A stretch of 64,000 nt of DNA. It comes from Eubacteriales bacterium (GTDB taxonomy: Bacteria; Bacillota; Clostridia; Oscillospirales; CAG-272). The translations under genes were made by a program, and so were the position numbers. The notes beneath the pieces are model-generated. The model was not told where the DNA came from. It was given only the letters and a program-made list of their open reading frames with translations, and did not search any database. Shown piece after piece: positions 1 through 64,000 of the stretch. The DNA lies in contig JAZOVZ010000106.1 in assembly GCA_045658965.1 (NCBI GenBank), positions 3,618-67,617 of the forward strand, in the 5' to 3' direction. Within the stretch, counting starts at the first letter, position 1; each line of letters starts with the position of its first letter.

Positions 1-3000
1 TAGCACTTCTGTAATTCAGGTATTCCTGATACAGATCGTATTCCTCGGTGCCTTCTTCTGCATCAGAATACTCTGCATAAGATTCATACTCTGCCTCAGA
101 CTTGATTGCAAGAACTGCATCGTAGCCTGCCTTGTACTCTTCCAGAGCTGCTACGTCGGACAGGAAAGGCACGTACATGTCGTTTGCCTGCTTGAATGCG
201 GTTGCTGCATCGTCCAGGGACGCAATTGCAGCTTCTGCAGCTTCTCTTGCATGCTTTCTTGCGATGCTGACTGCCTGCTTATCCTTGAGTGCAAGGACTT
301 CGCCTGCGTTCTCTTCATCATAGATGAAGCTGTCAAGCACGTTCTTGATATCGTCAAGCAGCTCGTCGCTGTCGGGTACGCGGGTACCGGTCCAGAACTC
401 GTGATCAATGATCAGCTTATCCTGAACGTCGCCGAGCACGCCGTTGAGCTCGCCGTACAGATCGATCACGTCATCCTTCCAGATGTCGTAACGAACCGAG
501 TAGTAGTGGCTGAGCAGCTCGTATTCCTTAAGGTTCTGAGTGTTCTGGTAGGACAGGATGTAATAAGGAGCAGCGCCATTCTCAATTGCCTTGAGCATTG
601 CGTACTGAATATTACCTTCCATGTTCAGAGGAGCACCGGTGAAGCTTACGTAACCGTGCAGTACAACGCCTACGAAAGGAACTGCATGTGCTGCGTCGTT
701 GTTACGGCTGGAGTCAAGAGAAACGTCCAGCAGGTGGTCAAGGAACTTCCAGGTAAATGCGTTACCGCCTTCGCTCATCAGCTCAATTTCCTGACCCTGA
801 TTGTTCTTCAAGCCGGACAGGTAATCAAGAGCGTTTGCTACGAATTCCTTGGAGTCCTCGCGGTTGTAAGGATCATCCTCGTCAAAGTCGGAGTTCAGGG
901 TGTTACCCAGGGTGCTGACGGAAATACCGTTTACGTTATCGTACTGGAGGTAGTTTGCGGTCAGCTTTTCATAGAACTTGCTGAATCTCGAGGGGGAGAT
1001 TGCCAGCTGGAAGTGGCTTTCGTGCTTCTGCTTGGTTGCAGAATACTCACGGTAGCTTGCATAACGGTCGTCGATGGTCTTAACTGCGTCCTTATCTCTG
1101 CTTACGCCGTCAAAGGTGTCGGTGTAGCTGATGTAGGAGAAGTCGAAGTCCGGGAAGATGCCCATGTTGCTGCCGTCGCCCTTAGCGTTAACTTCTGCTG
1201 CATAATCAACCAGAGCCTGGAAGCCGTCCTTACCGCCGACTGCCTTTTCCCACTTGAGCTTGGAAGGCACGGTGGAGAACATACCGCCGTTTGCATAACC
1301 GGTCAGCTTGAAGTTGATGTTGGTCACGCCTTCAGCTGCCAGCTCGTCGTACATGGTCTTAACGTCCTCAAAGGTGGTCAGAGGAGTCATAACGTCCACG
1401 GGAATGGACATGATTCTCTGGGTGGTTTCCAGAGCACCGAAGGTTTCGATGTACAGAGGAATGTTTTCACCAACCTGCTCTGCGGTCAATCTGGTCAGGT
1501 AGCCGCCGCGGTCCAGATAATCTCTGTATGCCAGTGCCATACCCATCCAGGAGGTTTCGTAGTAGTCGGTAACGCCCTTTTCGGCTGCCAGATCGTCATC
1601 GCCCAGCATGACGTAACGGATCTTATAGTTACCTACGTACTTTCTTTCACTTACAACCGTCCAGGTAGCGTCCGAACCTACGGAAATGGAGTCCTGCAGG
1701 TTGTAGGAGTCACTGGGTCTGGGGTTGAATACCATCTTTACGGTGTTGTAATCACTCAGAGAGCCTGCGTGATAGGTCATGATATCGGTCAGAGCGTCGC
1801 CCTCTTCCATGATGGCAACGTAACCGCGATCCTGCTCGCGCTTTACGGACTCAATAGCAGTGTTACCGATGAGTGCACCGTACTTGGTTACAAGCGCGGG
1901 AGGAGTGTCCGCACCCGTTGCGGTTTCGTAGTATCTGTTGATCTGATCTACGAGTGCGCCGGACAGGGTGGTGACTTCCTTGATCTCCTCACCGGACTCT
2001 TCGTCCACGGTGGTCTCGATGTAATCGTAGTAAACGGTGTTTTCAACAACGCCGAATACGGGGAATCTGATAGCCTGCTGATAGGTACCGGTGATGCTGT
2101 GGTAAGCAAAGTCGGTGCCGTAGACCTTACCTCTTACGGTTCTGGTCTTGGTGTCTGCGATGTCGTCAAACTCGTAGAGCGAGCCTGCGCCGTCGGGATA
2201 GAAGGTATAGCCTTCATACGCGCTGTTACCTGCGCCCATGTAAGGCAGAACCTGCAAGGATTCCAGCTGATACATCTGCTCGTTGAAGCGGATACCGTTA
2301 GCGGGAAGTCTGACGGTCATGCCGTTTTCATCCAGCGTGTACTCCAGAGACAGCTTGAACAGAGGCGGGTTCTTATCCTGTGCCTCGTATTCGGTCTCAG
2401 CGTGGTCAGCATCCAGTTCTTCGTAAGTGTACTCGGGGCAATAAGTCTTGATCATGCCCTCGATTCTGTTCTTCTCGACCTCGGATGCCTTATCGTCGAA
2501 TACGTAAACTTCCATCTTTTCTACGATGGGGAATACTTCGATCAACTCGGCACGTGCTCTCTCGGACAGACCCTCAAGAGACTTCTTGAGGTAGTAAGCG
2601 GTCAGCTTACTGTAGTCGAATTCGGAGATACCGTTTTCCAGAGCGGGAGCACAGATGACTTCCTCAAAACGCTCAACGCTGATCATACCGGGAACCAGCT
2701 TTCTTGCCTGTTCTCTACCCAGCGTATACTGTACGCGGATACCGTTCTTGATCTGCTTCACTGTGATCTGATCCTTCAGAGCTGCCATTTCGTAGCTCAC
2801 GAAGGTGGGAGACTGGTTGTTATCGGTGTACTGAATGACGATCTGCGAGAGCAGCTCGTTCTTGGTGTTGGTAGAACCAAGAGTGGAAGTACCGATATCA
2901 TAGGGGTTGGTGAACAGAATTTCACCGGTCTTTGTGTTGCGGTATGCAACTTCACCCGAGAAAGCGTCTACGTAAAGCTCGTAGTCGCCCTTGGTCAGCC

Positions 3001-3232
3001 AAGGACCTTCCTTGCCATTTCTGTCAAGCATGGATGCCAGCTTTTCCTCGGGATTTGTGAACACCAGCGTGGTGTAGTCAATGGTCTCCTCGACCTCTTC
3101 CTTCTTGTCGGTGGTCTCCTTGTCGGTTTCCTCCTCAGCAGCGGATGCGCTGAAGATGGAAAGCACGCTCAGAGAACCCAGCATCAACATTACAGCTAAG
3201 AGCAAAGAGATAAATTTGATTTGATTTTTCAT
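1..3232 (-). CDS. Large secreted protein, N-terminus complete, C-terminus beyond window edge (DUF5696-like by recollection; function unknown)
   Basis: The minus-strand frame is open from ATG 3232-3230 (SD GGAGGGAAAGG just upstream) to position 2, so it has no stop in the window and is absent from the ORF track. My translation starts MKNQIKFISLLLAVMLMLGSLSVLSIFSASAAEEE (signal peptide) and continues for more than 1070 aa. The 982-aa plus-strand ORF 251..3199 is its antisense shadow. Confidence 0.8.
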   Translation of the reverse strand, partial: MKNQIKFISLLLAVMLMLGSLSVLSIFSASAAEEETDKETTDKKEEVEETIDYTTLVFTNPEEKLASMLDRNGKEGPWLTKGDYELYVDAFSGEVAYRNTKTGEILFTNPYDIGTSTLGSTNTKNELLSQIVIQYTDNNQSPTFVSYEMAALKDQITVKQIKNGIRVQYTLGREQARKLVPGMISVERFEEVICAPALENGISEFDYSKLTAYYLKKSLEGLSERARAELIEVFPIVEKMEVYVFDDKASEVEKNRIEGMIKTYCPEYTYEELDADHAETEYEAQDKNPPLFKLSLEYTLDENGMTVRLPANGIRFNEQMYQLESLQVLPYMGAGNSAYEGYTFYPDGAGSLYEFDDIADTKTRTVRGKVYGTDFAYHSITGTYQQAIRFPVFGVVENTVYYDYIETTVDEESGEEIKEVTTLSGALVDQINRYYETATGADTPPALVTKYGALIGNTAIESVKREQDRGYVAIMEEGDALTDIMTYHAGSLSDYNTVKMVFNPRPSDSYNLQDSISVGSDATWTVVSERKYVGNYKIRYVMLGDDDLAAEKGVTDYYETSWMGMALAYRDYLDRGGYLTRLTAEQVGENIPLYIETFGALETTQRIMSIPVDVMTPLTTFEDVKTMYDELAAEGVTNINFKLTGYANGGMFSTVPSKLKWEKAVGGKDGFQALVDYAAEVNAKGDGSNMGIFPDFDFSYISYTDTFDGVSRDKDAVKTIDDRYASYREYSATKQKHESHFQLAISPSRFSKFYEKLTANYLQYDNVNGISVSTLGNTLNSDFDEDDPYNREDSKEFVANALDYLSGLKNNQGQEIELMSEGGNAFTWKFLDHLLDVSLDSSRNNDAAHAVPFVGVVLHGYVSFTGAPLNMEGNIQYAMLKAIENGAAPYYILSYQNTQNLKEYELLSHYYSVRYDIWKDDVIDLYGELNGVLGDVQDKLIIDHEFWTGTRVPDSDELLDDIKNVLDSFIYDEENAGEVLALKDKQAVSIARKHAREAAEAAIASLDDAATAFKQANDMYVPFLSDVAALEEYKAGYDAVLAIKSEAEYESYAEYSDAEEGTEEYDLYQEYLNYRSA

Positions 3233-3262
3233 ATAAATTACCTTTCCCTCCTATCTGTAGCG

Positions 3263-5416
3263 TTACATGCGGTACTGCAGCTCGGTGACGATGTTGGTAC
3301 CCAGGGATACCAGCTTACCAACGAGCGTGGTAAACAGGATTGCAATGAACATGATAAATACCATGCCAAGCACTGTTCCAAGAATCGTGATCAGATTCTT
3401 TACGATGGAGTAGTCGTGAGTTACCTGCGTGCCGAAGAAGATCAGGACACCCATCCACAAGAAAGAGAGGGTGGTGACCAGAGCGATCAGCTCGACCTCG
3501 GTGGCGATTGCGAAGTTGGAGTAAATGGTTGCGGGAATGACCAGCAACGGAATGGGCATCATACTGTAAGAGCATGCGATGTAGATATCCTTGAAGCTGC
3601 CTTCACCTTCAAACAGAGTGGTCAAGCACCAGTTTGCGGTGACAAACAGAAGCAGAGGAACCATTACCGAAATTGCCTGTGCCCAAATGGTAGAGAAGCC
3701 GCCGTAGGGATTCATCAGATATCCCTGACCGATAGACTGGTAGAAGAAGGACAGAATGACGATGAGGTTGATGGTAACCGCACCGCGCAGCGAGCCGCGA
3801 CGCTCGTGCTTGAGGTCCCAGAAGCCGTCGAAAGGATGCAGCATGACGTAGAACGCATATAGCAGCTCCTCCCAGTAGGTTCTTCTCTGATCAGCCTTCT
3901 TAATTCTCTTGTTGACCTTGCCGATATACTTAGCCACAAGAAGGACAACAACGATCAGTGCTACGATACCGATCAGAAGGAACAGGAAGTACTTGGACAT
4001 GAATTCCTTTCTGATGTCCTTGTAGGAGTTGGACCAGTTGTCGGTATCATAAGCAGCCTCAAAGTATTCAAGGGATTCCTCAAAATCACCTCTGCGGTAC
4101 ATTGCCTGACCGATACCGATGTAGGCTGCGTCGAAGTTGGAGTTTCTCTTAAGAACGTCAGTCCAGAGGTTGATCGCCTCGTTGTAGTCCTGACGGTTCT
4201 CTGCTGCGATCGCATCCAGCAGTACGTCACCGTACTCTGTACGCTCGAATACCGTGATGGTATCCTTATCCTTGTCCAGGATCAGCATGGTGTCGCCCTG
4301 ATAGCAGATCGCCTCAATGCTGGAGATATTACCCAGCATGTTACCTTCCTTATCACCGAAGGCGAACAGGAGGTTACCGTCAAAGTCGTAGGTGTAGATC
4401 TTACTACGCTTTTCGTCGATGATAGACCAGGTCTGCTCAGGACCGCTTGCTACGTCGATCAGCGTGGAAACACCGGTAGGAACGCCCTTGGAGGCGTCGG
4501 TAGATCTTGCACCGAAGATATCGATTTCACCGGAAGGCGGATAGAAGCCGTTACGACGCATGATCTCGTCACCTGCCTGGTTGAGCAGCTTAACGGGTGC
4601 GTACTTACCGGTCTTATCCTTTGCAGTAATGGTACCTGCAACGGAGCCCTCGTCGATGGTGGAGGTGGTTACGTAAATGAAGTCGCCGTTGAGTGCGATG
4701 TTGTTGTACTCGGTTGCAACGTAGGTCTCGGAGTTCTCTCTCTGCTCTTCGGTCTGGAATCTTCTCCAAACGATCTCCCAAGCGGAAATGGTAACTGCCT
4801 GTGCACCGATAAAGCCGGTAAACTCACCGCTACTGGTCATTACGATGATACCCTGGTAGGTGGTGGAGGATACGACGTACAGCTTTTCGTACTTATCTAC
4901 TGCGATAGCAACCGGCTTATAGACCGAGTTGTCATCGAACAGAGGAGATTCGGGCTCTTCAATGACGCGGCTGAACGAACCGTCGCGGTTGAACACGACG
5001 ATACGGTTTGCACCGGTGTCACATACCCAGATGTAACGCTCGGAAACGAATACACCCTGGGGTGCGCTCAGGCTGTCCATAACGCCCTGTCCGTTACGGA
5101 AGGCGGAAATGGTGAACTTGAGCTTGTAGTAACGGTCAAGAACAACGATACGGTTGTTTGCAGTATCTGCAATGTAAACGTTGCCCTGGTCGTCACAGAT
5201 CAGGTCGCCGGGGTTGTCGATCGGAACGTCAAGTCCCATGTAAGCGGAATCAACAACCTTGTCAGCGGTGTAAGCATCAGGCGAATACAGCGCGTATCCG
5301 TCGATGGAGTAGGTGTAGGTCTGATATGCGGAGCTTGCCGTAGCAGGAAGGACCAGGCAGGAAGCGACCATCATGATCGAGAACAGTACACTTAATATAA
5401 TTGTAAGCTTTTTCAC
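3263..5416 (-). CDS. Membrane protein with NHL-repeat beta-propeller, TPR-like segment and C-terminal Yip1-like multi-TM domain
   Basis: 717-aa ORF with GTG start and SD AGGAGGGAAG. It has an N-terminal signal/TM and NHL-type repeats (NRIVVLDR, ANRIVVFNRDG). A TPR-like stretch (NFDAAYIGIGQAMYRRGDFEESLEYFEAAY) is followed by 5-6 hydrophobic helices. Confidence 0.75.
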   Translation of the reverse strand: MKKLTIILSVLFSIMMVASCLVLPATASSAYQTYTYSIDGYALYSPDAYTADKVVDSAYMGLDVPIDNPGDLICDDQGNVYIADTANNRIVVLDRYYKLKFTISAFRNGQGVMDSLSAPQGVFVSERYIWVCDTGANRIVVFNRDGSFSRVIEEPESPLFDDNSVYKPVAIAVDKYEKLYVVSSTTYQGIIVMTSSGEFTGFIGAQAVTISAWEIVWRRFQTEEQRENSETYVATEYNNIALNGDFIYVTTSTIDEGSVAGTITAKDKTGKYAPVKLLNQAGDEIMRRNGFYPPSGEIDIFGARSTDASKGVPTGVSTLIDVASGPEQTWSIIDEKRSKIYTYDFDGNLLFAFGDKEGNMLGNISSIEAICYQGDTMLILDKDKDTITVFERTEYGDVLLDAIAAENRQDYNEAINLWTDVLKRNSNFDAAYIGIGQAMYRRGDFEESLEYFEAAYDTDNWSNSYKDIRKEFMSKYFLFLLIGIVALIVVVLLVAKYIGKVNKRIKKADQRRTYWEELLYAFYVMLHPFDGFWDLKHERRGSLRGAVTINLIVILSFFYQSIGQGYLMNPYGGFSTIWAQAISVMVPLLLFVTANWCLTTLFEGEGSFKDIYIACSYSMMPIPLLVIPATIYSNFAIATEVELIALVTTLSFLWMGVLIFFGTQVTHDYSIVKNLITILGTVLGMVFIMFIAILFTTLVGKLVSLGTNIVTELQYRM

Positions 5417-5433
5417 GATTCTTCCCTCCTGTC

Positions 5434-6306
5434 TTAGTCTTTCATACCGGACGAGCCCATGGTTTCAATGATGTTGGACTGCGATACCACGAATACCGTG
5501 ATCGGAACCATCATCATAATAACCGTAGAAGCTGCGGCTGCACCTGCACGCGCGATACCGCCTGCGGTGATCTGGCCAATTGCGTAGTTAAAGGATTTGA
5601 GCTGCTCGGAGTGGATGTACATCGAAGCACCTGCGTTCCAAAGACCCTGGAACGAATAGATGATCAGCGTCAGCCACGCGGGCTTAACCATGGGCATTGC
5701 GATGACCCAGTAGGTCTTGAGCTCGCTTGCGCCGTCAAGTCTTGCAGACTCCAGCACAGAGTCGTTTACGTTGGTGTCCATGAACTGCTTCATCAGGTAA
5801 AGACCCAGCGAAGAGCACCATGCGGGAACGATGATTGCCCAGTATGTATCAACGAAGTGCAGCAAGGACATCAGCATGAAGGATGCGATTGCGGTAACGG
5901 TTGCGTTGAACATCAGGGACAGCTGAACTGCCTGGAACATCCAGCCTCTGCCCGGGAACTTGATCTTTGCCAGCGCATATGCTGCAAGAGAAGCCAGGAA
6001 CAGGTGTCCGAAGGTACCCGCTACAGAAGTAAACACGGTGTTGAAAATGTAACGAGAGAACGGAACCCAAGAGGTGTTCATCAGGTTGAACAGGTCAATA
6101 AAGTTATCCAGCGTGGGGGACATAACGTAAAATCTGGGGGGATACATCCAAAGCTCATCCAAAGGCTTTACGGACTGCATGAGCACGTACAGCATGGGAA
6201 GGAACATGAATGCACCGAGAATAACGAGTACAAACGTGATACCCGCGTCGCCTCCCGCAGAACGGGCAAGTACGACTTTATGTTTTCTTGTTCTAAGCTT
6301 TGCCAT
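5434..6306 (-). CDS. Carbohydrate ABC transporter permease (MalG/CUT1-like)
   Basis: 290 aa with multiple TM segments. EAA-loop motif LESARLDGASELKTYWVIAMPMVKPA. Abuts the upstream permease gene. Confidence 0.9.
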   Translation of the reverse strand: MAKLRTRKHKVVLARSAGGDAGITFVLVILGAFMFLPMLYVLMQSVKPLDELWMYPPRFYVMSPTLDNFIDLFNLMNTSWVPFSRYIFNTVFTSVAGTFGHLFLASLAAYALAKIKFPGRGWMFQAVQLSLMFNATVTAIASFMLMSLLHFVDTYWAIIVPAWCSSLGLYLMKQFMDTNVNDSVLESARLDGASELKTYWVIAMPMVKPAWLTLIIYSFQGLWNAGASMYIHSEQLKSFNYAIGQITAGGIARAGAAAASTVIMMMVPITVFVVSQSNIIETMGSSGMKD

Positions 6307-6307
6307 A

Positions 6308-7255
6308 TTACGTACCTACCTTCGAAAGCATTCTCTTAACCAGGGAGTTTGCACCTACCATGATGCAGAACAGGATTACGGCGATTGCCGAGGAGTAACC
6401 CATTTCAAAACGCATACCACCGTAGTCGTTGAGGTGGTGCATGATGGTGTGTGCTGCGTAGTTTACGGACGGGAATCCGCACAGTGCGTCAACGACGCCA
6501 CCGAAGCCGAACGCACCGGTGATTGCCATGACTGCACCGAACATCAGCTGCGGCTTCATGTTAGGCAGCGTGATGTAGTAAAGCTCCTGCCAACGGTTCT
6601 TGATACCGTCAACCGCGCCTGCCTCAAACTGTGCACGGTCGATACCCTGCAAACCTGCGATGAATGCAAGGAACGAAGTACCCAGCGAGATCCAGAGTGC
6701 AACTACGATACAAAGGGGCATGACCCACTTTTCATTCTGGAAGAACGCGATTTCTTTTGTGATAATACCTAATTTGATCAGGGTTGCGTTTGCCCAACCG
6801 TAGGAGTCTGCCGAGAAAAGCGTACCCCAAATCAAGTAAACGTTACCACCGATGGAGGGAGCGTAGAAGACCAGAGTGACAAGCGCTCTGATTCTGGGAG
6901 GCAGCTCATTGATGAACCACGCTACCAGGAAGGACATCAGGTAGGACACAGGTCCTACGACGACTGCGAAGATCAACGTATTCTTGATTGCGATGAGGAA
7001 GATATCGTCATCGAAGAACAACGAAACGTAGTTGTCCAGGAATACGAAGTTGGGCCATTCAAGCAAGTTAAAGTCTGTAAAGCTGACGACGATAGACAGT
7101 ACGACAGGCATGACAGTGAACATTGCAAAGAGAATCATATAAGGTGCAACCATGAAGTATGCAACCTTATTGCGTACCACCTCTTTCAAGATCCACTGAG
7201 TCTTGGTAAGGTCTTTACGAGTACCAGCTTTTTTGGTTGCTGTGTTCTTAGACAT
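6308..7255 (-). CDS. Sugar ABC transporter permease (MalF/CUT1-like)
   Basis: 315 aa and TM-rich. EAA-type loop FEAGAVDGIKNRWQELYYITLPNMKP. Confidence 0.9.
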   Translation of the reverse strand: MSKNTATKKAGTRKDLTKTQWILKEVVRNKVAYFMVAPYMILFAMFTVMPVVLSIVVSFTDFNLLEWPNFVFLDNYVSLFFDDDIFLIAIKNTLIFAVVVGPVSYLMSFLVAWFINELPPRIRALVTLVFYAPSIGGNVYLIWGTLFSADSYGWANATLIKLGIITKEIAFFQNEKWVMPLCIVVALWISLGTSFLAFIAGLQGIDRAQFEAGAVDGIKNRWQELYYITLPNMKPQLMFGAVMAITGAFGFGGVVDALCGFPSVNYAAHTIMHHLNDYGGMRFEMGYSSAIAVILFCIMVGANSLVKRMLSKVGT

Positions 7256-7298
7256 TTACACTAATCTCCTTTTCTTGATCTGAAATAATGGTACTTAA

Positions 7299-10200
7299 TT
7301 ATTGATAGGATTCCAGAGCGGCAGCAGCGTCACCCAGGAAATCTGCCAGGCAGTATGCAACAAGCTCGGAAGTTTCCGCATACTGATATACCTGATATGC
7401 GTAGCAAGGATTCTGCTCGTCGTTCTTGATAGCCTCGAACTGTGCCTTGATGTTCTCTTCGGTGGCGATTTCATAAGCTATCTTATAGAACATTTCGGAA
7501 GCGGTTGCGATATCCGCCATGTTTTCACGCTTGAGTGCATCCTTTGCGTGTGCGATCTCTTCAGCGTACTTACCTGCGGTATCAAGCTGCTCGAACTTCT
7601 CCAACAGACCCATGCTCTGCTCCATACGCTTGGAAGCCAGCGTCTCGTCTACCTCAAGAGTTTCCAGACCGAATTCCTTACGCTTTCTGGTGATCTCTTT
7701 ATTAATGGTAGTAATGTAGCTCATCAGAGACTCGGAGGGGTTAGCATTGTCGTTGTAAGCAGACAGGAATGCGAACTGGGTGTATCTGCCCAGAATGTAA
7801 GAGCCGGGGTAGTTGGGCACGGATGCGAGGTTCTCGAACTGTGCCTGAATCTGCTTGAGCTCTGCGGTGGTCCAAGGCAGCTCTGCAAGTGCCTCTCTGT
7901 TTGCGGTGTTGTACTTAGCTGCAGGACCGATGATAGCAACCATCTCGTTGGAGTATTCCTGCTGGCAGTCAGCACCGGTGAACCATCTGATATAGTTCCA
8001 AGCGCCTTCCTCGTTGGAGCAGCCCTTTACGATAACGCTTGCAGCAACGGAGGATACGGTCTGGTTGTTGATCTTGGTCTCGCCGTTTTCGTCAACGTAC
8101 AGCGTACCGGGCATGGGACGGAATTCCCACAGACCCTCGATTTCGGTTGCGAATACCTTGAGCTGGTTGTACATACCAACGTAGTCAGCGATCAGAATGG
8201 GCATTTCACCGGTTCTGAAACGGTTAGCTGCGTCGTAGGTGTAGGGGAAGTTATACTGTGTAAACATGTTACACATCTTTTCAAATGCGGTCAGACCCTT
8301 CTTGGAGTCGAGGTTGATTCTCATACCGCCGTCTGCATAGAGGTCACCGTTGTCCTGATACAGGAACACGCTGTAGTCGGTGGAAAGACCGATCATCATG
8401 TTCTTTGCCTGCAGGTCGGGAATTGCAGCTAGGATATCGTCCCAGGTCTCGGGAACAGGGATATCGTTCTCTGCCAGGATGTCGATACGAACGAACATCA
8501 TGGTAAAGCCCTGTGCCTCGGGCAGACCGTAGTAGTGCATATCACCGTCGGGGTTCTCTACACCAAGAACCAGCATAGCAGCATCGTTGAAATTGCTGAT
8601 GGTGTCGGTCCACTCGGTGTTGGAGGTCAGATAACCGTCCTTGACCTTCTGCTCACCGACGTTGTTTGCAATGGTATCTACCTCAAGCAGTGCGGAACGG
8701 ATCGCGTAGTTGATGACGTCACCCTGACCAAGGCCGAGGTAAGCATCGGGACCCTTGCCCGCAAGAATGGAGGGCAGCAGCGTGCCGCCTGCGACCAGCT
8801 TAAGGTCAACTGCAGTACCGCCGATGTATTCGCCCTTTTCGTTGAGAGCGGTGTAAGGGCTGAACTCGTTGTTAACGAGGTTTCTGATAACCTGTGCCTG
8901 GTCACGGCCGGTTGCGATCCATACCTCCAGCGCTTCATCCTCGTCTACAACGGACATAGAGCCCATGCTGTTGTAGTCACGGAAGAAGGACATTACGAAG
9001 GACTTGATCTCGTGCCATGCAGCCTGGAACACGTTAGCCTTTGCCTTTACCTTATAATTATAATCGGAAGCATCTGCGCCATACTGCTCACTGCCGCGGA
9101 TGACCATGTAGTCAATTTCAAGCGGCTGCGTCTTTGCGCTGGACAGGAAGGTACCCAGCGTACCGATGTAAGACTTCAAGCTTTCCAGGTTCTTAGCGAT
9201 CTCGTCCTCATCGGTACCCATATCGTGCAGAAGCTTTGCGATCTTCTGCAGCGTACCTACGTTGGAGGACTTCTGACCTGCCATGTTGGTCAGACGCTCG
9301 GCAATGGATACACCGTACTTCTCGGGGTTATCGTTGTCAAGCTTTCTGGAGTTAACGACCATGTCGACCAGAACGTCGGGCATCACGCGAGAGAAGCTGT
9401 AATCGCTGTACTCGTCGGGGGTGGTACCGGTCAGCTGGATGATCTGCAGATAGTCGTCGTTGATAACTTCAAGGATCTCCTCAACCTCACGGACGATATC
9501 GCCCATGGTACCGAGGGTTACTTCAAGTCTGAGTGTATAGGTGGTGTTAGCTGCGAGGTAGATCGCGTACTCCTTGGCGTTACCGTTTGCATCGAGCTCG
9601 TCGGATGCAAGCTGGGTGGTCTGCCATGCGGAGTCGTAATTGTACTGCAGCTTCTGAGCCTCTGCGAAGGGAGAGCCGTTGTAGTAGCCCGCATCGCCCT
9701 CGGAAAGACCCTCGCTGTACAGCAGCAGCGAACGGCAGACGAACATACCGTCCAGCACCTTCTGTCTGAAGCGGGTGACGATATCGTACATGCCCGCACC
9801 GTTTTCGGTGGTGGTAAAGGTAAATTCGATCCACTGGCCTGCGCCCTGCCACTTCTCACCGCCCACGGTGTTGAGCATAACGCGGGTGGTATCGGAGGGA
9901 GAGGTTACCGCATTGGTTCTGTCCTCAATCGCGTAAATGGTCTTGGAGGACATGTTCTGCATGTGCTCAGCCTCCAGCTTGATCTCGTCCTTACCTGCAG
10001 TAAGGCTGCCAAGCTTTGCGGTCAGGTCCGCGATGTAATCCTCATAGGTAACAACTTCCTCTGCAGGATACAGCGTAATGGACTTGATGACCATAGGCTC
10101 GTTCTGACCCTGAATGGTCAGCTTGTTCTCGCCTGCTTCCAGGTAGAACTCATACTCACCGGAATAGTAGCCGGTGGTGTCGCGCAGGCTGAACTCGATC

Positions 10201-11063
10201 CACTCGGGAGTCTGCACGGCGGTGGGACGCAGCTCGTTGTTCTCAATATCGTTTCTGAAGAAACGGATCTCGTGAGAATCAACAAACTCGGTATTTGCAA
10301 CCGTCCACGTCTCGGGGAACTCAACCGTTGCGTACACGTTGTACTCGGTCTTGTTCTTACCGAAGATGTTCTGCTTGATCTCCTCCTTGACAACAAAGCC
10401 TGCAACCAGACCTGCTGCCTCTGCTTCAGCCTTGAATTCCTTCAGAGCGGAAGCAACGTCTGCGGGAAGATCGCTTTCGGTGATTGCAGATACGTCTGCA
10501 ACGTCCTCCAAAGAACCAACCTGGTAAAGACCAAGCTGGTACTCGCTGCTCCAGTTCTTGGAGAGCGTCAGATAGCGTGCCTCACCGAAAGGCACCTTAT
10601 CATTGATCTTGAATACGCGCTCGATAGCAGCTGCCTTACCGACAACGGGATAGTACTCGATCTTGATCGCGTACTTTGCGCTTTCGGGCACGTTGACGAG
10701 CCAGGATACTTCGCCCTCAGAAGAGGTGAACAAGCCCTCGGCTACGCCGTCCTTATCTTTGTCCGCAAGACGGATATCACCGGCTGCCGCATCCGCATCG
10801 GATACGATAAAGCCCGTGGCAGCGTCAATCGTAATGGTCTGCGTGGCCTTCTTGTAGCCCTCGCCCGAATACTTCGCAGAGTATTCGCCATACGAAATTG
10901 CGTTCAAAAGCTCTTTGATCTCAGCCAATGCATCCTGCGTTTCCGAAGATGTAGACGTTTCCTGACTGTCACTTGCTGCAAAAGTTGCAACGGTTCCGCC
11001 ACCAACCAGGAAGGTCAAAGCCAAAATCAAAGACAGAAGCTTAGTAAATTTCGCTTTTCCCAT
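7299..11063 (-). CDS. Giant extracellular solute-binding protein (about 1254 aa) with long N-terminal beta-rich extension
   Basis: The ORF is listed as 7299..11081. I move the start to ATG 11063 (MGKAKFTKLLSLILALTFLVGGGTVATFAAS, signal peptide) after GGAGGA. The C-terminal roughly 500 aa look like a family-1 SBP (LEVWIATGRDQAQVIRNLVNNEF..GKGPDAYLGL). The N-terminal roughly 700 aa are repeated beta-sandwich/CBM-like sequence. It is the first gene of the permease operon. Confidence 0.8.
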   Translation of the reverse strand: MGKAKFTKLLSLILALTFLVGGGTVATFAASDSQETSTSSETQDALAEIKELLNAISYGEYSAKYSGEGYKKATQTITIDAATGFIVSDADAAAGDIRLADKDKDGVAEGLFTSSEGEVSWLVNVPESAKYAIKIEYYPVVGKAAAIERVFKINDKVPFGEARYLTLSKNWSSEYQLGLYQVGSLEDVADVSAITESDLPADVASALKEFKAEAEAAGLVAGFVVKEEIKQNIFGKNKTEYNVYATVEFPETWTVANTEFVDSHEIRFFRNDIENNELRPTAVQTPEWIEFSLRDTTGYYSGEYEFYLEAGENKLTIQGQNEPMVIKSITLYPAEEVVTYEDYIADLTAKLGSLTAGKDEIKLEAEHMQNMSSKTIYAIEDRTNAVTSPSDTTRVMLNTVGGEKWQGAGQWIEFTFTTTENGAGMYDIVTRFRQKVLDGMFVCRSLLLYSEGLSEGDAGYYNGSPFAEAQKLQYNYDSAWQTTQLASDELDANGNAKEYAIYLAANTTYTLRLEVTLGTMGDIVREVEEILEVINDDYLQIIQLTGTTPDEYSDYSFSRVMPDVLVDMVVNSRKLDNDNPEKYGVSIAERLTNMAGQKSSNVGTLQKIAKLLHDMGTDEDEIAKNLESLKSYIGTLGTFLSSAKTQPLEIDYMVIRGSEQYGADASDYNYKVKAKANVFQAAWHEIKSFVMSFFRDYNSMGSMSVVDEDEALEVWIATGRDQAQVIRNLVNNEFSPYTALNEKGEYIGGTAVDLKLVAGGTLLPSILAGKGPDAYLGLGQGDVINYAIRSALLEVDTIANNVGEQKVKDGYLTSNTEWTDTISNFNDAAMLVLGVENPDGDMHYYGLPEAQGFTMMFVRIDILAENDIPVPETWDDILAAIPDLQAKNMMIGLSTDYSVFLYQDNGDLYADGGMRINLDSKKGLTAFEKMCNMFTQYNFPYTYDAANRFRTGEMPILIADYVGMYNQLKVFATEIEGLWEFRPMPGTLYVDENGETKINNQTVSSVAASVIVKGCSNEEGAWNYIRWFTGADCQQEYSNEMVAIIGPAAKYNTANREALAELPWTTAELKQIQAQFENLASVPNYPGSYILGRYTQFAFLSAYNDNANPSESLMSYITTINKEITRKRKEFGLETLEVDETLASKRMEQSMGLLEKFEQLDTAGKYAEEIAHAKDALKRENMADIATASEMFYKIAYEIATEENIKAQFEAIKNDEQNPCYAYQVYQYAETSELVAYCLADFLGDAAAALESYQ

Positions 11064-11408
11064 AAAATTTCCTCCTACCAAGATTTTTGAAGACCTCTTG
11101 CAAGGCCTTCTGTGAGTGCCGATATGAGAATTCGGCTCACATTAGGGGTACGGTGCTTGCCAATAATACCATGCACTGCGGGCAGAATCCGCACTCGCGG
11201 GACTCCGCTTGCGCGGAAATTGCCTGCTGCTCTCAAGCGTCGCGTAACGTGGCGTGATCACGCGCGCGCATGGGAACCGACCAAGCATCCGTTCGGAGCG
11301 ACCAAATTTCACTCCCGACTTATCCGCAGAGACCATACGCGCCCGTCAGACGCGAATGCCCCTTGCAAACAGCCCGTGGCATCAGCATTATTGCTATGCA
11401 ATTGTCTT

Positions 11409-11432
11409 CGGCGGCATGTGCCGCCGTTTTAG
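11409..11432 (+). terminator. Rho-independent terminator-like hairpin (CGGCGGCATGTGCCGCCG + TTTT)
   Basis: A perfect 7-bp GC stem followed by a T-run on the plus strand. It sits at the end of a 330-nt GC-rich noncoding block. Confidence 0.45.
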
Positions 11433-12098
11433 ATTTTCACGCCGATAATTCTTTCATCAAATATATCAGCGGTCAAAAATAAGGCCATTGCAAGCAACCC
11501 GGAACGGTCCGCAAATGCCCTAATATTGATGCGCTTATTATATATCAAAGTGACTTTTCTGTCAAGCGACCTTCTCGGTCAAAACGGGGCTCTTTCGCGC
11601 GTTTTTCGGGCAAAATCGCCGTTCACCGTTTGTTCAAACATTCATATTTTCCGTTTTTTGCGCCATGCAATCTCTGTTGCATAACCTTGCAATTTGTCAA
11701 TTGTAATTTTTATTTACTCATTTTTGACTAATAATCGCCTTTTTCCGCGTCATTGTCGCCCATTTTTGTGCATTATTTGGCGTTTTGCGGGTCGTACGTC
11801 GCGTTAGTGTAAATTTTGTTTACCCTTTTGAAAAACTCGTTTATTCATTTTTTATGCATTTTAGGGTGTCATTCTTTGTAACTGTTGCACAATTTTGAGG
11901 GTCATTTTTTTACGTCTTGACATTTTGCACAAATTTAACGACATTTCCACGCAGCACCTCCCCGCACCCCCTGCTTTCTGCCTGCCGTTACCTTTTTTCT
12001 TGAAGCGCTTCCATTAATTCCCTTTTATTTTATCTTCGGGTGCACGTAGGTTTCCCTGCAATCTCCACACATACAAGCACCTATTTTTCCCTCCCCTC

Positions 12099-12127
12099 TT
12101 GCATATTTCGCGGCTTTGTGCTATACT
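12099..12127 (+). promoter_or_regulatory. Sigma-70-type promoter for the rlmI-like gene
   Basis: TTGCAT (12099-12104), 17-nt spacer, TGcTATACT extended -10 (12122-12127). The start codon is 28 nt downstream. Confidence 0.5.
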
Positions 12128-12154
12128 GATTGCAGTACGTAACCGGAGGTTTTT

Positions 12155-13384
12155 ATGCTATCTGAACTCTCTAAAATCACGATCACCGAAAAAGGCGAAA
12201 AAATGCTGCGCGGCGGGCACGTTTGGGTGTTTGCCGACGAGGCGATCTCGATAGACACGCCCGTTGCAGACGGCGATATTGCATACGTCTACTCCACCAA
12301 GGGCAGATATCTGGGCGCAGGCTTTTACAACAGCGCCTCCAAGATCCGCGTGCGCATCCTTTCGCGCAACGCAAACGATACTTTTGATCAAAAATTCTGG
12401 CAAAGACGGCTGGAATACGCAATTTCCTACCGCCGTAGCGTCATGAAGGGTGACGACTTTAAGTGCTGCAGACTTATCTTCGGTGAGGCGGACTCCTTCC
12501 CGGGGCTGACCGTGGACAGATTTGATAATCTCCTTGTAGTACAAGCACTTTCGCTCGGAATTGAGCGCATCAAGCACGTGCTGATCCCCACGCTTGTGGA
12601 CGTTTTGCGCAGTATGGGAGAGACCATTGACGGCGTATATGAAAGAAACGACGTCGCCATCCGCCAAAAGGAAGGCATGGAGGAATATACCGGCTGGTTC
12701 CAGGGCTTTTGCCCCGAAAACGACGCGTCCGGCTTGACGAAAATCGCAGAAAACGGCATTGTTTACGACGTGGACGTTATAAACGGACAGAAAACGGGCT
12801 TTTTCCTGGATCAGAAGTACAACCGCGCCTCCATTCACGCGGTCGCGAAGGGCAAACGCGTGCTGGATTGCTTTACGCACACGGGATCTTTTGCGCTCAA
12901 CGCTGCCATCGCGGGCGCTGCGCACGTCACCGCCGTGGATATTTCCGAGGAAGCTATCAATATGGCACGTAAAAACGCGCAAAATAACGGTCTTGCGGAC
13001 AGAATGGACTTTGTCTGCACCGACGTTTTCGAGCTTTTGACCGACATGGCAAACAAGAAAGTGCCTTGCGATTACGATTTCATCATCCTCGATCCGCCCG
13101 CTTTCACCAAGAGCCGCGATACGCTCAAGAACGCCATCAGAGGCTACCGTGAGATCAATTCCAAGGCAATGAAGCTGCTTCCCAGAGGCGGTTATCTTGC
13201 CACCTGCTCCTGCTCGCACTTCATGACAGACACCTATTTCAAGCAAATGCTGCACAACGCAGCCGAGGATGCAGGCGTTTCCCTGCGCCAGATCGAGGCG
13301 CGTCAGCAGTCCCCCGACCACCCGATTTTGTGGAACGTTCCCGAGACAGATTACCTGAAATTCTACATTTTCCAGATCGTTTAA
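12155..13384 (+). CDS. rlmI: Class I SAM-dependent rRNA (cytosine-C5) methyltransferase, RlmI/YwbD-like (PUA + MTase)
   Basis: 409 aa. Motifs GQKTGFFLDQKYNR, LDCFTHTGSFALNAA and IILDPPAF. The antisense ORF 12158..13321 is a shadow. Confidence 0.8.
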   Translation: MLSELSKITITEKGEKMLRGGHVWVFADEAISIDTPVADGDIAYVYSTKGRYLGAGFYNSASKIRVRILSRNANDTFDQKFWQRRLEYAISYRRSVMKGDDFKCCRLIFGEADSFPGLTVDRFDNLLVVQALSLGIERIKHVLIPTLVDVLRSMGETIDGVYERNDVAIRQKEGMEEYTGWFQGFCPENDASGLTKIAENGIVYDVDVINGQKTGFFLDQKYNRASIHAVAKGKRVLDCFTHTGSFALNAAIAGAAHVTAVDISEEAINMARKNAQNNGLADRMDFVCTDVFELLTDMANKKVPCDYDFIILDPPAFTKSRDTLKNAIRGYREINSKAMKLLPRGGYLATCSCSHFMTDTYFKQMLHNAAEDAGVSLRQIEARQQSPDHPILWNVPETDYLKFYIFQIV

Positions 13385-13480
13385 CGCATTATTGTTTATT
13401 ATTCAATCATTTGTTTAGTAACACGGTGTAAAACAGCAGGCTCACACGAGGCTCTGCAAAATTAGCGGTAAAATTGAATA

Positions 13481-13601
13481 GCCTTCCCCAGTGGGGGAAG
13501 GTGGCACGCGAAGCGTGACGGATGAGGTGTTTTCAATCTCCAAGTAACTCCTCATCCACCGCTGACGCGGTCCCCCTTCTCCCACAGGAGAAGGCTTTTT
13601 T
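13481..13601. repeat. String of hairpins related to the 321-bp MITE family; the last hairpin doubles as the rlmI terminator
   Basis: Hairpins seen: CCTTCCCCagtGGGGGAAGG, CACGCgaaGCGTG, GGATGAGG..CCTCATCC, and CCTTCTCCcacaGGAGAAGG followed by TTTTTT (13575-13601). It shares CCTCATCCACCGC..CGCG with the TIR at 38409. Confidence 0.6.
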
Positions 13602-13648
13602 GATATGCAGAAAGCAAAGAAAAGCCCCGCGCGAGGTGGGGCGGGAAA

Positions 13649-14302
13649 TCACATATCTTCGTTTTCTAAATAGTTTAATAATGTTTGACCTTCCTCAATT
13701 AGAGATAGTGCTTGAGCCGCTGATTTTATGTTAATATCTGGGTATTCAAATTCTGCACTCCAATCGGCTTCTTCAATTCGCTCTAAAAATCGTAATAGCA
13801 TAATTTTTCCTAAAACAGCTTTTGAATAAATGTCGGTATCCGCACAATTCTCAATGATAAATTCATAGTGGAGCAAGGAGTTTTCAATAAGGTCATTAAA
13901 AAACTCACTACTTGGATTATCCGATAGATTTTCATCAAAGGCAAGCTGATACTCGGAAAATGCCAGCCACTCTAAATAATCAAAGTCTTTTGGATATGCC
14001 AAGCAGGCTTCTTTTGCCCACCAATAACTGACGCTATGATCTTGGCTTTTCCTGTATTTTTGTAGGGCGGAATTGTACTTTTTCCTTGTAACATCATCAT
14101 TAGCTTCCGTTATTCCCAGCAATTCATCAGCACTTATATTAAAAAGCTTTGTGAGTGGAGGAATTAATGAAAGATCAGGACTTGATAAGCCACATTCCCA
14201 TTTGGAGACTGCTTGATACGAGACGCATAGATGTTCTGCAAGCTTTTCCTGTGTCATATTGTTTTGCTTTCGTAACATTTTTATTTTTTCACCTATCGTC
14301 AT
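13649..14302 (-). CDS. XRE-family HTH transcriptional regulator with helical (TPR-like) C-terminal domain
   Basis: HTH_3 signature IKMLRKQNNMTQEKLAEHLCVSYQAVSKWECG. Start placed at ATG 14302 after GGAGAGG. About 35% GC against about 55% in the flanks. Confidence 0.8.
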   Translation of the reverse strand: MTIGEKIKMLRKQNNMTQEKLAEHLCVSYQAVSKWECGLSSPDLSLIPPLTKLFNISADELLGITEANDDVTRKKYNSALQKYRKSQDHSVSYWWAKEACLAYPKDFDYLEWLAFSEYQLAFDENLSDNPSSEFFNDLIENSLLHYEFIIENCADTDIYSKAVLGKIMLLRFLERIEEADWSAEFEYPDINIKSAAQALSLIEEGQTLLNYLENEDM

Positions 14303-14562
14303 AGTAATTACCTCTCCCACAGATTCTTTAACTTTATCCTAATTATACCATACTCTGCATAACAACGCAATAACTTGTTTTTCGAAAGCAACGCAACCTA
14401 CGGTTGAAGAGTAAGTTTCCGCTTTCCCGACGCTCGCGTCTGGGGCAAGCATAGCGCGTGGCAGTCCACGCACCATCGGGCAGAAGCCCGAACCCACTAT
14501 CCGCAGGAGAATGGCGCACAAAAGCCTCCCTCCGAGAGGGAGGGGGACGGCAAATTGTCAAG

Positions 14563-15474
14563 TCAAGTGCAACACTTTTTAGAGATGAAATCCAAGGGGG
14601 AAAGGAAATCAAGGCATTTACGAGGACGAGAGTTGATGAGATGAACAACACTCAACAGATAATCTTCAGAAACTAAAGAAAAATCGGTACCTTTTGGAAA
14701 GAAAAATCGCAGGATGTCATTTGTATTCTCATCCAAACCACGTTGCCAAGGAGCATGTGGATCAGCGAAATAGATCGTAGTATTAAGATCCTGCTCAATG
14801 CCTTTAAAGTCAGCGAACTCTGAACCGTTATCCAGAGTTATCGTATGTATTGGCATAGGAAGCTCCAACAAATCAAATGCGTGTTTTGTAGCTTTTCGTA
14901 CTTCAACCATTGTATGGTTTGGAGAAATGGCAGCGGTTAGAAGTCGGCTTCTTCTATCAACCTGTGTTACAAGACAACTCTTATTTTTGGCTCCGCAAAT
15001 AGTGTCTCCTTCCCAGTCACCAATTCGTGTTCGATCATTGACTATGGAAGGGCGGTCATGGATTGTACGTTCCGGATGAATAGTTGCGTGATTCCCATGT
15101 TTTGCGTGCTTTTTCTTGCCTTTTCTGCGAAAATGAGTTTGAGGTTTAATGTTCGGAAGCAATCCCGCTCTGACAGCTTGATATATGGTAGAAAAAGAGA
15201 TGCAATATCCTTTTTCTTTACAATAGTGCGCTGTCAATTCCGGTGACCAATACTTTTTCAAACATGATTCTATGAGCTTGTACAGTTCGGTATTTTTTTG
15301 AATCGCTGGTTTACGAACACATTTCCTTCGGCGGATTATATAAAGTGTTGTTGCTCTCCAAGGATTGTATCTGTGCTTTTTCTGACTGTAATTCCTGCGC
15401 ACCTCTCGACTGATCGTAGAGGGGCTTCTGTCCATCAATTTTGCGATTTCTCGAAAACTTTTTCCTTGTTTCAA
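14563..15474 (-). CDS. IS30-family transposase (possibly N-terminally disrupted)
   Basis: 303 aa with motifs RSPSTISREVRRN, DNGSEFADF and PHAPWQRGLDENTNDILRFFFPKG. The listed start is a TTG. An upstream in-frame ATG with a good SD is followed directly by TAG (see findings). Confidence 0.85.
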   Translation of the reverse strand: MKQGKSFREIAKLMDRSPSTISREVRRNYSQKKHRYNPWRATTLYIIRRRKCVRKPAIQKNTELYKLIESCLKKYWSPELTAHYCKEKGYCISFSTIYQAVRAGLLPNIKPQTHFRRKGKKKHAKHGNHATIHPERTIHDRPSIVNDRTRIGDWEGDTICGAKNKSCLVTQVDRRSRLLTAAISPNHTMVEVRKATKHAFDLLELPMPIHTITLDNGSEFADFKGIEQDLNTTIYFADPHAPWQRGLDENTNDILRFFFPKGTDFSLVSEDYLLSVVHLINSRPRKCLDFLSPLDFISKKCCT

Positions 15475-15688
15475 AAATTCCTGTAGACAAATTCGTTCTG
15501 ATAGTGTAAAATGTGTGTAAGACTACATTTCAACCTCCGTTTTTTATGTTTGTGTGGTAACTACATTTTACACGAAAGTTGATTTGAAGTCTACTCCTTT
15601 TTCGCCGGCTTGGTATATTTTTCGTTTCGGGCTTTGCCCTCAACTCAAAATATACCAAGCCCTTTCTTTTTTAGGTGTTGCACTTAAT
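14563..15688 (-). mobile_element. IS30-family insertion sequence (about 1.1 kb)
   Basis: Terminal inverted repeats TCAAGTGCAACAC (14563-14575) and GTGTTGCACTTAA (15675-15687), 12/13 complementary, bracket an IS30-type transposase. The flanks on both sides are hairpin-repeat DNA. Confidence 0.8.
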
Positions 15689-15930
15689 ATTTTAACCTGC
15701 CGACCGCGTTAGCGGTGGAAGGAGCCTGCGTCGCTTGGGATTTATATTGACCTCATTGTAACGCGCTCTCCCTCAGTCGCCTTCGGCGCCAGCTCCCTCC
15801 CGGAGGGAGCCTTTCGTAAGTTCCCAACGACAAAAACACCACCAAAGAAAATTCCTTGGTGGTGTTCGTGTTTTCTCCGCTAAAGATGCATAGCAGAGCC
15901 TGCTGTTTTATATTTTACGTACGCAGTTGA

Positions 15931-16890
15931 TTACAGACCCAATACCGCTGCGCCAACGATGCCTGCATCGTTGCCGAGCTTTGCGATACGGATATCGGTC
16001 AGCTTAACAAGGCCGCCGCCGTACTGCTCTGCTCTGACCTTGGGAATCAGCATATCCAAGAGGTACTGACCCTCACCCGAAACACCGCCGCCCAGCGAGA
16101 GCACCTCGGGCTGGAAGATGTTGATGACGTTGCCGATACCGGTTGCCAGATAATCCACGTAAGTATCCACGACCTCTTTCGCAGCCTCATCGCCTGCGCG
16201 CAGTGCGTCAAACGCAGTTCTGCCGGATACCTTACACTTCTGCGCAACCAGATCGGTCATCAGCGTTGCTCTGCCGCTCTTCTCGCACTCCTCGATCTTC
16301 TCACGGGTCATGCGGATCAGCGCGGTTGCCGAGCTGTATGCCTCCCAGCAGCCCTTTCTGCCGCAGGAGCACTGCACGCCGTCCTTGACGATGACGATAT
16401 GGCCCAGCTCCGCACCTGCGTAGTTAAAGCCGGAGAACACCTTGTTATCGATAATGATGCCGCCGCCAACGCCAGTGCCCAGCGTGATCATAACAGAGTT
16501 TACGCTACCCTTTGCAGCACCTGCGATCGCCTCGCCCCATGCCGCTGCGTTAGCGTCGTTTTCAATGTAAAATGCCTTTGCGGGGAAATCCTTTTTGATC
16601 AGATCGCAGATCTCGAACTGATGGAAGGGCAGATTGTTGGTATATACGACCACACCGGTGTCATGGTCGCAGATACCGGGAGAAGCGATACCGACAGAAT
16701 CGATATCCTCGACGCCAATGCCATACTCTTTGCAAATTCTGTGGCAAAGAGCAGCCATGCTTGCCGCGATCTCCTCTGCGGGACGCTGCGCCTCGGTAGG
16801 CACGCTTGCCTTGTGAACGATACGATACTCACTGTCAACAATTCCTGCGGCGATATTGGTTCCGCCAAGGTCAATTCCGATACGGTACAT
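15931..16890 (-). CDS. glcK: ROK-family glucokinase
   Basis: 319 aa. MYRIGIDLGGTNIAAGIV N-terminus and the ROK zinc motif CSCGRKGCWEAY. Confidence 0.85.
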   Translation of the reverse strand: MYRIGIDLGGTNIAAGIVDSEYRIVHKASVPTEAQRPAEEIAASMAALCHRICKEYGIGVEDIDSVGIASPGICDHDTGVVVYTNNLPFHQFEICDLIKKDFPAKAFYIENDANAAAWGEAIAGAAKGSVNSVMITLGTGVGGGIIIDNKVFSGFNYAGAELGHIVIVKDGVQCSCGRKGCWEAYSSATALIRMTREKIEECEKSGRATLMTDLVAQKCKVSGRTAFDALRAGDEAAKEVVDTYVDYLATGIGNVINIFQPEVLSLGGGVSGEGQYLLDMLIPKVRAEQYGGGLVKLTDIRIAKLGNDAGIVGAAVLGL

Positions 16891-16994
16891 AAGAATTCCT
16901 CCCCAAATTTCCGCGGTGCACGCATGCGTGCCGCTCTTTCGTTCTTTATTATACTAAAATCTTTTCTTTTTGTCAATCAAAATTTCACATTTTA

Positions 16995-18176
16995 TTACGC
17001 AACCATATCAAGCGCGAACTTGGGCACGTAGTAATACACCACCACGCGTGCTGCGGGTGCGGCCTCGCCCGTAACGAAATCACGGCGTGCCACCGGCACG
17101 TAAGGCGTGGGGTTGCAATCGGTCTTGCTGGAGATCTTACCGCCACCGGTGATGTTGCCGAAGATCTCTCCCCAGCCACCGTAGTAGTTCAGATACTCCT
17201 GGAAGTCATTGTAATGGTTGTAGGTATAGAACACGTAGCGCTCGTTGATGTCAATGATCTTGTCACCGTTGATATCAAAGCGCGCGTACACGATGCGGGC
17301 TGCTCCGCGCGTGATGCTGTGACCGTTGTTATAGATCGCAGGGCGGTAGGCGGGATCGCAATCCGTGCCCGTGGTGCCGATGTCGATCTCGTAATACTCC
17401 AGTCTGCCGCCGCAGCCGCTGATATCGGGCAGCTCGGGCTCATAGGGGTACTTGGTCGTACTGCCCGAGAACTTTGTATGGTTGACGCGCAGATACTCGC
17501 CCCAGATGCTGTCGTCGGGATCGGTCTTTTTGGACGTGGTGTAGTTAGCGGGAATGTTGCCAAAAGCGAACACGTACGCCGCAACCTCTTCCAGTGACAC
17601 GTATGCCGCACCCTTGTGCACCTGACTGACCACTTGACCGTTGTAGTCTACAATATAATAGGTGTTGCCGTCCTCGGAGAAGGATGCGTGCGTGTTGCGC
17701 ACCAGCATGCCGTTCTCGGTGGGCTGCTGCTCTGCGATGGTAGGCTTTTGATCCTGCGGCTCGATCGAGCCCGACATAAAGCCGTGCTGGGTGCGCCAGT
17801 AAGCGTCCCAGTATTCCTCTGCAGGCTCGTAGTCGCTGTAGAATTCCGCCGCCGACATATTGACGTAAGGGTCAACGTCGGGGCTGAACAAGGACTCGGG
17901 CGGTGCCTCGGTGGTAATCTCCTCGGTCGTGGGTTCTTCGGTTGTAGGCTCTTCGGTTGTTTCCTCGGTCGTAGGCTCCGTCGGTGCTTCGGTTGGCTGC
18001 TCCGTAGGCTGTTCGGTCGTGGGTTCAGGATCAGCGGTCGATTCCTGAATCGACCCTACAGGCGCAATTGTCTCGATCTGCGTCGTGTCGGCAGGCTCGG
18101 GTACAGGAAGGTCGCAGCCCAGCAGCAGCGCGCAGATCAAGAGCAACGCACCAATCAAAGTAACTGTTTTTTTCAT
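16995..18176 (-). CDS. Lipoprotein with Pro/Thr/Glu-rich linker and C-terminal barnase-family (N1/T1-type) ribonuclease domain
   Basis: Signal peptide plus lipobox (LLICALLLGC). The C-terminus aligns by eye to barnase: AAYVFAFGNIPANYTTSKK vs ADYLQTYHKLPDNYITKSE; YYEIDI vs WREADI (Glu); RGAARIVY vs NSDRILY (Arg); YTYNHYNDF vs TTDHYQTF (His). Confidence 0.7.
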   Translation of the reverse strand: MKKTVTLIGALLLICALLLGCDLPVPEPADTTQIETIAPVGSIQESTADPEPTTEQPTEQPTEAPTEPTTEETTEEPTTEEPTTEEITTEAPPESLFSPDVDPYVNMSAAEFYSDYEPAEEYWDAYWRTQHGFMSGSIEPQDQKPTIAEQQPTENGMLVRNTHASFSEDGNTYYIVDYNGQVVSQVHKGAAYVSLEEVAAYVFAFGNIPANYTTSKKTDPDDSIWGEYLRVNHTKFSGSTTKYPYEPELPDISGCGGRLEYYEIDIGTTGTDCDPAYRPAIYNNGHSITRGAARIVYARFDINGDKIIDINERYVFYTYNHYNDFQEYLNYYGGWGEIFGNITGGGKISSKTDCNPTPYVPVARRDFVTGEAAPAARVVVYYYVPKFALDMVA

Positions 18177-18185
18177 GCTTTCTCC

Positions 18186-18893
18186 TTAAATCTCGGTTCG
18201 TCCGCAATATTTCATATCGGGTCCGTGCGCGTACAAATGAGAGGTATCGGAATAGCAAAGCATGCGCGGTACGGTAAAGCCCGTTTTTTGGTTTTTGAAT
18301 TCGATCACGGTCACACCCGTGTGGTTGTAGTGAAAGCCCGCCCAAACAAGATGCAGCGGAATATGCAAGAGGTAGGATATCAAGATCCTGCCCGTTCCCG
18401 CATGGCAAAACAGCGCGACCTTGTCGTCGCTCGGCCGGGTGATGCGGTAAACGCCGTCCTCTTCCGCATAGCCAAGGCGAGAAAGGAAATCCCTGCCGCC
18501 CGCGCTGATCTTTTCCAGCGCGTCCTGCATGCCCGAGGTAGAAAAGCCGGGACATTCAAAGGTGCGGTCAAAATCCAGATCGATCGCACCGTCGCGGCGC
18601 AGATCGACGCGGTCAACAAGCGAGACCGATTTGAGCTTGCCGTCGGGATAGGGCGTCAGCCTGTGCTCGTCACCGATCTCGTGCGACCAGGGTTCGATCG
18701 TATACTCCAGGCCCAGCAATCTGCAGGTCGGCTCGGCAGTCTGCTTTGCTCTGCCCATGGGCGAGCAAAACACGCGGTTGATCCCCGACGTGGCAAGTCT
18801 CTTGCCCACCGCCTCCGCCTGCGCCCACCCGCGCTCGGTCAGCGTGTCGGTGGTGTAGTCGGGATCACCGTGGCGAATGATGTAGAGTAACAT
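18186..18893 (-). CDS. Histidine phosphatase (phosphoglycerate-mutase-like) family protein
   Basis: 235 aa. N-terminal LLYIIRHGDPDY (RHG catalytic motif). Confidence 0.75.
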   Translation of the reverse strand: MLLYIIRHGDPDYTTDTLTERGWAQAEAVGKRLATSGINRVFCSPMGRAKQTAEPTCRLLGLEYTIEPWSHEIGDEHRLTPYPDGKLKSVSLVDRVDLRRDGAIDLDFDRTFECPGFSTSGMQDALEKISAGGRDFLSRLGYAEEDGVYRITRPSDDKVALFCHAGTGRILISYLLHIPLHLVWAGFHYNHTGVTVIEFKNQKTGFTVPRMLCYSDTSHLYAHGPDMKYCGRTEI

Positions 18894-18903
18894 GGTCCTC
18901 TCC

Positions 18904-19557
18904 TTATACGACTCTGTCGATTACCTCGCACGCGTGCAGAAGGTCTGCTGCATCCATCTTGAGGCAAGCGGTGCTTGCAGGCAAGCTGCCCACCAACTTT
19001 TTGTAAATCGCCAATGCCGCTACGCAGCTGCCTGCGTAAGAGGGGTGCGAGAGGTCGGGATCGTACAATTCGATCTCGGGATATGCCTTGCGGATCTCAA
19101 AGAAGCTCTTGCCCACGTGCGCGCACGTGCCGCCAACCTTGCGGGCTGCCGCATCGTAAGAGGCTGCCAAGCCCTCGGTCATGGTCTGATTGGTCCAGCC
19201 GAACTCATCCAGCAGATCACAGCCCTCCTTGCGTCCCCAGGTCGCGTACAGCACGGTGCGGGCGGGCTTGACCAGCTCGACGCAGCCGCAAACGCCGTGC
19301 AGAAATTCGCGGTAGTATTCCATGGCGTTGGAGCTCTGCTCCTGCAGGATCAGCACGTCATAGGAGGTCTGCTTGCATTTTTCCACGACCTCTGCGTGCA
19401 AGGCATCGTTTTCATCCAAATTCTGCCAAAGCACTCTGCCGCCTGCGGTGACCGAGTCCACCTTGGCGTCAACCTTGTTTTCGTCAAGCAACGCCTGCAG
19501 GATCTTGGGCATATCAAAAAAGTAGGTGTAGCTGTTTCCAAGCATCAAAATTTTCAT
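18904..19557 (-). CDS. SGNH/DUF4886-like hydrolase family protein
   Basis: Start moved to ATG 19557 (MKILMLGNSYTYFFDMP) after AAGGAG. This avoids overlap with the GH127 gene. The family call rests on the N-terminal motif only. Confidence 0.45.
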   Translation of the reverse strand: MKILMLGNSYTYFFDMPKILQALLDENKVDAKVDSVTAGGRVLWQNLDENDALHAEVVEKCKQTSYDVLILQEQSSNAMEYYREFLHGVCGCVELVKPARTVLYATWGRKEGCDLLDEFGWTNQTMTEGLAASYDAAARKVGGTCAHVGKSFFEIRKAYPEIELYDPDLSHPSYAGSCVAALAIYKKLVGSLPASTACLKMDAADLLHACEVIDRVV

Positions 19558-19577
19558 AATCTTACTCCTTCGTAGTC

Positions 19578-21389
19578 TTATTCCTTCGTAGGCAGCCAAA
19601 CCGAAATGCGTGCGTTTTGCTCATTCCAGTGCTTGCCGCACCATGCGTAGTCGGTCAGCAAAATTTGTCCCTCGTCGCTTTCCAGCACGAATCTCACCAT
19701 CTCACCGGGCGCGGGCTCGATTTGATCCAGCACCAGCTTACCCTCATTCTGCACGGGCGCAAAGGGCGCGTTGATGTCACCGGGCTCCTTTTTCTCGTCA
19801 CGTGCCAGCACCAGGCAGCCGTATACGTAAGCCTGCTTGCCGCCAAGCGTGACGCGCTTGACCTCGGGATGCAGAGAAAGCGTGATCACGTAGCCGTCCT
19901 GCCACGTGCAGCCAAGCTGATTGTAGCCCTTGACTGCCTCGGTCTGCTCGCCGCAAACCGTCAGCACGGGAGCTGTGCTCCACTCGGGCACGCGCAATTT
20001 CAGCGCGAACTGCTCGGGAGCGTCAAGACCAATCTTGATCTGCACCTCGCCCTCGCCCTCGTAATCGCCCGAAAGCGTAAAGGTGACCGTCTGTCCTGCA
20101 GGCGTGGTTGCCTGCACGCTACCGCCGTGATAACCGTTGAATACAAAGCCGTTCTCATAAGCAAGCACACCGATCAAGGGGAAGATCGCAGTGCCCGCCG
20201 CACCAATGCAAGCGCAGCAGCCGTAGTAGCCGCCCGAGGAGAACTTCTTAAAGCCGCCGATGCCAATGCCGCGGGGCTGGTAGACCAAGGGGCTGTAGCT
20301 GTCAAACGCCAAGCCGGGATACAGCTTGTTTTCCTCGCGGCTGAGCTGATCCAGACCAAACGCATTCAAACTGCCGTACAGCGCGTTGTACGCGGATTTT
20401 TCGATCTGGGAAGCGTACCATTCCTTGCCCGTCAAGCGCAGCAAGCGCTCAAGCAGACGCATCCACGTTACCGTCACGCAGGTCTCCTGCATGATGGCGT
20501 TGTCCTCCACCTGCACGGTCTGCATGACACCGGAGTGGTCAAACAGCTCGTGCGTGCAGCCTGCGCAGCCGATGATGGTAATATCGCTCGCCTCAACCGC
20601 GCGGACGAACTTTTCCACGATATGTAAGTAACGCTCCTCGCCCGTCACCTCGTAATACGCGAGTGCGCCCTCAAAATAGGACATCATTTCGTAAGCCTTG
20701 ACCTGCGGATACTGGTAAGGATAGATCTCGTCCGCCTCCGCAAGCTCCAAGAGGTTGCCACCGTGGCAGCCGCCCTGATCGAGGACGTACTTGCCAAAGT
20801 CCAGGAATTTCTGCTTGCCCGTCAGCTTGTAAAGCTCGATCACGGGCTCAAGAATGGTGCTGGAGTTGAGTCCCCCCCAAGCGGCAGAGGTATCAAGAAT
20901 CGACTTTTGCCCCTCGCCGTTGCCAAGATGCTTGATCAGATAGTCCACGTGCTTTTCCATGCAGTCGAGAATACGCACCTTGAACGCCTCATCACGGCAG
21001 ATACCGTAGAAATACAAGCTGCCAACGATGACGTATTTGCGCGCCCAGATATCCCAGCCGCCAAACTCGTGCGAGACGGGATAGGAGGCAATTCTGCCAA
21101 GAGAGTCCTGCGTGTCCAGCAGATCGGACACGGTCTTGTAAAGGATCTCATAAAGCTGCTCGTCGGGGGCGTAAGCATAGGTCAGACACGCGCCGCGCAT
21201 CATCTTGCCGTAGTATTCGCCTCTCCAGCCCCAGTCGCAAAAGTCGGGGCGTTCGACAAACACCTGCACGAATTTCTCCCAGCTCTCCTTGTTTTTGAGC
21301 TGCTTTTCCATAACAAATCGCGCGTGCGCATCGGCAACACCCGTGTAGCGCGCCGCACCTGCGGGGAGATAATTGTAAGCGTAATTCAT
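19578..21389 (-). CDS. Glycoside hydrolase family 127-like protein (DUF1680, beta-L-arabinofuranosidase type)
   Basis: Start placed at ATG 21389 (MNYAYNYLPAG) after AAAGGAG. Cys-rich catalytic region IIGCAGCTHELF...MQETCVTVTWMRL resembles the GH127 Zn/Cys site. Size is about 600 aa. Confidence 0.65.
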   Translation of the reverse strand: MNYAYNYLPAGAARYTGVADAHARFVMEKQLKNKESWEKFVQVFVERPDFCDWGWRGEYYGKMMRGACLTYAYAPDEQLYEILYKTVSDLLDTQDSLGRIASYPVSHEFGGWDIWARKYVIVGSLYFYGICRDEAFKVRILDCMEKHVDYLIKHLGNGEGQKSILDTSAAWGGLNSSTILEPVIELYKLTGKQKFLDFGKYVLDQGGCHGGNLLELAEADEIYPYQYPQVKAYEMMSYFEGALAYYEVTGEERYLHIVEKFVRAVEASDITIIGCAGCTHELFDHSGVMQTVQVEDNAIMQETCVTVTWMRLLERLLRLTGKEWYASQIEKSAYNALYGSLNAFGLDQLSREENKLYPGLAFDSYSPLVYQPRGIGIGGFKKFSSGGYYGCCACIGAAGTAIFPLIGVLAYENGFVFNGYHGGSVQATTPAGQTVTFTLSGDYEGEGEVQIKIGLDAPEQFALKLRVPEWSTAPVLTVCGEQTEAVKGYNQLGCTWQDGYVITLSLHPEVKRVTLGGKQAYVYGCLVLARDEKKEPGDINAPFAPVQNEGKLVLDQIEPAPGEMVRFVLESDEGQILLTDYAWCGKHWNEQNARISVWLPTKE

Positions 21390-21473
21390 AGTGGACTCCT
21401 TTCTGTATCTCAGGTCGGATTTTATGTTTGTAAAAATGGTTTCGGGTTCTATTGTTTTCGCGCGGTCACGCAT

Positions 21474-21622
21474 CCGCCCGTGTCATCCTGAGCGACTCCT
21501 CTTCCTCCGCTGTCATCCTCGAGCAAGTCCCTGTGCCTAGATTCTTCGCTGCGCTCGAGAATGACAGGCACAGGGACGCCGCGAAGGATCTCGGAGGAAG
21601 AGGCGTTGCGAAGGATCTCGGG
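21474..21622. repeat. Left arm of about 150-bp inverted repeat flanking the GIY-YIG gene
   Basis: Reverse complement of 21946-22099 with scattered mismatches. Contains GTCATCCTCGAGCAAG, ATTCTTCGCTGCGCTCGAGAATGAC and CGCGAAGGATCTC modules. It is itself internally palindromic. Confidence 0.8.
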
Positions 21623-21629
21623 CAATATG

Positions 21630-21926
21630 TTATGTAAACACACCGGGAAACAACTGATCGGTTAAATCCACCCAACCGGGATTCATTGATTCAACCAATT
21701 CATCCTTTTTGATTCGCAAAAGACCTTTCACTTGCTTTTCTCTTAAAATGGCATCCTTTATCCATTTGTAGCTTTCGTAATAGACCAGTTTATGAACGTG
21801 ATATTTTCTTGTGAATCCGTCAATCAGTTCATTTTTGTGTTCATACAATCGGCGCTGCAAATCATTTGTTACACCGACGTACATGACCCTATCGTTTTTG
21901 TTCGTTAATATGTAAACATAATACAT
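21630..21926 (-). CDS. GIY-YIG nuclease family protein (UPF0213/YhbQ-like, 98 aa)
   Basis: MYYVYILTNKNDRVMYVGVTNDLQRRLYEHKN is the classic GIY-YIG N-terminal signature. Confidence 0.85.
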   Translation of the reverse strand: MYYVYILTNKNDRVMYVGVTNDLQRRLYEHKNELIDGFTRKYHVHKLVYYESYKWIKDAILREKQVKGLLRIKKDELVESMNPGWVDLTDQLFPGVFT

Positions 21927-21945
21927 AAGCCAATCCTCATTTTGT

Positions 21946-22099
21946 CCGCCGAGATCCTTCGCGGCGCATCTTCCTCTGAGATCCTTCGCGGCGCCGCCCC
22001 GTTGTCATTCTTGAGCGCAGCGAAGAATCTCGGGGCGGCTTGCTCGAGGATGACAGCAGAGGAAGATGCTTGCTCGAGGATGACACGGCGGAGGGGCGG
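21946..22099. repeat. Right arm of about 150-bp inverted repeat flanking the GIY-YIG gene
   Basis: See the left arm. Together the arms delimit a roughly 626-bp cassette (21474-22099). Confidence 0.8.
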
Positions 22100-22164
22100 T
22101 CGAGCGAACATCAGCGCAATTCATGGTGTCGCTTCAAAGACACAAGACAAAAGACCAAGCCGTC

Positions 22165-22797
22165 TCAAAAATTTGCTTCTCCGTGTTTATCTATACCGGT
22201 CATGAAATCCTGCTTGGTAACAGTAATCTGTTTTTCGGAATTGTTTTTATCCATGCCGTACATGACAAGCTCGTTGCCTTGTATAACCGTTTTATCCAAC
22301 GAAACCAAGTCGCACATCTTTGAAACGTTCAAAAACAATTTCCTTTCATAATCAAACGCAAAGCATTCATACGGACATGCCCAATAACACCCTTCAAAGA
22401 CCAAGAGCTCATCAAGTTGCTTAACGTCAACCACGATAAACGACTCCTTGCCTTCAAGTACACAATTGGGGAAATACTCAAATTCCACAGACAGCGTATC
22501 AACATTGAGCAACGTAAATCCGTATAGCGTTTTTCTAAAACAGATAAAGCGCTGACCGTTTAAAACAACAGGATAAAAGTCATTTTCATAATCGTGTTCA
22601 TCGCAGCAATCACATGCATACGTGCAATCGCCATTTTTGAAAATCACGTGCGCTTTTTCTCTATAGCTATTTTGCGTGTTGGGCTCAAATATATCAATTT
22701 CTATTTCAACGTCAAAAACACGCTTTGATATATGTTCGGAAAAATCAAAAACGAAACCTTCGGAATATTCATGTATGTATTGATTTATCAAATCCAT
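22165..22797 (-). CDS. Hypothetical protein (210 aa, Cys-rich, low GC)
   Basis: Long ORF with lower GC than the flanks. No motif I can recognise. Confidence 0.55.
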   Translation of the reverse strand: MDLINQYIHEYSEGFVFDFSEHISKRVFDVEIEIDIFEPNTQNSYREKAHVIFKNGDCTYACDCCDEHDYENDFYPVVLNGQRFICFRKTLYGFTLLNVDTLSVEFEYFPNCVLEGKESFIVVDVKQLDELLVFEGCYWACPYECFAFDYERKLFLNVSKMCDLVSLDKTVIQGNELVMYGMDKNNSEKQITVTKQDFMTGIDKHGEANF

Positions 22798-22909
22798 GAC
22801 GGACTCCTTTCATTTTAAGGCGATATGATATGTATGTAACATAAATGTTTTCCGAAATCCAAAGTGATTGTAGGGGCGATCAGTGATCGCCCGCACACAG
22901 CGTTGGAAC

Positions 22910-23329
22910 TTATTTCCCAAATTTCTCAGCCAGAACGGCGATCACCAGCACAAGGATGCCAAACCCAACGATCATGCACACCTTGGTGATGGCGTCCCTT
23001 TTGTCCTGCGCCGCGTTTGCCCACGGCTTGTATTCCCTGATCTCCTCATCGATCAGTACGCGCCTGCCGAGCTTTTTTTGAATAAGCTTGTACACGCATT
23101 GCGTATCGTAATCGATCTCGTGATCGCAAAACGGGCATTTGAAATTGTATTCGGTCAGTTCCACACTGCCACCGTAATACGTGTTTCCTGATTTGCTTGC
23201 CCTGTGCCAACCGGGATCCCCCAGATGCAGCGTGCGCGTAATGGGAGTGTTTTTGTATTTGTTCCCGCATTTATGACAATAGAATTTGCCGAAAACCATC
23301 CCCATGGGGATAGAATGTGTTTTTCTCAT
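22910..23329 (-). CDS. Small zinc-ribbon protein with C-terminal TM anchor
   Basis: Start moved to ATG 23329 (MRKTHSIPMG), because the upstream part of the listed ORF runs through a palindromic repeat. Contains CHKCG ... CPFCDHE and a C-terminal hydrophobic helix VCMIVGFGILVLVIAVL. Confidence 0.55.
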   Translation of the reverse strand: MRKTHSIPMGMVFGKFYCHKCGNKYKNTPITRTLHLGDPGWHRASKSGNTYYGGSVELTEYNFKCPFCDHEIDYDTQCVYKLIQKKLGRRVLIDEEIREYKPWANAAQDKRDAITKVCMIVGFGILVLVIAVLAEKFGK

Positions 23330-23368
23330 AATGCAGTTCCTTTCCAAAGAATATTTTACACACGAACC

Positions 23369-23438
23369 GTAGGGCAGGGGCTTGCTCCTGCCGCGAATAT
23401 ATGTACACTTTTTCTGCGGGAGCAAGCCCCCGCCCTAC
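23369..23438. repeat. GTAGGG-type long palindrome
   Basis: GTAGGGCAGGGGCTTGCTCCTGC .. 21 nt .. GCGGGAGCAAGCCCCCGCCCTAC, with 2 mismatches between the arms. Confidence 0.8.
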
Positions 23439-23440
23439 AA

Positions 23441-23638
23441 TTACACTTTCGTCAGACACACGACAGATTCTACGTGTCCGGTACGTGGGAACATATCAAC
23501 AGGTGTAACCTTGCGCGCACCATCGCGCTCGTACCCAGCGTCAGATGCGTATCGGATGTATGGATCGCATGAAACGGCGCATCCGCACCAACGTGCAGAG
23601 ATATATGAAACAGTTACATGGGGACTTCTTCCCAACAC
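23441..23638 (-). pseudogene. Displaced 3' fragment of an rlmD-type methyltransferase gene
   Basis: The 65-aa ORF ends ...SCDPYIRYASDAGYERDGARKVTPVDMFPRTGHVESVVCLTKV. The intact gene at 25731 ends ...SCDPDTLARDCKWFRENGYEIGEVTPVDMFPRTGHVESVVCLTR. There is no N-terminal 390 aa. Confidence 0.85.
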
Positions 23639-23651
23639 AACTTGTTAAAAT

Positions 23652-25688
23652 TCATTCAAGTAATATAGGCATGACAGAGTCCCTTCGCAACCCTTTTTCA
23701 AGTACTTCGTTATTCCAATCCCTCAGTACATGATTGTCAAATAGCCTTTGCAATGCATTCACTCGTCTAGACAATGCATACGGGCTGTTCTTAATGTCTA
23801 CCGTTTCCAAAGTGGACAAAACAGGCTCAGAAGGAACCGCAGGCAACAACTCGCTTCCTCCACTTTCCAACAACTTTTGTTCCAAAATCGGATTATGGTC
23901 ATGCAACAATGAACGAATATCCGGATACGGTATTACCAATCCAAAGATAGGAGAGTTATAAAAAGTTATCGTTCCTTTTTCGACATTAAACATTATGTGA
24001 TTTAGAGAATCAATATCCACGATCGTTCCATGTATGGTTCCTGACCCGCCAATACTCCGTACATATTCAGCAACTTGCTCCTGTGCACGGCGCAAAGGCG
24101 ACAATGCTAACAAATACATCCTAACCATATCCAGAAAGCGCCTATTGTACATATCCAAATTTACAGTCTTATCAATTTTTTTAATACTGCCGCCATTGCA
24201 GATGTACATGCCCTTAGACGAGGTCAGAAAAAATCCATAATAACCTTGTTGCTTAATCATGATCAATTTAGCATCATATTTTTCCATCTGGTATTCCAGC
24301 GTTCCTGTCCCTAAAAAATTGGTATTCATGTAACGATAAAACTCTCTGAATTCTCCGAGAGTTATAGTACGATAACCATCGGGGTCCGAAGCGAACGGAT
24401 TTCTAGGTTTATAGATCGTGGCATGTTTAAAAGCAAATCTCTTGCTTTCATATCCAATCTGATTATCCGAAAAAATATAAGTGTTGTTTTCCCAATTATT
24501 ATAGAAATTCTTATGAGTATGTCCCGAAAAGAACACGCAATTTGACGGAACCTCACCAGAATCCAACCAATCGTATACTGGTGTGTGAGTGAGCACCACA
24601 AGCGTGGCATGACTTCTCCGTGCCATTGTTTGTGCCTTCCGAAAAGCTTTTATCCACCGATCTGAAAGTTGCTTCTCCTTCTCGGGGCATACGGCTTCTC
24701 CATAAATACAGTGGTTTGCATTGAAATCATCATTTTTTGCAGCATATCCAACCCCCCCAACGATAATAGCATTAGAATAGGATAACATCTGCAAGTCGAA
24801 CGACTCAGAGTTTTCTCCTTGATTGAGCGGTAATAATTCTTGTGTTTTTTCGTCTCTTTTCCAAGGTGCGTGGAATGAACCTAATGTAGTAACACCATCG
24901 TTCAAAAAGCGAATGCCTAACTCCTTTAATAGTTTAGAATAAGCATCGCTACATTCCTCAAATGTGGAAAAATCCCACATTTCATGGTTTCCCAATATAG
25001 CGTAGATGTATTGAGATGAACGGTGATCTTTATATTTTTCAGCCCATCCATAAGCAAGTCCTTGCTCTGTTTCACGTAGCGACCTATACAGTTCTCGTCT
25101 TCTCAGCACTTCCGTTATTATATATTTGGGAAGACTATTACCCGTGAGCATTTTCTCTGTAATATGTCCTCCCTTCAGCCGTTTGTTTTCCCATTTCTCA
25201 ATGATTTCATTACACTCGTGAAGCTCCTTTTCTATTGGAGCACGCAAGGCCATAATGGAATTATAAGAATCATCCACAATATTTTTCCAAGTCTGGATGA
25301 ATGCTGAATAGAAAGCTTTCGCAATCAAGAAACAAGATGCAATATCGCCCCCGAAAAAAACCACTGGAGATTTAAAGGCACGAATCTCGCTTTCAATATC
25401 TCCCGTCAACAATTTCCTCGCAACACTATCAATATAATCAACAATTTTCTCGTCCTGAACTCCTTGTCCATACGATGCCAAAATATGTTGATCCAAATGC
25501 AAATCGCTAATATAATAAATGCCAATATTATGCTGATTAAATTTGTTGTTTTTCTGCAAAAAATCAGGTAATGTCGTTTTTATCACAGACGGGGAGTGCA
25601 AAGAAACCTTGTCCGAATCTTCTTCACAAAGCAACTTGGGAAACATCGTGTTACTATTTAGGTTATAGCATTTTTCCCAAATACTCAT
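23652..25688 (-). CDS. Calcineurin-like metallophosphoesterase with inserted helical region and about 250-aa uncharacterised C-terminal domain (678 aa)
   Basis: Ordered metallophosphoesterase (MPE) motifs: ISDLHLD, GGDIAS, GNHEMWD, LTHTP, SGHTHKN. About 38% GC. A single gene lies between the duplicated rlmD 3' ends. Confidence 0.75.
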   Translation of the reverse strand: MSIWEKCYNLNSNTMFPKLLCEEDSDKVSLHSPSVIKTTLPDFLQKNNKFNQHNIGIYYISDLHLDQHILASYGQGVQDEKIVDYIDSVARKLLTGDIESEIRAFKSPVVFFGGDIASCFLIAKAFYSAFIQTWKNIVDDSYNSIMALRAPIEKELHECNEIIEKWENKRLKGGHITEKMLTGNSLPKYIITEVLRRRELYRSLRETEQGLAYGWAEKYKDHRSSQYIYAILGNHEMWDFSTFEECSDAYSKLLKELGIRFLNDGVTTLGSFHAPWKRDEKTQELLPLNQGENSESFDLQMLSYSNAIIVGGVGYAAKNDDFNANHCIYGEAVCPEKEKQLSDRWIKAFRKAQTMARRSHATLVVLTHTPVYDWLDSGEVPSNCVFFSGHTHKNFYNNWENNTYIFSDNQIGYESKRFAFKHATIYKPRNPFASDPDGYRTITLGEFREFYRYMNTNFLGTGTLEYQMEKYDAKLIMIKQQGYYGFFLTSSKGMYICNGGSIKKIDKTVNLDMYNRRFLDMVRMYLLALSPLRRAQEQVAEYVRSIGGSGTIHGTIVDIDSLNHIMFNVEKGTITFYNSPIFGLVIPYPDIRSLLHDHNPILEQKLLESGGSELLPAVPSEPVLSTLETVDIKNSPYALSRRVNALQRLFDNHVLRDWNNEVLEKGLRRDSVMPILLE

Positions 25689-25730
25689 ATCAAGCTCCTT
25701 TATGTAAAAATCCGACTTAATTTTATAAGA

Positions 25731-27107
25731 CTATCGCGTCAGACAAACGACAGATTCTACGTGTCCGGTACGTGGGAACATATCCACCGGTGTCACTTCC
25801 CCGATCTCGTATCCATTCTCCCTGAACCACTTGCAATCTCTTGCCAGCGTATCGGGGTCGCAGGAAACGTAGACCACGCGCGGGATGCCCAGTTCTGCAA
25901 AGCACTTGACAAGCGTCTCGGTGCTTCCCTTTCTTGGCGGGTCGATGACTGCCACGTCAGGGCGCGTGCCACCGCAAGCCGCCAGAATGACCTGTGCGTC
26001 GCCTGCGTCGTTACAAATAAAGGTTGCGTTTTCCACGCCGTTGCGCGCGGCATTCTCGCGTGCGCACTCCACCGCCTCGGGCACGATCTCAATGCCCACA
26101 AGGCTGCGCGCAAAACGCGCCATGGAAAGCCCGATGGTGCCCGTGCCGCAATACAGGTCGATCAGCACCTCGCCACCGCTCAAATTCGCCTTTTGGCGCG
26201 CCAAGCCGTACAGCAGCTCCGCGCCCTCGCGGTTGACCTGATAGAACGAGCCGGGCGAAATCTTAAAGGTCAAGCCGCAAAGCTCGTCCTCGATATATGC
26301 CTGTCCCCAAACCGTGCGGTATTCCTTACCCAGCACGACGTTGGTATTTTTCTCATTGAAATTAAGCACCACGCCCACGATCTGCGAAAATTGAGCTGTG
26401 ACTTTATCGGCAAACTCGCGCTCTGCGGGCATACCCTTGCCGTTGAGCACCAAGCACAGCATGATCTGTGCCGAGCCCTTGCTCTGCCGCAGATAAATAT
26501 GGCGCAAAAGCCCCTTGCCTGTGGTTTCGTCGTACGCCTTAATGCCCTTTGCATCGCAAAACGCGCACACGAACGCCACGATCTCGCCAAAGATCGCGGG
26601 CTGCAAGGCGCACTTATCCGCTTTGACCAAATTGTGCGTTTTGGCGGCAAAAAAGCCTGCCTCCATACCGCTCTTGCCCTGCTTGACGGGATATTGCCCC
26701 TTGTTGCGGTAGCCGCTCGTCACGCCTGTCGTGCGCACGGGCGCAACCTGCACGTCGTCCAGCCCCACCTTACGAAAGGCGTTTTGCACGTAGGCGCGTT
26801 TGCTCTCCAGCTCGTGCGCATAGGTCACGTAGCGGTACACGCAGCCACCGCACGCGTCGGGTGCGTGACAAAAGACCGCGCTGTCGCGGATATCCGAGGC
26901 GCGTTCAATATGCTGCAGCTTGCCCACGGCATAGGTAGCGGTATCCTTGATGATGCTCACGCGCACCAAGTCACCCGTGACCGCGCCACGCACGAACAAA
27001 ACCTTGCCCTGCACGTGTCCGACACCGCAGCCAAGGTTATTGATCTCGGTGATCTCCACCGTATATTCACTCCCCTTGGGGAGCAAAACTCTCTCTTTTT
27101 TGTCCAT
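25731..27107 (-). CDS. rlmD: 23S rRNA (uracil-C5)-methyltransferase RlmD/RumA family (TRAM + Fe-S + MTase)
   Basis: 458 aa. N-terminal TRAM-like domain, a Cys cluster (CHAPDACGGCVYRY), the SAM motif DLYCGTGTIG, and C-terminal VDMFPRTGHVE. Confidence 0.85.
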   Translation of the reverse strand: MDKKERVLLPKGSEYTVEITEINNLGCGVGHVQGKVLFVRGAVTGDLVRVSIIKDTATYAVGKLQHIERASDIRDSAVFCHAPDACGGCVYRYVTYAHELESKRAYVQNAFRKVGLDDVQVAPVRTTGVTSGYRNKGQYPVKQGKSGMEAGFFAAKTHNLVKADKCALQPAIFGEIVAFVCAFCDAKGIKAYDETTGKGLLRHIYLRQSKGSAQIMLCLVLNGKGMPAEREFADKVTAQFSQIVGVVLNFNEKNTNVVLGKEYRTVWGQAYIEDELCGLTFKISPGSFYQVNREGAELLYGLARQKANLSGGEVLIDLYCGTGTIGLSMARFARSLVGIEIVPEAVECARENAARNGVENATFICNDAGDAQVILAACGGTRPDVAVIDPPRKGSTETLVKCFAELGIPRVVYVSCDPDTLARDCKWFRENGYEIGEVTPVDMFPRTGHVESVVCLTR

Positions 27108-27793
27108 CAGACGTAAAATTCCTTCATATCTTCAAGGCGCAGGCAGCCGAGCAACCCGCCGTCCTTGACGCCGCAGTTGACGTTGACCGCACCGTTGCCG
27201 AAATAGATCTTGCCGCTGCCGCCATTCTCCTCGGTCATGGGCACGTGGCCGACCACCACGGTCTTATTCTTAAACAGACGCTTGGAAAGATCCAGCGGCT
27301 CTGTCATGAACGTCTCGGGCTCGCAATCATCCAGCTTCATGCCGGGGGTGTAGTCCGCAATGCCCGCGTGCACCAGGATATAATCCTCGCCATCTACGCG
27401 TACCTGCTCGTAAAGTGCCAGATCGGACAGATAATCGATCACGCCCTCGCGCATCTCGCTATCCAGAGCGCGGAAGCCGTCCAAGGTGCTTTGACCGCCG
27501 TTCTTGACCCACTCCTGCATGTCAGCAATAAAGTCCGCATCGGGAGTCTGCTCGCCCGACAGCATTTTTTCAAAGCCCGCAAGCATGCGCAGCGCGAGAA
27601 AATCGTGCTCACCCGCGATCGCGTATACGTTATAACGCACGGAAAGGTCGCCGATCAGCTCCATACTTTGCTCACCGTAGTCCACAATGTCGCCAAGCAC
27701 GTACAGAATGTCGGTTTCTTTGAGTCCGATCTTGTCGACCAGCTCCTTGAATTTATCGTAATTGCCATGTAAATCGGATACAACGTAAGTCAT
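27107..27793 (-). CDS. Metallophosphoesterase (PrpE/ApaH-like Ser/Thr phosphatase family)
   Basis: Start at ATG 27793 after GGAGG. Contains MTYVVSDLHGNYDKF, LGDIVDYG and VVGHVP. TGATG overlap with rlmD. Confidence 0.75.
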   Translation of the reverse strand: MTYVVSDLHGNYDKFKELVDKIGLKETDILYVLGDIVDYGEQSMELIGDLSVRYNVYAIAGEHDFLALRMLAGFEKMLSGEQTPDADFIADMQEWVKNGGQSTLDGFRALDSEMREGVIDYLSDLALYEQVRVDGEDYILVHAGIADYTPGMKLDDCEPETFMTEPLDLSKRLFKNKTVVVGHVPMTEENGGSGKIYFGNGAVNVNCGVKDGGLLGCLRLEDMKEFYV

Positions 27794-27951
27794 GATAACC
27801 TCCATGCCGCCTTCGGCGGCTCAAATAGTGATGGAAACTTCACCGCGGAGCTTTGCTCCGAAAATGGGTTGGGTCCCATTTTCAGGTGAAGTTTAGGCGT
27901 GAATGGTTAAGTAAAAAGGAATATGCCGTGAACTTTCACGCTCAACTCCTT

Positions 27952-28707
27952 TTATATGATAGTGACCTTGCAGCTCACCACAGCGTCCGCCTTGGCATCG
28001 GGTGCGACCTCTGCCACCAGCGCGCAAAGACGAGCGCAAATGGGTTGTTCGGTGTAAAAATGTCCTGCGACCAGTAAGTTCAGCTTGTCCGCGTCACAGT
28101 ATTGTGAGTATTTCAGCTCACCCGTCAGGAAGGTATCCGCGCCCGACGCGATCGCCAATGCGACCTCACTCTTACCGCTGCCGCCAACCACGGCAACGCG
28201 GTGCACGTTCTTACCCGCATCCGCGCACAGCACGGCAGGAGCACCCAACGCGTCCTTGACGCGCGCTGCAAATTCCGCTGCAGGCACAGGCTCTGCCAAC
28301 GTACCCACGCGCATGATGCACTCGTCGCCCGCGACCTCTACGTTCTCAAGGCCTACAAGCGATGCCAGCTTATCGTTCACGCCACCCTCGGCAGCGTCAA
28401 TGCGCGTATGGAAGGAGATGGCACTCACCCCTGCGCGGCACAGCTTGATGACCTTTGCACCGTCGTAATCATCGGCAAGCACGTTCTTCAGTCCCCCAAA
28501 CAGCATGGGGTGATGCGTAAAGATGACGTCGTAGCCCTCGGCAACCGCCTTGTCAACCACCTCGGTGGTTGCGTCCAAGGCAACCAACACGCGCTTCACC
28601 TCTCGCTCGGGATCGGGGCAAACGTTGAGTCCGTCCACGTCCCAATCACAGCCCAACTCGCGCGGGATGATATCGCACAGCTTTTTATAAAATTCTCTGA
28701 CCTTCAT
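27952..28707 (-). CDS. Nif3-like dinuclear metal centre protein (YqfO family)
   Basis: 251 aa. Contains IFTHHPMLF and GHFYTE motifs. It follows trmK, as in the Bacillus yqfN-yqfO pair. Confidence 0.8.
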   Translation of the reverse strand: MKVREFYKKLCDIIPRELGCDWDVDGLNVCPDPEREVKRVLVALDATTEVVDKAVAEGYDVIFTHHPMLFGGLKNVLADDYDGAKVIKLCRAGVSAISFHTRIDAAEGGVNDKLASLVGLENVEVAGDECIMRVGTLAEPVPAAEFAARVKDALGAPAVLCADAGKNVHRVAVVGGSGKSEVALAIASGADTFLTGELKYSQYCDADKLNLLVAGHFYTEQPICARLCALVAEVAPDAKADAVVSCKVTII

Positions 28708-29405
28708 ATGGACTCCTTTTCCTTGATGCGGGCGTACAGCGCATCGATCTGCGCTAACATGGACAGCTCAAACGAGGCATCCTTGCCGCCCATTTTTTTG
28801 CCGTCCGCGCCCGTTTGCAACAGACGGCGTTTATTCTCCAGCAGCTCACCAAGGTGAGGGTGCATTCTTTCAATATTATGACTGCCAAACCACAACGCCA
28901 TATCGTCCTCGGAGCGTACGACACCGTCGTATTCGGCACAGATGATCTGATACACCTTGTCTTCCTTGACCAAGGTTTGGTCTATGATGCAAAATCCGTT
29001 TTGCAGCAAATAAGCGCGCAAAATCTCTGCATGCGACATAGGCTGCAGCACAAGGCGGATGCGCCCGTCGCGCGTCCAGGGTGCTGCGTCAATAATGGAA
29101 GCGATCAGCTCGCCGCCCATGCCGAATACGGTAATATCCTCGGGAGCATACTGCTCAATGCCGTCAAGCCCCGGGGTGCACACGGTTGCAATTTTGTCCT
29201 CAAGCCCTGCCGCGGCAATATTGCGGCGCGCATTTTCCACCGGTCCGCGGTTGATATCCGACGCCACCGCGCGCGGACAAATGCCGTTCTGGCACGCGTA
29301 TATAGGCAGGTGCGCGTGATCCGTTCCCACGTCCGAGAGCACCTTGCCCTCTCGCAGATACGGGATCGCCCCTGCGAGTCTTTGATCAAATCGTTTTTCT
29401 CTCAT
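28704..29405 (-). CDS. trmK: tRNA (adenine22-N1)-methyltransferase TrmK
   Basis: 233 aa. Contains LSDVGTDHAHLPIY and ASDINRGPVENARRN. 4-nt overlap with nif3. Confidence 0.8.
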   Translation of the reverse strand: MREKRFDQRLAGAIPYLREGKVLSDVGTDHAHLPIYACQNGICPRAVASDINRGPVENARRNIAAAGLEDKIATVCTPGLDGIEQYAPEDITVFGMGGELIASIIDAAPWTRDGRIRLVLQPMSHAEILRAYLLQNGFCIIDQTLVKEDKVYQIICAEYDGVVRSEDDMALWFGSHNIERMHPHLGELLENKRRLLQTGADGKKMGGKDASFELSMLAQIDALYARIKEKESI

Positions 29406-29440
29406 GATATGTAAAACTACGGGGACGCGGGGTATTTCCC

Positions 29441-29528
29441 TGTAGGGGCGATTTTCGAATCGCCCGCAAGGATTTTCCCGTAGGGGCGTTCTGTGAACGC
29501 CCGCGGGCGAACGCAGTTCGCCCCTACG
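29441..29528. repeat. Three consecutive GTAGGGGCG-type hairpins
   Basis: Hairpins GGGGCGATtttcgaATCGCCC, GGGGCGTTctgtgAACGCCC and GGGCGAACgcaGTTCGCCC. Each has different but self-complementary arms. Confidence 0.8.
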
Positions 29529-29567
29529 GACAGACCCGGAAAATATCTCCCGATCCCTTTTTGTTGC

Positions 29568-29768
29568 TTACTTGTCTGCCAGGTAAGCGTTGAGCTTTGC
29601 TACCAGCTCGTCTGCATCGGTGCCGTGTACTGCGCAAGCGTCCTCAATGCTCTCGCCTCTGGATGCGGGGCAGCCCAGGCAGTGCATGCCGATCTCAAAG
29701 AAAAAGCGTGCAGTGCCCTGATCGTAGTCCAAAACGTCGCCGATAATGCTGTTCTTGGTAACCTTCAT
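29568..29768 (-). CDS. DUF1858-type small redox/disulfide protein (hybrid-cluster-protein-associated family)
   Basis: Start at ATG 29768 after GGAGG. MKVTKNSIIGDVLDYDQGTARFFFEIGMHCLGCPASRGESIEDAC is the typical family signature. Confidence 0.7.
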   Translation of the reverse strand: MKVTKNSIIGDVLDYDQGTARFFFEIGMHCLGCPASRGESIEDACAVHGTDADELVAKLNAYLADK

Positions 29769-29908
29769 TTTTGTAATCCTCCGTAAAATAGTTATAGTTT
29801 TACATATACTATTATACAATTTTGCGCCTTATATGTCAAGCGTTATTTTTTAACAGAGCATATAAAAACACCCGCTACAGACATTCATCTGTTAGCAGGT
29901 GTCATATC

Positions 29909-30469
29909 GTTATAGCCGAAGAGAGTCGAACTCACACGGTTTTGAGCGGCAAATATCTGCACCTGCGGCAGACAAAATGCTCGCAATATCTTATATTGCT
30001 TCGCATTTTCTCTTTGCATCTGCGAAATATTTGCTCGCGCAAAACTGCGCAGCACCCTCCGGCGTTGAATTTTTTGAGGGATTTTGTCAAAGCGAGTTGA
30101 AGCAAGATACGCATCTTGCAAGACGAGATTTGGCGAAAGACGCGAAAAATTCTCGCCGCAGGGCGCAGCCACACGAAAGCCGGGTCAAATAGGTTTTGAC
30201 ACGCAGATTTTTCCAATCCCTGCATCTCATCCTTTGGACATATTTCTCATATGCCCTGCAGGAAGAGCTTGGGGGATTTAAAAAATCTGTTGTGTCAAAA
30301 CTGCTTGCACCTTACGGTGAATGCATTTTTGATGGATTGCGTGAAAGCGAACCGAAGTAAGATAATAATCTTACGAGGTGAGCATTTGCGCAAGACGCGC
30401 AAATGCATCACCGTAAGGCTATTCGACTCGGCTTCCGTGTGGCTGAAAGTTCGGCTCTCTTCGGCTATA
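29909..30469. repeat. About 560-bp highly structured noncoding element with 30-35-nt terminal inverted repeats (MITE-like)
   Basis: Left end TTATAGCCGAAGAGAGTCGAACTCACACGG (29909-29938). Right end CCGTGTGGCTGAAAGTTCGGCTCTCTTCGGCTATA (30435-30469). The interior is full of hairpins, including CCTTACGGTGAATGCATTT ... AAATGCATCACCGTAAGG. Confidence 0.6.
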
Positions 30470-30983
30470 TAATTTTTTCTGCCTCTAATCTCAACAAATA
30501 AAACTCTCGAAGCCAAACAGGCTGCTCATCCACGCATAATGCGAGTTTCTCCAGCGTTCTTTTTCCCACTCTCCTGTCAAGCACCGCGAACATTCTGACC
30601 AACGGATTGACGGAATAAATGCTACTCCCGATATCCTGATTGCGGTATTGCTCAAGTGCCAGGCAAAATTCCTCGTCCAAGTATTCGGTACGCCGATCAG
30701 CCGGAATTTTATCCACCAAGGGCCAAAATTCCATCCAATATTCGCTCATGCCCACGGGCTTCTTATTTTGGGTAAATCCATTTTCAATGAAGTACGTATT
30801 GACAGTCTCCCAGGAAAAGCGTTTGACTTGTCTGCCGTCAATGCAAACCTCAAAAATTCTGCACCCATCCATACCAACGTAGGCGGTACAGCCATATCTG
30901 ACTCTGCCGTGCAGCACTTGGGCAAGCATTTCTTGCTCAAGATATTTACGCATACCGCTCCACGAGCCCAAAATCTTCCCCAT
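30465..30983 (-). CDS. Hypothetical protein (172 aa)
   Basis: Clean ORF directly downstream of the antitoxin gene. Its stop codon lies inside the right TIR of the 29909-30469 element. No family recognised with confidence. Confidence 0.55.
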   Translation of the reverse strand: MGKILGSWSGMRKYLEQEMLAQVLHGRVRYGCTAYVGMDGCRIFEVCIDGRQVKRFSWETVNTYFIENGFTQNKKPVGMSEYWMEFWPLVDKIPADRRTEYLDEEFCLALEQYRNQDIGSSIYSVNPLVRMFAVLDRRVGKRTLEKLALCVDEQPVWLREFYLLRLEAEKII

Positions 30984-30992
30984 TCACTTACC

Positions 30993-31316
30993 TCAGTTTT
31001 CTTCCGACAATGATACAATCCCCGATTTCTGCGGGAAAGAAGGATCTTTTTGCGTCATGGACAACAGTCTGCAAGCCGCGCCCTCGGGGTGGTTTCTCCC
31101 TGATTCCCAAGCCTCCACGGTTTTGACAGAAACACCTAAATAACCCGCAAACAGCTTTTGTGTCAGACCCGTACTCTTGCGGATGGCTTTGATCTCTTCG
31201 GGGGCAAAGCAACCGATCGGCTCTACCGTTAAAACAGTTGTTTTTGCTTTCAATTTGCCTTTCTCATACGCAATCGCTTGATCAAGTCCGGTTTTGATAT
31301 CATCAAAAATGCCCAT
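30993..31316 (-). CDS. HTH (XRE-type) antitoxin, HigA/MqsA-like
   Basis: 107 aa. Contains IRKSTGLTQKLFAGYLGVSVKTVEAWESGRNHP. It follows the toxin gene by 12 nt. Confidence 0.75.
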   Translation of the reverse strand: MGIFDDIKTGLDQAIAYEKGKLKAKTTVLTVEPIGCFAPEEIKAIRKSTGLTQKLFAGYLGVSVKTVEAWESGRNHPEGAACRLLSMTQKDPSFPQKSGIVSLSEEN

Positions 31317-31328
31317 ATCGTGCCTCCT

Positions 31329-31676
31329 TTACTTCTCGTTTTCGCGCAGTTGATTCTCAAGCGCTTGGATCATTTGCTTGATTTCTGCCCTCTCCGAATC
31401 GGTCAAGTTGTCTTTCACATTTTTAGGATATGCAGTAATCAAAAAAATCTTCTCATAAACTTCAAAATCCACATATATGACCCGAACGCTTCCACTCTTC
31501 CCTCTTTGCTCAAAAGCGAATCTCATTTTCCGAACGCCGCCCGTTCCTTTCATAACCGCACCGACCTTGGGATCTGACAACAATTCTTCCTGTAATCTTC
31601 TCAAATCATCATCGCTAAGCCCCATTTCTTTCCATCTGGAACGAAAAATCGGCAGTTCTACAAATATTCTTGTCAT
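31329..31676 (-). CDS. RelE/HigB-2-type (DUF1044-like) toxin
   Basis: 115 aa. Contains KMRFAFEQRGKSGSVRVIYVDFEVYEKIFLITAYPKNVKDNLTDSE. Toxin-first order is typical of HigBA modules. Confidence 0.7.
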   Translation of the reverse strand: MTRIFVELPIFRSRWKEMGLSDDDLRRLQEELLSDPKVGAVMKGTGGVRKMRFAFEQRGKSGSVRVIYVDFEVYEKIFLITAYPKNVKDNLTDSERAEIKQMIQALENQLRENEK

Positions 31677-31774
31677 ATGTATCTCCTGTGATTCTGAGTT
31701 TGTATACTTATTATACCCTATTTAATAGGGTTTGTCAATACCCATAATGAAACAATCATTTTGAAAAATAAATC

Positions 31775-31803
31775 TTTACAAATGTGAAATTATATGTTAT
31801 AAT
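31775..31803 (+). promoter_or_regulatory. Sigma-70-type promoter
   Basis: TTTACA, 17-nt spacer, TGtTATAAT (31798-31803). It lies upstream of the 587-aa membrane protein gene. Confidence 0.5.
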
Positions 31804-31840
31804 ATTGTGATTATGCCCATGCGCGAAAGGAGGCGGTGAC

Positions 31841-33604
31841 GTGAAGAAACAAAAAACGGCAGAAAGTACGCAAAGTAAATACGTTCTGCCCATATTCGCA
31901 GCCCTTTGCGCGCTGTTTGGCAGCGGTGCCGTCATCGGCATCACGTTGCTCTCAAGCCCTGCGCTGCAGTGGCGTTTGATCACCGCGCTGCTCCCGGGAT
32001 ATGCCGTTTGCTTTGCGATCGTATTTCTCGTGGTACTGGGCTACGGCTCGATCTATAAGCCCATCGCCTACCTGACGCTCCCCGTGCTCTGCCTTGTCTG
32101 CGGTGTGCGCACGACCTTTCTGTCCGCGCCATACGTCAGCCCCTTGGCAATCGCGTCGGTCTTTGCGATCCTTTGCGCCGCCTCGATCGCGGCAAGCATT
32201 TGGGCGTTGCAAAAATTCCCCGAGCCTATCAAAAAATCGGGCAGAAAAATTCCCGCTGCGGTTTATACAGTCGCATGCACCGCGCTTGCAGCAGCACTTT
32301 CGCTTGCATTGTATATAGTCCTGTTACACAGTCGTCTGCAGAGTTTGCAAACGGGTAACACCGAGGGGGCTGCCATCGGTCAGATGCTGTATTTCATGCA
32401 ACACAGCGGCAAGCCGTTTACCACGCTGCTGGCAGGCGAGCCGCAGAGTTATTTTGCTACCCAGTTCGCTCCCCTTTGGTATCTGATCTTACCCGTATAT
32501 ATGCTATCCGGGCAAAGCATGCTTGCCGTGGGCACGGCGCTTTACGCATTGATGCTGACCGCCCTTTTGCCCCTGTGGCGCATTTGCCGCAGACACGCAC
32601 TCACCCCTTGGCAGACCGCCGCTCTTTGCGCAGCGTGCGCGCTTTGCCCTTTAGTGATCGGCGGCAGCTCGTCGGGCGGTGCACTCTCCATGCTCTCCCT
32701 GCCCCTGCTCTTATGGATCGCCGATGCATGCGACGGTAAGCACCCCTATCTTGCACTCATTCCTCTCTCCCTTTGCCTTTGCATCGGGTTTGAGGTCAGC
32801 GTATGGACAAGCTTTATCTGCCTCTACCTTGCCCTTGGCGCACCTGCCGGACGCAGACGCGCGGGCATCGTTTGCACGGTCGCAGCGTTTGCCGCAACCG
32901 CTGTAACTGCCGTATATCTTGCCATTGCAGGCAGCCCCGTGATCACCGAGCTGTTTTCCGGCATTGGCTTGCAGGCAGGGCAAAAGCTGCTGTTCCTTAT
33001 GCTGTTATTGGCGCCGTTTGCGCTTCTGCCCCTGCTTTGCAAGCAGAAAGGTGCACTCGTGCTTCTCTTCCCATTGGTACTGTTCCATCTGGTTGCAAAC
33101 GCATCCGTTTACAGCGGCATATTCTGCACCTACGCATTCCCCGTCGTGGCAGCCGCCGCGCTGCTCTCGGTCAAGGGACTTGCAAGCCTGCGCACCGAGA
33201 TCAAGGGCATTGCCCTTGCCCGCTTGCTCCCCGCGCTTGCGCTTTGTACCGCTATGCTGCTGGCAACGCCCTACGAGGCAACGCTGCGCAGTCTGTACGT
33301 TGATACCGACGAGCAAGCAGAAACCGACGCATCCCGCATGCATGAGCTGCTTGACGCGCTGCCCGAAAACGCTGCCGTGAGCGCATCCGACAGCTTGCTT
33401 GCCGCGCTGCACGACCGCACGTGGCTGTTCTCGCTGGACGCACAACCCGAAAGCCCCGCGACCAACGTGGTCATCATCGACCTGCGCGAGGAATTCACCA
33501 CCTCGGACACCGAGCAATACGGCGTTGCATATTATCAATCGCTGGGATACACTTTGCGTGACGATCTTTCCCGCACGGGCATTCTTGCGGTGCTGTTCAA
33601 GTGA
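31841..33604 (+). CDS. Large polytopic membrane protein (DUF2079/glycosyltransferase-C-like by recollection)
   Basis: 587 aa, GTG start after AAAGGAGG. About 14 hydrophobic helices, then a soluble C-terminal tail. The family call is unverified. Confidence 0.5.
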   Translation: MKKQKTAESTQSKYVLPIFAALCALFGSGAVIGITLLSSPALQWRLITALLPGYAVCFAIVFLVVLGYGSIYKPIAYLTLPVLCLVCGVRTTFLSAPYVSPLAIASVFAILCAASIAASIWALQKFPEPIKKSGRKIPAAVYTVACTALAAALSLALYIVLLHSRLQSLQTGNTEGAAIGQMLYFMQHSGKPFTTLLAGEPQSYFATQFAPLWYLILPVYMLSGQSMLAVGTALYALMLTALLPLWRICRRHALTPWQTAALCAACALCPLVIGGSSSGGALSMLSLPLLLWIADACDGKHPYLALIPLSLCLCIGFEVSVWTSFICLYLALGAPAGRRRAGIVCTVAAFAATAVTAVYLAIAGSPVITELFSGIGLQAGQKLLFLMLLLAPFALLPLLCKQKGALVLLFPLVLFHLVANASVYSGIFCTYAFPVVAAAALLSVKGLASLRTEIKGIALARLLPALALCTAMLLATPYEATLRSLYVDTDEQAETDASRMHELLDALPENAAVSASDSLLAALHDRTWLFSLDAQPESPATNVVIIDLREEFTTSDTEQYGVAYYQSLGYTLRDDLSRTGILAVLFK

Positions 33605-33662
33605 CGCGCACGCCCATCTTCTCCGTAATAAAAAAATTCTATATAAAGGTTAGGTAAAAACA

Positions 33663-34769
33663 ATGATAGTTGCACTCGAAGAGGCAAGACTTGCCTTAGT
33701 GAATATGAGAGCGGACCTCAAGGAGCTTGGCGAGCAGCTCAAGATCGAGCAAGCGCGCGCCACGGTTGAGGAGCTGGAGCAGCAGACCTCCGATCCCGCT
33801 TTCTGGAACAACCAGGAAAAATCCTCCAAGGTTCTGCAGACCATCAAGCAGCAAAAGGACAAGATCGAAAGCTACGAGGCACTCTGCACCCGTCTTGAGG
33901 ACGCGGTCGTGCTTGCAGAAATGGCGATCGACGAAAACGACGAAAGCTGCGTAGAGGAAGTGCAGAGCGAGCTTTCCGAGATCTCCGCAATCGCGGAAAA
34001 GAAGCGCACCGAGGTACTGCTCTCGGGCGAATACGACAGAAACAACGCCATCATTTCCTTCCACCCCGGTGCAGGCGGCACCGAGGCGCAGGACTGGTGC
34101 CAGATGCTTTACCGCATGATCAACCGCTGGTGCGAGGCGAACGGCTTTAAGGTCAAGCTGACCGACTGGCTGGACGGTGACGATGCGGGTCTGAAATCCG
34201 CAACCATTTTCGTGGAGGGTGAGAACGCTTACGGCTTCTTAAAGAGCGAAAACGGCGTGCACAGACTTGTGCGCGTTTCCCCCTTTGACTCCGCAGGACG
34301 CAGACAGACCTCCTTTGCTTCCATCGAAGTTATGCCCGAGTTTGATAAGCTGGACGACGTAGTGGTACGCGAGGAGGATTACGATTTCGTAACCTTCCAC
34401 TCCAGCGGTGCGGGCGGTCAGAACATCAACAAGGTATCCTCCGCAGTTCGTCTGATCCACAAGCCTACGGGCATCGTAGTCGCTTGCCAGACCGAGCGTT
34501 CGCAGCTGCAGAACAAGGAAACCGCTATGCGCATGCTGAAATCCAAGCTCATGGAGATCAAGATCAAGGAAAGACTTGACACCATTGACGAGATCAAGGG
34601 CAACAAGACCAAGATCGAGTGGGGCTCTCAGATCCGCTCCTACGTCTTCATGCCCTACACCTTGGTCAAGGACCTGCGCACCGGCTTTGAGACCGGTGAC
34701 GTGGAAGCCGTGATGGACGGTGAGCTGGACGGCTTTATCAACGCTTATCTGAAGTCTATTTCTCAATAA
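33663..34769 (+). CDS. prfB: Peptide chain release factor 2 (single uninterrupted frame)
   Basis: 368 aa. SPF motif (RVSPFDSAGRRQTSF) and GGQ motif (SSGAGGQNINKV). Confidence 0.95.
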   Translation: MIVALEEARLALVNMRADLKELGEQLKIEQARATVEELEQQTSDPAFWNNQEKSSKVLQTIKQQKDKIESYEALCTRLEDAVVLAEMAIDENDESCVEEVQSELSEISAIAEKKRTEVLLSGEYDRNNAIISFHPGAGGTEAQDWCQMLYRMINRWCEANGFKVKLTDWLDGDDAGLKSATIFVEGENAYGFLKSENGVHRLVRVSPFDSAGRRQTSFASIEVMPEFDKLDDVVVREEDYDFVTFHSSGAGGQNINKVSSAVRLIHKPTGIVVACQTERSQLQNKETAMRMLKSKLMEIKIKERLDTIDEIKGNKTKIEWGSQIRSYVFMPYTLVKDLRTGFETGDVEAVMDGELDGFINAYLKSISQ

Positions 34770-34799
34770 AAACGCCGCAAAGGCACACGGGAGGCATTT

Positions 34800-36404
34800 A
34801 TGAAGACGATTTTCACCGCACAAAGAGCAAAAGCATCCGATCTTTACACCGTGACCAACTGCAACCTTTCCGATCAACAGCTGATCCACGCTGCTGCCTG
34901 CGCTGTATTGGACACCATGCAAACAGAGAATTACGATCTGCGCAAGCCCTTGATCCTGTGTGGCAGCGGCAACAACGGTGCCGACGGCTTTGAGCTGGCA
35001 TGCCTGCTGCAAAAGGCAGGAGCCACCGCCAGGGTGCTGTATCTCGGTGCGCTTTACGAGCAGCCCGAAACCAAGAAGAAGCCCAAAAAGAAGGACGCTG
35101 CCGTGCCCGAGATCGATCCTGCGCTGATCGGCACGCCCAACAAGGAATGCATGAGCGAGGAATGCCTTTCTCACTACGAAAAGGCTTTGGCGCAAGGTAT
35201 TCCCGTATTGACCGAGCTGCCTGCGGAAACAGACGAGGTTTCTCTGTTTGTAGACGCGGTTTACGGAACCGGCATGCACGGTGAGATCAAGGATGCGCGC
35301 GTATGCAATACCTTTGATGCCGTGAATGCAAGCGAGATCCCCGTCGTCGCGATCGACCTTCCCTCCGGCGTTGCCTGCGATAGCGGTGCCGTAGGCGCAC
35401 ACGCGCTGTGTGCTGCACACACCGTCACCATGCAGCACGCAAAGCCCGGTATTCTGCTCTATCCCGGTGCGGAATACGCAGGCAAGATCACGGTTGCCGA
35501 CATCGGCATTGAAAACAATCCCACGCTGGAAGCTCCCACCGTGCAAGCCCTGCAGGACGAGGATCTTGACGCGCTGCTCCCTGCACGCCCCACGCGCTCC
35601 AACAAGGGCACGTTTGGCAAGGTGCTGATCGTGGGCGGTGCTCCCGGCATGGCAGGTGCCGTTTACCTTGCCGCTATGGCAGCATATCGCGCAGGCGCAG
35701 GGCTGGTTGAAATTCTGACCCACACCAAAAATCGCATCATTCTGCAGCAGCTGGTTCCCGAAGCGGTGCTGAGCTGCTACGCAGACAAATCCAAGCTCAA
35801 AAAGGCGATCAAGACCTCTGTGCGCCAAGCCGACGCAATCGTGCTGGGCTGCGGAGCAGGTCGTTCCAAGCTGTCGGTCTTTACCGTTAAGTACGTATTG
35901 AACAACGCAAAGGTACCCGTCGTGGTAGATGCCGACGCGCTCAACGTCATTGCAAATAAGCAGGGACTGCTCAAGGGCGTCAGCAAAAAGCAAAAGCCGC
36001 AGATCATCATCACCCCTCACCCCGTGGAAGCGGCAAGACTGCTTGGCAAAAAGACGGACGCAGACAAGGTGCTTGCCAACGTAGTCCTTACGGCAGAGCA
36101 GCTTTGCGACAAATACAAGGTGGGCGTGCTGCTCAAGGACGCGCACACGCTGATCCTCTCGCATGATAAGAATACCCGCTATATCAATCTCTCGGGCGGC
36201 ACCGCACTTGCGGGAGCAGGCTCGGGCGATATCCTCGCGGGATACATCGGCGGTCTGTGCGCAGCAGAGACCAATCAACTTCCCATCGCCACCACCGCAG
36301 CTCTTGCAGCATACATGCACGGCAAGGCAGGCGAGCGCGCCGAGGAAACGGTTGGCGCACGCGCCGCAATGGCAAGAGATATTCTGGACGGATTGAAAAA
36401 GTAA
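34800..36404 (+). CDS. nnr: Bifunctional NAD(P)H-hydrate repair enzyme (epimerase + ADP-dependent dehydratase)
   Basis: 534 aa. YjeF_N motif LILCGSGNNGADG and a C-terminal carbohydrate-kinase-like domain (GKVLIVGGAPGMAGAVYLAA). The 693-aa antisense ORF is a shadow. Confidence 0.9.
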   Translation: MKTIFTAQRAKASDLYTVTNCNLSDQQLIHAAACAVLDTMQTENYDLRKPLILCGSGNNGADGFELACLLQKAGATARVLYLGALYEQPETKKKPKKKDAAVPEIDPALIGTPNKECMSEECLSHYEKALAQGIPVLTELPAETDEVSLFVDAVYGTGMHGEIKDARVCNTFDAVNASEIPVVAIDLPSGVACDSGAVGAHALCAAHTVTMQHAKPGILLYPGAEYAGKITVADIGIENNPTLEAPTVQALQDEDLDALLPARPTRSNKGTFGKVLIVGGAPGMAGAVYLAAMAAYRAGAGLVEILTHTKNRIILQQLVPEAVLSCYADKSKLKKAIKTSVRQADAIVLGCGAGRSKLSVFTVKYVLNNAKVPVVVDADALNVIANKQGLLKGVSKKQKPQIIITPHPVEAARLLGKKTDADKVLANVVLTAEQLCDKYKVGVLLKDAHTLILSHDKNTRYINLSGGTALAGAGSGDILAGYIGGLCAAETNQLPIATTAALAAYMHGKAGERAEETVGARAAMARDILDGLKK

Positions 36405-36416
36405 ATATGACGCAAG

Positions 36417-36446
36417 AAAAAACCGCTCGAACGAGCGGTTTTTTCT
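36417..36446. terminator. Bidirectional rho-independent terminator between convergent genes
   Basis: AAAAAACCGCTCGaacGAGCGGTTTTTT. Confidence 0.8.
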
Positions 36447-36458
36447 TATTTTATTCGA

Positions 36459-37646
36459 TTATTCCGGCACGTACCAATCGCCGTCGCTGAAGTACGCTTC
36501 CTCAATCGAACGCGCATCCAGAATCAGATTGCCGTCCTCGACCGCAATGCCTCCTCGGAAAGTCACGACCACAAGGTCTCCGACGTCGATCATACCGCAT
36601 TCCACACAACGTCTGATGCGAATATCCTCCAAGGACACGCGGAACACCATGCCTTCGCTCGGCTTGACGCACAGAATACTGTCATCAATATACACGAATC
36701 CGTCCTTGATATCCACCACAGTGCCTGCCAACGTATATTCATAAGGCTCAAAGGATTTCTTGACCGAATTTGCCATGGCATACTCGATGATCTTGCCCGC
36801 TGCCTCTTCACCGATCTCGTAAATATACGCATACTCAAACACGTTAGTCCGCAAGTATCCGTCCTTGGTAATATACATCACCTTTTTGTAAACGCCCAAT
36901 CTATCCGAGGTCATGGTAAAGCTGAGATACTCGTCACTTCTCTGCCACTTGTCCGTATCCTCATACCGCTTTGCATCGTGGCAGGACGCAAGCACCTCCA
37001 GGATATATGCATCGTCGTCCAACGCATAATGCGTCTCGTTTCTGCCTTCGTGCTCGGTAAAGCGGTCAAGCTCCCACGCCTCGGAAAGGCCGTAGCGGTC
37101 GAACAGCTCACCAAGCGTTTCGGGCATATCCAGCAAAGCGTCTCTGCATTTGTAAACGTACCAATCTCCTTCCATCCCAACAGCGATCATGGCATCCTCG
37201 GAAACGCCGTCAATGCTGCGCACCTCAAAGCCCAGATAATTGCCGAGCTTATCGCCAAGATGTCTTGTTTGTACCGTATTACCGCTTGAATCGTAGCTCT
37301 TGAAATTCCAAAGAACCACGTTGTGCTTTTCAGACGCTGTCAGATACTCGTCCGCCCAAATCACGCCCATCTCACTACTTGCAACAGAGCTGTACTTATA
37401 GTGACGCTTGAGGTCTCCCATGGATATCACCTTACCCGTCGGGTAATACCCCTCGGGCAGCACATCGTCATCCAGCATCAAAGGCACGACGATCATGCCT
37501 GCCACAATGATGACGCAAAGGCAAGCGGCTGTCAGTATGCTCCACTTAAACCATGGCTGCTTTGCCCTTCTTCTTTCCTTGGCAGACGCGCTCACGAGAT
37601 CCGCATCGATCTCGCCCATTGCTTCTGCAATCTTGGGTATTTTCAT
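36459..37646 (-). CDS. Membrane-anchored anti-sigma-factor-like protein
   Basis: 395 aa. Short cytoplasmic N-terminus, a single TM (WSILTAACLCVIIVAGMIVVPL) and a large extracytoplasmic domain. 4-nt overlap with the ECF sigma gene. Confidence 0.6.
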   Translation of the reverse strand: MKIPKIAEAMGEIDADLVSASAKERRRAKQPWFKWSILTAACLCVIIVAGMIVVPLMLDDDVLPEGYYPTGKVISMGDLKRHYKYSSVASSEMGVIWADEYLTASEKHNVVLWNFKSYDSSGNTVQTRHLGDKLGNYLGFEVRSIDGVSEDAMIAVGMEGDWYVYKCRDALLDMPETLGELFDRYGLSEAWELDRFTEHEGRNETHYALDDDAYILEVLASCHDAKRYEDTDKWQRSDEYLSFTMTSDRLGVYKKVMYITKDGYLRTNVFEYAYIYEIGEEAAGKIIEYAMANSVKKSFEPYEYTLAGTVVDIKDGFVYIDDSILCVKPSEGMVFRVSLEDIRIRRCVECGMIDVGDLVVVTFRGGIAVEDGNLILDARSIEEAYFSDGDWYVPE

Positions 37647-38200
37647 ACTTCAATTCCCTCCTTAGTCAAATGCTCCTTGAGCTTTTCTCGGGTGTGATAC
37701 AGCATGCTCTTGACCTTGCTTTGGCTAAAGCCGTAGCGTTTTGCAATGTCCGCAACCGAATCAAAGAAATAATACTTGCGGATAAACACATCGCGCACCT
37801 GCTCGCTCTGCTGGCGTAAAAACGCGCTGATCGCGGCAGACACCTCGCCCTCGCGTCCGCTCACCGCCTCGTCGGGCAGTATTTCCTCCAGCTCGGACAG
37901 CGATACCGTCAGCTCTCTGCTGCACTTTTGCCGTGTTACGGCACGCAGGCGTTTGAGAGAGACGTTACGCACCACGCGGCACACAAATGCGCAAAGATCA
38001 TCGGGGCGTGCGGGCGGAATGGCATTCCAAACGCCCACGTACGCATCGTTGACGCATTCCTCGGCATCCTGCGCGTTACCCAAAATATTACGGGCAATGT
38101 TTTGGCACAGCTTGCCGTATTTGGTCTGTGTTTCGCCTATCGCGCGCTCGTCCCGCGCAAAGTACAGCTCTATGACGTTATGATCGTCTATATTGCGCAT
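37643..38200 (-). CDS. ECF-type RNA polymerase sigma-70 factor
   Basis: Start at ATG 38200 after AGGAGG. Region 2 is ECVNDAYVGVWNAIPP. Region 4 HTH is IAKRYGFSQSKVKSMLYHTREKL. Confidence 0.85.
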   Translation of the reverse strand: MRNIDDHNVIELYFARDERAIGETQTKYGKLCQNIARNILGNAQDAEECVNDAYVGVWNAIPPARPDDLCAFVCRVVRNVSLKRLRAVTRQKCSRELTVSLSELEEILPDEAVSGREGEVSAAISAFLRQQSEQVRDVFIRKYYFFDSVADIAKRYGFSQSKVKSMLYHTREKLKEHLTKEGIEV

Positions 38201-38408
38201 GCTCTCACCTCCTGTAATGTAAAGTCTGAAAGGCGCCCTCACCTATACAGTACCCTTTTCGGGCTGCTTGGTTGCAAAGCAAGAGAATATTTTTTCAAAA
38301 TCCTACCCAATTTCATTAAGGGGCAGGGTCATTAACTTTGCCCTTTTCTTGTACAATTAAGTCTATGAATTTGATTAGTTTTGCAGGAAGAAATCCGTTT
38401 TGGTGAGG

Positions 38409-38729
38409 GAGCGTCCGCGTGATGCACCTCATCCACCGCAACCGCGTCGATCATTTCGCGGATGCTCCGCGAAATATCTCTCCGCTGCGGTCCCCCTTCC
38501 CCAGCGGGGCAAGGCTTATTTCAGTTGCCCTTATCGATAAAAACGAGCAAGACGGAAGCAATCTTACCTTTACCGTAACGGTCAACCTAACAAAGCGGAT
38601 GCGCGCAGAAAGCCTTGCCCCGCTGGGGAAGATATTTGCAAGCAAATTAGACCGCAGCGGAAGCAGAAACGAGCAGCGCGAGTTTCAATGACGCGGTTGC
38701 GGTGGATGAGGTGCATCATATGGACGCTC
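38409..38729. mobile_element. 321-bp MITE-like element with 40-nt terminal inverted repeats
   Basis: The left TIR is GAGCGTCCGCGTGATGCACCTCATCCACCGCAACCGCGTC (38409-38448). It matches the reverse complement of 38690-38729 at 37/40. A second nested inverted repeat (CGCTGCGGT...CCCCAGCGGGGCAAGGCTT / AAGCCTTGCCCCGCTGGGG...ACCGCAGCG) lies inside. No coding capacity. Confidence 0.75.
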
Positions 38730-38795
38730 TTTCACATCTTCGTAAATGCAAAAGGAGCTGAGTAGATGACTCAGCCCCTACGGTTCATTTGCCTG

Positions 38796-40247
38796 TTACG
38801 ACCGCTTGACGTTGATCTTGAGCAGCTCGTCGACCGTATCGTTATCAATGACCTCGTTGGCTGCCGCACCTGCATAGCGGGCGGTCTGGTAGACCTCAAA
38901 CAGCATCTTTTCGTCATCCTCGATGGCGATCTCCTGTCCGATCTCCTGCGGGGTCTGATGATACTTGACGCGATAGCCCTGCTTGATACGGCGGATCATG
39001 TAGTCAACGAAAATGAAGCGCACGCGCGCGGCGTTATCGGGCAGCTCGTGCCATTTTGCCTCGTTGCGCAGCTTTTTGGCTTTTTTTGCCTTGGTCGGCT
39101 TATCCACGTAGACAAAGCTCTTTTCATCCTTGCCCTTGAGTCTTTGCTTGCCGATAGAAATGCCCACAAGCCCCAGCACGCGGTCCAGTGCCTTGACCAC
39201 CGGCTTTGCCACGCGTTTGCCGATCTCCAAGGCTTTGAGTGCCATTTTGCGCTTGAGAGAGGGACTGAGCATGCGGAAAAATTGCACAATGGCAAACACC
39301 GCACCCACAATGACCATCACTACGCAAAGTCCGCGGATCTTATCTCCGTGCAGCCTTAAAAAATCGTTTTCGGGATCAATGCGGCTTGCCGCAAAGAAGG
39401 CAGAGCCCCAAAGTCCCGTGCCGCACACGACCAAGCCCACAAGTCCTGCGATCAGTCGCTTTTTGTTGATGGTGCGCCAGATCTCGGCATAATCCACGCC
39501 GCTGACGCTGTCCTCGGCACGTGCGCGCTTTTTGCGCACGATCTCGGTTTGCGGGGCGTCGTCATCCCTTACGGGAGCGTTTCCCTTATGCGGGGCGTCG
39601 AGGACGTCGCCCCCTACCTTTTTGGATCTTGATCTGTATTTGGACGCAGCCTTACGGCACTTTTGAGAGAGCTGCGCGCTGTCGGAATATGCGGAGATCT
39701 GCTCAAAGATCTCGGCAGCCTCCTCGTATTCGGGTCCCGACTGCGCTGCCGTGTACAGCTCGACAGCCGCCCTGTACGCACACTCGGTATAGTGCTTGCC
39801 GTAACGCTCGGCAAGATCGCGGGAATCCTTATATCCCTTGATCTTGTTCATCTTGAAATACGCCTCGCGCATATCCTGCCAGCGTCCCTCGCATTGCTCG
39901 TACAGCGCAATCGCCTCGGCATAGCACAAAGCCGTCGCCTTGGCTTTATACGTACGCGCCCACTCGCGCGCATCCATATAGTCCGAGATCTGCGCCAATA
40001 CGGCTGCCGCCTCGAAATAATCCTCGCTGGTTAAATCCTCGCGGGATGCAAAATCCTCACGGTATTCGCGGTACGCCCCCGCAGACGCGGCACGCACGCA
40101 TTTTGTGTAATAGGTGGACGCTTCCTTGAAGTTTTCCAGCTCGTGAAACTGCTTGGCAAGCTCCAAAAATTCGCGCCAGGTGGAGGTACCGGCAAACCGA
40201 TGCATCAGCTCGGTATAGCGCAGGTTCATTTGTGCTTCACTCGCCAT
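38796..40247 (-). CDS. Membrane protein with N-terminal TPR/Sel1-like repeats and C-terminal DUF4129-like domain
   Basis: 483 aa. Repeated A/Y/E-rich helical pairs, two TM segments, and a C-terminus with VRFIFVDYMIRRIKQGYRVKYHQTPQEIGQEI...YQTARYAG. It is the third gene of the MoxR-DUF58 operon. Confidence 0.6.
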   Translation of the reverse strand: MASEAQMNLRYTELMHRFAGTSTWREFLELAKQFHELENFKEASTYYTKCVRAASAGAYREYREDFASREDLTSEDYFEAAAVLAQISDYMDAREWARTYKAKATALCYAEAIALYEQCEGRWQDMREAYFKMNKIKGYKDSRDLAERYGKHYTECAYRAAVELYTAAQSGPEYEEAAEIFEQISAYSDSAQLSQKCRKAASKYRSRSKKVGGDVLDAPHKGNAPVRDDDAPQTEIVRKKRARAEDSVSGVDYAEIWRTINKKRLIAGLVGLVVCGTGLWGSAFFAASRIDPENDFLRLHGDKIRGLCVVMVIVGAVFAIVQFFRMLSPSLKRKMALKALEIGKRVAKPVVKALDRVLGLVGISIGKQRLKGKDEKSFVYVDKPTKAKKAKKLRNEAKWHELPDNAARVRFIFVDYMIRRIKQGYRVKYHQTPQEIGQEIAIEDDEKMLFEVYQTARYAGAAANEVIDNDTVDELLKINVKRS

Positions 40248-41427
40248 CGTATACTTCCTCCCCCTCTAAAATGATGACCTGCACCGAGTTGCCAAGACGC
40301 TCCAGAGCGTCGGTTCTCGCCTGCACGTCGGGGTTTTCGGCAAACGCGACGATCACGATCTCGGTGTCGGCAATGCCCTCGGTCACGGCATTTTCCAAAA
40401 GGGATGCAAACGAGCCGCCCTCTCGCGGGGTAATGCACGCCATCTCCTTTAAGATCGCCAGCATGTGCGCCTCACCGCTCTCACACGGAAAACGCAAGCT
40501 CATCTCACCGTTCTGCGATTTGCAGTTGGCGGCAAAGCCCACGCGGAAGCCGCCGTATGCAGCGTCGCGCACAAGGGCTGCACAGAAGGAAAGCCCCTCT
40601 TCACCGCGGCGGTTATATTCCTCGCCATCCATGCTCATGCCCATGGGCAGGTGGAAGTCCATATAGATCATCATGCGTCGGCTGGCGCAAAACTCTCTGG
40701 AATTGACCTTGAAGGGCGAGGTTGCCGCGCCGCCGAACGGCACGCGCGCGGATGCCTTGAAGTTGATCTGCGAGATCTGGTCGCCAAAGCGGTAATCGCG
40801 AATGCCCGCAAAGGAGAAAGGATCCTGATACAGCGGACGGCGGCTGACGTAGTCGCCCTGCAATCTACCTTGGGCAAAATCCTGCATGTCCAACGGGATA
40901 GCTTTGGGATATACGAAAATCTCGGCGGGCGCATCCTGCGCAAGCGGCCCCGACTTGGAATAGATGGACGCCACGTGCAGATTGTAATGCCCTCTTTTTT
41001 TGCAAATGACCTTGTGTCTGCGGCGGATCTGCATATACGGCCACAGATTGAAGCGGCTGATCAGATACTGCATGGAATTTTTGTCATCGGGATCTCTCTC
41101 GTATTCCTCCAGCTCCAGCTCGTTATAGAAATATGACTCGATATCCACCCACAAAAGCGGAAAAGAGCTGGTATTGCGCACGGTCTCGATCAGCTCGACC
41201 TCGTCGCCCTCGTACACACCAACCTCGGAAAACTCTCTCGTATACTCGATATTTCCAAGGCGTTTGTTGCGCAGGGCGATATAAATGCGGTAAAGAATCA
41301 GCGCAAGCAATCCAAGCACGGCAAGCGTGATCAGCACGTAAAACCACGGAGATCTGGTAAACTCCGCGATCTTGTCCGCCATGTTGGTAATATACTCGGC
41401 AATTCCCTTTAATGCTTCAGGCGACAT
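40237..41427 (-). CDS. DUF58 domain-containing protein (vWA-like, MoxR partner)
   Basis: 396 aa with an N-terminal TM pair and a DUF58-like core. The genes overlap (the DUF58 start shares 1 nt with the MoxR stop, and its end overlaps the DUF4129 gene by 11 nt). Confidence 0.7.
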   Translation of the reverse strand: MSPEALKGIAEYITNMADKIAEFTRSPWFYVLITLAVLGLLALILYRIYIALRNKRLGNIEYTREFSEVGVYEGDEVELIETVRNTSSFPLLWVDIESYFYNELELEEYERDPDDKNSMQYLISRFNLWPYMQIRRRHKVICKKRGHYNLHVASIYSKSGPLAQDAPAEIFVYPKAIPLDMQDFAQGRLQGDYVSRRPLYQDPFSFAGIRDYRFGDQISQINFKASARVPFGGAATSPFKVNSREFCASRRMMIYMDFHLPMGMSMDGEEYNRRGEEGLSFCAALVRDAAYGGFRVGFAANCKSQNGEMSLRFPCESGEAHMLAILKEMACITPREGGSFASLLENAVTEGIADTEIVIVAFAENPDVQARTDALERLGNSVQVIILEGEEVYDGE

Positions 41428-42398
41428 TATCTTTCCTCAAAAATTGCCTCGGTGGGTACGGTAACCGTGCCGAGAATGTCCTCTACGACGTTAAAGGCGG
41501 CATTCTTATGAATACGCGCGGAGTTTTCTAACATAATTCTGTGGTCAAGCACGGGGTGTGCCGCACGCTTGACGTCATCCGGAATGACGTAATTTCTGCC
41601 TGCAATGGCAGCGTATCCCTTTGCAGCACGCATCAAGGACAGCGCACCGCGGGGGCTGACGCCCAGGATAACCTTGGGATACTTTCTGGTTCTTTCCACA
41701 ATGTTGGTAATGTAGCTCATCAGCTCGCGGCATACGTATACCTTGGGGAGCTCCTCAATGGCACGGCACAGCTCCTGCTGGGTGACCACAGGCTGCAGCT
41801 TCTCCAGGGGACTTGCCTTATCAAAGCGCGCCAGGATATCCACGCCCTCCATGTGGTTGGGATAATCCATGCTGCCCTTCATCAAAAATCTGTCCAGCTG
41901 TGCCTCGGGCAGCGGGAAGGTACCCATGTTTTCCACGGGGTTCTGGGTTGCAATGACCATAAAGGGCGCAGCCAGACGGTAGGTCTTGCCGTCAATGGTG
42001 GTCTGTCCCTCTTCCATACATTCCAAGAGACCCGACTGGGTCTTGGGGGTTGCGCGGTTGATCTCGTCCGCCAGCACGATGTTGGCAAAGATGGGACCGG
42101 GCACAAACTCAAACTCAGACTTCTTCATGTTAAAGAAGTTGATACCCGTGATATCCGAGGGCAAAAGGTCGGGGGTGAACTGGATACGCTTGAAATCACA
42201 GCCCACGCTTGCAGCCAGCGACTTGATCAGCATGGTCTTACCCGTGCCGGGTACGTCCTCCAGCAGCACGTGACCGCCGCAAAGCATGGACACCAGCAGC
42301 ATATCGATGGTATCCTCCTTACCGACGATGACCTTGCCGATATTCTCTTTAATTTTTGTATAAACCTGTGTAATATTCTGGGAAACCGAAACAGACAT
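41427..42398 (-). CDS. MoxR-family AAA+ ATPase
   Basis: Start at ATG 42398. Walker A LEDVPGTGKT, LADEINRA, and the typical MoxR length. Confidence 0.9.
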   Translation of the reverse strand: MSVSVSQNITQVYTKIKENIGKVIVGKEDTIDMLLVSMLCGGHVLLEDVPGTGKTMLIKSLAASVGCDFKRIQFTPDLLPSDITGINFFNMKKSEFEFVPGPIFANIVLADEINRATPKTQSGLLECMEEGQTTIDGKTYRLAAPFMVIATQNPVENMGTFPLPEAQLDRFLMKGSMDYPNHMEGVDILARFDKASPLEKLQPVVTQQELCRAIEELPKVYVCRELMSYITNIVERTRKYPKVILGVSPRGALSLMRAAKGYAAIAGRNYVIPDDVKRAAHPVLDHRIMLENSARIHKNAAFNVVEDILGTVTVPTEAIFEER

Positions 42399-42551
42399 AA
42401 TGCCCTCCAAAAAATACTTAATCGTATTATTTTACCATATTTTTATTAGAATGTCAAGAAAGTATTGGGGCGTGAACGAAAAACGGTCTCTCCAACCGTC
42501 CGTTGTAGGGACAGGCGTCCCCGACTGTCAGCCCTCATACCGTATGGACAG

Positions 42552-43565
42552 TTATTTTTGCGTTCTCTCCATCACGGAGATCAAACTCGACATAGAATAT
42601 AACTTTGCACCTCCCAAAGTGGCAGGCAGGGTGTCACCGTCTATAAGCTTATGAATATGGCTATTTTCGCAAATCTCAACGTTCAGCGGTATGGGATTGA
42701 GCAAAAAGACAGGAACATTCACTTTATCGGGAGCAAAGCATTCCTTATAGTTCACCTCGGGCATGAGATGCGCTCCTTCGGGAAGCTTTATCATTTCGGA
42801 ATGATAAAACGTAAGCAGCGGATCGTTTTCCCGACCCTTCAACCGCCAAAAGGTCGAGCGCGAATAAGGAGCAATACCGGGAGACATAAACATATACCCG
42901 TAATTCTTATCATAGCTGTAGATACCATTGTCTTGTAGATGGAGCGTACGGCGGCGCTTCACCGTCGCCCACATGGATAAAATATAGCGATGCTCCCCAA
43001 GCTCCACGATCAACTCGGGAGACGTTGTACGGACAAACAGAGATTTGTACCCATTCTCTCGACAGATCAATGTGCCGTTATGCTTTTTCACAAATGTTTT
43101 TAGCCTGCGCAAAGCCGATGCACGCTTGCCGATTGCGCGTCCCCATTTCACGGCGAGCAACAGTAATACAAATATCGCAGTAAGAGCAATCAACTGCAAT
43201 CCAAAACCGCTCCAAGCTTGCAGATAATCATTTTCGGTGGTCAGATACAAATATGCCAATCCGCCAATGACCGCTGCTCCCGCCAACCAAGGAAGGACCA
43301 GGGGAAAATGGTGCGTGTTGTGCACAGACGCCATCAAGGTTGAAAGCTTATCGGTGCTTCCCAAGGACTCTTCCAGCTCGGCATAAGCCTGTTCCGGAGG
43401 AATTCCCTGCCTCATAATATCTTCTATAGCATCTTCCAGATGACCGCGAAATTCAGCAGTTGCTTTTTTTCGGCGACGCTCCGATTTGATCTCGCTGCAA
43501 ACCCTGGCAGCCAGCCTGTCCAAGGCATCATTCAAGTCAAAATGACTGCTATTTCGTTCGCTCAT
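42552..43565 (-). CDS. PadR-associated membrane protein (DUF1700-like N-terminus)
   Basis: 337 aa. N-terminal helical segment (FRGHLEDAIEDIMRQGIPPEQAYAELEESLGS), then 2-3 TM segments and a C-terminal domain. It abuts the padR stop. Confidence 0.55.
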   Translation of the reverse strand: MSERNSSHFDLNDALDRLAARVCSEIKSERRRKKATAEFRGHLEDAIEDIMRQGIPPEQAYAELEESLGSTDKLSTLMASVHNTHHFPLVLPWLAGAAVIGGLAYLYLTTENDYLQAWSGFGLQLIALTAIFVLLLLAVKWGRAIGKRASALRRLKTFVKKHNGTLICRENGYKSLFVRTTSPELIVELGEHRYILSMWATVKRRRTLHLQDNGIYSYDKNYGYMFMSPGIAPYSRSTFWRLKGRENDPLLTFYHSEMIKLPEGAHLMPEVNYKECFAPDKVNVPVFLLNPIPLNVEICENSHIHKLIDGDTLPATLGGAKLYSMSSLISVMERTQK

Positions 43566-43566
43566 A

Positions 43567-43902
43567 TTATACTCCCTCTGAACCGAGCACCAATGTCACA
43601 GCATCACTGAAAACTTGCCATTCTTCCATACGGGCAGCCAAGTGCAATCTTCCCTGTACCGTGATGCGGTAATAGCGGCGCGAACGACCGGTTTCACTCT
43701 GCCCGTCGTAAGAAGTCACGTGTCCTTCTTTTTCGAGCATGTGCAGTATCGGGTACAGCGTGCCTTCGTTGAGCTTGAAAGCATCATTGGAACGGGCTGC
43801 AATTTCTCGGATAATGCGGTATCCATACATATCCTCATCCGCAATGACGCGCAGCACCATAAGAGCCGTGCTTCCTTTGAGCAATTCTTTACTGATTTTC
43901 AT
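43567..43902 (-). CDS. PadR-family transcriptional regulator
   Basis: GYRIIREIAARSNDAFKLNEGTLYPILHMLEKEGHVTS. Start placed at ATG 43902, about 9 nt after GGAGG. Confidence 0.85.
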   Translation of the reverse strand: MKISKELLKGSTALMVLRVIADEDMYGYRIIREIAARSNDAFKLNEGTLYPILHMLEKEGHVTSYDGQSETGRSRRYYRITVQGRLHLAARMEEWQVFSDAVTLVLGSEGV

Positions 43903-44066
43903 TTCCATATACCTCCGACTTCTATACATAGATATCCGATGCATTCATTATACCTCGGATATCTATGCTTGTCAAGGGGGGTGATGAAAAATATTGTGAG
44001 TTTTCTGCTAAACCACGGGCAAAGGGGGCTTAGGACACCGACTTCGCCCCTTCCGCTTAGGTGAAG

Positions 44067-44290
44067 GAGCGTCCGCGTAATGTACCTCATCCACCGCAAC
44101 CGCGTCGCCTTCTCAGGTCGGCTCCGCTGCGGTCTAATTTGCTTGCAAATATCTTCCCCCGCGGGGCAAGGCTTTGCTGCGATTGCCTTTGCCGATAAGT
44201 ATTAACAAGACGGACGCTATAATTGCCTACACCGCAGCGATCAACCTATCAAAAAGGAGGCGCGAAGAAAGCCTTGCCCCGCGGGGAGGC
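44067..44290. repeat. Truncated second copy of the 321-bp MITE family
   Basis: The left TIR GAGCGTCCGCGTAATGTACCTCATCCACCGCAACCGCGTC has 2 mismatches to 38409-38448. The interior is homologous to 38480-38630. No right TIR. Confidence 0.7.
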
Positions 44291-44335
44291 TGTTTGTACA
44301 CCCTTGCCATTGAGCGATAGTGAAAACCCCTGCGC

Positions 44336-44364
44336 TTGACAGACCGCTGCTTTTATGCTATACT
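44336..44364 (+). promoter_or_regulatory. Sigma-70-type promoter
   Basis: TTGACA, 17-nt spacer, TGcTATACT. The start codon is 45 nt downstream. Confidence 0.55.
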
Positions 44365-44408
44365 GATTTGAACAAATCACGCGCGATGCGAGAAAGGACG
44401 GTGGCAAA

Positions 44409-45077
44409 ATGAGAAAAGAGCTCTTGAACGGGACTCCCATTCCATATCATTTGAGCATTGACGCATTAAAAACGTTGATGGCATCTGCCGAGATGAAAGA
44501 CTTTTCGCTCGCGTGTGAAGCGCTTTCATATCACCAAGACCCCCAAGCATACGCGATTATGAAATCCTACATCAACGACAAGGACAAATATCGGCGGTTG
44601 TACGTCTTAAAAACGATTTTCCGACACGCACAGGCAAAGGAGCTGACGCCTTTTCTTGAAGCTGCAATTGCCTCCGACGATTTTCTTTTTGTGAGTAGCG
44701 GATTGCTTACAGCTGCAGACTACAACATCGCCGTTTCCGAAGCCCTGCTCTTTTCCGCAGCAAATTGCCATTTGCCAAAGCTTGGTATGGAATTATGCGC
44801 CTTAAAATTATCCGACACAACCGAAGACAACTATCAAAAACTGATCGGACTTTTTGAAAAATCGATCACAAGCAGTCAAAAGGAAATCTTGTGCGAGATA
44901 CTCACTCAAAAGTATCTTCTGACTAAAGCCCGTGATCTGTTTGATATATTCAGTAAGGAAGCTTCTCCCAAGGCAAGATTGTGCGCGGTCAATATTGGAA
45001 AGGCGTACGGCTTTGATATTACTCCATTCGCAGCAGATGCGGACGGTCACGTCAGAAAGGCCGCTCAAGAAAAATAG
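44409..45077 (+). CDS. HEAT/ARM-like repeat protein (hypothetical)
   Basis: 222 aa, all-helical, with repeating roughly 30-aa units. Confidence 0.5.
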   Translation: MRKELLNGTPIPYHLSIDALKTLMASAEMKDFSLACEALSYHQDPQAYAIMKSYINDKDKYRRLYVLKTIFRHAQAKELTPFLEAAIASDDFLFVSSGLLTAADYNIAVSEALLFSAANCHLPKLGMELCALKLSDTTEDNYQKLIGLFEKSITSSQKEILCEILTQKYLLTKARDLFDIFSKEASPKARLCAVNIGKAYGFDITPFAADADGHVRKAAQEK

Positions 45078-45155
45078 TGATCGCAAGGGCGGGATGTCGA
45101 GGACGCCATCCCCTACCACCCGAACACACCCCCGACGCTATCACGATCGGAATCA

Positions 45156-45194
45156 TAAAAAACGCTCGACAACCAAAAGTTATCGAGCGTTTTT
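45156..45194. terminator. Bidirectional terminator between convergent genes
   Basis: AAAAAACGCTCGA..13 nt..TCGAGCGTTTTTG. Confidence 0.7.
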
Positions 45195-45213
45195 GTTTTG
45201 CAAATGATAATAT

Positions 45214-46047
45214 TTATTCCCCGATACTCTCGATCAGCGCAGGGATTGCCTGCTCAAAGTTGACACCGTACCAGTTGTGGTTCTCCTCTGCCTCGGTCAG
45301 GCGGATGCTTTCGTAGGTAAAATCAGCCGCAACGGCAATCGACTCATGCAAGCTCTTGCCGCGCATGAGTGCGCCCACGCAAGCGGATGCGAACACGTCG
45401 CCCGTGCCGTGATAGGATACGGGGATGCGGTCGTGATAGTAAGAGAAGAACTCGCCCGTGGTGCTGTCATAGCCCATAGCACCGGTCACGTTCTCCTGCA
45501 GGCTGACACCGGTCAGCACCGCTCTCTTTGCGCCCATGTCGCACAGACGGCGCAAAACGTCCTTGACGTACTCCTCGGAGTAGCCCTCTGCGACGTAGGG
45601 GATATCCAGCATAAAGGATGCCTCGGTCATATTGGGCACGATGATGTCGGCAATGGCGCAAAGCTCTGCCATTTTGTGTGCAAACGCCTCGTCAAAGCCG
45701 TAATACAGCTTGCCGTTATCGCCCATGGCGGGGTCAACGAACAACAGCGCACCCTCAAAATCGGCTGCCATCTTCTTGACCAGGTCGATCTGATCAAAGG
45801 ACGCAAGGTAGCCTGTATAAATGGCGTCAAAATCAATGCCCTCTGCCTTCCAATGCGCGGTAATGGGCGTGATCTCGCCCGACAGATCATGTACGGTAAA
45901 GCCCTTTTTGAAGGCAGTGTGCGTGCTCAGCACAGCGGTGGGCAGGATGGCTGCTTCCACACCCATAGCGGAAATGATGGGCAGTGCCACGGTCAGTGAG
46001 CACTTGCCTACGCAGGAAATATCCTGCACGGTAACAATTCTTTTCAT
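45214..46047 (-). CDS. pdxK: Pyridoxal/pyridoxamine kinase
   Basis: 277 aa of the ribokinase-like PdxK family. Contains VQDISCVGKCSLTVALPI and a C-terminal GTGDVFASA anion-hole motif. Confidence 0.8.
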   Translation of the reverse strand: MKRIVTVQDISCVGKCSLTVALPIISAMGVEAAILPTAVLSTHTAFKKGFTVHDLSGEITPITAHWKAEGIDFDAIYTGYLASFDQIDLVKKMAADFEGALLFVDPAMGDNGKLYYGFDEAFAHKMAELCAIADIIVPNMTEASFMLDIPYVAEGYSEEYVKDVLRRLCDMGAKRAVLTGVSLQENVTGAMGYDSTTGEFFSYYHDRIPVSYHGTGDVFASACVGALMRGKSLHESIAVAADFTYESIRLTEAEENHNWYGVNFEQAIPALIESIGE

Positions 46048-46071
46048 ACTCTTTATCCTTTCAACTTAACT

Positions 46072-46971
46072 TCAGTCATAAAGCCCCGTTGACAAATATC
46101 GTTCCCCGCCGTCAGGCAGGATGACGGCGATTTTCTTGCCGCGCATTTGGGCGCGGCTTGCAACCTCGTCTGCTGCGGCAATTGCAGCGCCCGAGGAAAT
46201 GCCCGCGAGCAGCCCCTCGGTCTTTCCGAGCGTGCGGCAAAATTCCCTTGCCTGCTCGGTGCTCACGGTGACGACCTCGTCGATCACGCCTCTCTCCAGC
46301 ACACGCGGCACAAAATTCGCACCGATACCCTGAATGCCGTGCGCACCGCTATATCCTTTGGAAAGCAAGGGCGATTCCGCAGGCTCGACCGCGATCACGT
46401 GCACGTGCGGCAGCTTTTCCTTGAGATACCGTGCCGTACCGCTGATCGTTCCGCCCGTACCCACGCAAGCGATCAGGCAATCAAGCGCACCGTTCGTTTG
46501 CGCCAAGAGCTCGGGACCCGTGGTCGCGTAATGCGCGTGCGCGTTTGCGGGGTTATCAAATTGCCCCAATATCATAGCACCGGGCGTGTTTGCCGCGATG
46601 TGCTCAGCCCTTGCGATCGCACCGCTCATGCCCTCGGCAGCGGGGGTCAGCACGACCTTTGCCCCTCTTGCGCGCATGAGTGCGATTCTCTCGGCGGACA
46701 TATTGTCGGGCATGACGATCACGGCGTGCAAGCCCCGCGCGGATGCCTGCGCTGCCAATGCAATGCCCGTGTTTCCCGAGGTAGGCTCGATGACCGTGCC
46801 GCCCGCCTGCAGCCTGCCCCGGGCAAACGCATCGTCCAGCATATACTGCACCGCTCTGTCCTTAGCAGAGCCGGCTGGATTGCACCACTCGCATTTGGCA
46901 AGCACGTCAGCCTGCCAATCCCGCACAGCCTTCATGCAATCAAGCGCGATCAAGGGCGTGTTTCCGACCAT
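46072..46971 (-). CDS. cysK: Cysteine synthase A (O-acetylserine sulfhydrylase)
   Basis: Start moved to ATG 46971 (MVGNTPLIAL) after GGGGAGGGGAG. The listed 388-aa ORF extends upstream through the promoter. Contains the PLP-Lys region NPAGSAKDR and the TSGNTG loop. Confidence 0.9.
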   Translation of the reverse strand: MVGNTPLIALDCMKAVRDWQADVLAKCEWCNPAGSAKDRAVQYMLDDAFARGRLQAGGTVIEPTSGNTGIALAAQASARGLHAVIVMPDNMSAERIALMRARGAKVVLTPAAEGMSGAIARAEHIAANTPGAMILGQFDNPANAHAHYATTGPELLAQTNGALDCLIACVGTGGTISGTARYLKEKLPHVHVIAVEPAESPLLSKGYSGAHGIQGIGANFVPRVLERGVIDEVVTVSTEQAREFCRTLGKTEGLLAGISSGAAIAAADEVASRAQMRGKKIAVILPDGGERYLSTGLYD

Positions 46972-47002
46972 AAAGCTCCCCTCCCCGAAAAATATGAGAT
47001 AT

Positions 47003-47031
47003 ATTATAGCACATTTTCCACTTCTTTTCAA
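47003..47031 (-). promoter_or_regulatory. Sigma-70-type promoter of cysK
   Basis: On the minus strand: TTGAAA, 17-nt spacer, TATAAT. The start codon is about 32 nt downstream. Confidence 0.55.
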
Positions 47032-47238
47032 CACGAGATGCCAAGGAATTGCGATTTTGTCGAATTGCATATAATGTTTCATATCAAGAAATATTTTTTG
47101 ATGCAAAGAACTAAACAGATTTTGCCAAAAGTATTGTTTTTTGGAGCATTTTGTGGTATCATTGGTTGAATGAACTTGTAAAGCAATTTGATATATGATA
47201 CGATAGATCAATCTTTCCCTTTTGAAAGGAGGGAGCAT

Positions 47239-49548
47239 ATGTTACCGCTTGATAAGCTCTCCGATCATGCATTACAGGCACTGTCCGATGCGGGCGTTGA
47301 TACCGACGCTTTGGACGTTGCTTTTTATATGGACCTTGGACTCGACGCAAACTTCGGACAGGTATATCTTGCCATCAGCAAACGGGATGGCAAGCTTTAT
47401 CGTGTTGCGGAAAAAGTGGAGTCCTTTTCTCTTTGTGCACTGACCGATGCGAGCATTGATAACTTTACCACCACCAACCGTCTGACTGCCACGTGGCACG
47501 CAGAGGACGACGTCGCCCCCGAGAAGACCGAGGACATGACCGACGAGCAATTCGGTGAGCTGAAAAAGGCTTACGACGCACGCGGACAAGCCGTGATCGT
47601 AGGCTTTTGCACCAACTCCTGCAAGCGCAAGCTGCTCGCCTTTATCAATATATGGGAACGCCTGGCGCGCGGCGACGAGATTGGAGAGGAAGACCCCATC
47701 TTTGAGCAGTTTTTTGCCAAGTGCCCCAAGTGCGGCAAGCTCTTTGACGACCCGCTGCGCCGCATCTGCAAAAACTGCACCAACAAAAAAGGCACGCTGC
47801 GCCGTCTGCTGGGTTACTTCTCCCCCTTCAAGCTGCAGTTGGTGGTCATCTCCTTCTGCCTGCTCGGCTCAACCGCCATCTCGCTGATCTCGCCCTACAT
47901 TTCGGGCAAGGTGCTCTACGACCGCGTCATTTCTCCCGACGGTGACTTGCGTAACGAAAAATTCGTGTACATATTGGTCGGTGTGATCATCGCCCTTGCG
48001 CTGCTCTCGCTGTTTATTTCCATCGTGCAGAGCCGCTGCAACGCCTATATGTCCACCGAGGTGACCAAGCGCATGAAGAACGACATCTTCCGCGCCATGA
48101 ACCGCCTCTCGCTTTCCTATTTCAACTCCCAGCCCACGGGTAAGCTGATCAACCGCGTCAATTACGATGCCGAAAAGGTGCGCAACTTCTTTATCAACGG
48201 CGTGCCCTACCTGATCGTGCACGCCATGCAGTTTATCGGGTTGACTATTGTGCTCATGATCCTCAACCCCTGGCTGACGCTCATGATCCTTGTGCCCGTT
48301 CCGATCATCGTGCTGATCTTCAAATACCGCCTGCCGCATCTGTGGCGTTCCTTCTCCCGCGCATGGCGCGCCTCCTCCTCGCTGACCGGTGTGCTCAACG
48401 ATTCGCTTTCCGGTATCCGCGTGGTCAAGGCGTTTGCAAAGGAGGAGGTGGAGACCAAGCAATTCTACGGCTACTCCACAAGGCTCATGCAGGCAAATCT
48501 GCGCTCCAACCTCATCGCACTCTCCATCTTCCCCGTCATTTCGCTGATCATCGGTGTGTTCGGCAACATGGTCTGGGGTGTGGGCGGCTTGCAGGTCATC
48601 GGCAAGCAGATGTCTTACGGTGATCTTTCCATGTTCGTCAGCTACATGGGCATGGTATTTGCCCCTTTGAATTTCTTCTCGCAGTTTACCAACATGCTCA
48701 CCGACACGCTCAACAGCGCACAGCGTATGTTTGAGGTGCAGGACATGATCCCCGATATCACCGACGCGCCCGACGCTGTCGAGATGCCCGAGATCAAGGG
48801 CAATATCGAATTCAAGAACGTTGGTTTCCATTACAACCCCAACCGTCCCATCTTGAAGGACGTCACCTTTACCATTCAACAAGGCGACCGCATCGGTCTT
48901 GTGGGTCATACGGGCAGCGGCAAATCCACCATTGCCAACCTGATCACGCGCATGTACGACGTGGTCAGCGGCAGCGTGACCATTGACGGTGTGGACATCA
49001 AGCAGATCAAGCAATCCTCGCTGCGCGGCGGCATTGCCATCGTTTCCCAGGAGATCTTCATTTTCCGCGGCACGATTGCCGATAACATTCGCTACGGCAA
49101 GCCCGACGCTACCATGCAAGAGGTCATTGACGCAGCCCGCGCTGCCAATGCGCACGATTTCATTATGGCACTCCCCGAGGGCTACGAAACCATGGTCGGT
49201 ATCGGCTCGCGCTCGCTTTCGGGCGGTGGGCGTCAGCGCGTATCCATTGCGCGTGCGCTGCTGCTTGACCCCGCGATCCTGATCCTTGACGAGGCGACCG
49301 CCGCTATGGATACCGAGACCGAGCACCAGATCAGCACCGCGATCGATAAGCTGATCGAGGGCAAGACCAGCATCAGCATTGCGCACCGCCTCTCCACGCT
49401 CAAAAATTGCAACTACATCATGGCAATGGAAAACGGCGAGCTGGTGGAAATGGGCACGCAGCAAGAGCTGATGGAAAAAGAGGGCGTTTACTATAAGCTG
49501 TGGACGCTGCAGAACGAACAGCTGACCAAGGTTATGGAAGGCAAATAA
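47239..49548 (+). CDS. ABC exporter half-transporter (TMD-NBD) with about 210-aa N-terminal cytoplasmic extension containing a zinc ribbon
   Basis: Start at ATG 47239 after AAAGGAGGGAG. Zinc ribbon CPKCGKLFDDPLRRICKNC, six TM segments, Walker A GHTGSGKST, signature LSGGGRQR, Walker B ILILDEAT. Confidence 0.85.
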   Translation: MLPLDKLSDHALQALSDAGVDTDALDVAFYMDLGLDANFGQVYLAISKRDGKLYRVAEKVESFSLCALTDASIDNFTTTNRLTATWHAEDDVAPEKTEDMTDEQFGELKKAYDARGQAVIVGFCTNSCKRKLLAFINIWERLARGDEIGEEDPIFEQFFAKCPKCGKLFDDPLRRICKNCTNKKGTLRRLLGYFSPFKLQLVVISFCLLGSTAISLISPYISGKVLYDRVISPDGDLRNEKFVYILVGVIIALALLSLFISIVQSRCNAYMSTEVTKRMKNDIFRAMNRLSLSYFNSQPTGKLINRVNYDAEKVRNFFINGVPYLIVHAMQFIGLTIVLMILNPWLTLMILVPVPIIVLIFKYRLPHLWRSFSRAWRASSSLTGVLNDSLSGIRVVKAFAKEEVETKQFYGYSTRLMQANLRSNLIALSIFPVISLIIGVFGNMVWGVGGLQVIGKQMSYGDLSMFVSYMGMVFAPLNFFSQFTNMLTDTLNSAQRMFEVQDMIPDITDAPDAVEMPEIKGNIEFKNVGFHYNPNRPILKDVTFTIQQGDRIGLVGHTGSGKSTIANLITRMYDVVSGSVTIDGVDIKQIKQSSLRGGIAIVSQEIFIFRGTIADNIRYGKPDATMQEVIDAARAANAHDFIMALPEGYETMVGIGSRSLSGGGRQRVSIARALLLDPAILILDEATAAMDTETEHQISTAIDKLIEGKTSISIAHRLSTLKNCNYIMAMENGELVEMGTQQELMEKEGVYYKLWTLQNEQLTKVMEGK

Positions 49549-49560
49549 GGAGGGATGACT

Positions 49561-50184
49561 ATGCAAAACAAATATAAGTACATGCATCACGGCGGCCCCC
49601 ACGGTGGACGCTTCGGTCACGGCGGACCTCACGGCGCAGGAGGTGAGCGTCCCTTGTTTGAAAAGCGCGCTTCGGTTGCGCTGACCCCGCAAAACGCAGT
49701 ATTCATGCGCTCCCAAGGCGGACTTTTATCCATGACCCTGACCAAGGACGACGGCACGACCGAGGAATTTGAACGTGTGATTCCCGTGCGCGCCTTCCCC
49801 ATTACAGATCCCGATTGCTATATCTGCATTCGAGAGCCCGACACCAAGAAAAAGGGCAAGGGCGAGGAGATCGGCATGATCGAGCGTCTTGCCGCATTTG
49901 ACGAGCAGGCGCAGACCCTCATTTTAGAGGAGCTTGACCGCCGCTACTTTACCCCCGAGATTAGGAAGATCCATTCCCTGCACGAAAAATACGGATATCT
50001 GTATTTTGACGTGACCACTACCGCAGGACGCTCGGAATTCATCATGTCCAATCCCTCGGGCAGCTTCCGCACCTTGGAGGACGGCAGAATTTTCATGTAC
50101 GACATCGACGGCAACTGCTTCTGCGTGCAAAATCCCGAGGCGCTGGATAAAGCCAGCTTAAAGAAGATCGAGATCTATCTCTGA
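49561..50184 (+). CDS. DUF1854-family protein (ABC-exporter-associated)
   Basis: Small soluble protein between the two exporter genes. The second ATG (49561) is 6 nt after AAGGAGGG. The family call is from recollection of the conserved ABC-DUF1854-ABC arrangement. Confidence 0.6.
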   Translation: MQNKYKYMHHGGPHGGRFGHGGPHGAGGERPLFEKRASVALTPQNAVFMRSQGGLLSMTLTKDDGTTEEFERVIPVRAFPITDPDCYICIREPDTKKKGKGEEIGMIERLAAFDEQAQTLILEELDRRYFTPEIRKIHSLHEKYGYLYFDVTTTAGRSEFIMSNPSGSFRTLEDGRIFMYDIDGNCFCVQNPEALDKASLKKIEIYL

Positions 50185-50197
50185 CGGAGGGTTTTGC

Positions 50198-52444
50198 ATG
50201 AAACTGATTTACGAGCTCGACCAAGCCAACCGCGCGGCATTTGAAGCGGCGGGCGGCAAAGACGAGAAAATTTTATACTGTATTCCCTTTGAATACGATG
50301 ACACGGGTACGGTAGACGGCTACATGGTGCTGACCCCCACCTACCTTTACAAGCTTTATAACGGCAAGCTTGGCGGCAAATGGGAAATGAGCCGCATGAG
50401 CGAATTTTCGGTAGAGACCATGTACGGCTGCGCGGGCTTTTACGCGTTTTACGACCAAAGCGCCATTCTGCTCTGCCGCTTTGCCACGGGCAAGAGCCTT
50501 GTGCGCTATACCGTATTGGCGCACGGCTGCGACATGGTTGCCCAAGGGCGCACAGACAACCTGCCCACCAGCGACGAGCCCGAGCGTTACTGCCCCAAGT
50601 GCGGCAGACCCTTTATCCGCAACACGCACATCTGCCCCTATTGCCGCGACAAGGGAAAGATCTACAAAACGCTTTGGGATCTGACCAAGGGCATGCGCCT
50701 TTGGATCATGGCACCGCTCTTTACTGCAGCCGTGGCACTTTGCCTGACCTTTATTGCCCCCTATTTCCAGGAAATTCTGATCAACGACTACATTCTTGCG
50801 GAAAATCCGCTGTCGTTTGACACTTGGCAGGATTGGCTTTGGATGTTCCTTCTCGTCTCGGGCGCGATCGTATCCATTGATATTTTGCACCGCGTACTGG
50901 GCATCGTGCAAAGCCGCATCTCCGCGGTGACAGGTGCACGCTTTACGCGCATGCTGCGCACCAAGCTCTTTGAAAAGATTCAAACGCTCACCATGGCGTC
51001 GGTACAGAAAAAGTCCACGGGTGACCTCATGGGACGTATCAACAACGACGTCAACGTGGTGCAAAACTTCGTGGTGCACCTGCTGCCCACTTACTTTGCA
51101 CAGCTGGTATCGTTTGTGGTCGGTCTGTTCCTGATTTTGTTCATGAGCTTTAAGCTGGGCGTGCCGCTCTTGGCACTCTACATCTTCCTGCCCCTGCCCA
51201 TTGTGGTCATTGCGCTGTGGAGATTCCGCCGCGTCATGAAGCTGCGCAACCGCCGCGCATGGATGCTGGGCAGACGCACCAACCTGACCCTGCAGGACGT
51301 GCTCAGCGGTATTCGCGTGGTCAAGACCTACGGACGCGAGCAAAGTGCCATTGACACCTTTGCCGATTGCACCGAAAAGCAGGCAAAGCAAAACTACTCC
51401 AACGCAAAGCTCTTTGACGTGGTCTTCCCCGTTCTGGGCTTTGTCATGCGTCTGGGCAGCTACTTTATTCTGTGGCACGGCAACCTGCTTTTGTTCCACG
51501 GTGCGCTCGAGGTAGGTACGCTCAACCGCTTTAATACGTATACCAACATCATTTATGCACCTCTGATGCAGATCACCACCATTCCCCGTAATATCTCCGA
51601 ATTCATGACCTCGTTTGGCAAGATCATGGAGATCATGGAGGAGCAGCCCGAGATTGCAGATATTGAAGAACCCCGTGACGTCACGCTGCAGGGTGCGGTC
51701 AGCATCAAGAACGTGACTTTTGGCTATGAGAGTGCCGTTCCCGTGCTCAAGAACGTCTCCGTTGACGTCGAGCCGGGCGAAATGATCGGCATCGTCGGTC
51801 ACTCGGGCAGCGGTAAGTCCACGCTGATCAATCTGGTCATGCGTCTGTACGACCCTGCCGAGGGCTGTATTGTATTTGACGGCGTCAACGCCAAGGATAT
51901 CAGCCAGACCGCGCTGCGCTCGCAGATCGGTGTGGTACTGCAGGAAACGCATCTGTTTTCCGGCACGGTACGCGATAACATCCGTTACGCAAAGCCCCAC
52001 GCCACCAATGCCGAGGTCATTGCAGCAGCTCGCGCTGCCAACGCGCACGATTTTATCATGTCGCTGCCGCAGGGCTATAACACCGTGGTTGGCGAAAAGG
52101 GCTATTCCCTTTCGGGCGGTGAGAGACAGCGCGTGGCGATTGCACGTGCGCTGATCCACAATCCCAAAATTTTGATTTTGGACGAGGCGACAGCAGCACT
52201 TGACACCGAAACCGAAAAGCTGATTCAGGACGCCATTGACGGCATGACCGAAAACCGCACGGTATTTGCCATTGCGCACCGTCTTTCCACGCTGCGTAAT
52301 GCCGACCGCATTCTGGTGCTGGATCACGGTGAGGTTGCCGAATGCGGCACGCACCAGGAGCTTCTGGAGGCACAGGGCATTTACTACAAGCTGGTCATGG
52401 CGCAGGCACGCGCCGCCTTGGAAAAGACCGGCGGCATGATGTAG
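50198..52444 (+). CDS. ABC exporter half-transporter (TMD-NBD) with about 170-aa N-terminal extension containing a zinc ribbon
   Basis: Zinc ribbon CPKCGRPFIRNTHICPYC, Walker A GHSGSGKST, signature LSGGERQR, Walker B ILILDEAT. The 726-aa antisense ORF is a shadow. Confidence 0.85.
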   Translation: MKLIYELDQANRAAFEAAGGKDEKILYCIPFEYDDTGTVDGYMVLTPTYLYKLYNGKLGGKWEMSRMSEFSVETMYGCAGFYAFYDQSAILLCRFATGKSLVRYTVLAHGCDMVAQGRTDNLPTSDEPERYCPKCGRPFIRNTHICPYCRDKGKIYKTLWDLTKGMRLWIMAPLFTAAVALCLTFIAPYFQEILINDYILAENPLSFDTWQDWLWMFLLVSGAIVSIDILHRVLGIVQSRISAVTGARFTRMLRTKLFEKIQTLTMASVQKKSTGDLMGRINNDVNVVQNFVVHLLPTYFAQLVSFVVGLFLILFMSFKLGVPLLALYIFLPLPIVVIALWRFRRVMKLRNRRAWMLGRRTNLTLQDVLSGIRVVKTYGREQSAIDTFADCTEKQAKQNYSNAKLFDVVFPVLGFVMRLGSYFILWHGNLLLFHGALEVGTLNRFNTYTNIIYAPLMQITTIPRNISEFMTSFGKIMEIMEEQPEIADIEEPRDVTLQGAVSIKNVTFGYESAVPVLKNVSVDVEPGEMIGIVGHSGSGKSTLINLVMRLYDPAEGCIVFDGVNAKDISQTALRSQIGVVLQETHLFSGTVRDNIRYAKPHATNAEVIAAARAANAHDFIMSLPQGYNTVVGEKGYSLSGGERQRVAIARALIHNPKILILDEATAALDTETEKLIQDAIDGMTENRTVFAIAHRLSTLRNADRILVLDHGEVAECGTHQELLEAQGIYYKLVMAQARAALEKTGGMM

Positions 52445-52630
52445 CAGATGCAAATGCAGCTATCGCTGCGTCCGCATCTGCAGTGAAATTCGCTCCCTTG
52501 GAGCGAGTGAAATATTTGCATGAATGCAAATGTGAAATATTCGCTGCGCGAATGTGAAATTCGCCTGCGGCGAGTGAGAATATAGTTGCCGTAGGTGCGA
52601 ATGACCATTGGTCGCCGGCACCTGCGGCAA
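52445..52630. repeat. Array of six hairpins, five of them spaced by a conserved (T)GTGAAAT(A) word
   Basis: The word precedes each hairpin: GTGAAAT-TCGCTCccttgGAGCGA; GTGAAATA-TTTGCATgaATGCAAA; TGTGAAATA-TTCGCtgcGCGAA; TGTGAAAT-TCGCCtgcGGCGA; GTGAGAATA..TTGCCGtAGGTGC...GGCACCTgCGGCAA. The array is preceded by GCAGATGC...GCATCTGC. Confidence 0.7.
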
Positions 52631-52681
52631 TTATATTTTGGAAGTATGTTTATAAATAACAGCTGTTTTTGAGGAAAGAAC

Positions 52682-52710
52682 TTGAAAATTATGCGCCTAT
52701 GCTGTATAAT
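52682..52710 (+). promoter_or_regulatory. Sigma-70-type promoter of the GH38 gene
   Basis: TTGAAA, 17-nt spacer, TGtATAAT. The start codon is 32 nt downstream. Confidence 0.55.
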
Positions 52711-52741
52711 TAAGAAAAGACTATCCGAAGGGAGTACGTAC

Positions 52742-55162
52742 ATGAAGCAAGTACATCTGATCTGCAACGCGCACATTGACCCCATCTGGCAATGGGATTG
52801 GCAGGAGGGCGCGGGCGCGGTACTGTCCACCTTCCGTTCAGCCGTTAACTTAGCGCGCGAATTTGATTACGTGTTCTGCCACAATGAGGCAGCCATTTAT
52901 AAATACGTAGAGGAATATGATCCCGGACTGTTTGAGGAGATCAAGGAATTGGTCAAGGCAGGCAAATGGCACATTATGGGCGGCTGGTATCTGCAGCCCG
53001 ATTGCAACATGCCCTCGGGCGAGAGTTTGACGCGCCAGATCCTTGAGGGCAAGCGATACTTCCTTGACAAATTCGGCATCTTCCCCACCACCGCCATCAA
53101 CTTTGACTCGTTCGGGCATAGTATGGGCTTGGTGCAGATCATTGCCAAGTGCGGACAGGACAGCTATATCTGCTGCCGCCCCGCAGCGCACGTTGTCAAT
53201 CTGCCGTCCAGACAATTTGTCTGGAAAGGCTTTGACGGCTCGACCGTCAAGGTCATGCACGCGCACGACGGCGGCTACAACACCCCTATGGGCAGCTCGC
53301 TGGGTGCAATCATCAATAAAGCAAATGCGCAGCCCGAGGACACGGTATGCGTGCTTTGGGGCGTGGGCAATCACGGCGGCGGTCCTTCGCGCAAGGATCT
53401 TGCCGATATCCGGGCATACATGCAGGAAGGCGACAGCCTGTATCTCATTCACTCCACCCCCGAGCAGTTCTTTGCAAGCATCCATCCCACCGAAACGGTA
53501 GAGCGTTCCCTGCGCATCTCCATGCCGGGCTGCTATACCTCCATGGGCAAGATCAAGCGCAAGCACGTACAGCTGGAAAACGAGCTTTATACGGCAGAAA
53601 AGATGCTGTCTGCGGCTTGCATTTCGGGTGCGCTTTCCGAGTACCCCGAGGAAAAATTGCATGAGATCACCGAGGATCTGCTGGGCGCAGAGTTCCACGA
53701 CGTGCTCCCCGGCTCTTGCATCCAATCTGGCGAGGATAACGGACTCAAGCTGCTCGACCACGGCCTTTTGGAGGCGGAGCGTCTCAAGACCCGTGCCTTC
53801 TTTGCCATGTCACTGGATCAAAAGGTGGCAGCCGAGGGAGAATATCCCGTATTGGTATATAACCCCAACGCCACGCCCTTTGCAGGCAACGTGGAATTTG
53901 AGCTCATGCTTGCCGACCAGAACTGGACCGACAGCTATACGCATATTATCGTCAAGGATGAGGACGGCAACGAAATCCCCTCGCAATGCATCAAGGAAGA
54001 AAGCAATCTTGCCCTTGACTGGCGCAAGCGCGTGACCTTCTTTGCAGAGGTGCCGCCCATGAGCATGCGCCGCTACGGTGCATACGCACGCATTTTCCCC
54101 GAAAAGCCGGGTGCGAAATGTGCCGACACGGTATTTGACAACGGACATAAGCGCGTAGTCATTGACGGAAAGACAGGTCTGCTCTCCTCGTTTACCTTGG
54201 ACGGCAAGGAATACGTGCACGACGCATTTTCGCTGTGTGCCTTTGACGACAATCCCGACCCTTGGGGTATGCAGGATTTCCAGATCTCCCGCCTTGGCAC
54301 CAACGAGCAGCAATTTACCCTTTGCGAACACCCCGACGGTCCCTTTGAGGGGCTTTCCCCCATTTCGGTCATCGAGGACGGTGACGTTTACCTTGGCGTT
54401 GAGGCGCTGTTTGCCCACGAGCACACCCGTGCCCGCGTGCTTTATAAAATCTACAAGAACAACGACCTTGTGGACGTGGACGTAACCCTGTTCCTTGGCG
54501 ATATCAACCGCTTTATCAAGCTCAAGGTGCCCTTCTCCGGTGAAGGTAAGCTGATTGGCCAAGCCGTATTCGGCACGGAAGAGCTTTACATGGACGCACG
54601 CGAGAACGTGTCGCAACGCTTTATCGCGCTGGATGACGGCAAGACCTGCACCGCACTCCTCAATAACTGCACATACGGCAGCCATTTTGAAAACGGTGCA
54701 CTCTACCTCTCTCTTGCACGCGGCGTGACCTATTGCGCACACCCCATCATGGCAAGACCCATCATCCCCACCGACCGCTTTACCAAGAAGATCGACCAGG
54801 GCGAGAGCGCCTACTCCTTCCGCCTCGGCGTATTTGCGCGCGAGGAGCTGGAGAACGCAGCGCAGGCATTTAACCATAAGCCCTACGTGCTAAACGTGTT
54901 CCCCACGGGCAGCGCGCACCCCGCAACCAAGCCTTTTTCGATCGATCTTGGCAACGACGCCGTCAGCCTTGTCACGCTCAAGCGTAAGGACGACACCGAC
55001 GGCACCTATATTCTGCGCCTGTTCAATAACACCCCCGACGCACAAAGCGGCACCCTCTGCCTGTGCGGCGCATCCCTGCCCCTTACCTACACGCCTTACG
55101 AGGCAAAAACCGTGCTGTATAAGGACGGCGTATTAACAGAGGCAGAGACTTTGATGATTTAA
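52742..55162 (+). CDS. Glycoside hydrolase family 38 alpha-mannosidase
   Basis: Start at ATG 52742. MKQVHLICNAHIDPIWQWDWQEG is the GH38 N-terminal metal-site signature. About 806 aa. Confidence 0.85.
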   Translation: MKQVHLICNAHIDPIWQWDWQEGAGAVLSTFRSAVNLAREFDYVFCHNEAAIYKYVEEYDPGLFEEIKELVKAGKWHIMGGWYLQPDCNMPSGESLTRQILEGKRYFLDKFGIFPTTAINFDSFGHSMGLVQIIAKCGQDSYICCRPAAHVVNLPSRQFVWKGFDGSTVKVMHAHDGGYNTPMGSSLGAIINKANAQPEDTVCVLWGVGNHGGGPSRKDLADIRAYMQEGDSLYLIHSTPEQFFASIHPTETVERSLRISMPGCYTSMGKIKRKHVQLENELYTAEKMLSAACISGALSEYPEEKLHEITEDLLGAEFHDVLPGSCIQSGEDNGLKLLDHGLLEAERLKTRAFFAMSLDQKVAAEGEYPVLVYNPNATPFAGNVEFELMLADQNWTDSYTHIIVKDEDGNEIPSQCIKEESNLALDWRKRVTFFAEVPPMSMRRYGAYARIFPEKPGAKCADTVFDNGHKRVVIDGKTGLLSSFTLDGKEYVHDAFSLCAFDDNPDPWGMQDFQISRLGTNEQQFTLCEHPDGPFEGLSPISVIEDGDVYLGVEALFAHEHTRARVLYKIYKNNDLVDVDVTLFLGDINRFIKLKVPFSGEGKLIGQAVFGTEELYMDARENVSQRFIALDDGKTCTALLNNCTYGSHFENGALYLSLARGVTYCAHPIMARPIIPTDRFTKKIDQGESAYSFRLGVFAREELENAAQAFNHKPYVLNVFPTGSAHPATKPFSIDLGNDAVSLVTLKRKDDTDGTYILRLFNNTPDAQSGTLCLCGASLPLTYTPYEAKTVLYKDGVLTEAETLMI

Positions 55163-55187
55163 CAAATACGAAAGGAGAGGGCACAAC

Positions 55188-56447
55188 ATGTCATCGTACA
55201 GCGAGCTGATCAAGAATTTTGAAAAGATCCGCGCCTATATGCGTGATTTTTACGTATACGGCTTCAAGCGCCGCGACGATTATCAATCCAAAAGTGCACG
55301 CTCCTATGACGACGAGCGCCGTCGCATGGAAAGCTGGCTGGGCGAGCACATGAGCTTTGTTCGCACGCCCGAGGGCAAAAACGTGTTCATTTCCATCGAC
55401 AGCCGCACCATCAGACACAACCCGCTGTACAATGCGTGGAAAGCGAAAAGCTTTACCGATGGCGATATTACGTTGCATTTCATCATCTTTGATATTCTGT
55501 ACGAGCCATCCGTCAAGCGAACGATATCCGAATTGCTTGCAGAGATCGACGAGAAATATCTCTCCGGCTTTGAAAGCCCCCAGATGTACGATGAATCTAC
55601 GCTGCGCAAAAAGCTCAAGGAATACTGCGAGGCGGGCATCATCGAAACGGAAAAGCAGGGTCGCAAGGTATATTATCACAGAACCGAAAGCACCGAAGTT
55701 GCCGATCTTGACGACGTCCTGCACTACTTTTCCGAGGTAGCACCCTGCGGCGTGATCGGCTCGTTTATACTTGACAAAGAGGACTCTGACACCGAGACAT
55801 TCACGTTCAAGCACCATTACATCACAGGTGCCATCGACAGCGGCGTGCTCGCCTCACTCTTTACAGCCATGCGCGAAAAGCGTGCAGTCACGCTCTCTAA
55901 TCTGCGAAGAAACGCCGATATGCCGCGCCGCTTGCGTGTCGTGCCCCTGCGCATTTTCATCAGCGTGCAGACAGGCAGACAGCATCTGCTTGCCTACCTG
56001 CCCGCCTATAATATCTTCCATTCCTACCGTATCGACTATCTGTCCGGCATCAAGCTCGAAGACCCCACGCCCCGCTTTGACGAGCTGCGTGCCGAGCTTG
56101 ACCGCATGCAGACAAAGATGTGGGGCGTGATCACAAGCCGCAACAAATGGGGTAAGGAGCAGCTGGAGCACGTGGAATTCACCGTGAAAATCGGCAAGGA
56201 CGAACAGCATATCGTAAGACGCTTGGAGCGAGAAAAGCGCGTTGGCAAGGTGGAGCAAATCGACGAGCACACCTACCGCTTCTCTGCTGAAGTATACGAC
56301 TCGGGCGAGCTGTGCCCGTGGATCAGAACCTTTATCTGCCGCATTGCGCAAATGAACTTCTCCAACCGCACCGTGGAAAACCGCTTCAAGCGGGATTTGG
56401 AGGAGATGTACATGCTCTACGGCATCGAAAAGGAGGCGGACGAATGA
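55188..56447 (+). CDS. wHTH + WYL + WCX domain regulator (WYL protein 1)
   Basis: 419 aa. Winged-helix segment (LRKKLKEYCEAGIIETEKQGRKVYYHR). WYL core (RLRVVPLRIFISVQTGRQHLLAYLPAYNIFHSYRIDYLSGIKL). C-terminal WCX-like segment (HVEFTVKIGKDEQHIVRRLEREKRVGKVEQIDEHTYRF). Confidence 0.7.
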   Translation: MSSYSELIKNFEKIRAYMRDFYVYGFKRRDDYQSKSARSYDDERRRMESWLGEHMSFVRTPEGKNVFISIDSRTIRHNPLYNAWKAKSFTDGDITLHFIIFDILYEPSVKRTISELLAEIDEKYLSGFESPQMYDESTLRKKLKEYCEAGIIETEKQGRKVYYHRTESTEVADLDDVLHYFSEVAPCGVIGSFILDKEDSDTETFTFKHHYITGAIDSGVLASLFTAMREKRAVTLSNLRRNADMPRRLRVVPLRIFISVQTGRQHLLAYLPAYNIFHSYRIDYLSGIKLEDPTPRFDELRAELDRMQTKMWGVITSRNKWGKEQLEHVEFTVKIGKDEQHIVRRLEREKRVGKVEQIDEHTYRFSAEVYDSGELCPWIRTFICRIAQMNFSNRTVENRFKRDLEEMYMLYGIEKEADE

Positions 56448-57355
56448 TCTTTTCCGAGCTTTATTCAGCCTATTACCGCACGGTTGCCGCCATACTGTCG
56501 GCAATCTTAGACGGTGAGCAAAACGAAAAGGCACTGCAGGACATCGTCGTGGGGCATGCGTTCGGTGAGAGTGTGCTGACCATTCTGCCCGCGCTCAAAA
56601 CAGAGAAATGGCAGCTTGTGCACGCCGATATGACCACACCCATCCGACACAAGCCCACTCTTCCCCTGACCATGCTGCAAAAGCAGTGGCTCAAGGCAAT
56701 TTCTCTTGATCCTCGCGTGCAGCTGTTCGGTGTGGATTTTCCCGATCTTGGGAACGTAGAGCCGCTTTTCACCCCTGCGGATTATCACGTATATGATAAA
56801 TACGGCGACGGTGACCCTTACACCGATCCCGAGTACATCCGCCAATTCCGCGTCATTCTGAGCGCGATTCAAAACGGCTCGCAAATCAAATTCAACATGG
56901 TCAACCGCAAGGGCAACACCATGTACGTCAGATGCCGCCCCGTGCGTTTGGAATACTCCGAAAAGGACGACAAATTCCGTGTGATCACAGCAGGCTGGCG
57001 TGCGGTATCCACCGTCAATCTTGCAAAAATACAGAACTGTGCGCATTATCAAGGCACGCAACAAGTCAAGGGGCAGGAACGAGAGGAGCTGTATGATACC
57101 GTGACGGTCAAGATCCGAAACGAGCGCAACGCCCCCGAGCGATTTTTGCTCAACTTTGCGCACTTTGAAAAGCAAACCGAAAAGCTTGACAAAAAGCACT
57201 ATCAGGTAAGGATCAGATACCCCTTGAACGATCAGCCCGAAATGGTCATCCGTATGCTCTCGTTCGGTCCCATGATCGAGGTCACAGAGCCCGAAGCTTT
57301 TCGCGCACTCATGATCGAAAAGCTGAAAAAACAGTTGGATTGTAAATTAAAGTAA
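56444..57355 (+). CDS. WYL + WCX domain protein without obvious HTH (WYL protein 2)
   Basis: Start at ATG 56444 in an ATGA overlap with the upstream stop. WYL core (MYVRCRPVRLEYSEKDDKFRVITAGWRAVSTVNLAKI). WCX-like end (MVIRMLSFGPMIEVTEPEAFRALMIEKL). Confidence 0.7.
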   Translation: MIFSELYSAYYRTVAAILSAILDGEQNEKALQDIVVGHAFGESVLTILPALKTEKWQLVHADMTTPIRHKPTLPLTMLQKQWLKAISLDPRVQLFGVDFPDLGNVEPLFTPADYHVYDKYGDGDPYTDPEYIRQFRVILSAIQNGSQIKFNMVNRKGNTMYVRCRPVRLEYSEKDDKFRVITAGWRAVSTVNLAKIQNCAHYQGTQQVKGQEREELYDTVTVKIRNERNAPERFLLNFAHFEKQTEKLDKKHYQVRIRYPLNDQPEMVIRMLSFGPMIEVTEPEAFRALMIEKLKKQLDCKLK

Positions 57356-57356
57356 C

Positions 57357-57390
57357 AAAAAGCCCTCATCCGAGGGCTTTTTGTTGTTTT
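57357..57390 (+). terminator. Rho-independent terminator after the WYL pair
   Basis: AAAAAGCCCTCatccGAGGGCTTTTTGTTGTTTT. Confidence 0.8.
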
Positions 57391-57405
57391 CGCAGCTTTT
57401 TTTCC

Positions 57406-57434
57406 GTGAAAAACGGTGCGCGGAATGGTAAAAT
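57406..57434 (+). promoter_or_regulatory. Putative promoter of the rtcB operon
   Basis: GTGAAA, 17-nt spacer, TGgTAAAAT (extended -10). A small palindrome CCGTgaaaaACGG overlaps the -35 and is a possible operator. Confidence 0.4.
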
Positions 57435-57450
57435 ATGCTTGAAAGGAGGG

Positions 57451-58518
57451 ATGATGATGTGGCTCTTCCCTAAAAAGCAAAATAAGTTTATCCTTGGGCG
57501 CAAAAGAAAAGCCGCGCTTGCACAGCTGCAAAAGGCGTTCCCTGCCGAATGCGCCGAAGACGTGCGGATTGTGTTCTTCTCTCTCATCTCAACCGCAGAA
57601 GTCCCGCGAAATGAACTCACCTTTTTCTTTGATCACATCACCGATTGGCAACTGCCCTCGGGCGAGTGCATCACGCTTCCCTATCGCATTTACATACGCG
57701 ACGAGCTGCGCCTCGGATGCAAGTTGACCGAGCAGCAGCAGATCATCTGGCATTGCATCGGTTCCAGAAGCCACAACGGCTACGTGCGCCAGCGACACAT
57801 CCAAGCCCTGCTTGCCACCGACCTGCCCGAATGGGCACTTCCCTATATCATCAAGATCTGCGACGAATACGTCATAGAGATCTTAAAGATCGTATATGCA
57901 TCGCTTTCAGGGCGCAACTGCACCGCATATAAGCGCATCTGCGCACTCAACTTTGATTATATCAAGCTCGGGCACAGCCGCATGATCAGTTACTGGAACG
58001 AATATTACAGGTGGGATTGCTATCAATACAGCGAATACATCGGTAAAAAGCTGTACCGCGAATGCTTCGGCTTCAGCAAAACCGGGCAAAAGACCATCAT
58101 ATTCAAGGAGGAGGAAGTTTACACAATGACACTCAAAGAATTTGAACAAAAGTGGCTCTCCATCTTTGCCAAAGACATTCCCAAAAAGCAGTTGGAAGAA
58201 TACGTGAGCGGTCGTGGCGGTTACATCTGGCATATCTTTTCCTGGGATTTGATGCCTAAGGACAGGTATCTGACCGGTGATGCCGCTCGCCAGGCCTATG
58301 ATACTCTTCCCTGTTATGCAAGAGAATCTGCTTTATTTATCGAACCCTTTGGCAGCAAACGCCCCGAAACATTTTCCTTAGCCTTACACCAATCCGATGC
58401 ACGTGCGCTGGACGAACGCGTGGAAATATTCGTCGTAGCTAAAGACTTTTCATGGACGTATATCAAAACACATGAAAATAACTGGTGCGGACCTTATTTC
58501 TACTGTAAAAAGCAGTAA
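57451..58518 (+). CDS. Two-part hypothetical protein (about 355 aa); C-terminal half resembles small DUF4275-like proteins
   Basis: Triple ATG at 57451-57459 directly after AGGAGGG. An internal in-frame ATG at 58126 has its own AGGAGG. The C-terminal part has GGYIWHIFSWD...WTYIKTHENNWCGPYFY. No enzymatic motif recognised. Confidence 0.55.
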   Translation: MMMWLFPKKQNKFILGRKRKAALAQLQKAFPAECAEDVRIVFFSLISTAEVPRNELTFFFDHITDWQLPSGECITLPYRIYIRDELRLGCKLTEQQQIIWHCIGSRSHNGYVRQRHIQALLATDLPEWALPYIIKICDEYVIEILKIVYASLSGRNCTAYKRICALNFDYIKLGHSRMISYWNEYYRWDCYQYSEYIGKKLYRECFGFSKTGQKTIIFKEEEVYTMTLKEFEQKWLSIFAKDIPKKQLEEYVSGRGGYIWHIFSWDLMPKDRYLTGDAARQAYDTLPCYARESALFIEPFGSKRPETFSLALHQSDARALDERVEIFVVAKDFSWTYIKTHENNWCGPYFYCKKQ

Positions 58519-58550
58519 TCACTTCCCCTTGGTCACGAAAGGAGCACATC

Positions 58551-59018
58551 ATGATTTTTCATCTTACCAACTTCATACTTGACGTTGACGTCGAGCGCAC
58601 GCGCGCCTTTTATGAGCGCACCGACGTGCCCACCACGAGCCAAGGATGCTCCTGCGAGGGCTGCCAAAACTTTGATAAAGCAATTTTAACCGTGCCTGCC
58701 ACCGTGACCGAATTCTTGCAATCGCTCGGCATCGATCCCCAAAAGCCGATAGAAGCCTATAGCGTTACGGGAGAACGTGAACCGGACGGCACGATCTTGT
58801 ATAACGGCTGGTATCACGTATGCGGAAAGGTGGTACAGTGGCCGAAATTTGAACAAACCGAAAATCGCCTTTCCTACAGCCGGGAGGATGGCTACCGCCC
58901 CGATCCCACGTTCCGCTTTGATATCATTGCCGTTCCCACGGTGGATCTGGCGCACAAGCAGATGCCCACACCCATCATCCAGTTGGATTTTGATACGTAT
59001 CTTCCCTATTTGCTATAA
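58551..59018 (+). CDS. Hypothetical protein (155 aa, CxCxxC motif)
   Basis: Good SD (AAAGGAG). Contains SQGCSCEGCQNF. No recognisable family. It sits between the unknown gene and rtcB with 21-32-nt gaps. Confidence 0.55.
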   Translation: MIFHLTNFILDVDVERTRAFYERTDVPTTSQGCSCEGCQNFDKAILTVPATVTEFLQSLGIDPQKPIEAYSVTGEREPDGTILYNGWYHVCGKVVQWPKFEQTENRLSYSREDGYRPDPTFRFDIIAVPTVDLAHKQMPTPIIQLDFDTYLPYLL

Positions 59019-59039
59019 CCATGAAAGGAGTTCCATACA

Positions 59040-60248
59040 ATGTTAGAGATTATCGGAGCATATAACACCGCCAAGTGCTTTGCCACCACCATTGACGAGG
59101 GTGCGCGCGAGCAGATCAAGCAGGTTTGCGACGCCGAAGCGTTTGCATCCGCCAAGATCCGCATTATGCCTGACGTGCACGCCGGCAAGGGCTGCACCAT
59201 CGGCACGACCATGACCGTCACCGACAAGATCGTACCCGCCATGGTGGGTGTGGACATCGGTTGTGGCATGTATACGGTATATCTTGGCAATATTGATATC
59301 GATTTTGAAAGAATGGATGAGGCAGCGCACGCGATTCCCTGCGGCATGAAGGTATGGGAGGGCAGACAGGAGCGATTTGACCTGACCGCCCTGCGCTGCT
59401 ACAGAAGCTTAAAGGACTCCAAAAGACTGGAGCGCAGCATTGGAACTTTGGGCGGTGGCAATCACTTTATCGAGATTGACGTGGACGACGCGGGCGGCAA
59501 ATACTTAGTCATCCACTCGGGCAGCCGCAACCTTGGCACGCAGGTTGCACATCACTATCAGCACCTCGCTTATGAGCTTAACTTGGGCAAGGAGGAATAT
59601 TTCAAGCAGCGCGACGAGATCATTCGCACCTATAAGGAGGCGGGCAGACGCACCGAGATCCAAAGCACACTCAAGGCACTTGAAAAGGCGTTCCATGCGA
59701 GGATGCCTACCCTGCCCGAAGATCTTTGCTACCTCTACGGCAGCTTTATGGACGATTATCTGCACGACGTGGATATCTGCCAGCAGTTTGCTGAGCGCAA
59801 CCGCGCCAAGATGGCAGAGATCATTCTGGACCGCATGGGCTGGACGGCAATCGAATCCTTTCAAACCATTCACAACTACGTGGATGTGCACGAAATGATC
59901 CTGCGCAAGGGCGCGGTGTCGGCAAAAGCGGGCGAAAAACTGCTCATTCCCATCAATATGCGTGACGGCAGCTTGATCTGCATTGGCAAGGGCAACGAGG
60001 ATTGGAACTTCTCCGCTCCTCACGGCGCAGGTCGTTTGCTCTCACGCACCACCGCCTTTGAGCAGCTGACTATGGCAGAATATGAGCGCGAGATGGCAGG
60101 CATCTACTCCACCTGCGTCGTCCCCGACACCTTGGACGAGTCGCCCATGGCGTATAAGAGCATGGACGAGATCGTGGAGAACATCGAGCCCACCGCCGAG
60201 ATCGTCTGCAGAATCAAGCCCCTCTATAACTTCAAGGCGGCGGAGTGA
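59040..60248 (+). CDS. rtcB: RtcB-family RNA 3'-phosphate/2',3'-cyclic-phosphate ligase (short about 400-aa form)
   Basis: 402 aa. Contains IRIMPDVHAGKGCTIGTTM, GVDIGCGM, GGGNHFIEIDVD, HSGSRNLG and SAPHGAGR (His nucleophile region). Confidence 0.9.
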   Translation: MLEIIGAYNTAKCFATTIDEGAREQIKQVCDAEAFASAKIRIMPDVHAGKGCTIGTTMTVTDKIVPAMVGVDIGCGMYTVYLGNIDIDFERMDEAAHAIPCGMKVWEGRQERFDLTALRCYRSLKDSKRLERSIGTLGGGNHFIEIDVDDAGGKYLVIHSGSRNLGTQVAHHYQHLAYELNLGKEEYFKQRDEIIRTYKEAGRRTEIQSTLKALEKAFHARMPTLPEDLCYLYGSFMDDYLHDVDICQQFAERNRAKMAEIILDRMGWTAIESFQTIHNYVDVHEMILRKGAVSAKAGEKLLIPINMRDGSLICIGKGNEDWNFSAPHGAGRLLSRTTAFEQLTMAEYEREMAGIYSTCVVPDTLDESPMAYKSMDEIVENIEPTAEIVCRIKPLYNFKAAE

Positions 60249-60263
60249 CCGAGGGGTGCGCTC

Positions 60264-60470
60264 ATGAAAATTCCAATCAACAAAGAACATCTCGAATATT
60301 TGCAAAACAACGGCATTGACGTTTTGCAGGTCTTACAAGACAATGATCTTGATTTAGTGTTAGAAATCATCGACGACGCAATCGTTGATGACATTGTAAA
60401 TAATCACGATAAAATAACAACGCACGGTATTTATTTGCAAAGAATTTATGATCAGATAGCACAATTATAA
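60264..60470 (+). CDS. Small acidic hypothetical protein (68 aa)
   Basis: AT-rich ORF 15 nt after rtcB and followed by a terminator. D/I/V-rich (DNDLDLVLEIIDDAIVDDIVNN). Coding status is uncertain. Confidence 0.4.
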   Translation: MKIPINKEHLEYLQNNGIDVLQVLQDNDLDLVLEIIDDAIVDDIVNNHDKITTHGIYLQRIYDQIAQL

Positions 60471-60486
60471 TCCTTTGTAAAGCAAG

Positions 60487-60516
60487 CAGGAGATCCCAAA
60501 TGGGATCTCCTGTTTC
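60487..60516 (+). terminator. Rho-independent terminator of the rtcB operon
   Basis: CAGGAGATCCCaaaTGGGATCTCCTG + TTT. Confidence 0.8.
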
Positions 60517-60597
60517 GAGGGGTACTCACCTGCGGCGAGAATACCCACGCCCTGCGCCTGGAGAATGCCCCACTTCGCGGGTCGCTCTCCGATCTTC

Positions 60598-60768
60598 GGG
60601 CAGAGGGATTCTGAACCCATGTTTGCGCTAACAGCTTTTATAACTGCTTACTCGTCCTGCGCAAACCAACATGTCGCGGCTTGCGCCGCTCATGCGAGGT
60701 TCTCATCGGGGCTCTCCCACCACGATACAAAAGGAAACCCACCGCGCTGCGGTGGTTTTCCTTTTGTA
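60598..60768. repeat. Structured repeat unit A (divergent copy) ending in terminator hairpin 60729-60765
   Basis: It shares with B and C: CAGAGGGATTCTGAACCC, the stem GTTTGCGC/GCGCAAAC, and the hairpin CATGTCGCGGCTTGCGCCGCTCATG. The 30-nt loop and the 3' segment differ. It lacks the GCCTCCGCCA end. Confidence 0.75.
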
Positions 60769-60944
60769 TGGCGGAGGCAGAGGGATTCTGAACCCTTGTT
60801 TGCGCAATGGGCGTTGAGAACCGTTTACCTACCCTGCGCAAACCAACATGTCGCGGCTTGCGCCGCTCATGCGGGGTTCGAATCGATACACTATCACGAT
60901 AAAAACAAAAGGAGATCCCTAAAAAGGATCTCCTTTTGTTTTTA
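60769..60944. repeat. Structured repeat unit B (176 bp) ending in terminator hairpin 60907-60937
   Basis: The minus strand ends ...AAGGGTTCAGAATCCCTCTGCCTCCGCCA next to the preceding terminator. The plus strand contains GCGGGGTTCGAATC. Confidence 0.8.
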
Positions 60945-61121
60945 TGGCGGAGGCAGAGGGATTCTGAACCCTTGTTTGCGCTAATGGGCGTTGAGAACCG
61001 TTTGCCTACCCTGCGCAAACCAACATGTCGCGGATTGCGCCGCTCATGCGGGGTTCGAATCGATACACTATCACGATAAAAACAAAAGGAGATCCCTAAA
61101 AAGGATCTCCTTTTGTTTTTA
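60945..61121. repeat. Structured repeat unit C (177 bp) ending in terminator hairpin 61084-61114
   Basis: Differs from unit B at only 3 positions (one 1-nt indel and two substitutions). Confidence 0.8.
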
Positions 61122-61195
61122 TGGCGGAGGCAGAGGGATTCGAACCCCCGTGGGGAAGCCCCAAACGGTTTTCAAGGCACATTAACCACTCGGAA
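61122..61195 (-). pseudogene. tRNA-Ser(UGA)-like 3' portion (anticodon loop to CCA) lacking a 5' acceptor strand
   Basis: The minus strand reads CCTTGAAAACCGTTTGGGGCTTCCCCACGGGGGTTCGAATCCCTCTGCCTCCGCCA. This gives a UGA anticodon-loop half, a GGGG/CCCC variable arm, a canonical GGGGG-TTCGAAT-CCCTC T-arm, a 3' acceptor strand and CCA. No GGAGGCA lies upstream and the anticodon stem is unpaired. Confidence 0.6.
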
Positions 61196-61423
61196 ATTAG
61201 AGAATTTTAGAGGAAGATATCAGACGATAAAAGACGCTGAAACCCCAGTGTTTACAAGGGTTTTCGGCTCTTTTTTGTTCGAACCTCGAAAAATCCCTTA
61301 CGCCATAAGGGATACCGATTTCTAAAAATATTTCTAAAAATTTTTTAGAAATTCTTTTAGAAATGCACCCCCGTTTGTGTGGATGCTTTCGGGGCGGTTG
61401 TGCTCCGAAAGCCAAACACAATA

Positions 61424-62173
61424 TCAAAGTAAAGACAGAAAAACCTCGTTCAGCTCGTTCCAGTCGTGAGAATCCTCAGCCGATAATCCTGCGATGATAC
61501 CTTCGATCTCCTCAATGTTGCGATCCAAATAATCGTTGACACGGTCGAATCGCTTGCCCTCGCCGATCTCGGGCATATTCATTTTCATATCAAGCAGCTT
61601 CTCAACGTCGGGCTTCAGATCATCGTCAAGATACTTATCCATAAGCGTGCGGAACAGCATCGGTGGTGGTGTGCCTTCTGCAAGGATCCATTTGCACGCA
61701 AGCAGCGGACGAAGCACATAAAAATACTTTTTCAGCCTTACCGTTTCACCCTTCAGATATTCGCGATAGTTGCTCTTGGCTGTGCTGAGATAGTGGTAAA
61801 GCCCCGACTTCGCTACAAAGTAGCGGTTAATAATAGCGGATATCTTCTGCCAATCCTCAGTCGTCTTATATACGATGGGAGAGGAATTCCACTCGAACAG
61901 TGTCGGATTTGATTTGTGAAGCAAAGTCAGTGCTTTCTGAACATCCCATCCGTTGATATCCAGCGTATCATCCAACTGCCATTCGATAACGTCGCGAGTC
62001 TTGTCGAGGCGCAAATAGAACTCCTTGGGGCGAACGTATATGAAACGCACGTCGTAGTCGCTGTCAGGCGAGGCAAAGCCCCACGCCCGGCTTCCCGATT
62101 CGATGCAGTGCAGAATTTTTATGTTTTCTCGTTTCTCGATCTCATCAAGCTTTTCAAGAATCGTTTCTCTCAT
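61424..62173 (-). CDS. RlaP/COG3541-type Pol-beta-superfamily nucleotidyltransferase (RNA-repair-associated family)
   Basis: Start at ATG 62173 after GGAAGGAGGG. ILHCIESGSRAWGFASPDSDYDVRFIYVRP carries the GS..D.D NTase signature and matches my memory of PF10127. About 250 aa. Confidence 0.7.
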   Translation of the reverse strand: MRETILEKLDEIEKRENIKILHCIESGSRAWGFASPDSDYDVRFIYVRPKEFYLRLDKTRDVIEWQLDDTLDINGWDVQKALTLLHKSNPTLFEWNSSPIVYKTTEDWQKISAIINRYFVAKSGLYHYLSTAKSNYREYLKGETVRLKKYFYVLRPLLACKWILAEGTPPPMLFRTLMDKYLDDDLKPDVEKLLDMKMNMPEIGEGKRFDRVNDYLDRNIEEIEGIIAGLSAEDSHDWNELNEVFLSLL

Positions 62174-62484
62174 AACTTTCCCTCCTTCCGAGATTTGCTC
62201 CATTATACCATAAAAATGTAAATTCTTCAAGTCACCTCACGGTTAAATGTTTGCACCGCTGTAATCAAAGATAACCGCCGTGCCATTATACCCCCATTAT
62301 ACCCCTTTGCAAAATTCACTTTATTCGCTGAATATTCGCTCTGTTCACTGAATAAAGCGAATATCGATTATTCCGAAAGTTTACAATTACTATTCCGCAA
62401 AACGTTGACATTATGCCGAAAATGTGGTATACTTATACTGATATATTATAAAATTCGAAATCTCAACGTAACGAGGTATGAATA

Positions 62485-63363
62485 ATGGCTATGACTACAA
62501 AACAAGCCGCCGAGAAATGGGGCATCTCCGACAGACGTGTCCGTACTCTCTGCGTTAACGGGCAAATTGACGGCGCATGGCGCGAGGGCAAACTCTGGTT
62601 TGTTCCCGATAACGCTCCCAAGCCTGCCGATGGACGCATTCGCGGAAAGGAAACCCTTCTCGCCCAGATCGAAAGAAAGAAAATCGAACTCGACGGTCGC
62701 AGACCGCTCACCGAGGGTGAAGTGGCGCGTCTGAACGAGGACTTCATGATTGAATATACCTACAATTCCAACGCCATCGAGGGCAACACGCTGACCTTGC
62801 GCGAAACAGATATGGTTCTCAAAGGCCTGACCATCGATCAGAAGCCTTTGAAGGATCATATGGAAGCAGTTGGCCACAAGGACGCATTCTACTACATCTG
62901 CGACCTGGTCAAGGAACGTACTCCCCTGTCGGAGACCGTGATCAAACAGATTCATGCGCTCGTGCTTGCCGACAAACCGCTTGACCGCGGCGTGTACCGT
63001 AAAGTGCCGGTTCGCATCATGGGCGCAAAGCAAGACCCTGTGCAACCGTACTTGATCGAAGCAAAGATGTTTGATCTGATGCAGCAGTACGCCACAGACG
63101 AGCGGTGCATCGTGGAAAAGCTTGCCGATCTGCATATCGCGTTTGAGTCCATCCATCCTTTCATCGATGGCAACGGCAGAACCGGCCGCCTGATCGTCAA
63201 CCTTGAACTGATGAAGGCCGGCTATCCCCCCATCGATATCAAATTCACCGACAGAATGCGTTATTACGACGCCTTCGACCACCGCGAGGACATGGTAAAG
63301 CTGTTCGCGGAGTATCTAAATAAGCGATTGGATCAGTATTTAGAAGTATTAGAGAACAACTAA
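62485..63363 (+). CDS. Fic-family protein with N-terminal HTH and internal inhibitory-helix motif
   Basis: Fic motif HPFIDGNGRTGRL. SNAIEGN matches (S/T)xxxE(G/N). N-terminal TTKQAAEKWGISDRRVRTLC is HTH-like. The 278-aa antisense ORF is a shadow. Confidence 0.85.
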   Translation: MAMTTKQAAEKWGISDRRVRTLCVNGQIDGAWREGKLWFVPDNAPKPADGRIRGKETLLAQIERKKIELDGRRPLTEGEVARLNEDFMIEYTYNSNAIEGNTLTLRETDMVLKGLTIDQKPLKDHMEAVGHKDAFYYICDLVKERTPLSETVIKQIHALVLADKPLDRGVYRKVPVRIMGAKQDPVQPYLIEAKMFDLMQQYATDERCIVEKLADLHIAFESIHPFIDGNGRTGRLIVNLELMKAGYPPIDIKFTDRMRYYDAFDHREDMVKLFAEYLNKRLDQYLEVLENN

Positions 63364-63481
63364 TCCTTCATCTTCTCCCCACGAACAGCAATTCGACGGT
63401 CTGAAAGAGATTATAGGGAGAAGAATGGGAATTAAACTAAAAGAGACTCAACAAACAATAAAAAATCAAATGGAGGCTATT

Positions 63482-64000
63482 ATGAGCACTTTGGAAATAA
63501 AGAAAAACAACCAAGGAAAAATATATTCTTTTATTAGAGACGATTATTTTGTATGTACTCCTGAGGAGGAAGTTCGTCAAAACTTAGTGTGCAAACTTGT
63601 CAACGATTTTGGCTATCCTCTTAGCTTAATGGCTGAAGAATACAGACCTGATATGGAAACTCGAGGTGTCCGCTCAACAAGAGCCGATATTGTGATTTTT
63701 GAAACAGAAGAAAAGAAAGTGAATAATCACAATGCCTTTATCGTTGTTGAGTGTAAAGCAGAAAATGTTAGAATTCGTTTGGAGGATTTCTATCAGGGGG
63801 CGGAATATGCCGCAAAAGTGCGCGCTCAATTTTTGGTGTTGCACAATTCAAAAGAAACTAATTTTTATGCAGTTGATATAGATAAAATTCCAAACAAAAA
63901 AGATGCATTTACACAGATCATTGCAATTCCCCACTATAATGATATTGGTGATGCAAAGAAAATAGAAACCATAAAAAAGCAAACAAAAACATTTACCCGT
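63482..64000 (+). CDS. HsdR_N (type I restriction enzyme R-protein N-terminal)-like domain protein, truncated by window edge
   Basis: The frame is open from ATG 63482 (SD GGAGG 6 nt upstream) to the window end, so it is not in the ORF track. Contains EEVRQNLVCKLVNDFGYP...RADIVIF...AFIVVECKAENV (PD-(D/E)xK-like core). About 35% GC. Confidence 0.6.
   Translation, partial: MSTLEIKKNNQGKIYSFIRDDYFVCTPEEEVRQNLVCKLVNDFGYPLSLMAEEYRPDMETRGVRSTRADIVIFETEEKKVNNHNAFIVVECKAENVRIRLEDFYQGAEYAAKVRAQFLVLHNSKETNFYAVDIDKIPNKKDAFTQIIAIPHYNDIGDAKKIETIKKQTKTFTR

Follow-up and report, generated by a model that had tools for sequence, protein, structure and literature searches.

The window analysed here is a 64,000-nucleotide stretch of DNA from a Eubacteriales bacterium, and those of its genes that are given below with coordinates are encoded on its minus strand. 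The upstream anchor of the region is an intact rlmD gene (positions 25731 to 27107) for a 458-aa 23S rRNA (uracil-C5)-methyltransferase with TRAM and tRNA_U5-meth_tr Pfam domains, which matches the equivalog model TIGR00479 with E 1.4e-106 (357 bits against a curated cut-off of 183.6) and is 84–97% identical to the rlmD genes of relatives. The far boundary is a conserved glycoside hydrolase gene of the GH127 family (19578 to 21473; PF07944, E 2e-28), which lies downstream of a variable gap in 12 relatives, and in every relative rlmD is directly preceded by a core phosphoesterase gene, MPE232. The open reading frames between rlmD and GH127 in the window are the 678-aa metallophosphoesterase MPE678 (23652 to 25688), orf171, orf210 and a 98-aa GIY-YIG protein, with no integrase or recombinase gene among them, as the initial annotation had remarked.

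The product of orf171 (22910 to 23329; 139 aa when counted from M33) combines a zinc ribbon with a transmembrane segment and has a weak CpXC match. It is a common gene of this region ahead of GH127 in most relatives: tblastn matched it in 12 related loci at 52–94% identity, although in two of them the match covers the N-terminus only. Between orf171 and the features described below lies a GC-rich 23-nt inverted repeat (23369 to 23438; 91% complementary) resembling a REP hairpin, which follows the native rlmD stop codon in the related loci L001 and L015. The same hairpin motif is also present at other intergenic positions in L006, L007 and L012. The cargo of the gap varies among the relatives and includes a type II restriction-modification (R-M) system, a TIR-methyltransferase fusion, a PDC-S11 candidate and small cassettes, and the gap between rlmD and GH127 is a variable hotspot in this ruminant-gut Clostridia/Oscillospiraceae clade. 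Like other defence or variable hotspots, it has conserved flanks around strain-variable cargo (R-M, TIR and PDC candidates).

MPE678 is bracketed by two copies of the rlmD 3' end. Copy 1 is the 60-nt terminal part of the intact rlmD gene (25737 to 25796), while copy 2 is found at 23450 to 23509, 2287 nt away, and the two agree at 56 of 60 positions (93%). The initial annotation had reported a 47-nt repeat with a single mismatch, and this core (25738 to 25784 and 23451 to 23497; 46/47 identical) thus proves to be part of a longer match. The duplication of the rlmD end is beyond chance and is a real insertion scar. Copy 2, which corresponds to rlmD codons ~438–458, is together with its downstream sequence colinear with the arrangement rlmD end, hairpin and orf171 in L001 (92% identity over 184 nt) and L015 (86% over 737 nt), and copy 2, the one beside orf171, is the resident rlmD end.

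The rlmD homology of copy 2 ends at about 23509–23514. The stretch from 23441 to 23638 had been read as a diverged continuation of rlmD, and that reading we reject, as positions 23510 to 23630 match in a different reading frame the 5' end of another gene, which we call MPE274. In the related locus L010 this gene is intact (ORF 11552 to 12376, 274 aa; PF00149, E 1.7e-11) and sits in the same rlmD hotspot, and the fragment in the window shows 82% DNA identity to L010 positions 11541–11663. It covers the ribosome-binding site and the first ~40 codons of this small metallophosphoesterase, where it is truncated, and it has decayed to a pseudogene, with an ATG at 23619–23617, a TAA at codon 2 and a 1-nt deletion. 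The resemblance of an 'SCDP' peptide to rlmD is coincidental, since the intact L010 gene reads 'VSCDS' in the same wrong frame. The earlier proposal, in which an island brought along part of its target gene, consequently fails, because the supposedly diverged part is a remnant of MPE274; what remains of the copy is the resident rlmD end. The joint between copy 2 and the remnant (23509/23510) is marked by an AGG/AAGG microhomology of 3–4 nt, and this abutment on a truncated gene carries the signature of illegitimate joining.

A second breakpoint is suggested by the sequence of rlmD itself. Until about nt 1300 the intact gene differs from that of its closest relative, L015, at 1–5 positions in every 50 nt, and then at 22 positions in the last 77 nt; this jump suggests a recombination breakpoint immediately upstream of copy 1. 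Since rlmD is mosaic throughout in the population, the breakpoint is suggestive and not decisive. The two 47-nt cores are closer to each other than either is to L001 or L015, and such closeness would also follow from gene conversion or from a core used for site-specific recombination.

The composition of the cargo sets it apart from its surroundings. MPE678 has 39.2% GC (38.7% at third codon positions, GC3), as compared to 58.0% (GC3 72.3%) for rlmD; the MPE274 remnant, at 52.9% GC, is host-like, whereas MPE678 is foreign in composition. The gene is the single ORF between the two repeat copies, in agreement with the initial annotation, and it is missing from all 16 related ruminant-gut Clostridia rlmD loci, which supports the view that this low-GC insert of a single gene was acquired horizontally. 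MPE678 is separated from the rlmD stop codon by an AT-rich 42-nt spacer (25689 to 25730; 26% GC) with an AAAGGAG ribosome-binding site, and a promoter and terminator scan found no promoter- or terminator-like site between that stop codon and the ORF. MPE678 is thus probably co-transcribed by read-through from the rlmD operon.

The protein matches PF00149 above the cut-off (26.2 bits against 21.5; E 1.3e-5), and all five calcineurin-type motifs (DxH, GD, GNH(E/D), H and GHxH) are present as D62-H64, G114-D115, G233-N234-H235-E236, H368 and G389-H390-T391-H392. Residues D62, H64, G114, D115, G233, N234, H235, H368, G389, H390 and H392 are invariant across homologs, and the metal ligands do not vary in either of the two sets compared, 42 close homologs and 63 distant ones. 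AlphaFold2 modelled the protein with a pLDDT of 88.4, and the predicted core has the alpha/beta sandwich fold of phosphoesterases. The top Foldseek matches are the pig and rat purple acid phosphatases 7ov2 (probability 0.99) and 1qhw (probability 0.93), with low TM-scores because of the inserts in MPE678, while PDB sequence searches gave no significant similarity to any solved phosphoesterase. We predict MPE678 to be a cytoplasmic phosphoesterase of the binuclear-metal type, and its catalytic residues are all intact. Membership of the Mre11/SbcD nucleases, which have an adjacent Rad50/SbcC ATPase and a capping domain, is not supported: no such neighbour was found here or beside the homologs, and the Foldseek match to Mre11-Rad50 has a probability of 0.05.

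What MPE678 shares with the purple acid phosphatases and PF00149 is the set of five metal-binding and catalytic motifs and the sandwich core, but relative to solved phosphoesterases it has two additions, both of which had been anticipated from the sequence. One is a coiled-coil helical hairpin of ~100 residues between motifs II and III (residues ~120–222; 25023 to 25331), in which AlphaFold2 places helices at 120–170 and 188–207 with pLDDT above 90; it has no counterpart in relatives of ~1000 aa, and it may serve oligomerisation. The other is an obligatory C-terminal domain of ~250 residues (residues 432–678; 23655 to 24395; pLDDT 90.3) which is specific to the family and carries the motifs CNGG (497–500), GGxGxIHGTIVDID..NH (547–564) and Y637/S640. 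Foldseek found no structural match for this domain in the PDB (best E 0.28, TM below 0.2) or in BFVD (best E 0.08). The domain had been described as sensor-like, and as a swappable sensor it does not hold up, because 61 of 63 diverse proteins sampled fuse it to the same PF00149 phosphoesterase.

At E≤1e-3 the family that shares the C-terminal domain has 906 clusters (50% identity), and the nearest homolog of MPE678 is only 46% identical. Genes beside individual homologs include an MmeI-type R-M system in an ICE-like region, AbiTii, YhcG/PDC-S02, and a Schlafen-type helicase together with a MazG-like gene. Homologs are also found within relaxase-bearing elements and on 13 IMG/VR contigs, many family members being located on prophage-like IMG/VR contigs beside endolysin, Mob_Pre, relaxase or integrase genes, and several are flanked by housekeeping genes such as recX and rplL. 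No conserved synteny or partner gene was found among the homologs. A search of PADLOC-DB v2.0, which the initial annotation had proposed, returned no family at E≤0.1, and MPE678 had no NCBIfam model and no informative PHROG match.

In relatives the rlmD end also carries arrays of small cassettes, which begin right after the GTCTGAC motif and were found in addition on 11 metagenome contigs. Each cassette is 0.35–2.4 kb, mostly with one or two genes, and its boundary consists of a conserved arm of ~85 nt followed by 26 nt that repeat the rlmD end. The low-GC (37%) cassette gene orf210, which in the window lies at 22165 to 22797 and had no match in Pfam, PADLOC or PHROG, is found directly after rlmD in L008, L012 and L018, and alignment with the 3' flank of the relatives' orf210 places a degenerate cassette-end trace, arm plus rlmD-end core, at 22100 to 22170, beyond which lies the cassette start 'GAATTGCGCTGA'. 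These units resemble integron cassettes in being short, co-oriented, mostly single-gene, repeat-ended and stacked at a fixed site, but they differ in having no intI and a repeat without an attC-type hairpin or covariation (RNAalifold on 16 units: −1.4 kcal/mol, 0 compensatory pairs). They also recall the tandem accretion of integrase-less elements (CIMEs) at a gene 3' end in the ICESt1 family, (Pavlovic 2004 and Bellanger 2011, via PMC13651849), in that the arrays are bounded by direct repeats of the target gene 3' end; relative to the CIMEs described the cassettes are far smaller, and no integrase was found with them. The MPE678 insert is unlike either system: it has no cassette repeat and no ~85-nt arm, copy 2 reaches 34 nt deeper into true rlmD than the 26-nt core, and its far end is an illegitimate microhomology joint in place of the conserved arm seen in the CIME-like arrays.

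We consider it probable that the insert is a homology-anchored recombination scar carrying a gene that, we infer, serves in mobile-element conflicts. The history would begin in an L010-like lineage with the order rlmD, MPE274 and orf171, where a foreign low-GC MPE678 gene would have landed between the rlmD stop codon and the MPE274 ribosome-binding site. A segment running from the rlmD 3' end through MPE678 into the initial ~120 nt of MPE274 would then have recombined into another genome with the simple order rlmD, hairpin and orf171, as found in L001 and L015. One side of the exchange would have been homologous, within rlmD, and the other illegitimate, at the AGG microhomology between MPE274 codon ~40 and rlmD codon ~438, and the exchange would leave rlmD intact and followed by the cargo gene, with MPE274 cut short (and later decayed) and the 60-nt rlmD end present twice. 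A circle with ~60 nt of rlmD homology would yield the same arrangement by Campbell-type integration. Homology-facilitated illegitimate recombination, in which one homologous anchor is combined with a microhomology joint, has been described in naturally transformable bacteria, and the window resembles it in the homologous rlmD tract, the far joint of 3–4 nt, the foreign DNA in between and the duplicated recipient segment, with the difference that the process is here deduced from its end product. A donor with the order rlmD, MPE678 and MPE274 was not found, and with the nearest homolog only 46% identical, the initial landing of MPE678 is an unobserved step. It also counts against the proposed history that the ORF is so tightly flanked, with 42 nt at its 5' end and ~20 nt at its 3' end.

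The insert might instead be a decayed site-specific element (a prophage, ICE, IME or CIME-like element) that entered by a tyrosine integrase at an attB in the rlmD 3' end, with the repeats of 47–60 nt as attL and attR and the integrase lost later. The direct repeats of the target gene end on both sides of the insert, their near-identical cores and the cassette arrays at exactly the same point in relatives and in the 11 metagenome contigs speak for such an element, but the hotspot holds no integrase, the insert is without the arm motif, copy 2 runs past the cassette core, and what adjoins the distal repeat, at a microhomology, is a resident gene that has been truncated; we regard this origin as rather unlikely. 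Far less likely is an assembly chimera in which two genomes were joined via the conserved rlmD end. The rlmD end and the hairpin are common to many co-occurring genomes (depth 125–277 as compared to ~5), and one Logan contig of an independent run, X2, joins position 23460 back to 25746 via a shared stretch of 38 nt, which shows that an assembly graph may offer more than one path across the repeat. However, the MPE678 gene was recovered on contigs from two bovine-gut runs that are independent and belong to different studies, and a contig of X2 spans 23460–23646, including the junction 23509/23510, with 0 differences, from which we conclude that the insert is not an assembly artefact, a reservation the initial annotation had raised. 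Moreover, the junction between the remnant and the rlmD end shares only 3–4 nt and cannot arise from k-mer sharing, and the stop codon and frameshift in the remnant are the kind of decay that would follow a real event. The least credible alternative of all is that rlmD normally has MPE678 beside it as a housekeeping phosphoesterase. The gene is indeed co-oriented and probably co-transcribed with rlmD, and the core phosphoesterase gene MPE232 is a neighbour of rlmD in all relatives, but the absence of MPE678 from 16 of 16 loci, its GC3 (39% against 72%), the lack of an NCBIfam model and the lack of conserved synteny among its homologs all speak against it.

With respect to function, MPE678 would be a gene of mobile-element conflicts, and most likely a stand-alone defence effector that hydrolyses phosphoester bonds in nucleic acids or nucleotides once its C-terminal domain is triggered. 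An anti-phage role is plausible but unproven, and its backing is circumstantial, namely the R-M, TIR and PDC-S11 genes in the relatives' hotspot and the homologs on prophages and ICEs or near MmeI, AbiTii and YhcG. Against a conflict role speak the negative searches of PADLOC, NCBIfam and PHROG, the lack of a conserved partner gene and the several homologs that lie among housekeeping genes. In PUA-Cal-HAD, a phosphoesterase of the calcineurin type has been validated as an effector against phages (bioRxiv 10.64898/2026.01.15.699771). MPE678, too, is a metallophosphoesterase from a defence or mobile-element setting that carries a fused non-catalytic domain, with a similar proposed nucleotide or nucleic-acid target, but it has neither a PUA domain nor a HAD partner gene, its coiled-coil insert and new C-terminal domain amount to another architecture, and, as regards the Calcineurin-CE clade of conflict effectors (Nicastro et al. 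2023), no PUA-Cal chain was among its matches in the PDB sequence searches. Alternatively, and with a distinctly smaller probability, MPE678 could be a counter-defence or other fitness factor of a mobile element, such as a nuclease damaging host DNA or a phosphodiesterase destroying the nucleotides of immune signalling, that is now stranded in the chromosome. The many family members on prophage-like contigs near endolysin, Mob_Pre, relaxase and integrase genes fit such a role, as does the phage metallophosphoesterase Gp48, which degrades host DNA to evade immunity (PMC12287305). Against it, the copy in the window is chromosomal, intact and co-oriented with a housekeeping operon, and R-M, AbiTii and YhcG neighbours also fit defence islands. 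Sequence alone cannot separate defence from counter-defence.

A bolder reading, which we regard as speculative and improbable, would make the MPE678 family of ~900 clusters a new single-gene immune or anti-mobile-element system in which the novel C-terminal domain (IHGxIVDID..NH) gates the degradation of nucleic acids or nucleotides, and the rlmD 3' end a dedicated cassette-capture platform which, with neither hairpins nor a local integrase, shuffles such defence genes in arrays bounded by the 85-nt arm and the 26-nt rlmD core. If the function of MPE678 turned out to be mundane, the insert would be an ordinary strain-variable islet; if it is a defence or counter-defence effector, it would represent a widespread single-gene system of gut Firmicutes with a new regulatory domain, missed by PADLOC. 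Our analysis indicates a defence-rich rlmD hotspot with an unusual cassette architecture in the relatives, and the locus itself appears to be a clean natural example of gene movement between strains by a short homologous anchor and a microhomology joint, with a scar that can be dated.

Judged by its sequence, the product of the gene at 25731-27107 on the minus strand, which is the orientation of every gene in the rlmD/MPE678 neighbourhood, is unambiguously RlmD; it scores 357 bits against TIGR00479 (cut-off 184) and contains the Pfam TRAM and U5-methyltransferase domains, and the contig index holds no record of this exact protein. The last 60 nt of rlmD (25737-25796, copy 1) are repeated 2287 nt downstream at 23450-23509 (copy 2) with 56/60 identities, and the inner 47 nt of the copies differ by one mismatch, confirming the duplication reported in the initial annotation. 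Contigs bearing the gene for the 678-aa metallophosphoesterase MPE678, which lies between the copies, were present in two bovine-gut metagenome runs from different studies with 0-4 differences per piece, and one metagenome contig spans 23460-23646, including the junction 23509/23510, with zero differences. Since the two sides of this junction have just 3-4 nt in common, it is not a product of the k-mer graph, and in combination with the unchanged junction in an independent run this shows that the duplication is genuine and no assembly artefact, the latter being an outcome that the initial annotation had named as refuting its reading.

MPE678 (23652-25688, minus strand) is the sole 678-aa ORF between the two copies. 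Its start lies 42 nt past the rlmD stop and is preceded by an AAAGGAG ribosome-binding site. Since this 42-nt spacer holds no promoter-like or terminator-like site, transcription of the rlmD operon probably continues into MPE678. The gene has a GC content of 39.2% and a GC3 of 38.7%, compared with 58.0% and 72.3% for rlmD, and encodes all five metallophosphoesterase motifs, as expected from the earlier description of the cargo as a single low-GC gene of this kind; the metal ligands do not vary among the 42 close and 63 distant homologs compared. It is clear that MPE678 is an intact, horizontally acquired phosphoesterase gene. In a full-length AlphaFold2 model based on the 42-sequence alignment (pLDDT 88.4, pTM 0.86), a long helical hairpin (residues ~120-222) interrupts the phosphoesterase core between motifs II and III, and a C-terminal domain follows the core. 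In a Foldseek search with the whole model purple acid phosphatases alone matched the core (probability 0.99 and 0.93). PADLOC did not recognise the protein, and NCBIfam and PHROGs likewise gave no match or a weak generic phosphoesterase match only. Searches of PDB sequences with two profiles returned only noise from the coiled-coil, along with weak matches to purple acid phosphatases and to a PARP-1 BRCT domain. The latter (2cok) concerns the terminal helices, residues ~616-669 (~23680-23840), with E 0.034 from the 63-sequence profile and 0.23 from the 42-sequence profile; it is non-significant and has no structural match behind it.

The ORF at 23441-23638 had been taken for a diverged rlmD fragment continuing the repeat. 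BLASTP does align it with the RlmD C-terminus, with a good match in the last ~20 residues only. When 16 related loci from ruminant-gut Clostridia/Oscillospiraceae MAGs were compared, 23510-23630 was found to be 82% identical in DNA sequence to 11541-11663 of the relative L010, in a frame different from that of the ORF read originally. The L010 segment comprises the ribosome-binding site and first ~40 codons of a 274-aa metallophosphoesterase gene, MPE274 (11552-12376, PF00149 E 1.7e-11). The piece in the window opens with ATG-TAA, has lost 1 nt by deletion and breaks off early; it is therefore a pseudogene remnant, of MPE274 and not of rlmD. The intact L010 gene reads 'VSCDS' in the wrong frame, showing that the likeness of 'SCDP' to rlmD is coincidental. 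True rlmD homology in copy 2 ends at 23509-23514, and from 23514 to 22791 the sequence is colinear with L001 (92% over 184 nt) and L015 (86% over 737 nt), in which rlmD end, GC-rich hairpin and orf171 follow one another without interruption. This colinearity shows copy 2 to be the resident rlmD end, fused to the MPE274 remnant at an AGG/AAGG microhomology.

Some further features of this region were recorded. GC-rich palindromes of the type GTAGGGCGGGGGCTTGCTCCCGC are located at 23369-23438 and 22869-22897 and recur in other intergenic sites of L006, L007 and L012; in appearance they resemble REP-type elements or terminators. A stretch of 4.5 kb contains three unrelated metallophosphoesterase-type genes, namely MPE678 (23652-25688), the MPE274 remnant (23510-23630) and MPE232 (27107-27805), a core 232-aa phosphoesterase that overlaps the rlmD start and is present in every relative whose contig extends there. 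A paralogous relation between MPE274 and MPE678 was rejected, as their comparison gave no significant similarity, and the closeness of the three genes is probably a coincidence. A Logan contig from metagenome run X2 joins 23460 to 25746: starting in the MPE274 remnant, it crosses the repeat core and enters the start of MPE678. A 2287-bp circle or a tandem copy would produce such a junction, but it may be a graph artefact, since the shared 38 nt exceed the Logan k-mer length of 31; we therefore rejected the contig as evidence that proves a circle.

Structurally, the locus belongs to a known kind. All 16 related loci keep orf233, orf251, MPE232 and rlmD upstream, and the GH127 gene, the far boundary of the hotspot, is kept downstream wherever the contig reaches it, with gap content between rlmD and GH127 that varies by genome. 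The presence/absence comparison suggested earlier found the MPE678 gene in none of the 16. The gap holds orf171 alone in L015, orf210 in L008, L012 and L018, a 23S-IVS four-helix-bundle gene with a small membrane protein in L010 and L004, and an HTH gene with a type II methyltransferase (PADLOC MTase_II E 3e-47) and a restriction enzyme (REase_II E 3e-27) in L002. In the window a 98-aa GIY-YIG gene (21630-21926, 36% GC) is situated between ~80-nt repeats at 21512-21594 and 21979-22054; the gene-plus-repeat unit is also found in L006, and at least the gene in L010, which suggests a small mobile GIY-YIG element. An Rfam scan of 21000-27500 gave no match.

The most unusual observation, mostly beyond the window, is a series of cassette arrays downstream of rlmD, in several relatives (L003 5335; L004 12944; L008 12248 and 14669; L010 11422; L012 9837; L016 11716) and in L045-L055. 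Each cassette consists of cargo followed by a conserved ~85-nt arm, made of two ~40-nt sub-repeats (TTTGAGACyTTTwrGG..ACCC), and a 26-nt copy of the rlmD end (CACGTnGAnnnTGTyGTnTGTCTGAC); the unit of arm and rlmD end also occurs on 11 more metagenome contigs. The cassettes measure 0.35-2.4 kb and mostly carry one or two genes, with cargo including a TIR-methyltransferase fusion, a PDC-S11 (DUF4268) candidate and a peptidase S51. No integrase was in view at the arrays, and the arm motif had no match in IMG/VR. An attC-like nature of the repeat unit was rejected, as neither hairpin nor covariation was found in it; the arrays could represent CIME-like accretion or an undescribed cassette platform. 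The window contains a degenerate, internally deleted trace of a cassette end after orf210 (~22100-22170). This trace is followed by CCATGAATTGCGCTGA, a match to the beginning of the four-helix-bundle cassette located directly after rlmD in L004 and L010. Membership of the MPE678 insert in this cassette family was rejected, since the arm and the common left-end motifs are missing.

The most economical account of the insert, and the one we consider most likely, is a history in two steps. In the first, a lineage resembling L010 (rlmD, MPE274, orf171) would have gained the foreign ORF downstream of the rlmD stop and ahead of the MPE274 ribosome-binding site; the MPE274 remnant has a host-like GC content of 52.9%, whereas the composition of MPE678 is foreign. 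In the second, the rlmD 3' end together with MPE678 and the first ~120 nt of MPE274 would have entered a genome resembling L001/L015 by a homologous crossover inside rlmD and an illegitimate joint at the microhomology on the other side. Integration of a circle with ~60 nt of rlmD homology in Campbell fashion would give the same product, and by either route the observed order would result: intact rlmD, cargo, truncated MPE274, duplicated resident rlmD end, hairpin and orf171. Along rlmD (25731-27107) the closest relative among L001-L016 shifts, with 70-98% identity per 120-nt window, and this patchwork indicates frequent homologous exchange in the population. Compared with its nearest relative L015, the intact gene shows 1-5 differences per 50 nt up to ~nt 1300 and then 22 in the last 77 nt, a late jump that agrees with the recombination history but is supportive rather than decisive, since rlmD is mosaic throughout the population.

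One could also envisage a site-specific element for which the rlmD end served as attB and which subsequently decayed, given that rlmD/rum is known to serve phage-ICE accretion as an att hotspot (PMC13651849), that the cassette arrays of the relatives are inserted at the identical point, and that the two rlmD-end cores are almost identical. We consider this improbable, however, because the cassette arm is absent from the MPE678 insert, copy 2 includes 34 nt more of true rlmD than the cassette core, and the joint to the truncated resident gene is of the illegitimate type. Nor did the original idea of an island carrying its own partial copy of the target gene hold, since the part that seemed diverged is the remnant of a second gene. 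The locus is better described as a recombination scar, homology-anchored or illegitimate, within a hotspot rich in defence genes.

The initial annotation could not place the C-terminal domain of MPE678, and neither could we: modelled alone (residues 432-678, pLDDT 90.3) it had no significant Foldseek neighbour in the PDB (best E 0.28, TM <0.2) or BFVD, and no sequence match in Pfam, NCBIfam or PDB. Its invariant positions include CNGG (497-500), GGxGxIHGTIVDID..NH (547-564), Y577, Y637 and S640. An exhaustive phmmer search yielded 906 clusters at 50% identity (652 at E<=1e-10), and PF00149 was also present in 61 of 63 diverse proteins with the domain, a few of the 63 adding DUF4116, DUF4379 zinc-finger or NUMOD-like domains. 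Relatives of ~1000 aa have the phosphoesterase and the C-terminal module in common with MPE678, without the coiled-coil insert. From this co-occurrence we conclude that the domain is an obligate partner of this phosphoesterase subfamily and not a sensor module swapped between effectors.

No conserved partner gene or synteny was seen among the homolog contexts. Homologs were found between recX and rplL, beside an HD_5 protein, after a Schlafen-type helicase and a MazG-like gene, overlapping an MmeI-type R-M system in an ICE-like region, within a relaxase/NikA/giant-helicase element, and beside AbiTii and an Hxs radical-SAM cluster. Family members also occur on 13 IMG/VR contigs. Among the genes directly beside them are YhcG/DUF1016 nucleases (three instances of the PADLOC candidate PDC-S02), a GH25 endolysin, Mob_Pre and an integrase fragment. 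Such surroundings are those of a mobile-element accessory or conflict gene. MPE678 is strain-variable and mobile-element-associated, with a new obligate domain. In one relaxase-bearing element a 463-aa ORF without Pfam match (L030 6597-7988; L031 1633-3024) could be an operon partner, as it lies 13 nt upstream of the MPE678 homolog; in L024 a called gene of 463 aa, also without Pfam match, lies nearby on the opposite strand.

We infer that MPE678 would take part in phage or mobile-element conflict as a hydrolase of phosphoester bonds in nucleic acids or nucleotides, with the C-terminal domain and the coiled-coil controlling its activity or assembly, and for a conflict role taken as a whole we find the balance slightly favourable. 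Precedents exist for either side: in defence, PUA-Cal-HAD depletes dNTPs through its Calcineurin-CE effector (bioRxiv 10.64898/2026.01.15.699771), and the phage metallophosphoesterase Gp48 damages host DNA to evade immunity (PMC12287305). Defence in particular, as first proposed, is a reasonable idea with moderate circumstantial support, which we hold tentatively, and a counter-defence or mobile-element fitness factor seems rather unlikely. The MPE678 family is an uncharacterised variant within the metallophosphoesterases that merits experimental test.

Follow-up and report, generated by a model that had tools for sequence, protein, structure and literature searches.

Every feature of the original prediction was recovered at its assigned position in the window, the 64,000-nt stretch of DNA analysed as a whole. 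The genes and sites discussed below are as follows.

55188-56447, + strand: WYL1, 419-aa regulator (ORF call)
56444-57355, + strand: WYL2, 303-aa WYL + WCX partner protein (ORF call)
57354-57385: terminator hairpin of WYL1-WYL2, 14 bp
57389-57408, + strand: 20-nt operator-like motif, TTCGCAGCTTTTTTTCCGTG, about -52 to -33 of the operon promoter
57406-57434, + strand: promoter of the RtcB operon; weak -35 GTGAAA, 17-nt spacer, extended -10
57451-58518, + strand: X355, XN domain fused to DUF4275 (ORF call)
58551-59018, + strand: Y155, small protein without a known fold (ORF call)
59040-60248, + strand: RtcB, 3'-phosphate/5'-OH RNA ligase (PF01139)
60264-60470, + strand: Z68, 68-aa acidic ORF
60487-60512: hairpin ending the RtcB operon, 11 bp with a weak T-run
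60599-61147: repeat array of three tandem 177-nt units (TRF), outside the module
61125-61176, - strand: displaced 3' half of tRNA-Ser(TGA) (homology to L003), outside the module
61293-61313: RlaP terminator hairpin
61424-62173, - strand: RlaP nucleotidyltransferase, a separate transcription unit
62202-62313: promoter-like sites of RlaP, its own promoter(s)

The region is a genuine gut-Clostridia RNA-repair operon, encoding an RtcB ligase, behind a conserved WYL pair and a candidate 20-nt operator. Four closely packed genes follow the promoter, as had been proposed, with gaps of 32, 21 and 15 nt between X355, Y155, RtcB and Z68. RtcB matches PF01139 (9e-58, Pfam), and alignment to Pyrococcus horikoshii RtcB (4dwr) revealed that its catalytic motifs MPDVHAGKG, DIGCG, GGGNHF, HSGSR and HGAGR are intact. 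The terminator expected at the 3' end of the operon is present as the 11-bp hairpin, but its T-run is weak. Z68 gave no family match in Pfam, NCBIfam or PADLOC profiles, was found in only one of the 80 orthologous RtcB loci of the comparison set (59-99% identity), and is missing in the closest relative, L003, where the counterpart of window positions 60277-60448 is deleted; it is regarded as a strain-specific ORF of doubtful significance.

The two WYL genes begin 25 nt after a GH38 gene. Their predicted ATGA overlap holds (WYL1 ends at 56447 and WYL2 starts at 56444) and is of a type kept among related loci, and the 14-bp hairpin provides the terminator expected behind them. In WYL1, residues 1-97 form a conserved N-terminal extension and are followed by a winged HTH of ArsR-like type (about residues 98-180, with the NCBIfam ArsR/SmtB HTH at 110-166), the WYL domain (220-289) and, last, a C-terminal extension; the protein matches the WYL profiles of Pfam (7.5e-5) and PADLOC (3.7e-11), a Csa3-type HTH (PADLOC) and, weakly, BrxR-like 7qfz, PafC 7p5x and SmtB. 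WYL2 matches WCX in Pfam (2.2e-5) and WYL in PADLOC (1.6e-10), WCX being found in 16 of 18 WYL2 orthologues. Only the WYL domains of the two proteins align with each other (hhalign), and profile searches and hhalign detected no HTH in WYL2 or 17 orthologues, in agreement with the proposal that the first protein alone has a winged helix; WYL2 could nevertheless carry a degenerate HTH missed by profiles.

The WYL pair/RtcB arrangement is widespread, across a large family of RNA-repair operons in Clostridia; Faecalimonas umbilicata DSM 103426 (L071) and Hominiventricola aquisgranensis (L069) are cultured carriers. Of the 57 RtcB loci with sufficient upstream sequence, 48 contain both WYL genes; among those with an RtcB identity of 66% or more, 39 of 40 do. 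Viewed from the regulators, WYL2 has relatives in at least 578 species genomes; of 80 loci anchored on WYL2, 77 have WYL1 about 1250 nt ahead of the WYL2 start, and RtcB follows downstream on the same strand in 45 of the 54 informative WYL2 loci, the remaining nine retaining Band_7, DUF2828 or AAA-ATPase genes. That the pair might instead follow only the upstream GH38 gene is contradicted by the neighbourhoods, in which GH38 accompanies it solely in the same-species relative L003/L181. A consistent and specific linkage of the WYL pair to this RtcB clade, not to GH38, is thus supported.

The promoter had been described as carrying a small palindrome over its -35. The promoter itself stands, with a TG-extended -10 (TGGTAAAAT, 57426-57434); the CCGT/ACGG palindrome was rejected as a conserved feature, the conserved one being the 20-nt motif TTCGCARCTTTTTTTCCRTG just upstream, about 20 nt before the extended -10. 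This motif is the sole match in the window even with 3 mismatches allowed (0.04 expected). Among the loci fetched, 54 contain it without a mismatch, one copy per locus and always equally far from the -10; with that of the window the copies number 57, and every one is on the + strand, after WYL2 and before the RtcB operon. The -10 and the motif-to--10 spacing are kept across loci, the motif stays exact amid unrelated flanking DNA (L012, L023, L028, L070 and L086-L088), and a second copy precedes further cargo in L052 and L071.

We propose, with a probability of roughly 0.68 for the explanation as a whole, that the core module (55188-60512) is a WYL-pair-switched RNA-repair operon, with the repeats and RlaP outside it. 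WYL1 and WYL2 would be co-translated from a separate upstream transcript that terminates before the RtcB operon, and a putative heteromer of the two would bind the 20-nt site (centred at about -43) and turn on the promoter with its weak -35 and extended -10 once the WYL domains bind an RNA-damage product. The likeliest ligand would be RNA fragments with 2',3'-cyclic-phosphate or 3'-phosphate ends, a mode of sensing that would be analogous to that of the CARF domain of RtcR, which senses tRNA fragments (PMC7790460). The promoter would drive X355, Y155 and RtcB, and RtcB would reseal 3'-P or 2',3'>P and 5'-OH breaks made in tRNA or rRNA by ribotoxins. The two-gene, single-HTH asymmetry and the positioning of the site resemble PafBC-type activation. 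Against the proposal counts that characterised WYL domains either bind ssDNA (PafBC, DriD) or have no known ligand. In PMC9503650, which cites Burroughs & Aravind 2016, WYL and CARF transcription factors are put forward as sensors of cyclic-phosphate RNA and regulators of RNA repair; because WYL control of RNA-repair pathways was already suggested there in general terms, the novelty claimed for the architecture is weakened.

The switch might work in the opposite direction, with the WYL pair acting as a BrxR/CapW-type repressor that sits on the motif abutting the -35 and keeps the operon off until a ligand frees it. We consider this possible, with the odds against it: the single-gene WYL regulators characterised in defence systems do mostly repress (PMC11888443; PMC9503650), the motif runs 3 nt into the -35 hexamer in a position that suits occlusion as well as activation, and a promoter with an extended -10 could have good basal activity unaided, but the site lacks palindromic symmetry, is located upstream of, not over, the core promoter and is not at the WYL genes' own promoter, and two genes with a single HTH and a weak -35 are closer to PafBC-type activation. 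It could also be argued that the motif is merely a conserved terminator of the WYL genes, which would regulate other genomic targets while RtcB hitch-hikes. Most related loci indeed have, in place of the terminator seen here, a hairpin that uses the last WYL2 codons as its 5' arm, and the motif's first 8 nt and the T-run double as the 3' arm and tail of that hairpin (TTCGCAGC plus T-run pairing with those codons), so part of the conservation could reflect termination and not protein binding. Base-for-base conservation across families is, however, not a trait of terminators; the motif runs 5 nt beyond the T-run (CCRTG), survives where the 5' arm is lost, both in the window, in which it follows a different terminator, and in L086-L088, about 0.5 kb past the WYL2 stop, and is duplicated before internal cargo genes (L052), and the linkage of WYL pair and cargo holds over at least 578 species, all of which renders a terminator-only origin extremely improbable.

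In most relatives the promoter is followed by a tRNA-like ncRNA, which thus comes after WYL2 and before the scaffold gene, then by a Band-7 or DUF2828 scaffold, RtcB and sometimes RlaP, a cargo that matches the Band-7/b7a-tRNA and Ro/Y-RNA systems (Burroughs & Aravind 2016, as related in bioRxiv 10.1101/312249). The present copy is trimmed, having an XN-DUF4275 fusion and then a Y155-family gene without the ncRNA or scaffold. X355 consists of XN (about 205 aa, a helical repeat and a small beta unit) and DUF4275 (residues 230-350; Pfam 4.9e-16); most of its 164 homologues stand alone, with a length of about 205 aa, the L003 counterpart lacks the DUF4275 part, and L086 encodes XN, Band_7, DUF4275 and RtcB as separate genes, its DUF4275 being 45% identical to the X355 C-terminus. 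Y155 has conserved residues C33/C35/C38 and H89, none of its 58 homologues contains a Pfam domain, and a 163-aa protein in the same slot before RtcB in L088 is 53% identical to it. The AF2 models of the X355 N-domain (pLDDT >90) and of Y155 (pLDDT 89.5) gave no match in the PDB or, for Y155, in the PDB and viral folds (E > 0.3), and together with the profile searches this bears out the view that the unknown ORFs resemble no characterised family. Their supposed consistent link to RtcB fails, X355 being found in 10 and Y155 in 5 of the 80 RtcB loci, with distant homologues of both in unrelated contexts; they are recurrent but non-core cargo. An unlikely role for them is that of immunity- or antitoxin-type proteins against ribotoxins, in a "neutralise and repair" cassette that would exchange its small-protein gene to suit the toxins present locally. 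What immediately precedes RtcB does vary (DUF4275, Y155 family or a 145-152-aa family), distant XN homologues occur in same-strand small-ORF arrays near integrases, with DUF2691, and Y155 homologues are scattered singletons; yet no toxin gene adjoins, similarity to known immunity families was found neither in sequence nor in fold, and XN also overlaps a MiaB-like tRNA-modification operon, which suggests an RNA-related role.

The original prediction joined everything from the WYL pair, X355, Y155, RtcB and Z68 to the repeats, as Y-RNA-/b7a-tRNA-like cofactors, and RlaP in one RNA-damage response. Structured repeats with tRNA-Ser 3'-end sequence do lie downstream of the operon: TRF finds 3.1 copies of the 177-nt unit (87% matching), and in each unit a three-stem element (about 110 nt) precedes a bidirectional terminator hairpin, which a tRNA-Ser 3'-end copy follows. 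In favour of the inclusive reading, their predicted fold is a stable three-way junction (two units, z about -3.3), relatives have tRNA-like ncRNAs and RlaP inside the operon, and this copy has no in-operon ncRNA. Against it, the element is missing from 78 of the 80 RtcB loci and tracks tRNA-Ser genes without RtcB (two units adjoining tRNA-Ser(CGA) in L097, repeats also in L099), varies from 1 to 3 copies among close strains, and yielded neither a complete tRNA in the window (ARAGORN) nor an Rfam match. The 177-nt repeats are a lineage-restricted element 3' of tRNA-Ser genes, not part of the RtcB operon, and the inclusive reading, very unlikely in our estimate, is largely refuted by the neighbourhood data.

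The same holds for RlaP, correctly recognised on the opposite strand (PF10127, 3e-92). The segment 61125-61176 (-) is identical in kind to the 3' half of the intact tRNA-Ser(TGA) of L003 (11561-11648, with one repeat unit adjoining). Homology to L003 stops at 61176, the RlaP side being non-syntenic, and L100 shares the RlaP side up to 61158-61176 and continues into a different tRNA-Ser 3' half, which places a recombination junction inside this segment (CTTGAAAACCGTTTGGGGC, - strand). RlaP adjoins the operon because of this strain-specific junction; it lies beyond the breakpoint on a low-GC island together with Fic and an HsdR-N gene, apparently an element that recombined into the tRNA-Ser(TGA) anticodon region, which would make RlaP a separately expressed neighbour and not a module member. 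A window search found no 20-nt operator motif near it, and its closest relatives (80-97% identical) are stand-alone. RlaP, whose biochemistry is described in PMC12776372, may cooperate biochemically with RtcB all the same, and 13 of 80 RlaP relatives lie within WYL-...-RtcB-RlaP operons.

All the genes and signals named in the original prediction were recovered by the ORF list, the Pfam/NCBIfam/PADLOC annotation, the pattern scan and TRF, and they are arranged in the window as follows.

Features of the RtcB locus (window numbering; source of each call in brackets)
55188-56447, WYL1, first gene of the WYL-domain regulator pair (ORF list; WYL domain and ArsR-like HTH by Pfam/NCBIfam/PADLOC)
56444-57355, WYL2, second gene of the pair, with its ATG at 56444 in an ATGA overlap with WYL1 (WCX by Pfam, WYL by PADLOC)
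57354-57385, hairpin of 14 bp (pattern scan)
57406-57434, promoter-like site with a TG-extended -10 (pattern scan)
57451-58518, X355, ORF of 355 aa whose C-terminal third matches DUF4275 (ORF list)
58551-59018, Y155, ORF of 155 aa (ORF list)
59040-60248, RtcB (ORF list; PF01139, 9e-58)
60264-60470, Z68, ORF of 68 aa (ORF list)
60487-60512, hairpin of 11 bp (pattern scan)
60599-61147, 177-nt tandem unit in 3.1 copies (TRF)
61424-62173/62230, minus strand, RlaP nucleotidyltransferase gene (PF10127, 3e-92, full-length match)

Aligned to P. horikoshii RtcB, the window RtcB has complete catalytic motifs (DxH, the C in DIGCG, GNHF, HSGSR and HGAGR) and belongs to the RtcB RNA ligase family PF01139. 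Its neighborhood was compared across 80 genome loci, all from Clostridia MAGs or isolates and with RtcB at 59-99% identity, which were scanned with the window proteins. WYL1 and WYL2 lie upstream on the same strand in 48 of the 57 RtcB loci having sufficient upstream DNA, and in 39/40 when RtcB identity is at least 66%. Viewed from the regulator, WYL2 relatives are encoded in at least 578 species genomes; among the best 80 of them, 77 have WYL1 at about 1250 nt on the 5' side of the WYL2 start, and RtcB follows downstream on the same strand in 45 of the 54 loci with sufficient downstream DNA, the remaining nine carrying Band_7, DUF2828 or AAA-ATPase cargo without RtcB. The proposed linkage of the pair to this RtcB clade is borne out by these counts. 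The GH38 alpha-mannosidase gene that precedes WYL1 in the window adjoins the pair solely in the same-species relative (L003/L181) among the RtcB- and WYL2-anchored loci examined; co-variation of the pair with GH38 alone is therefore ruled out.

The two regulators are not equivalent. WYL1 orthologues consist of a strongly conserved N-terminal extension, a winged HTH, a WYL domain and a C-terminal domain; the extension (residues 1-97, 55188-55478) has many invariant positions, e.g. R19, F21, Y22, Y24, G25, F26 and K27, and gave no family or PDB match. In WYL2 orthologues WCX was seen in 16/18 and an HTH in 0/18, the WYL2 profile retrieved no HTH protein from the PDB, and in the profile-profile comparison of WYL1 with WYL2 the WYL domains alone align. 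The WYL1 profile gave marginal PDB matches only, to the BrxR-like protein 7qfz, to PafC (E = 0.35) and to SmtB, and PDB sequence searches with WYL1, WYL2, X355, Y155, RlaP and DUF2828 likewise returned nothing or marginal matches only. An asymmetry of one HTH per pair is thus consistent with these data, not proven; a single-HTH heteromer of this kind would fit a non-palindromic binding site.

A candidate for such a site emerged from an alignment of the DNA that follows WYL2 across loci. The 20-nt TTCGCARCTTTTTTTCCRTG occurs once in the window (57389-57408), with no second match at up to 3 mismatches (0.04 expected by chance), and exact copies are present in 54 fetched loci (57 copies counting the window's), where all lie on the + strand between WYL2 and the cargo. 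A TGnTAAAAT-type -10 sits about 20 nt downstream of each copy. Most loci have a hairpin here in which the last WYL2 codons (...NCGLK*) supply the 5' arm, and the first 8 nt of the motif together with a T-run supply the 3' arm and tail. The motif is equally exact beside unrelated upstream DNA (L012, L023, L028, L070 and L086-88, L-numbers designating fetched loci), it is exact in the window though preceded there by another terminator, and second exact copies stand before internal cargo in L052 and upstream of WYL1 in L071. For these reasons we read TTCGCARCTTTTTTTCCRTG as a putative protein-binding promoter element that doubles as a terminator arm in many genomes. The small CCGT/ACGG palindrome predicted at this promoter is present, but the conserved feature is the 20-nt motif instead. 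In L052 (6694, 7947), L198 and L200 two operator copies flank an extra AAA-ATPase gene (Pfam AAA, 4.8e-14), an arrangement that suggests modular promoter-plus-cargo units.

The locus combines a WYL gene pair that is conserved as a unit, a likewise conserved cis element at a promoter of the sigma-70 type, and a motif-intact RtcB. We propose that WYL1 and WYL2 would form a heteromer that binds the 20-nt element, and that ligand binding by the WYL domains would switch the promoter of the RtcB operon. Activation of the promoter by the pair is favored because the -35 is weak, the site is asymmetric and centered near -43, and the regulators are transcribed separately as in PafBC. PafBC of mycobacteria is a WYL-WCX heterodimer that activates the DNA-damage regulon; it resembles the present pair in its two adjacent, overlapping WYL genes expressed apart from their targets and in an asymmetric motif that precedes a -10 whose -35 is poor. 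In domain content, WYL2 has WYL and WCX and WYL1 has a WYL domain; an HTH is detectable by sequence in one subunit only and goes undetected in WYL2. Unlike PafBC, with which sequence similarity is marginal (PafC profile E = 0.35), the pair has a motif of different sequence and spacing, and its target would be one operon for RNA repair instead of a regulon for DNA repair. The main rival is a repressor that is released upon ligand binding. BrxR and CapW, single-gene homodimeric WYL proteins, repress defense systems from palindromes at their own promoters; WYL1 shares with them the HTH-WYL architecture, a position next to a conflict or repair system and the weak profile match to 7qfz, in contrast to which the regulator is here a gene pair and the site is non-palindromic, lying downstream of the regulators at the promoter of the downstream operon. 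The asymmetric site near -43 and the weak -35 lead us to prefer the activator over the repressor.

For the ligand of the proposed activator, a molecule derived from cleaved RNA is favored by analogy with RtcR, the sigma-54 activator of rtcBA in E. coli and Salmonella, whose CARF sensor responds to tRNA fragments (PMC7790460). As in RtcR-rtcBA, a dedicated nucleic-acid-sensor regulator, putative in our case, stands beside the RtcB operon, and inducible RNA-repair logic would be expected; unlike RtcR-rtcBA, the window has a two-protein WYL pair, a sigma-70-type promoter with an extended -10, and no RtcA. Neither CARF nor an AAA+ sigma-54 activator was found in the neighboring ORFs (Pfam, NCBIfam), and the promoter is of the sigma-70 type. 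We give a probability of about 0.4 to the full reading, that WYL1/WYL2 would be a dedicated RNA-damage sensor of a hitherto undescribed kind, acting as a single-HTH heteromer on a 20-nt asymmetric operator and replacing the CARF/sigma-54 RtcR across hundreds of Clostridia species. If it is true, WYL domains would directly sense damaged RNA ends and govern repair instead of defense, and if the pair binds cleaved RNA, the known WYL ligand range would extend beyond ssDNA, in parallel to CARF sensing in RtcR. In work from the Aravind group, CARF and WYL transcription factors are proposed as sensors of cyclic-phosphate RNA and some of them as regulators of RNA repair pathways (PMC9503650), so that a role of WYL factors in RNA repair has already been suggested in general terms. 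The literature searched, in which the 2016 article of Burroughs & Aravind was represented through later citations, yielded no description of the WYL1/WYL2 pair with RtcB or of the operator. The pair offers a concrete, testable regulator-operator-operon triplet in abundant gut Clostridia that bears on how RNA damage is sensed and RtcB induced outside the Proteobacteria. With its defined operator, its apparently single-HTH make-up and its presence in at least 578 species it is a well-posed experimental target, and its cultured carriers include Faecalimonas, Hominiventricola and Blautia.

Among the relatives, the slot between operator and RtcB is modular. Most commonly it holds a Band_7/SPFH gene preceded by conserved non-coding DNA of about 0.4 kb, and next most commonly a DUF2828+DUF7788 protein preceded by non-coding DNA with 1-4 tRNA-like genes; Band_7 is present in 38/80 and DUF2828 in 17/80 RtcB loci, giving a scaffold gene in 55/80. 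The tRNA-like genes were called by ARAGORN and Rfam, and a perfect T-arm lies within the Band_7-type leader. RlaP comes after RtcB in 9/80 RtcB loci; among the loci anchored on RlaP, the same order is seen in 13/80. This cargo matches the Band-7/b7a-tRNA and Ro/Y-RNA types of RtcB system that were defined by Burroughs & Aravind (2016; summarized in bioRxiv 10.1101/312249 and cited in PMC12776372), with DUF2828 as a possible Ro counterpart. As a system type, the RtcB repair operon that has modular cargo and RlaP is known. Conserved non-coding RNAs downstream of the operator were noted in L005 (850-1340), L016 (6960-8490), L018 (7269-7954) and L069 (9860-10000); the DUF2828-type leader has a Y-RNA-like stem and 1-4 tRNA-like modules, and in Lachnospiraceae a short RNA with an anticodon-arm-like hairpin is found downstream of the operator.

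The window shares the RtcB core with the Band-7/b7a-tRNA and Ro(Rsr)/Y-RNA systems, and scaffold genes, tRNA-like genes and RlaP occur among its orthologous loci, whereas the window copy itself has X355 and Y155, no scaffold or tRNA-like RNA, and RlaP outside the operon. The window ORFs between 55188 and 62230 gave no Band_7, TROVE or DUF2828 match (Pfam), no in-operon tRNA-like or Y-like RNA was detected (zero ARAGORN tRNAs in the window, none by Rfam), and the X355 start codon follows the -10 at a distance of only 16 nt. Within its operon family the window copy counts as a trimmed variant.

Of the 164 homologues of X355, nearly all are free-standing proteins of about 205 aa in which Pfam finds no domain; they correspond to the N-terminal domain of X355 (XN). 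L086/L087 read WYL, WYL2, a non-coding stretch of about 0.9 kb, XN (205 aa), Band_7, DUF4275 (142 aa) and RtcB, and in L088 a 163-aa protein 53% identical to Y155 occupies the DUF4275 position. X355 is an XN::DUF4275 fusion, because the two parts are separate genes in L086/L087 and its C-terminus shares 45% identity with the L086 DUF4275; the fusion is most simply explained by loss of the Band_7 gene between them. The closest relative, L003, has XN without DUF4275. More distant XN homologues occur in small-ORF arrays near integrases, and others overlap a MiaB-like radical-SAM/HD operon, which is a second, tRNA-modification-flavored context of XN; in L089 (3810-5779), L090 and L091 the stand-alone XN gene has an ATGA-type overlap with a MiaB-like gene (UPF0004/radical-SAM), behind which lies a YfbR-like HD gene. 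In AF2 models the XN domain (pLDDT above 90) is a helical repeat plus a small beta unit, Y155 reaches pLDDT 89.5, and the DUF4275 part of X355 is poor (pLDDT below 50); no fold match below E = 0.3 was obtained for Y155 (PDB, viral structures) or X355 (PDB). Y155 conserves Cys33/35/38 and His89, and its distant homologues are scattered singletons. Y155 and Z68 gave zero matches in Pfam, NCBIfam and PADLOC, and in X355 the C-terminal third matches DUF4275. X355 and Y155 are real, recurrent accessory genes, but they are swappable cargo and not core, because XN occurs in just 10/80 and Y155 in 5/80 RtcB loci. Z68 is missing from L003 and was found in 1/80 loci.

The 177-nt unit downstream of the operon matches only L003 among the 80 RtcB loci, besides the short contig L002, whose end matches 44 nt of the unit's terminator-hairpin part. 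L003 has one unit adjoining an intact tRNA-Ser(TGA). A search with the core 19-mer placed the element in only three genome contigs, the L003 locus among them; the second, from the same MAG as L003, has two units after tRNA-Ser(CGA) with no RtcB nearby, their tRNA-like end matching that isoacceptor, and the third, from a related MAG, has the element at a tRNA-Ser(TGA) locus. A metagenome scan added a few further elements, including one tandem array without terminator or tRNA acceptor part. Element copies were located at L003 11392-11568, L097 2323-2660, L099 935-1200, L256 720-1094, L259 1267-1401 and L260 1788-2034. The element belongs to the tRNA-Ser loci of one lineage and not to the RtcB module, into which the original prediction had drawn the array; its distribution rules out an RtcB-linked cofactor. 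Identification of the repeats as tRNA, Y RNA or another Rfam family was ruled out by ARAGORN, which found none, and by Rfam, which found no tRNA or Y_RNA match at the gathering threshold or at E <= 10, where the only matches were to a T-arm fragment of 18 nt and, in antisense, to a plastid trnS-like sequence. The constant part of the unit folds as a three-way junction of about 110 nt, with a closing stem of T-arm-like sequence (1-2-nt bulge), a hairpin of variable interior and a GC-rich hairpin; this structure is plausible, not proven, as only two compensatory pairs among 10 sequences support the three-stem fold. Unequal crossing-over between the direct repeats of about 70 bp (terminator and tRNA 3' end) would be expected to yield tandem copies. 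The element may act as a structured RNA or as a site of recombination, or it may be a scar left by recombination.

RlaP, a Pol-beta nucleotidyltransferase of the RlaP family PF10127, lies beyond a breakpoint. Window and L003 are homologous (about 93% over the operon) as far as 61176, a point within tRNA-Ser, of which the window retains just the 3' half (61125-61176). The RlaP side is common to L100 (window 61122-62581) and L101 (61122-62294), both of which run on from it into a different tRNA-Ser 3' half. From these junctions and the end of L003 homology, the crossover is placed by sequence comparison within the 19-nt CTTGAAAACCGTTTGGGGC, from anticodon loop to variable arm (61158-61176). The RlaP side has a GC content of 0.39-0.48 versus about 0.53, and carries a Fic protein matching the PADLOC candidate system PDC-S04 and an HSDR_N_2 ORF (type I restriction R-subunit N-terminal) that starts at about 63392 and continues past the window end. 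This low-GC element (61177-64000) looks like the edge of a defense island; at its junction, which recurs in other hosts, lies part of a tRNA in displaced copy, a hallmark of tRNA-targeting integrative elements, and only its first 2.8 kb are in the window.

The flanks of the 15 closest RlaP relatives (80-97% identity) contain no RtcB, WYL gene or operator, and several of these relatives adjoin tRNA genes. Stand-alone RlaP directly follows tRNA pairs (Thr/Tyr or Leu/Met) at L103 3520-3743, L105 7529-7698 and L106 6988-7174, and in stand-alone loci conservation is confined to the coding sequence, a pattern suggestive of a single-gene RlaP cassette tied to tRNA loci. In the window RlaP has its own promoter-like sites and terminator, on the opposite strand and beyond the repeats and the tRNA-Ser breakpoint, and the motif scan found no operator near it. 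The RlaP-RtcB adjacency is here a secondary, strain-level event, because of the tRNA-Ser breakpoint, the stand-alone closest relatives, the separate signals and the missing operator, and RlaP drops out of the module as originally drawn. It remains plausible that RlaP and RtcB are biochemical partners, given that RlaP extends the 3' ends of damaged RNA by 1-2 nucleotides ahead of ligation (PMC12776372). The exotic-looking parts of the locus are incidental, in the case of the tRNA-like array and the convergent RlaP, or accessory, in the case of X355 and Y155; annotation should keep the repeat array and RlaP out of the operon and treat X355/Y155 as swappable cargo.

Some minor observations were made alongside. 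The sole Rfam gathering-threshold match in the window is a Gut-1 RNA (RF01706, 60 bits, E = 2e-9) at 52505-52585 (+), directly 5' of the GH38 alpha-mannosidase gene (52682-55162). Window positions 29911-29989 and 38319-38412 show 85-94% identity to unrelated spots on L097, a contig of the same MAG as L003, and a group II intron D1-D4 match (RF02001, 34.7 bits) lies just 3' of RtcB in L010 at 7011-7235 (-).

Follow-up and report, generated by a model that had tools for sequence, protein, structure and literature searches.

Between rtcB and rlaP in the 64-kb stretch of DNA analyzed here (the window), three tandem units of ~176 bp, A to C, and a fragment, D, carry sequence from the 3′ end of a tRNA-Ser, and the question raised by this arrangement is whether the units are RNA genes or scars in the DNA. 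An earlier note on the locus had offered both readings: tRNA-mimic ncRNAs tied to RtcB and RlaP, or att scars stacked at a tRNA-Ser gene. Our analysis favors the latter: the region is probably the scarred 3′ flank of an integration hot spot at a minus-strand tRNA-Ser(UGA) gene, in which units A to C would be decayed, att-flanked CIME-like remnants amplified by homologous recombination.

Anatomy of the tandem units

Tandem repeat analysis by TRF detected a period of 177 bp with 3.1 copies (87% matches, score 754) at positions 60599-61147, corresponding to the three units and fragment D (Table 1). Comparison with shuffled sequence revealed exactly three occurrences of the motif GCGCAAACCAACATGTCGCGG compared with none expected, and four of the motif GGAGGCAGAGGGATTC compared with 0.5 expected. 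Units B and C were found to be nearly identical (174/177), the three differences between them recognized in the earlier note consisting of two substitutions and one indel, while units A and B were identical at 129 of 181 positions. When read in the direction of the tRNA, a unit is composed of (i) a strong bidirectional terminator; (ii) an interior of ~105 nt; and (iii) a 26- to 27-nt copy of the tRNA from the T-stem/T-loop to CCA plus one base.

Table 1. Features of the window from rtcB to position 64000.
Feature	Position	Strand	Description
rtcB	59040..60248	+	Last gene of the chromosomal WYL-WCX-DUF4275-hyp-rtcB cluster; convergent with tRNA-Ser
Hairpin CAGGAGATCCCAAATGGGATCTCCTG	60487..60512		After rtcB and a small ORF; terminator-like on the minus strand
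Unit A	60593..60768	-	8-bp stem with A-type loop, hairpin 2, own terminator at ~60727-60767
Unit B	60769..60944	-	tRNA-end copy, stem 1, hairpin 2, GGGGTTCGAATC, terminator
Unit C	60945..61121	-	174/177 identical to unit B; terminator at 61078-61120
Fragment D	61122..61176	-	3′ 55 nt of the chromosomal tRNA-Ser(UGA), cut from its 5′ 33 nt
Conserved island end	61177..61390 (~61390)		89-93% identical to L014, L015-17, and L018-21
rlaP	61424..62173	-	PF10127 nucleotidyltransferase; island cargo
HTH-Fic gene	62485..63363	+	Island cargo
HsdR-like ORF	63425..64000	+	Type I restriction R-subunit N-terminal domain (HSDR_N); runs off the window; island cargo

Unit B was used to map the individual elements. 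Its tRNA-derived segment (60769-60795) is a 27-nt copy of tRNA-Ser from the T-loop to CCA with one extra base; stem 1 is formed by 60798-60805 paired with 60836-60843 and encloses a loop containing TTGAGAACCGTTT; hairpin 2 occupies 60847-60871; GGGGTTCGAATC lies at 60873-60884; and the bidirectional terminator, of 18 bp, extends from 60901 to 60943. Of the unit terminators, that of unit C comes directly after the tRNA-Ser 3′ end. The hairpin CAGGAGATCCCAAATGGGATCTCCTG is related in sequence to the terminators of units B and C and is conserved in loci L008 and L013; among the terminators in the tRNA-Ser flank, it is probably the outermost.

Much of what the earlier note had described in the units was recovered, including the 8-bp stem, the CATG..GCGG/CCGC..CATG hairpin, the occurrence of GGGGTTCGAATC on the plus strand of units B and C, and the lack of a 5′ acceptor strand, the units holding only the last 26-27 nt of the tRNA. 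The extra T-loop base noticed in units B and C (GATTC-T-GAACCC) was detected in unit A as well, while the T-loop of fragment D is canonical. Other statements held in part. Terminator hairpins flanked by A- and T-runs are present, but the perfect stem assigned to units B and C is 18 bp rather than 12 bp; and a tRNA-Ser 3′ end, thought to complete every unit, does so in B and C, whereas the copy in unit A (GGCAGAGGGATTCTGAACCC, 60599-60618) is truncated inside the acceptor strand. The statement that the loop of the 8-bp stem is completely different in unit A did not stand, as this loop has the same length as that of unit B and is identical to it at 16 of 29 positions. An A-type loop compared with that of locus L007 matched at ~20 of 29 positions by hand alignment, and on these alignments the A-type loop is a diverged homologue rather than a replacement.

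The interiors of B, C, and the related unit of L007 were further found to contain two inverted tRNA-Ser-derived blocks that are collinear in tRNA order on the plus strand. The first, TTGA(A/G)AACCGTTT (also given as TTGAAAACCGTTT), corresponds to the anticodon loop and its 3′ stem; and the second, GGGGTTCGAATC, corresponds to the T-stem and T-loop. The score of these blocks was reached in none of 500 shuffles for unit B and the L007 unit and in 1 of 500 for unit C. Thus, these units are mosaics of tRNA-gene pieces and other DNA, with most of the interior (stem 1, hairpin 2, and the A-type loop, as well as the entire interiors of the two additional unit families described below) having no homology to tRNA. 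A segment with the sequence ATCGTGATAGTG has a possible likeness to a tRNA D-arm that is too weak to claim.

Fragment D at the edge of an integrated island

Fragment D had been placed at 61122-61195 in the earlier note and described as a T-arm with acceptor strand and CCA. A tRNA 3′ end was confirmed, but the tRNA-derived part is limited to 61122-61176, where it exceeds a T-arm and acceptor piece and comprises the full 3′ 55 nt of the gene (anticodon loop, variable arm, T arm, acceptor strand, and CCA), and 61177-61195 is foreign DNA that belongs to an island. All 55 positions of fragment D match positions 34-88 in the intact tRNA-Ser(UGA) genes of L013, L007, and L009. Its breakpoint (...TTTTCAAG) coincides with the 5′ edge of the anticodon loop, with island DNA in place of the 5′ 33 nt, and ARAGORN called no tRNA gene in the 64-kb window, fragment D included. 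An intact tRNA-Ser(UGA) was identified at the homologous position in L005-L009 and L013, which represent six related gut or rumen Clostridia assemblies. The near relatives L013 and L008 (93% identity to the window in rtcB DNA and 98% in RtcB protein) have the empty site, with rtcB, one unit, an intact tRNA-Ser(UGA), and yjbR in the absence of the island; the gene order in L013 is rtcB, terminator, one unit, intact tRNA-Ser(UGA), and yjbR.

The conserved island end, ~210 bp in length, was found joined to a tRNA-Ser 3′ half at the identical base in seven additional loci. These are L014, the four metagenome contigs L018-21, and L015-17, which represent a sister species with RtcB at 86% identity. 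The tRNA-Ser 3′ halves differ among the island-bearing loci (GGAGGCAGAGGG, GGAGGGAAAGGG, and GGAGGGAGTGGG), as do the host flanks. Fragment D combines an exact copy of the tRNA 3′ end with an empty site in relatives and a junction that recurs in independent hosts, and the recurrence together with the empty site of L013 and L008 forms the pattern classically left by site-specific integration at the anticodon loop of a tRNA. We consider it very probable that fragment D is the att junction of an inserted island with defense cargo. Within the island end, TRF detected direct and inverted repeats of the ATTTCTAAAAA type at 61314-61366, which are plausible candidates for recombinase arm sites.

The cargo next to the island end was variable. 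The window encodes RlaP, Fic, and an HSDR_N ORF; L019 has Fic alone; L020 has a Dam methylase and DUF6339; L014 has HTH_17 and a type I R-M system; and L017 has HTH_3/DUF3990. In L019, rlaP is missing from an otherwise collinear island end, and Fic directly follows. Two tRNA-Ser fragments are stacked in L014, which points to accretion. Two Fic homologues (P0246 and P0266) led to no far end of the island, one being situated in a type I R-M operon and the other next to a ribosomal-protein operon, and a scan of viral contigs with the conserved island end returned no matches. On these sequence comparisons, the island belongs to a family that is recurrent in gut Clostridia, targets the anticodon loop of tRNA-Ser(UGA), and carries cargo of predicted defense type (RlaP, Fic, type I R-M, and Dam methylase). 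No integrase gene or second att copy was detected in the window or the fetched loci, as the island runs past position 64000 and beyond the end of every such locus, and we infer the integrase and the re-formed tRNA at its far end.

Distribution of the units and their relationship to rtcB and rlaP

An exact unit-specific 20-mer, GGCAGAGGGATTCTGAACCC, which combines the tRNA end with the extra T-loop base, was used to scan 185,579 species representatives. It was detected in five, all of which are Clostridia/Eubacteriales MAGs, and only small units were returned. A sixth unit-bearing locus, L013, was found through the closest RtcB homologue (98% protein identity). In all six of these loci, an intact tRNA-Ser(UGA) directly precedes the units, which lie on its 3′ side and are oriented as on the window minus strand; and a gene-less segment bounded by direct repeats of the tRNA 3′ end lies directly 3′ of the tRNA gene in all seven unit-bearing loci when the window is included. 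The units clustered to three families of unrelated interiors: F1 (the window, L007, L008, L009, and L013), F2 (L006), and F3 (L005). The one-base-expanded T-loop copy is common to all three, and F1 and F2 also share GCGGGGTTC..ATCG with a hairpin before it. Copy number was one in L007, L008, and L013, ~1.4 in L009, three in the window, and two to three in L005, with the L005 copies belonging to a different unit family, and A- and B-type loops, 3′ parts, and terminators were found to be shuffled among loci. The varied copy number and shuffled segments fit unequal crossing-over or gene conversion between long direct repeats.

These findings were used to determine whether the units follow rtcB and rlaP, as would be expected of RNAs that work with RtcB and RlaP, whether as substrate, decoy, or regulator, in the manner of YrlA, which is encoded next to rsr-rtcBA. 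The earlier note had asked whether copies are always next to these genes. Of the six other loci, four (L005, L006, L007, and L009) have no rtcB beside the units, the neighbors encoding instead an abhydrolase, TrkH, LRR/sigma-70, and YjbR, and rlaP is absent from all six. Conversely, the rtcB loci L015-17 have the tRNA fragment and a plain terminator and are devoid of units; the units are absent at the related tRNA-Ser loci L015-21; and the RlaP-anchored loci L001-L004 are unrelated neighborhoods with no unit motif, such that RlaP is no anchor for the repeats. RlaP has recently been reported to add nucleotides to damaged RNA 3′ ends and to help restore tRNA function in vitro (PMC12776372), an activity that may count in favor of the RNA reading. 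RlaP homologues occupy many unrelated neighborhoods, and rlaP is absent in the empty-site relatives L013 and L008; it resides beside rtcB in the window because the island inserted into the intervening tRNA-Ser gene. The rtcB gene is the chromosomal neighbor across the tRNA from the island and is context outside of the repeat system, and no TROVE (rsr) domain was detected in ten neighboring ORFs. A false lead is thus removed: the apparent 'RNA-repair cassette' of RtcB, tRNA-like RNA, and RlaP is an accident of island insertion near rtcB. The alternative of att scars stacked at tRNA-Ser proved essentially right, with fragment D severed at the island junction and the units confined to the tRNA 3′ flank.

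A parental element was also sought. The unit core and the expanded T-loop copy each had no matches in viral contigs. The true tRNA 3′ end matched three, of which two hold tRNA arrays and the third has the match at the contig end, where ARAGORN calls no tRNA. A JGI metagenome scan for the expanded T-loop copy gave no matches, and BLAST against phages and plasmids matched the tRNA half alone. Overall, no full-size element with the expanded T-loop core (GGGTTCAGAATCCCTCTGCC, taken as a hypothetical attP core) or with a unit interior was detected in the viral contigs, JGI metagenomes, or phage and plasmid collections. MITEs were rejected by eye, the units being present at a single locus only.

Predicted RNA structure and transcription signals

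In favor of an RNA is the minus-strand end of the units, which is a foldable T-arm-like hairpin with an acceptor strand and CCA before a terminator, together with a fold z-score of about −6 on both strands. This score is, however, dominated by the 18- to 21-bp terminator. Paired positions were counted in seven F1 units, a number of sequences that gives the count low power. The terminator helix had 6 compensatory pairs among 18, as expected for a terminator that is predicted to work, while the inner helices were largely without covariation. Stem 1 had no compensatory pairs among eight (seven never vary and one is mismatched in L007); the outer helix had none among 11, with pairing lost at two positions in A-type units and at a third in unit A of the window; and hairpin 2 had one among eight, in L007, where the stem has two extra pairs. 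A different hairpin is at the same place in L006. The argument of the earlier note that stems kept around a replaced loop favor a selected RNA thus lost its ground, as the stems simply do not vary and compensatory changes were seen only in the terminators and in one pair of hairpin 2 (n = 7 sequences); a structured ncRNA under selection is not supported by this count.

No sigma-70-like promoter was detected on either strand within 60500-61200, and a strong terminator precedes every unit. The tRNA-finder and Rfam searches proposed in the earlier note as a check of the RNA reading spoke against it: in addition to the negative ARAGORN result, two permissive cmscan runs against Rfam returned no match to tRNA (E ≤ 10), Y RNA, YrlA, or tmRNA. 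The best Rfam match, Plastid-psbl-rps4, is the antisense of tRNA-Ser and at noise level, and the matches to ftsZ-DE, sraA, and miRNA families are look-alikes of terminators or hairpins far below gathering scores. Three additional candidates were rejected by eye: (i) a diversity-generating retroelement, since the mismatches between A and B loops are not adenine-specific; (ii) integron attC or dif-like sites, the consensus of which does not fit; and (iii) an IS110 bridge RNA, which is similar in length, since a recombinase gene is absent and the units are not found dispersed.

Model for the origin of the locus and its alternatives

Based on these results, the best reading of units A to C is as non-coding DNA remnants and not RNA genes. 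In the scenario that we favor, a first unit would have arisen as the att-flanked remnant of an element using the T-loop/3′-end sublocation of the tRNA, presumably through the action of a recombinase. The tRNA end and terminator would then have served as long direct repeats, such that copy number could drift by unequal homologous recombination and gene conversion. An island of the recurrent family, which may recombine within or at the 5′ edge of the tRNA-Ser anticodon loop, would have inserted here with its conserved end beginning at 61177, leaving the 3′ 55 nt of the host tRNA as fragment D; and at the far end of the island, the 5′ part of the host gene and a 3′ part carried by the island would together restore a working tRNA-Ser. 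The layout of a unit, with its terminator, mosaic interior, and tRNA-end copy, is as expected for a decayed CIME-like remnant, and the CIME origin is proposed by analogy. However, the presence of the same expanded T-loop copy in three unrelated interiors is not obviously explained by neutral decay, although its perfect conservation is in part due to ascertainment, as the search required the exact 20-mer. That one T-loop copy is combined with different interiors suggests that they have a site-specific core in common.

Local rearrangement with no mobile element is an unlikely alternative, yet the one that survives best. Here, tRNA-Ser and its terminator would have been partially duplicated in direct and inverted orientation by template switching or by slippage at the quasi-palindromic T-arm and then amplified in tandem, with the island junction at fragment D being an unrelated event. 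The inverted tRNA-Ser pieces in the interiors, the near-palindromic T-arm, and the 98% identity of units B and C, which indicates recent local duplication, are all consistent with this possibility, as is the failure to find a parental element in viral contigs and JGI metagenomes. Counter to it, most of the interior sequence has no homology to tRNA; the tRNA copy meets each of three different interiors at one and the same position, suggesting site-specific joining; and the locus demonstrably takes site-specific insertions.

Distinctly unlikely is an element under selection that is linked to tRNA-Ser itself and acts in cis or in trans, whether a transcribed 3′-trailer or decoy RNA with a tRNA 3′ end or a maintained pseudo-att landing pad or recombinase-binding module, in which the expanded T-loop and the hairpins would be functional. 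The expanded T-loop/acceptor copy is common to three families with unrelated interiors in different MAG lineages; a hairpin of differing sequence is kept immediately 5′ (plus strand) of GGGGTTC in F1 and F2; hairpin 2 has its one compensatory pair and the two extra stem pairs of L007; and tandem amplification has taken place in independent lineages (the window and L005). These points are offset by the ascertainment inherent in the exact 20-mer, by the rarity of this sequence (5 of 185,579 species representatives and no JGI metagenome contigs), by the absence of units at many related tRNA-Ser loci (L015-21), and by the broken outer helix of A-type units, the terminator before every unit, and the lack of a promoter. 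It is doubtful, and less probable again, that the units are maintained modules at tRNA-Ser(UGA), either mini att cassettes of a T-loop-specific recombinase family, in which the one-base-expanded T-loop copy would be the core site, or decoy RNAs with a tRNA-Ser 3′ end; if true, this would account for the conservation of the expanded T-loop, the fixed position of the hairpin, and the recurrent tandem amplification in separate lineages. The proposal of tRNA-mimic or tRNA-3′-half-like ncRNAs serving RtcB and RlaP is largely refuted by the distribution of the units and, with its other evidence given above, is highly improbable.

Returning to the favored reading of CIME-like remnants beside an island junction, the island family and the 176-bp mini-units have probably gone undescribed. 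As a case of att-site decay and amplification, the mini-units are a minor curiosity rather than a new kind of system, while the recurrent island family is useful for the annotation of islands and defense systems.

Comparison with known systems

The units resemble YrlA and other bacterial Y RNAs, which are encoded beside rsr-rtcBA, in their proximity to rtcB and in having a T-arm-like hairpin. Unlike YrlA, they (i) have no Rfam match, no rsr among the tested neighbors, and no acceptor-like closing stem with a 5′ strand; (ii) track with tRNA-Ser and not rtcB, being absent from sister rtcB loci; and (iii) are on the strand opposite rtcB when read as tRNA-like. The end of a unit is also similar to a bidirectional intrinsic terminator, with a G+C-cored hairpin flanked by A- and T-runs between the convergent rtcB and tRNA-Ser; however, in contrast to ordinary terminators of this type, it is repeated three times inside an amplified unit.

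A closer correspondence is found with the islands and prophages that integrate into tRNA genes and are bounded by attL and attR. Williams, in Nucleic Acids Res in 2002, reportedly distinguished anticodon-loop and T-loop/3′-end sublocation classes of tyrosine integrases. Similar to tRNA-integrating elements, fragment D reproduces the tRNA exactly from anticodon loop to CCA and abuts a conserved element end, relatives have an empty site with an intact tRNA, and the junction recurs in unrelated hosts with variable defense-type cargo. The units carry the shorter block of T-loop-to-CCA identity of the T-loop/3′-end class. Their short copies differ from the att copies of tRNA islands in having an extra T-loop base and in bounding no element but only ~150 bp of non-coding DNA.

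CIMEs and tandem accretion are documented concepts (PMC5704250). The units differ from CIMEs in being far smaller (176 bp) and in having no known related functional element, and units B and C are so nearly identical that homologous unequal crossing-over is a better fit than repeated site-specific integration. Nonetheless, as in CIMEs, the units contain no genes and have direct repeats of the target tRNA 3′ end at their borders, and, as in accretion, they are stacked by the tRNA gene beside a larger island, with the stacking of islands themselves visible in L014.

A conserved island end at tRNA-Ser(UGA)

The conserved segment that adjoins the severed tRNA-Ser 3′ end in the window is an island terminus. 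The islands in question form an integrative family with the anticodon loop of tRNA-Ser(UGA) as its target. This island end was found in eight loci, the window included, with cargo behind it that differs among the loci and is of defence type. Direct and inverted repeats of ATTTCTAAAAA were detected within it, together with a terminator-like hairpin. No island integrase was seen in the window or in the fetched loci, all of which end before the far end of the island. In L014, a locus with the same island end, the two stacked tRNA-Ser 3′ fragments differ in sequence type and are separated by NERD and other genes, and this pair is direct evidence that islands have accreted in tandem at the tRNA gene.

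Features of the window and related loci
Locus	Feature	Coordinates	Strand	Details
Window	Gene cluster	55188-60248		WYL-domain protein, WCX-domain protein, DUF4275 protein, 155-aa unknown, RtcB
Window	68-aa ORF after rtcB	60264-60470
Window	Conserved island end	61177-61390		repeats at 61314-61366
Window	ORF, runs past window end	63425-64000	+	type I restriction R-subunit N-terminal domain
L005	tRNA-fragment repeats	5′ of 1386-1474 (tRNA-Ser)		5′ side of tRNA-Ser
L007	tRNA-fragment repeats	1832-2040		5′ side of intact tRNA-Ser
L014	tRNA-Ser 3′ fragments, stacked (n = 2)	11507-11545; 13104-13158

tRNA-fragment repeats and the rtcB cluster

Further repeats lie 5′ of tRNA-Ser in L005 and L007, related loci with units 3′ of the intact gene; thus, tRNA-fragment repeats build up on both of its flanks. 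The 5′-side repeats contain copies of the first ~26 nt of tRNA-Ser as well as of its anticodon arm (CAAACGGTTTTCAAGAC), and in L005 are arranged in tandem. At the unit starts of window units A, B, and C, L005, and L006, the copy of the tRNA end, its T-loop longer by one base (GGCAGAGGGATTC-T-GAACCC), was identical and abutted three unrelated interiors from different MAG lineages. Neutral decay does not obviously account for a copy common to three interiors, although the expanded T-loop sequence was itself demanded by the search pattern.

The gene cluster ending in rtcB is of the WYL-regulated RtcB operon type. It is conserved, being carried also by L014 and L015-16. The 68-aa ORF that follows it has lost ~170 bp internally in L013 and L008, both close relatives.

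Island cargo

The ORF that runs past the window end matches HSDR_N_2 (E = 1.6e-22), and the cargo of the window island therefore comprises RlaP, HTH-Fic, and likely a type I R-M system. Fic appears to move together with R-M cargo. In L022-L028, close homologues of the window HTH-Fic protein (90-93%) immediately precede type I R-M operons, at unrelated chromosomal locations.
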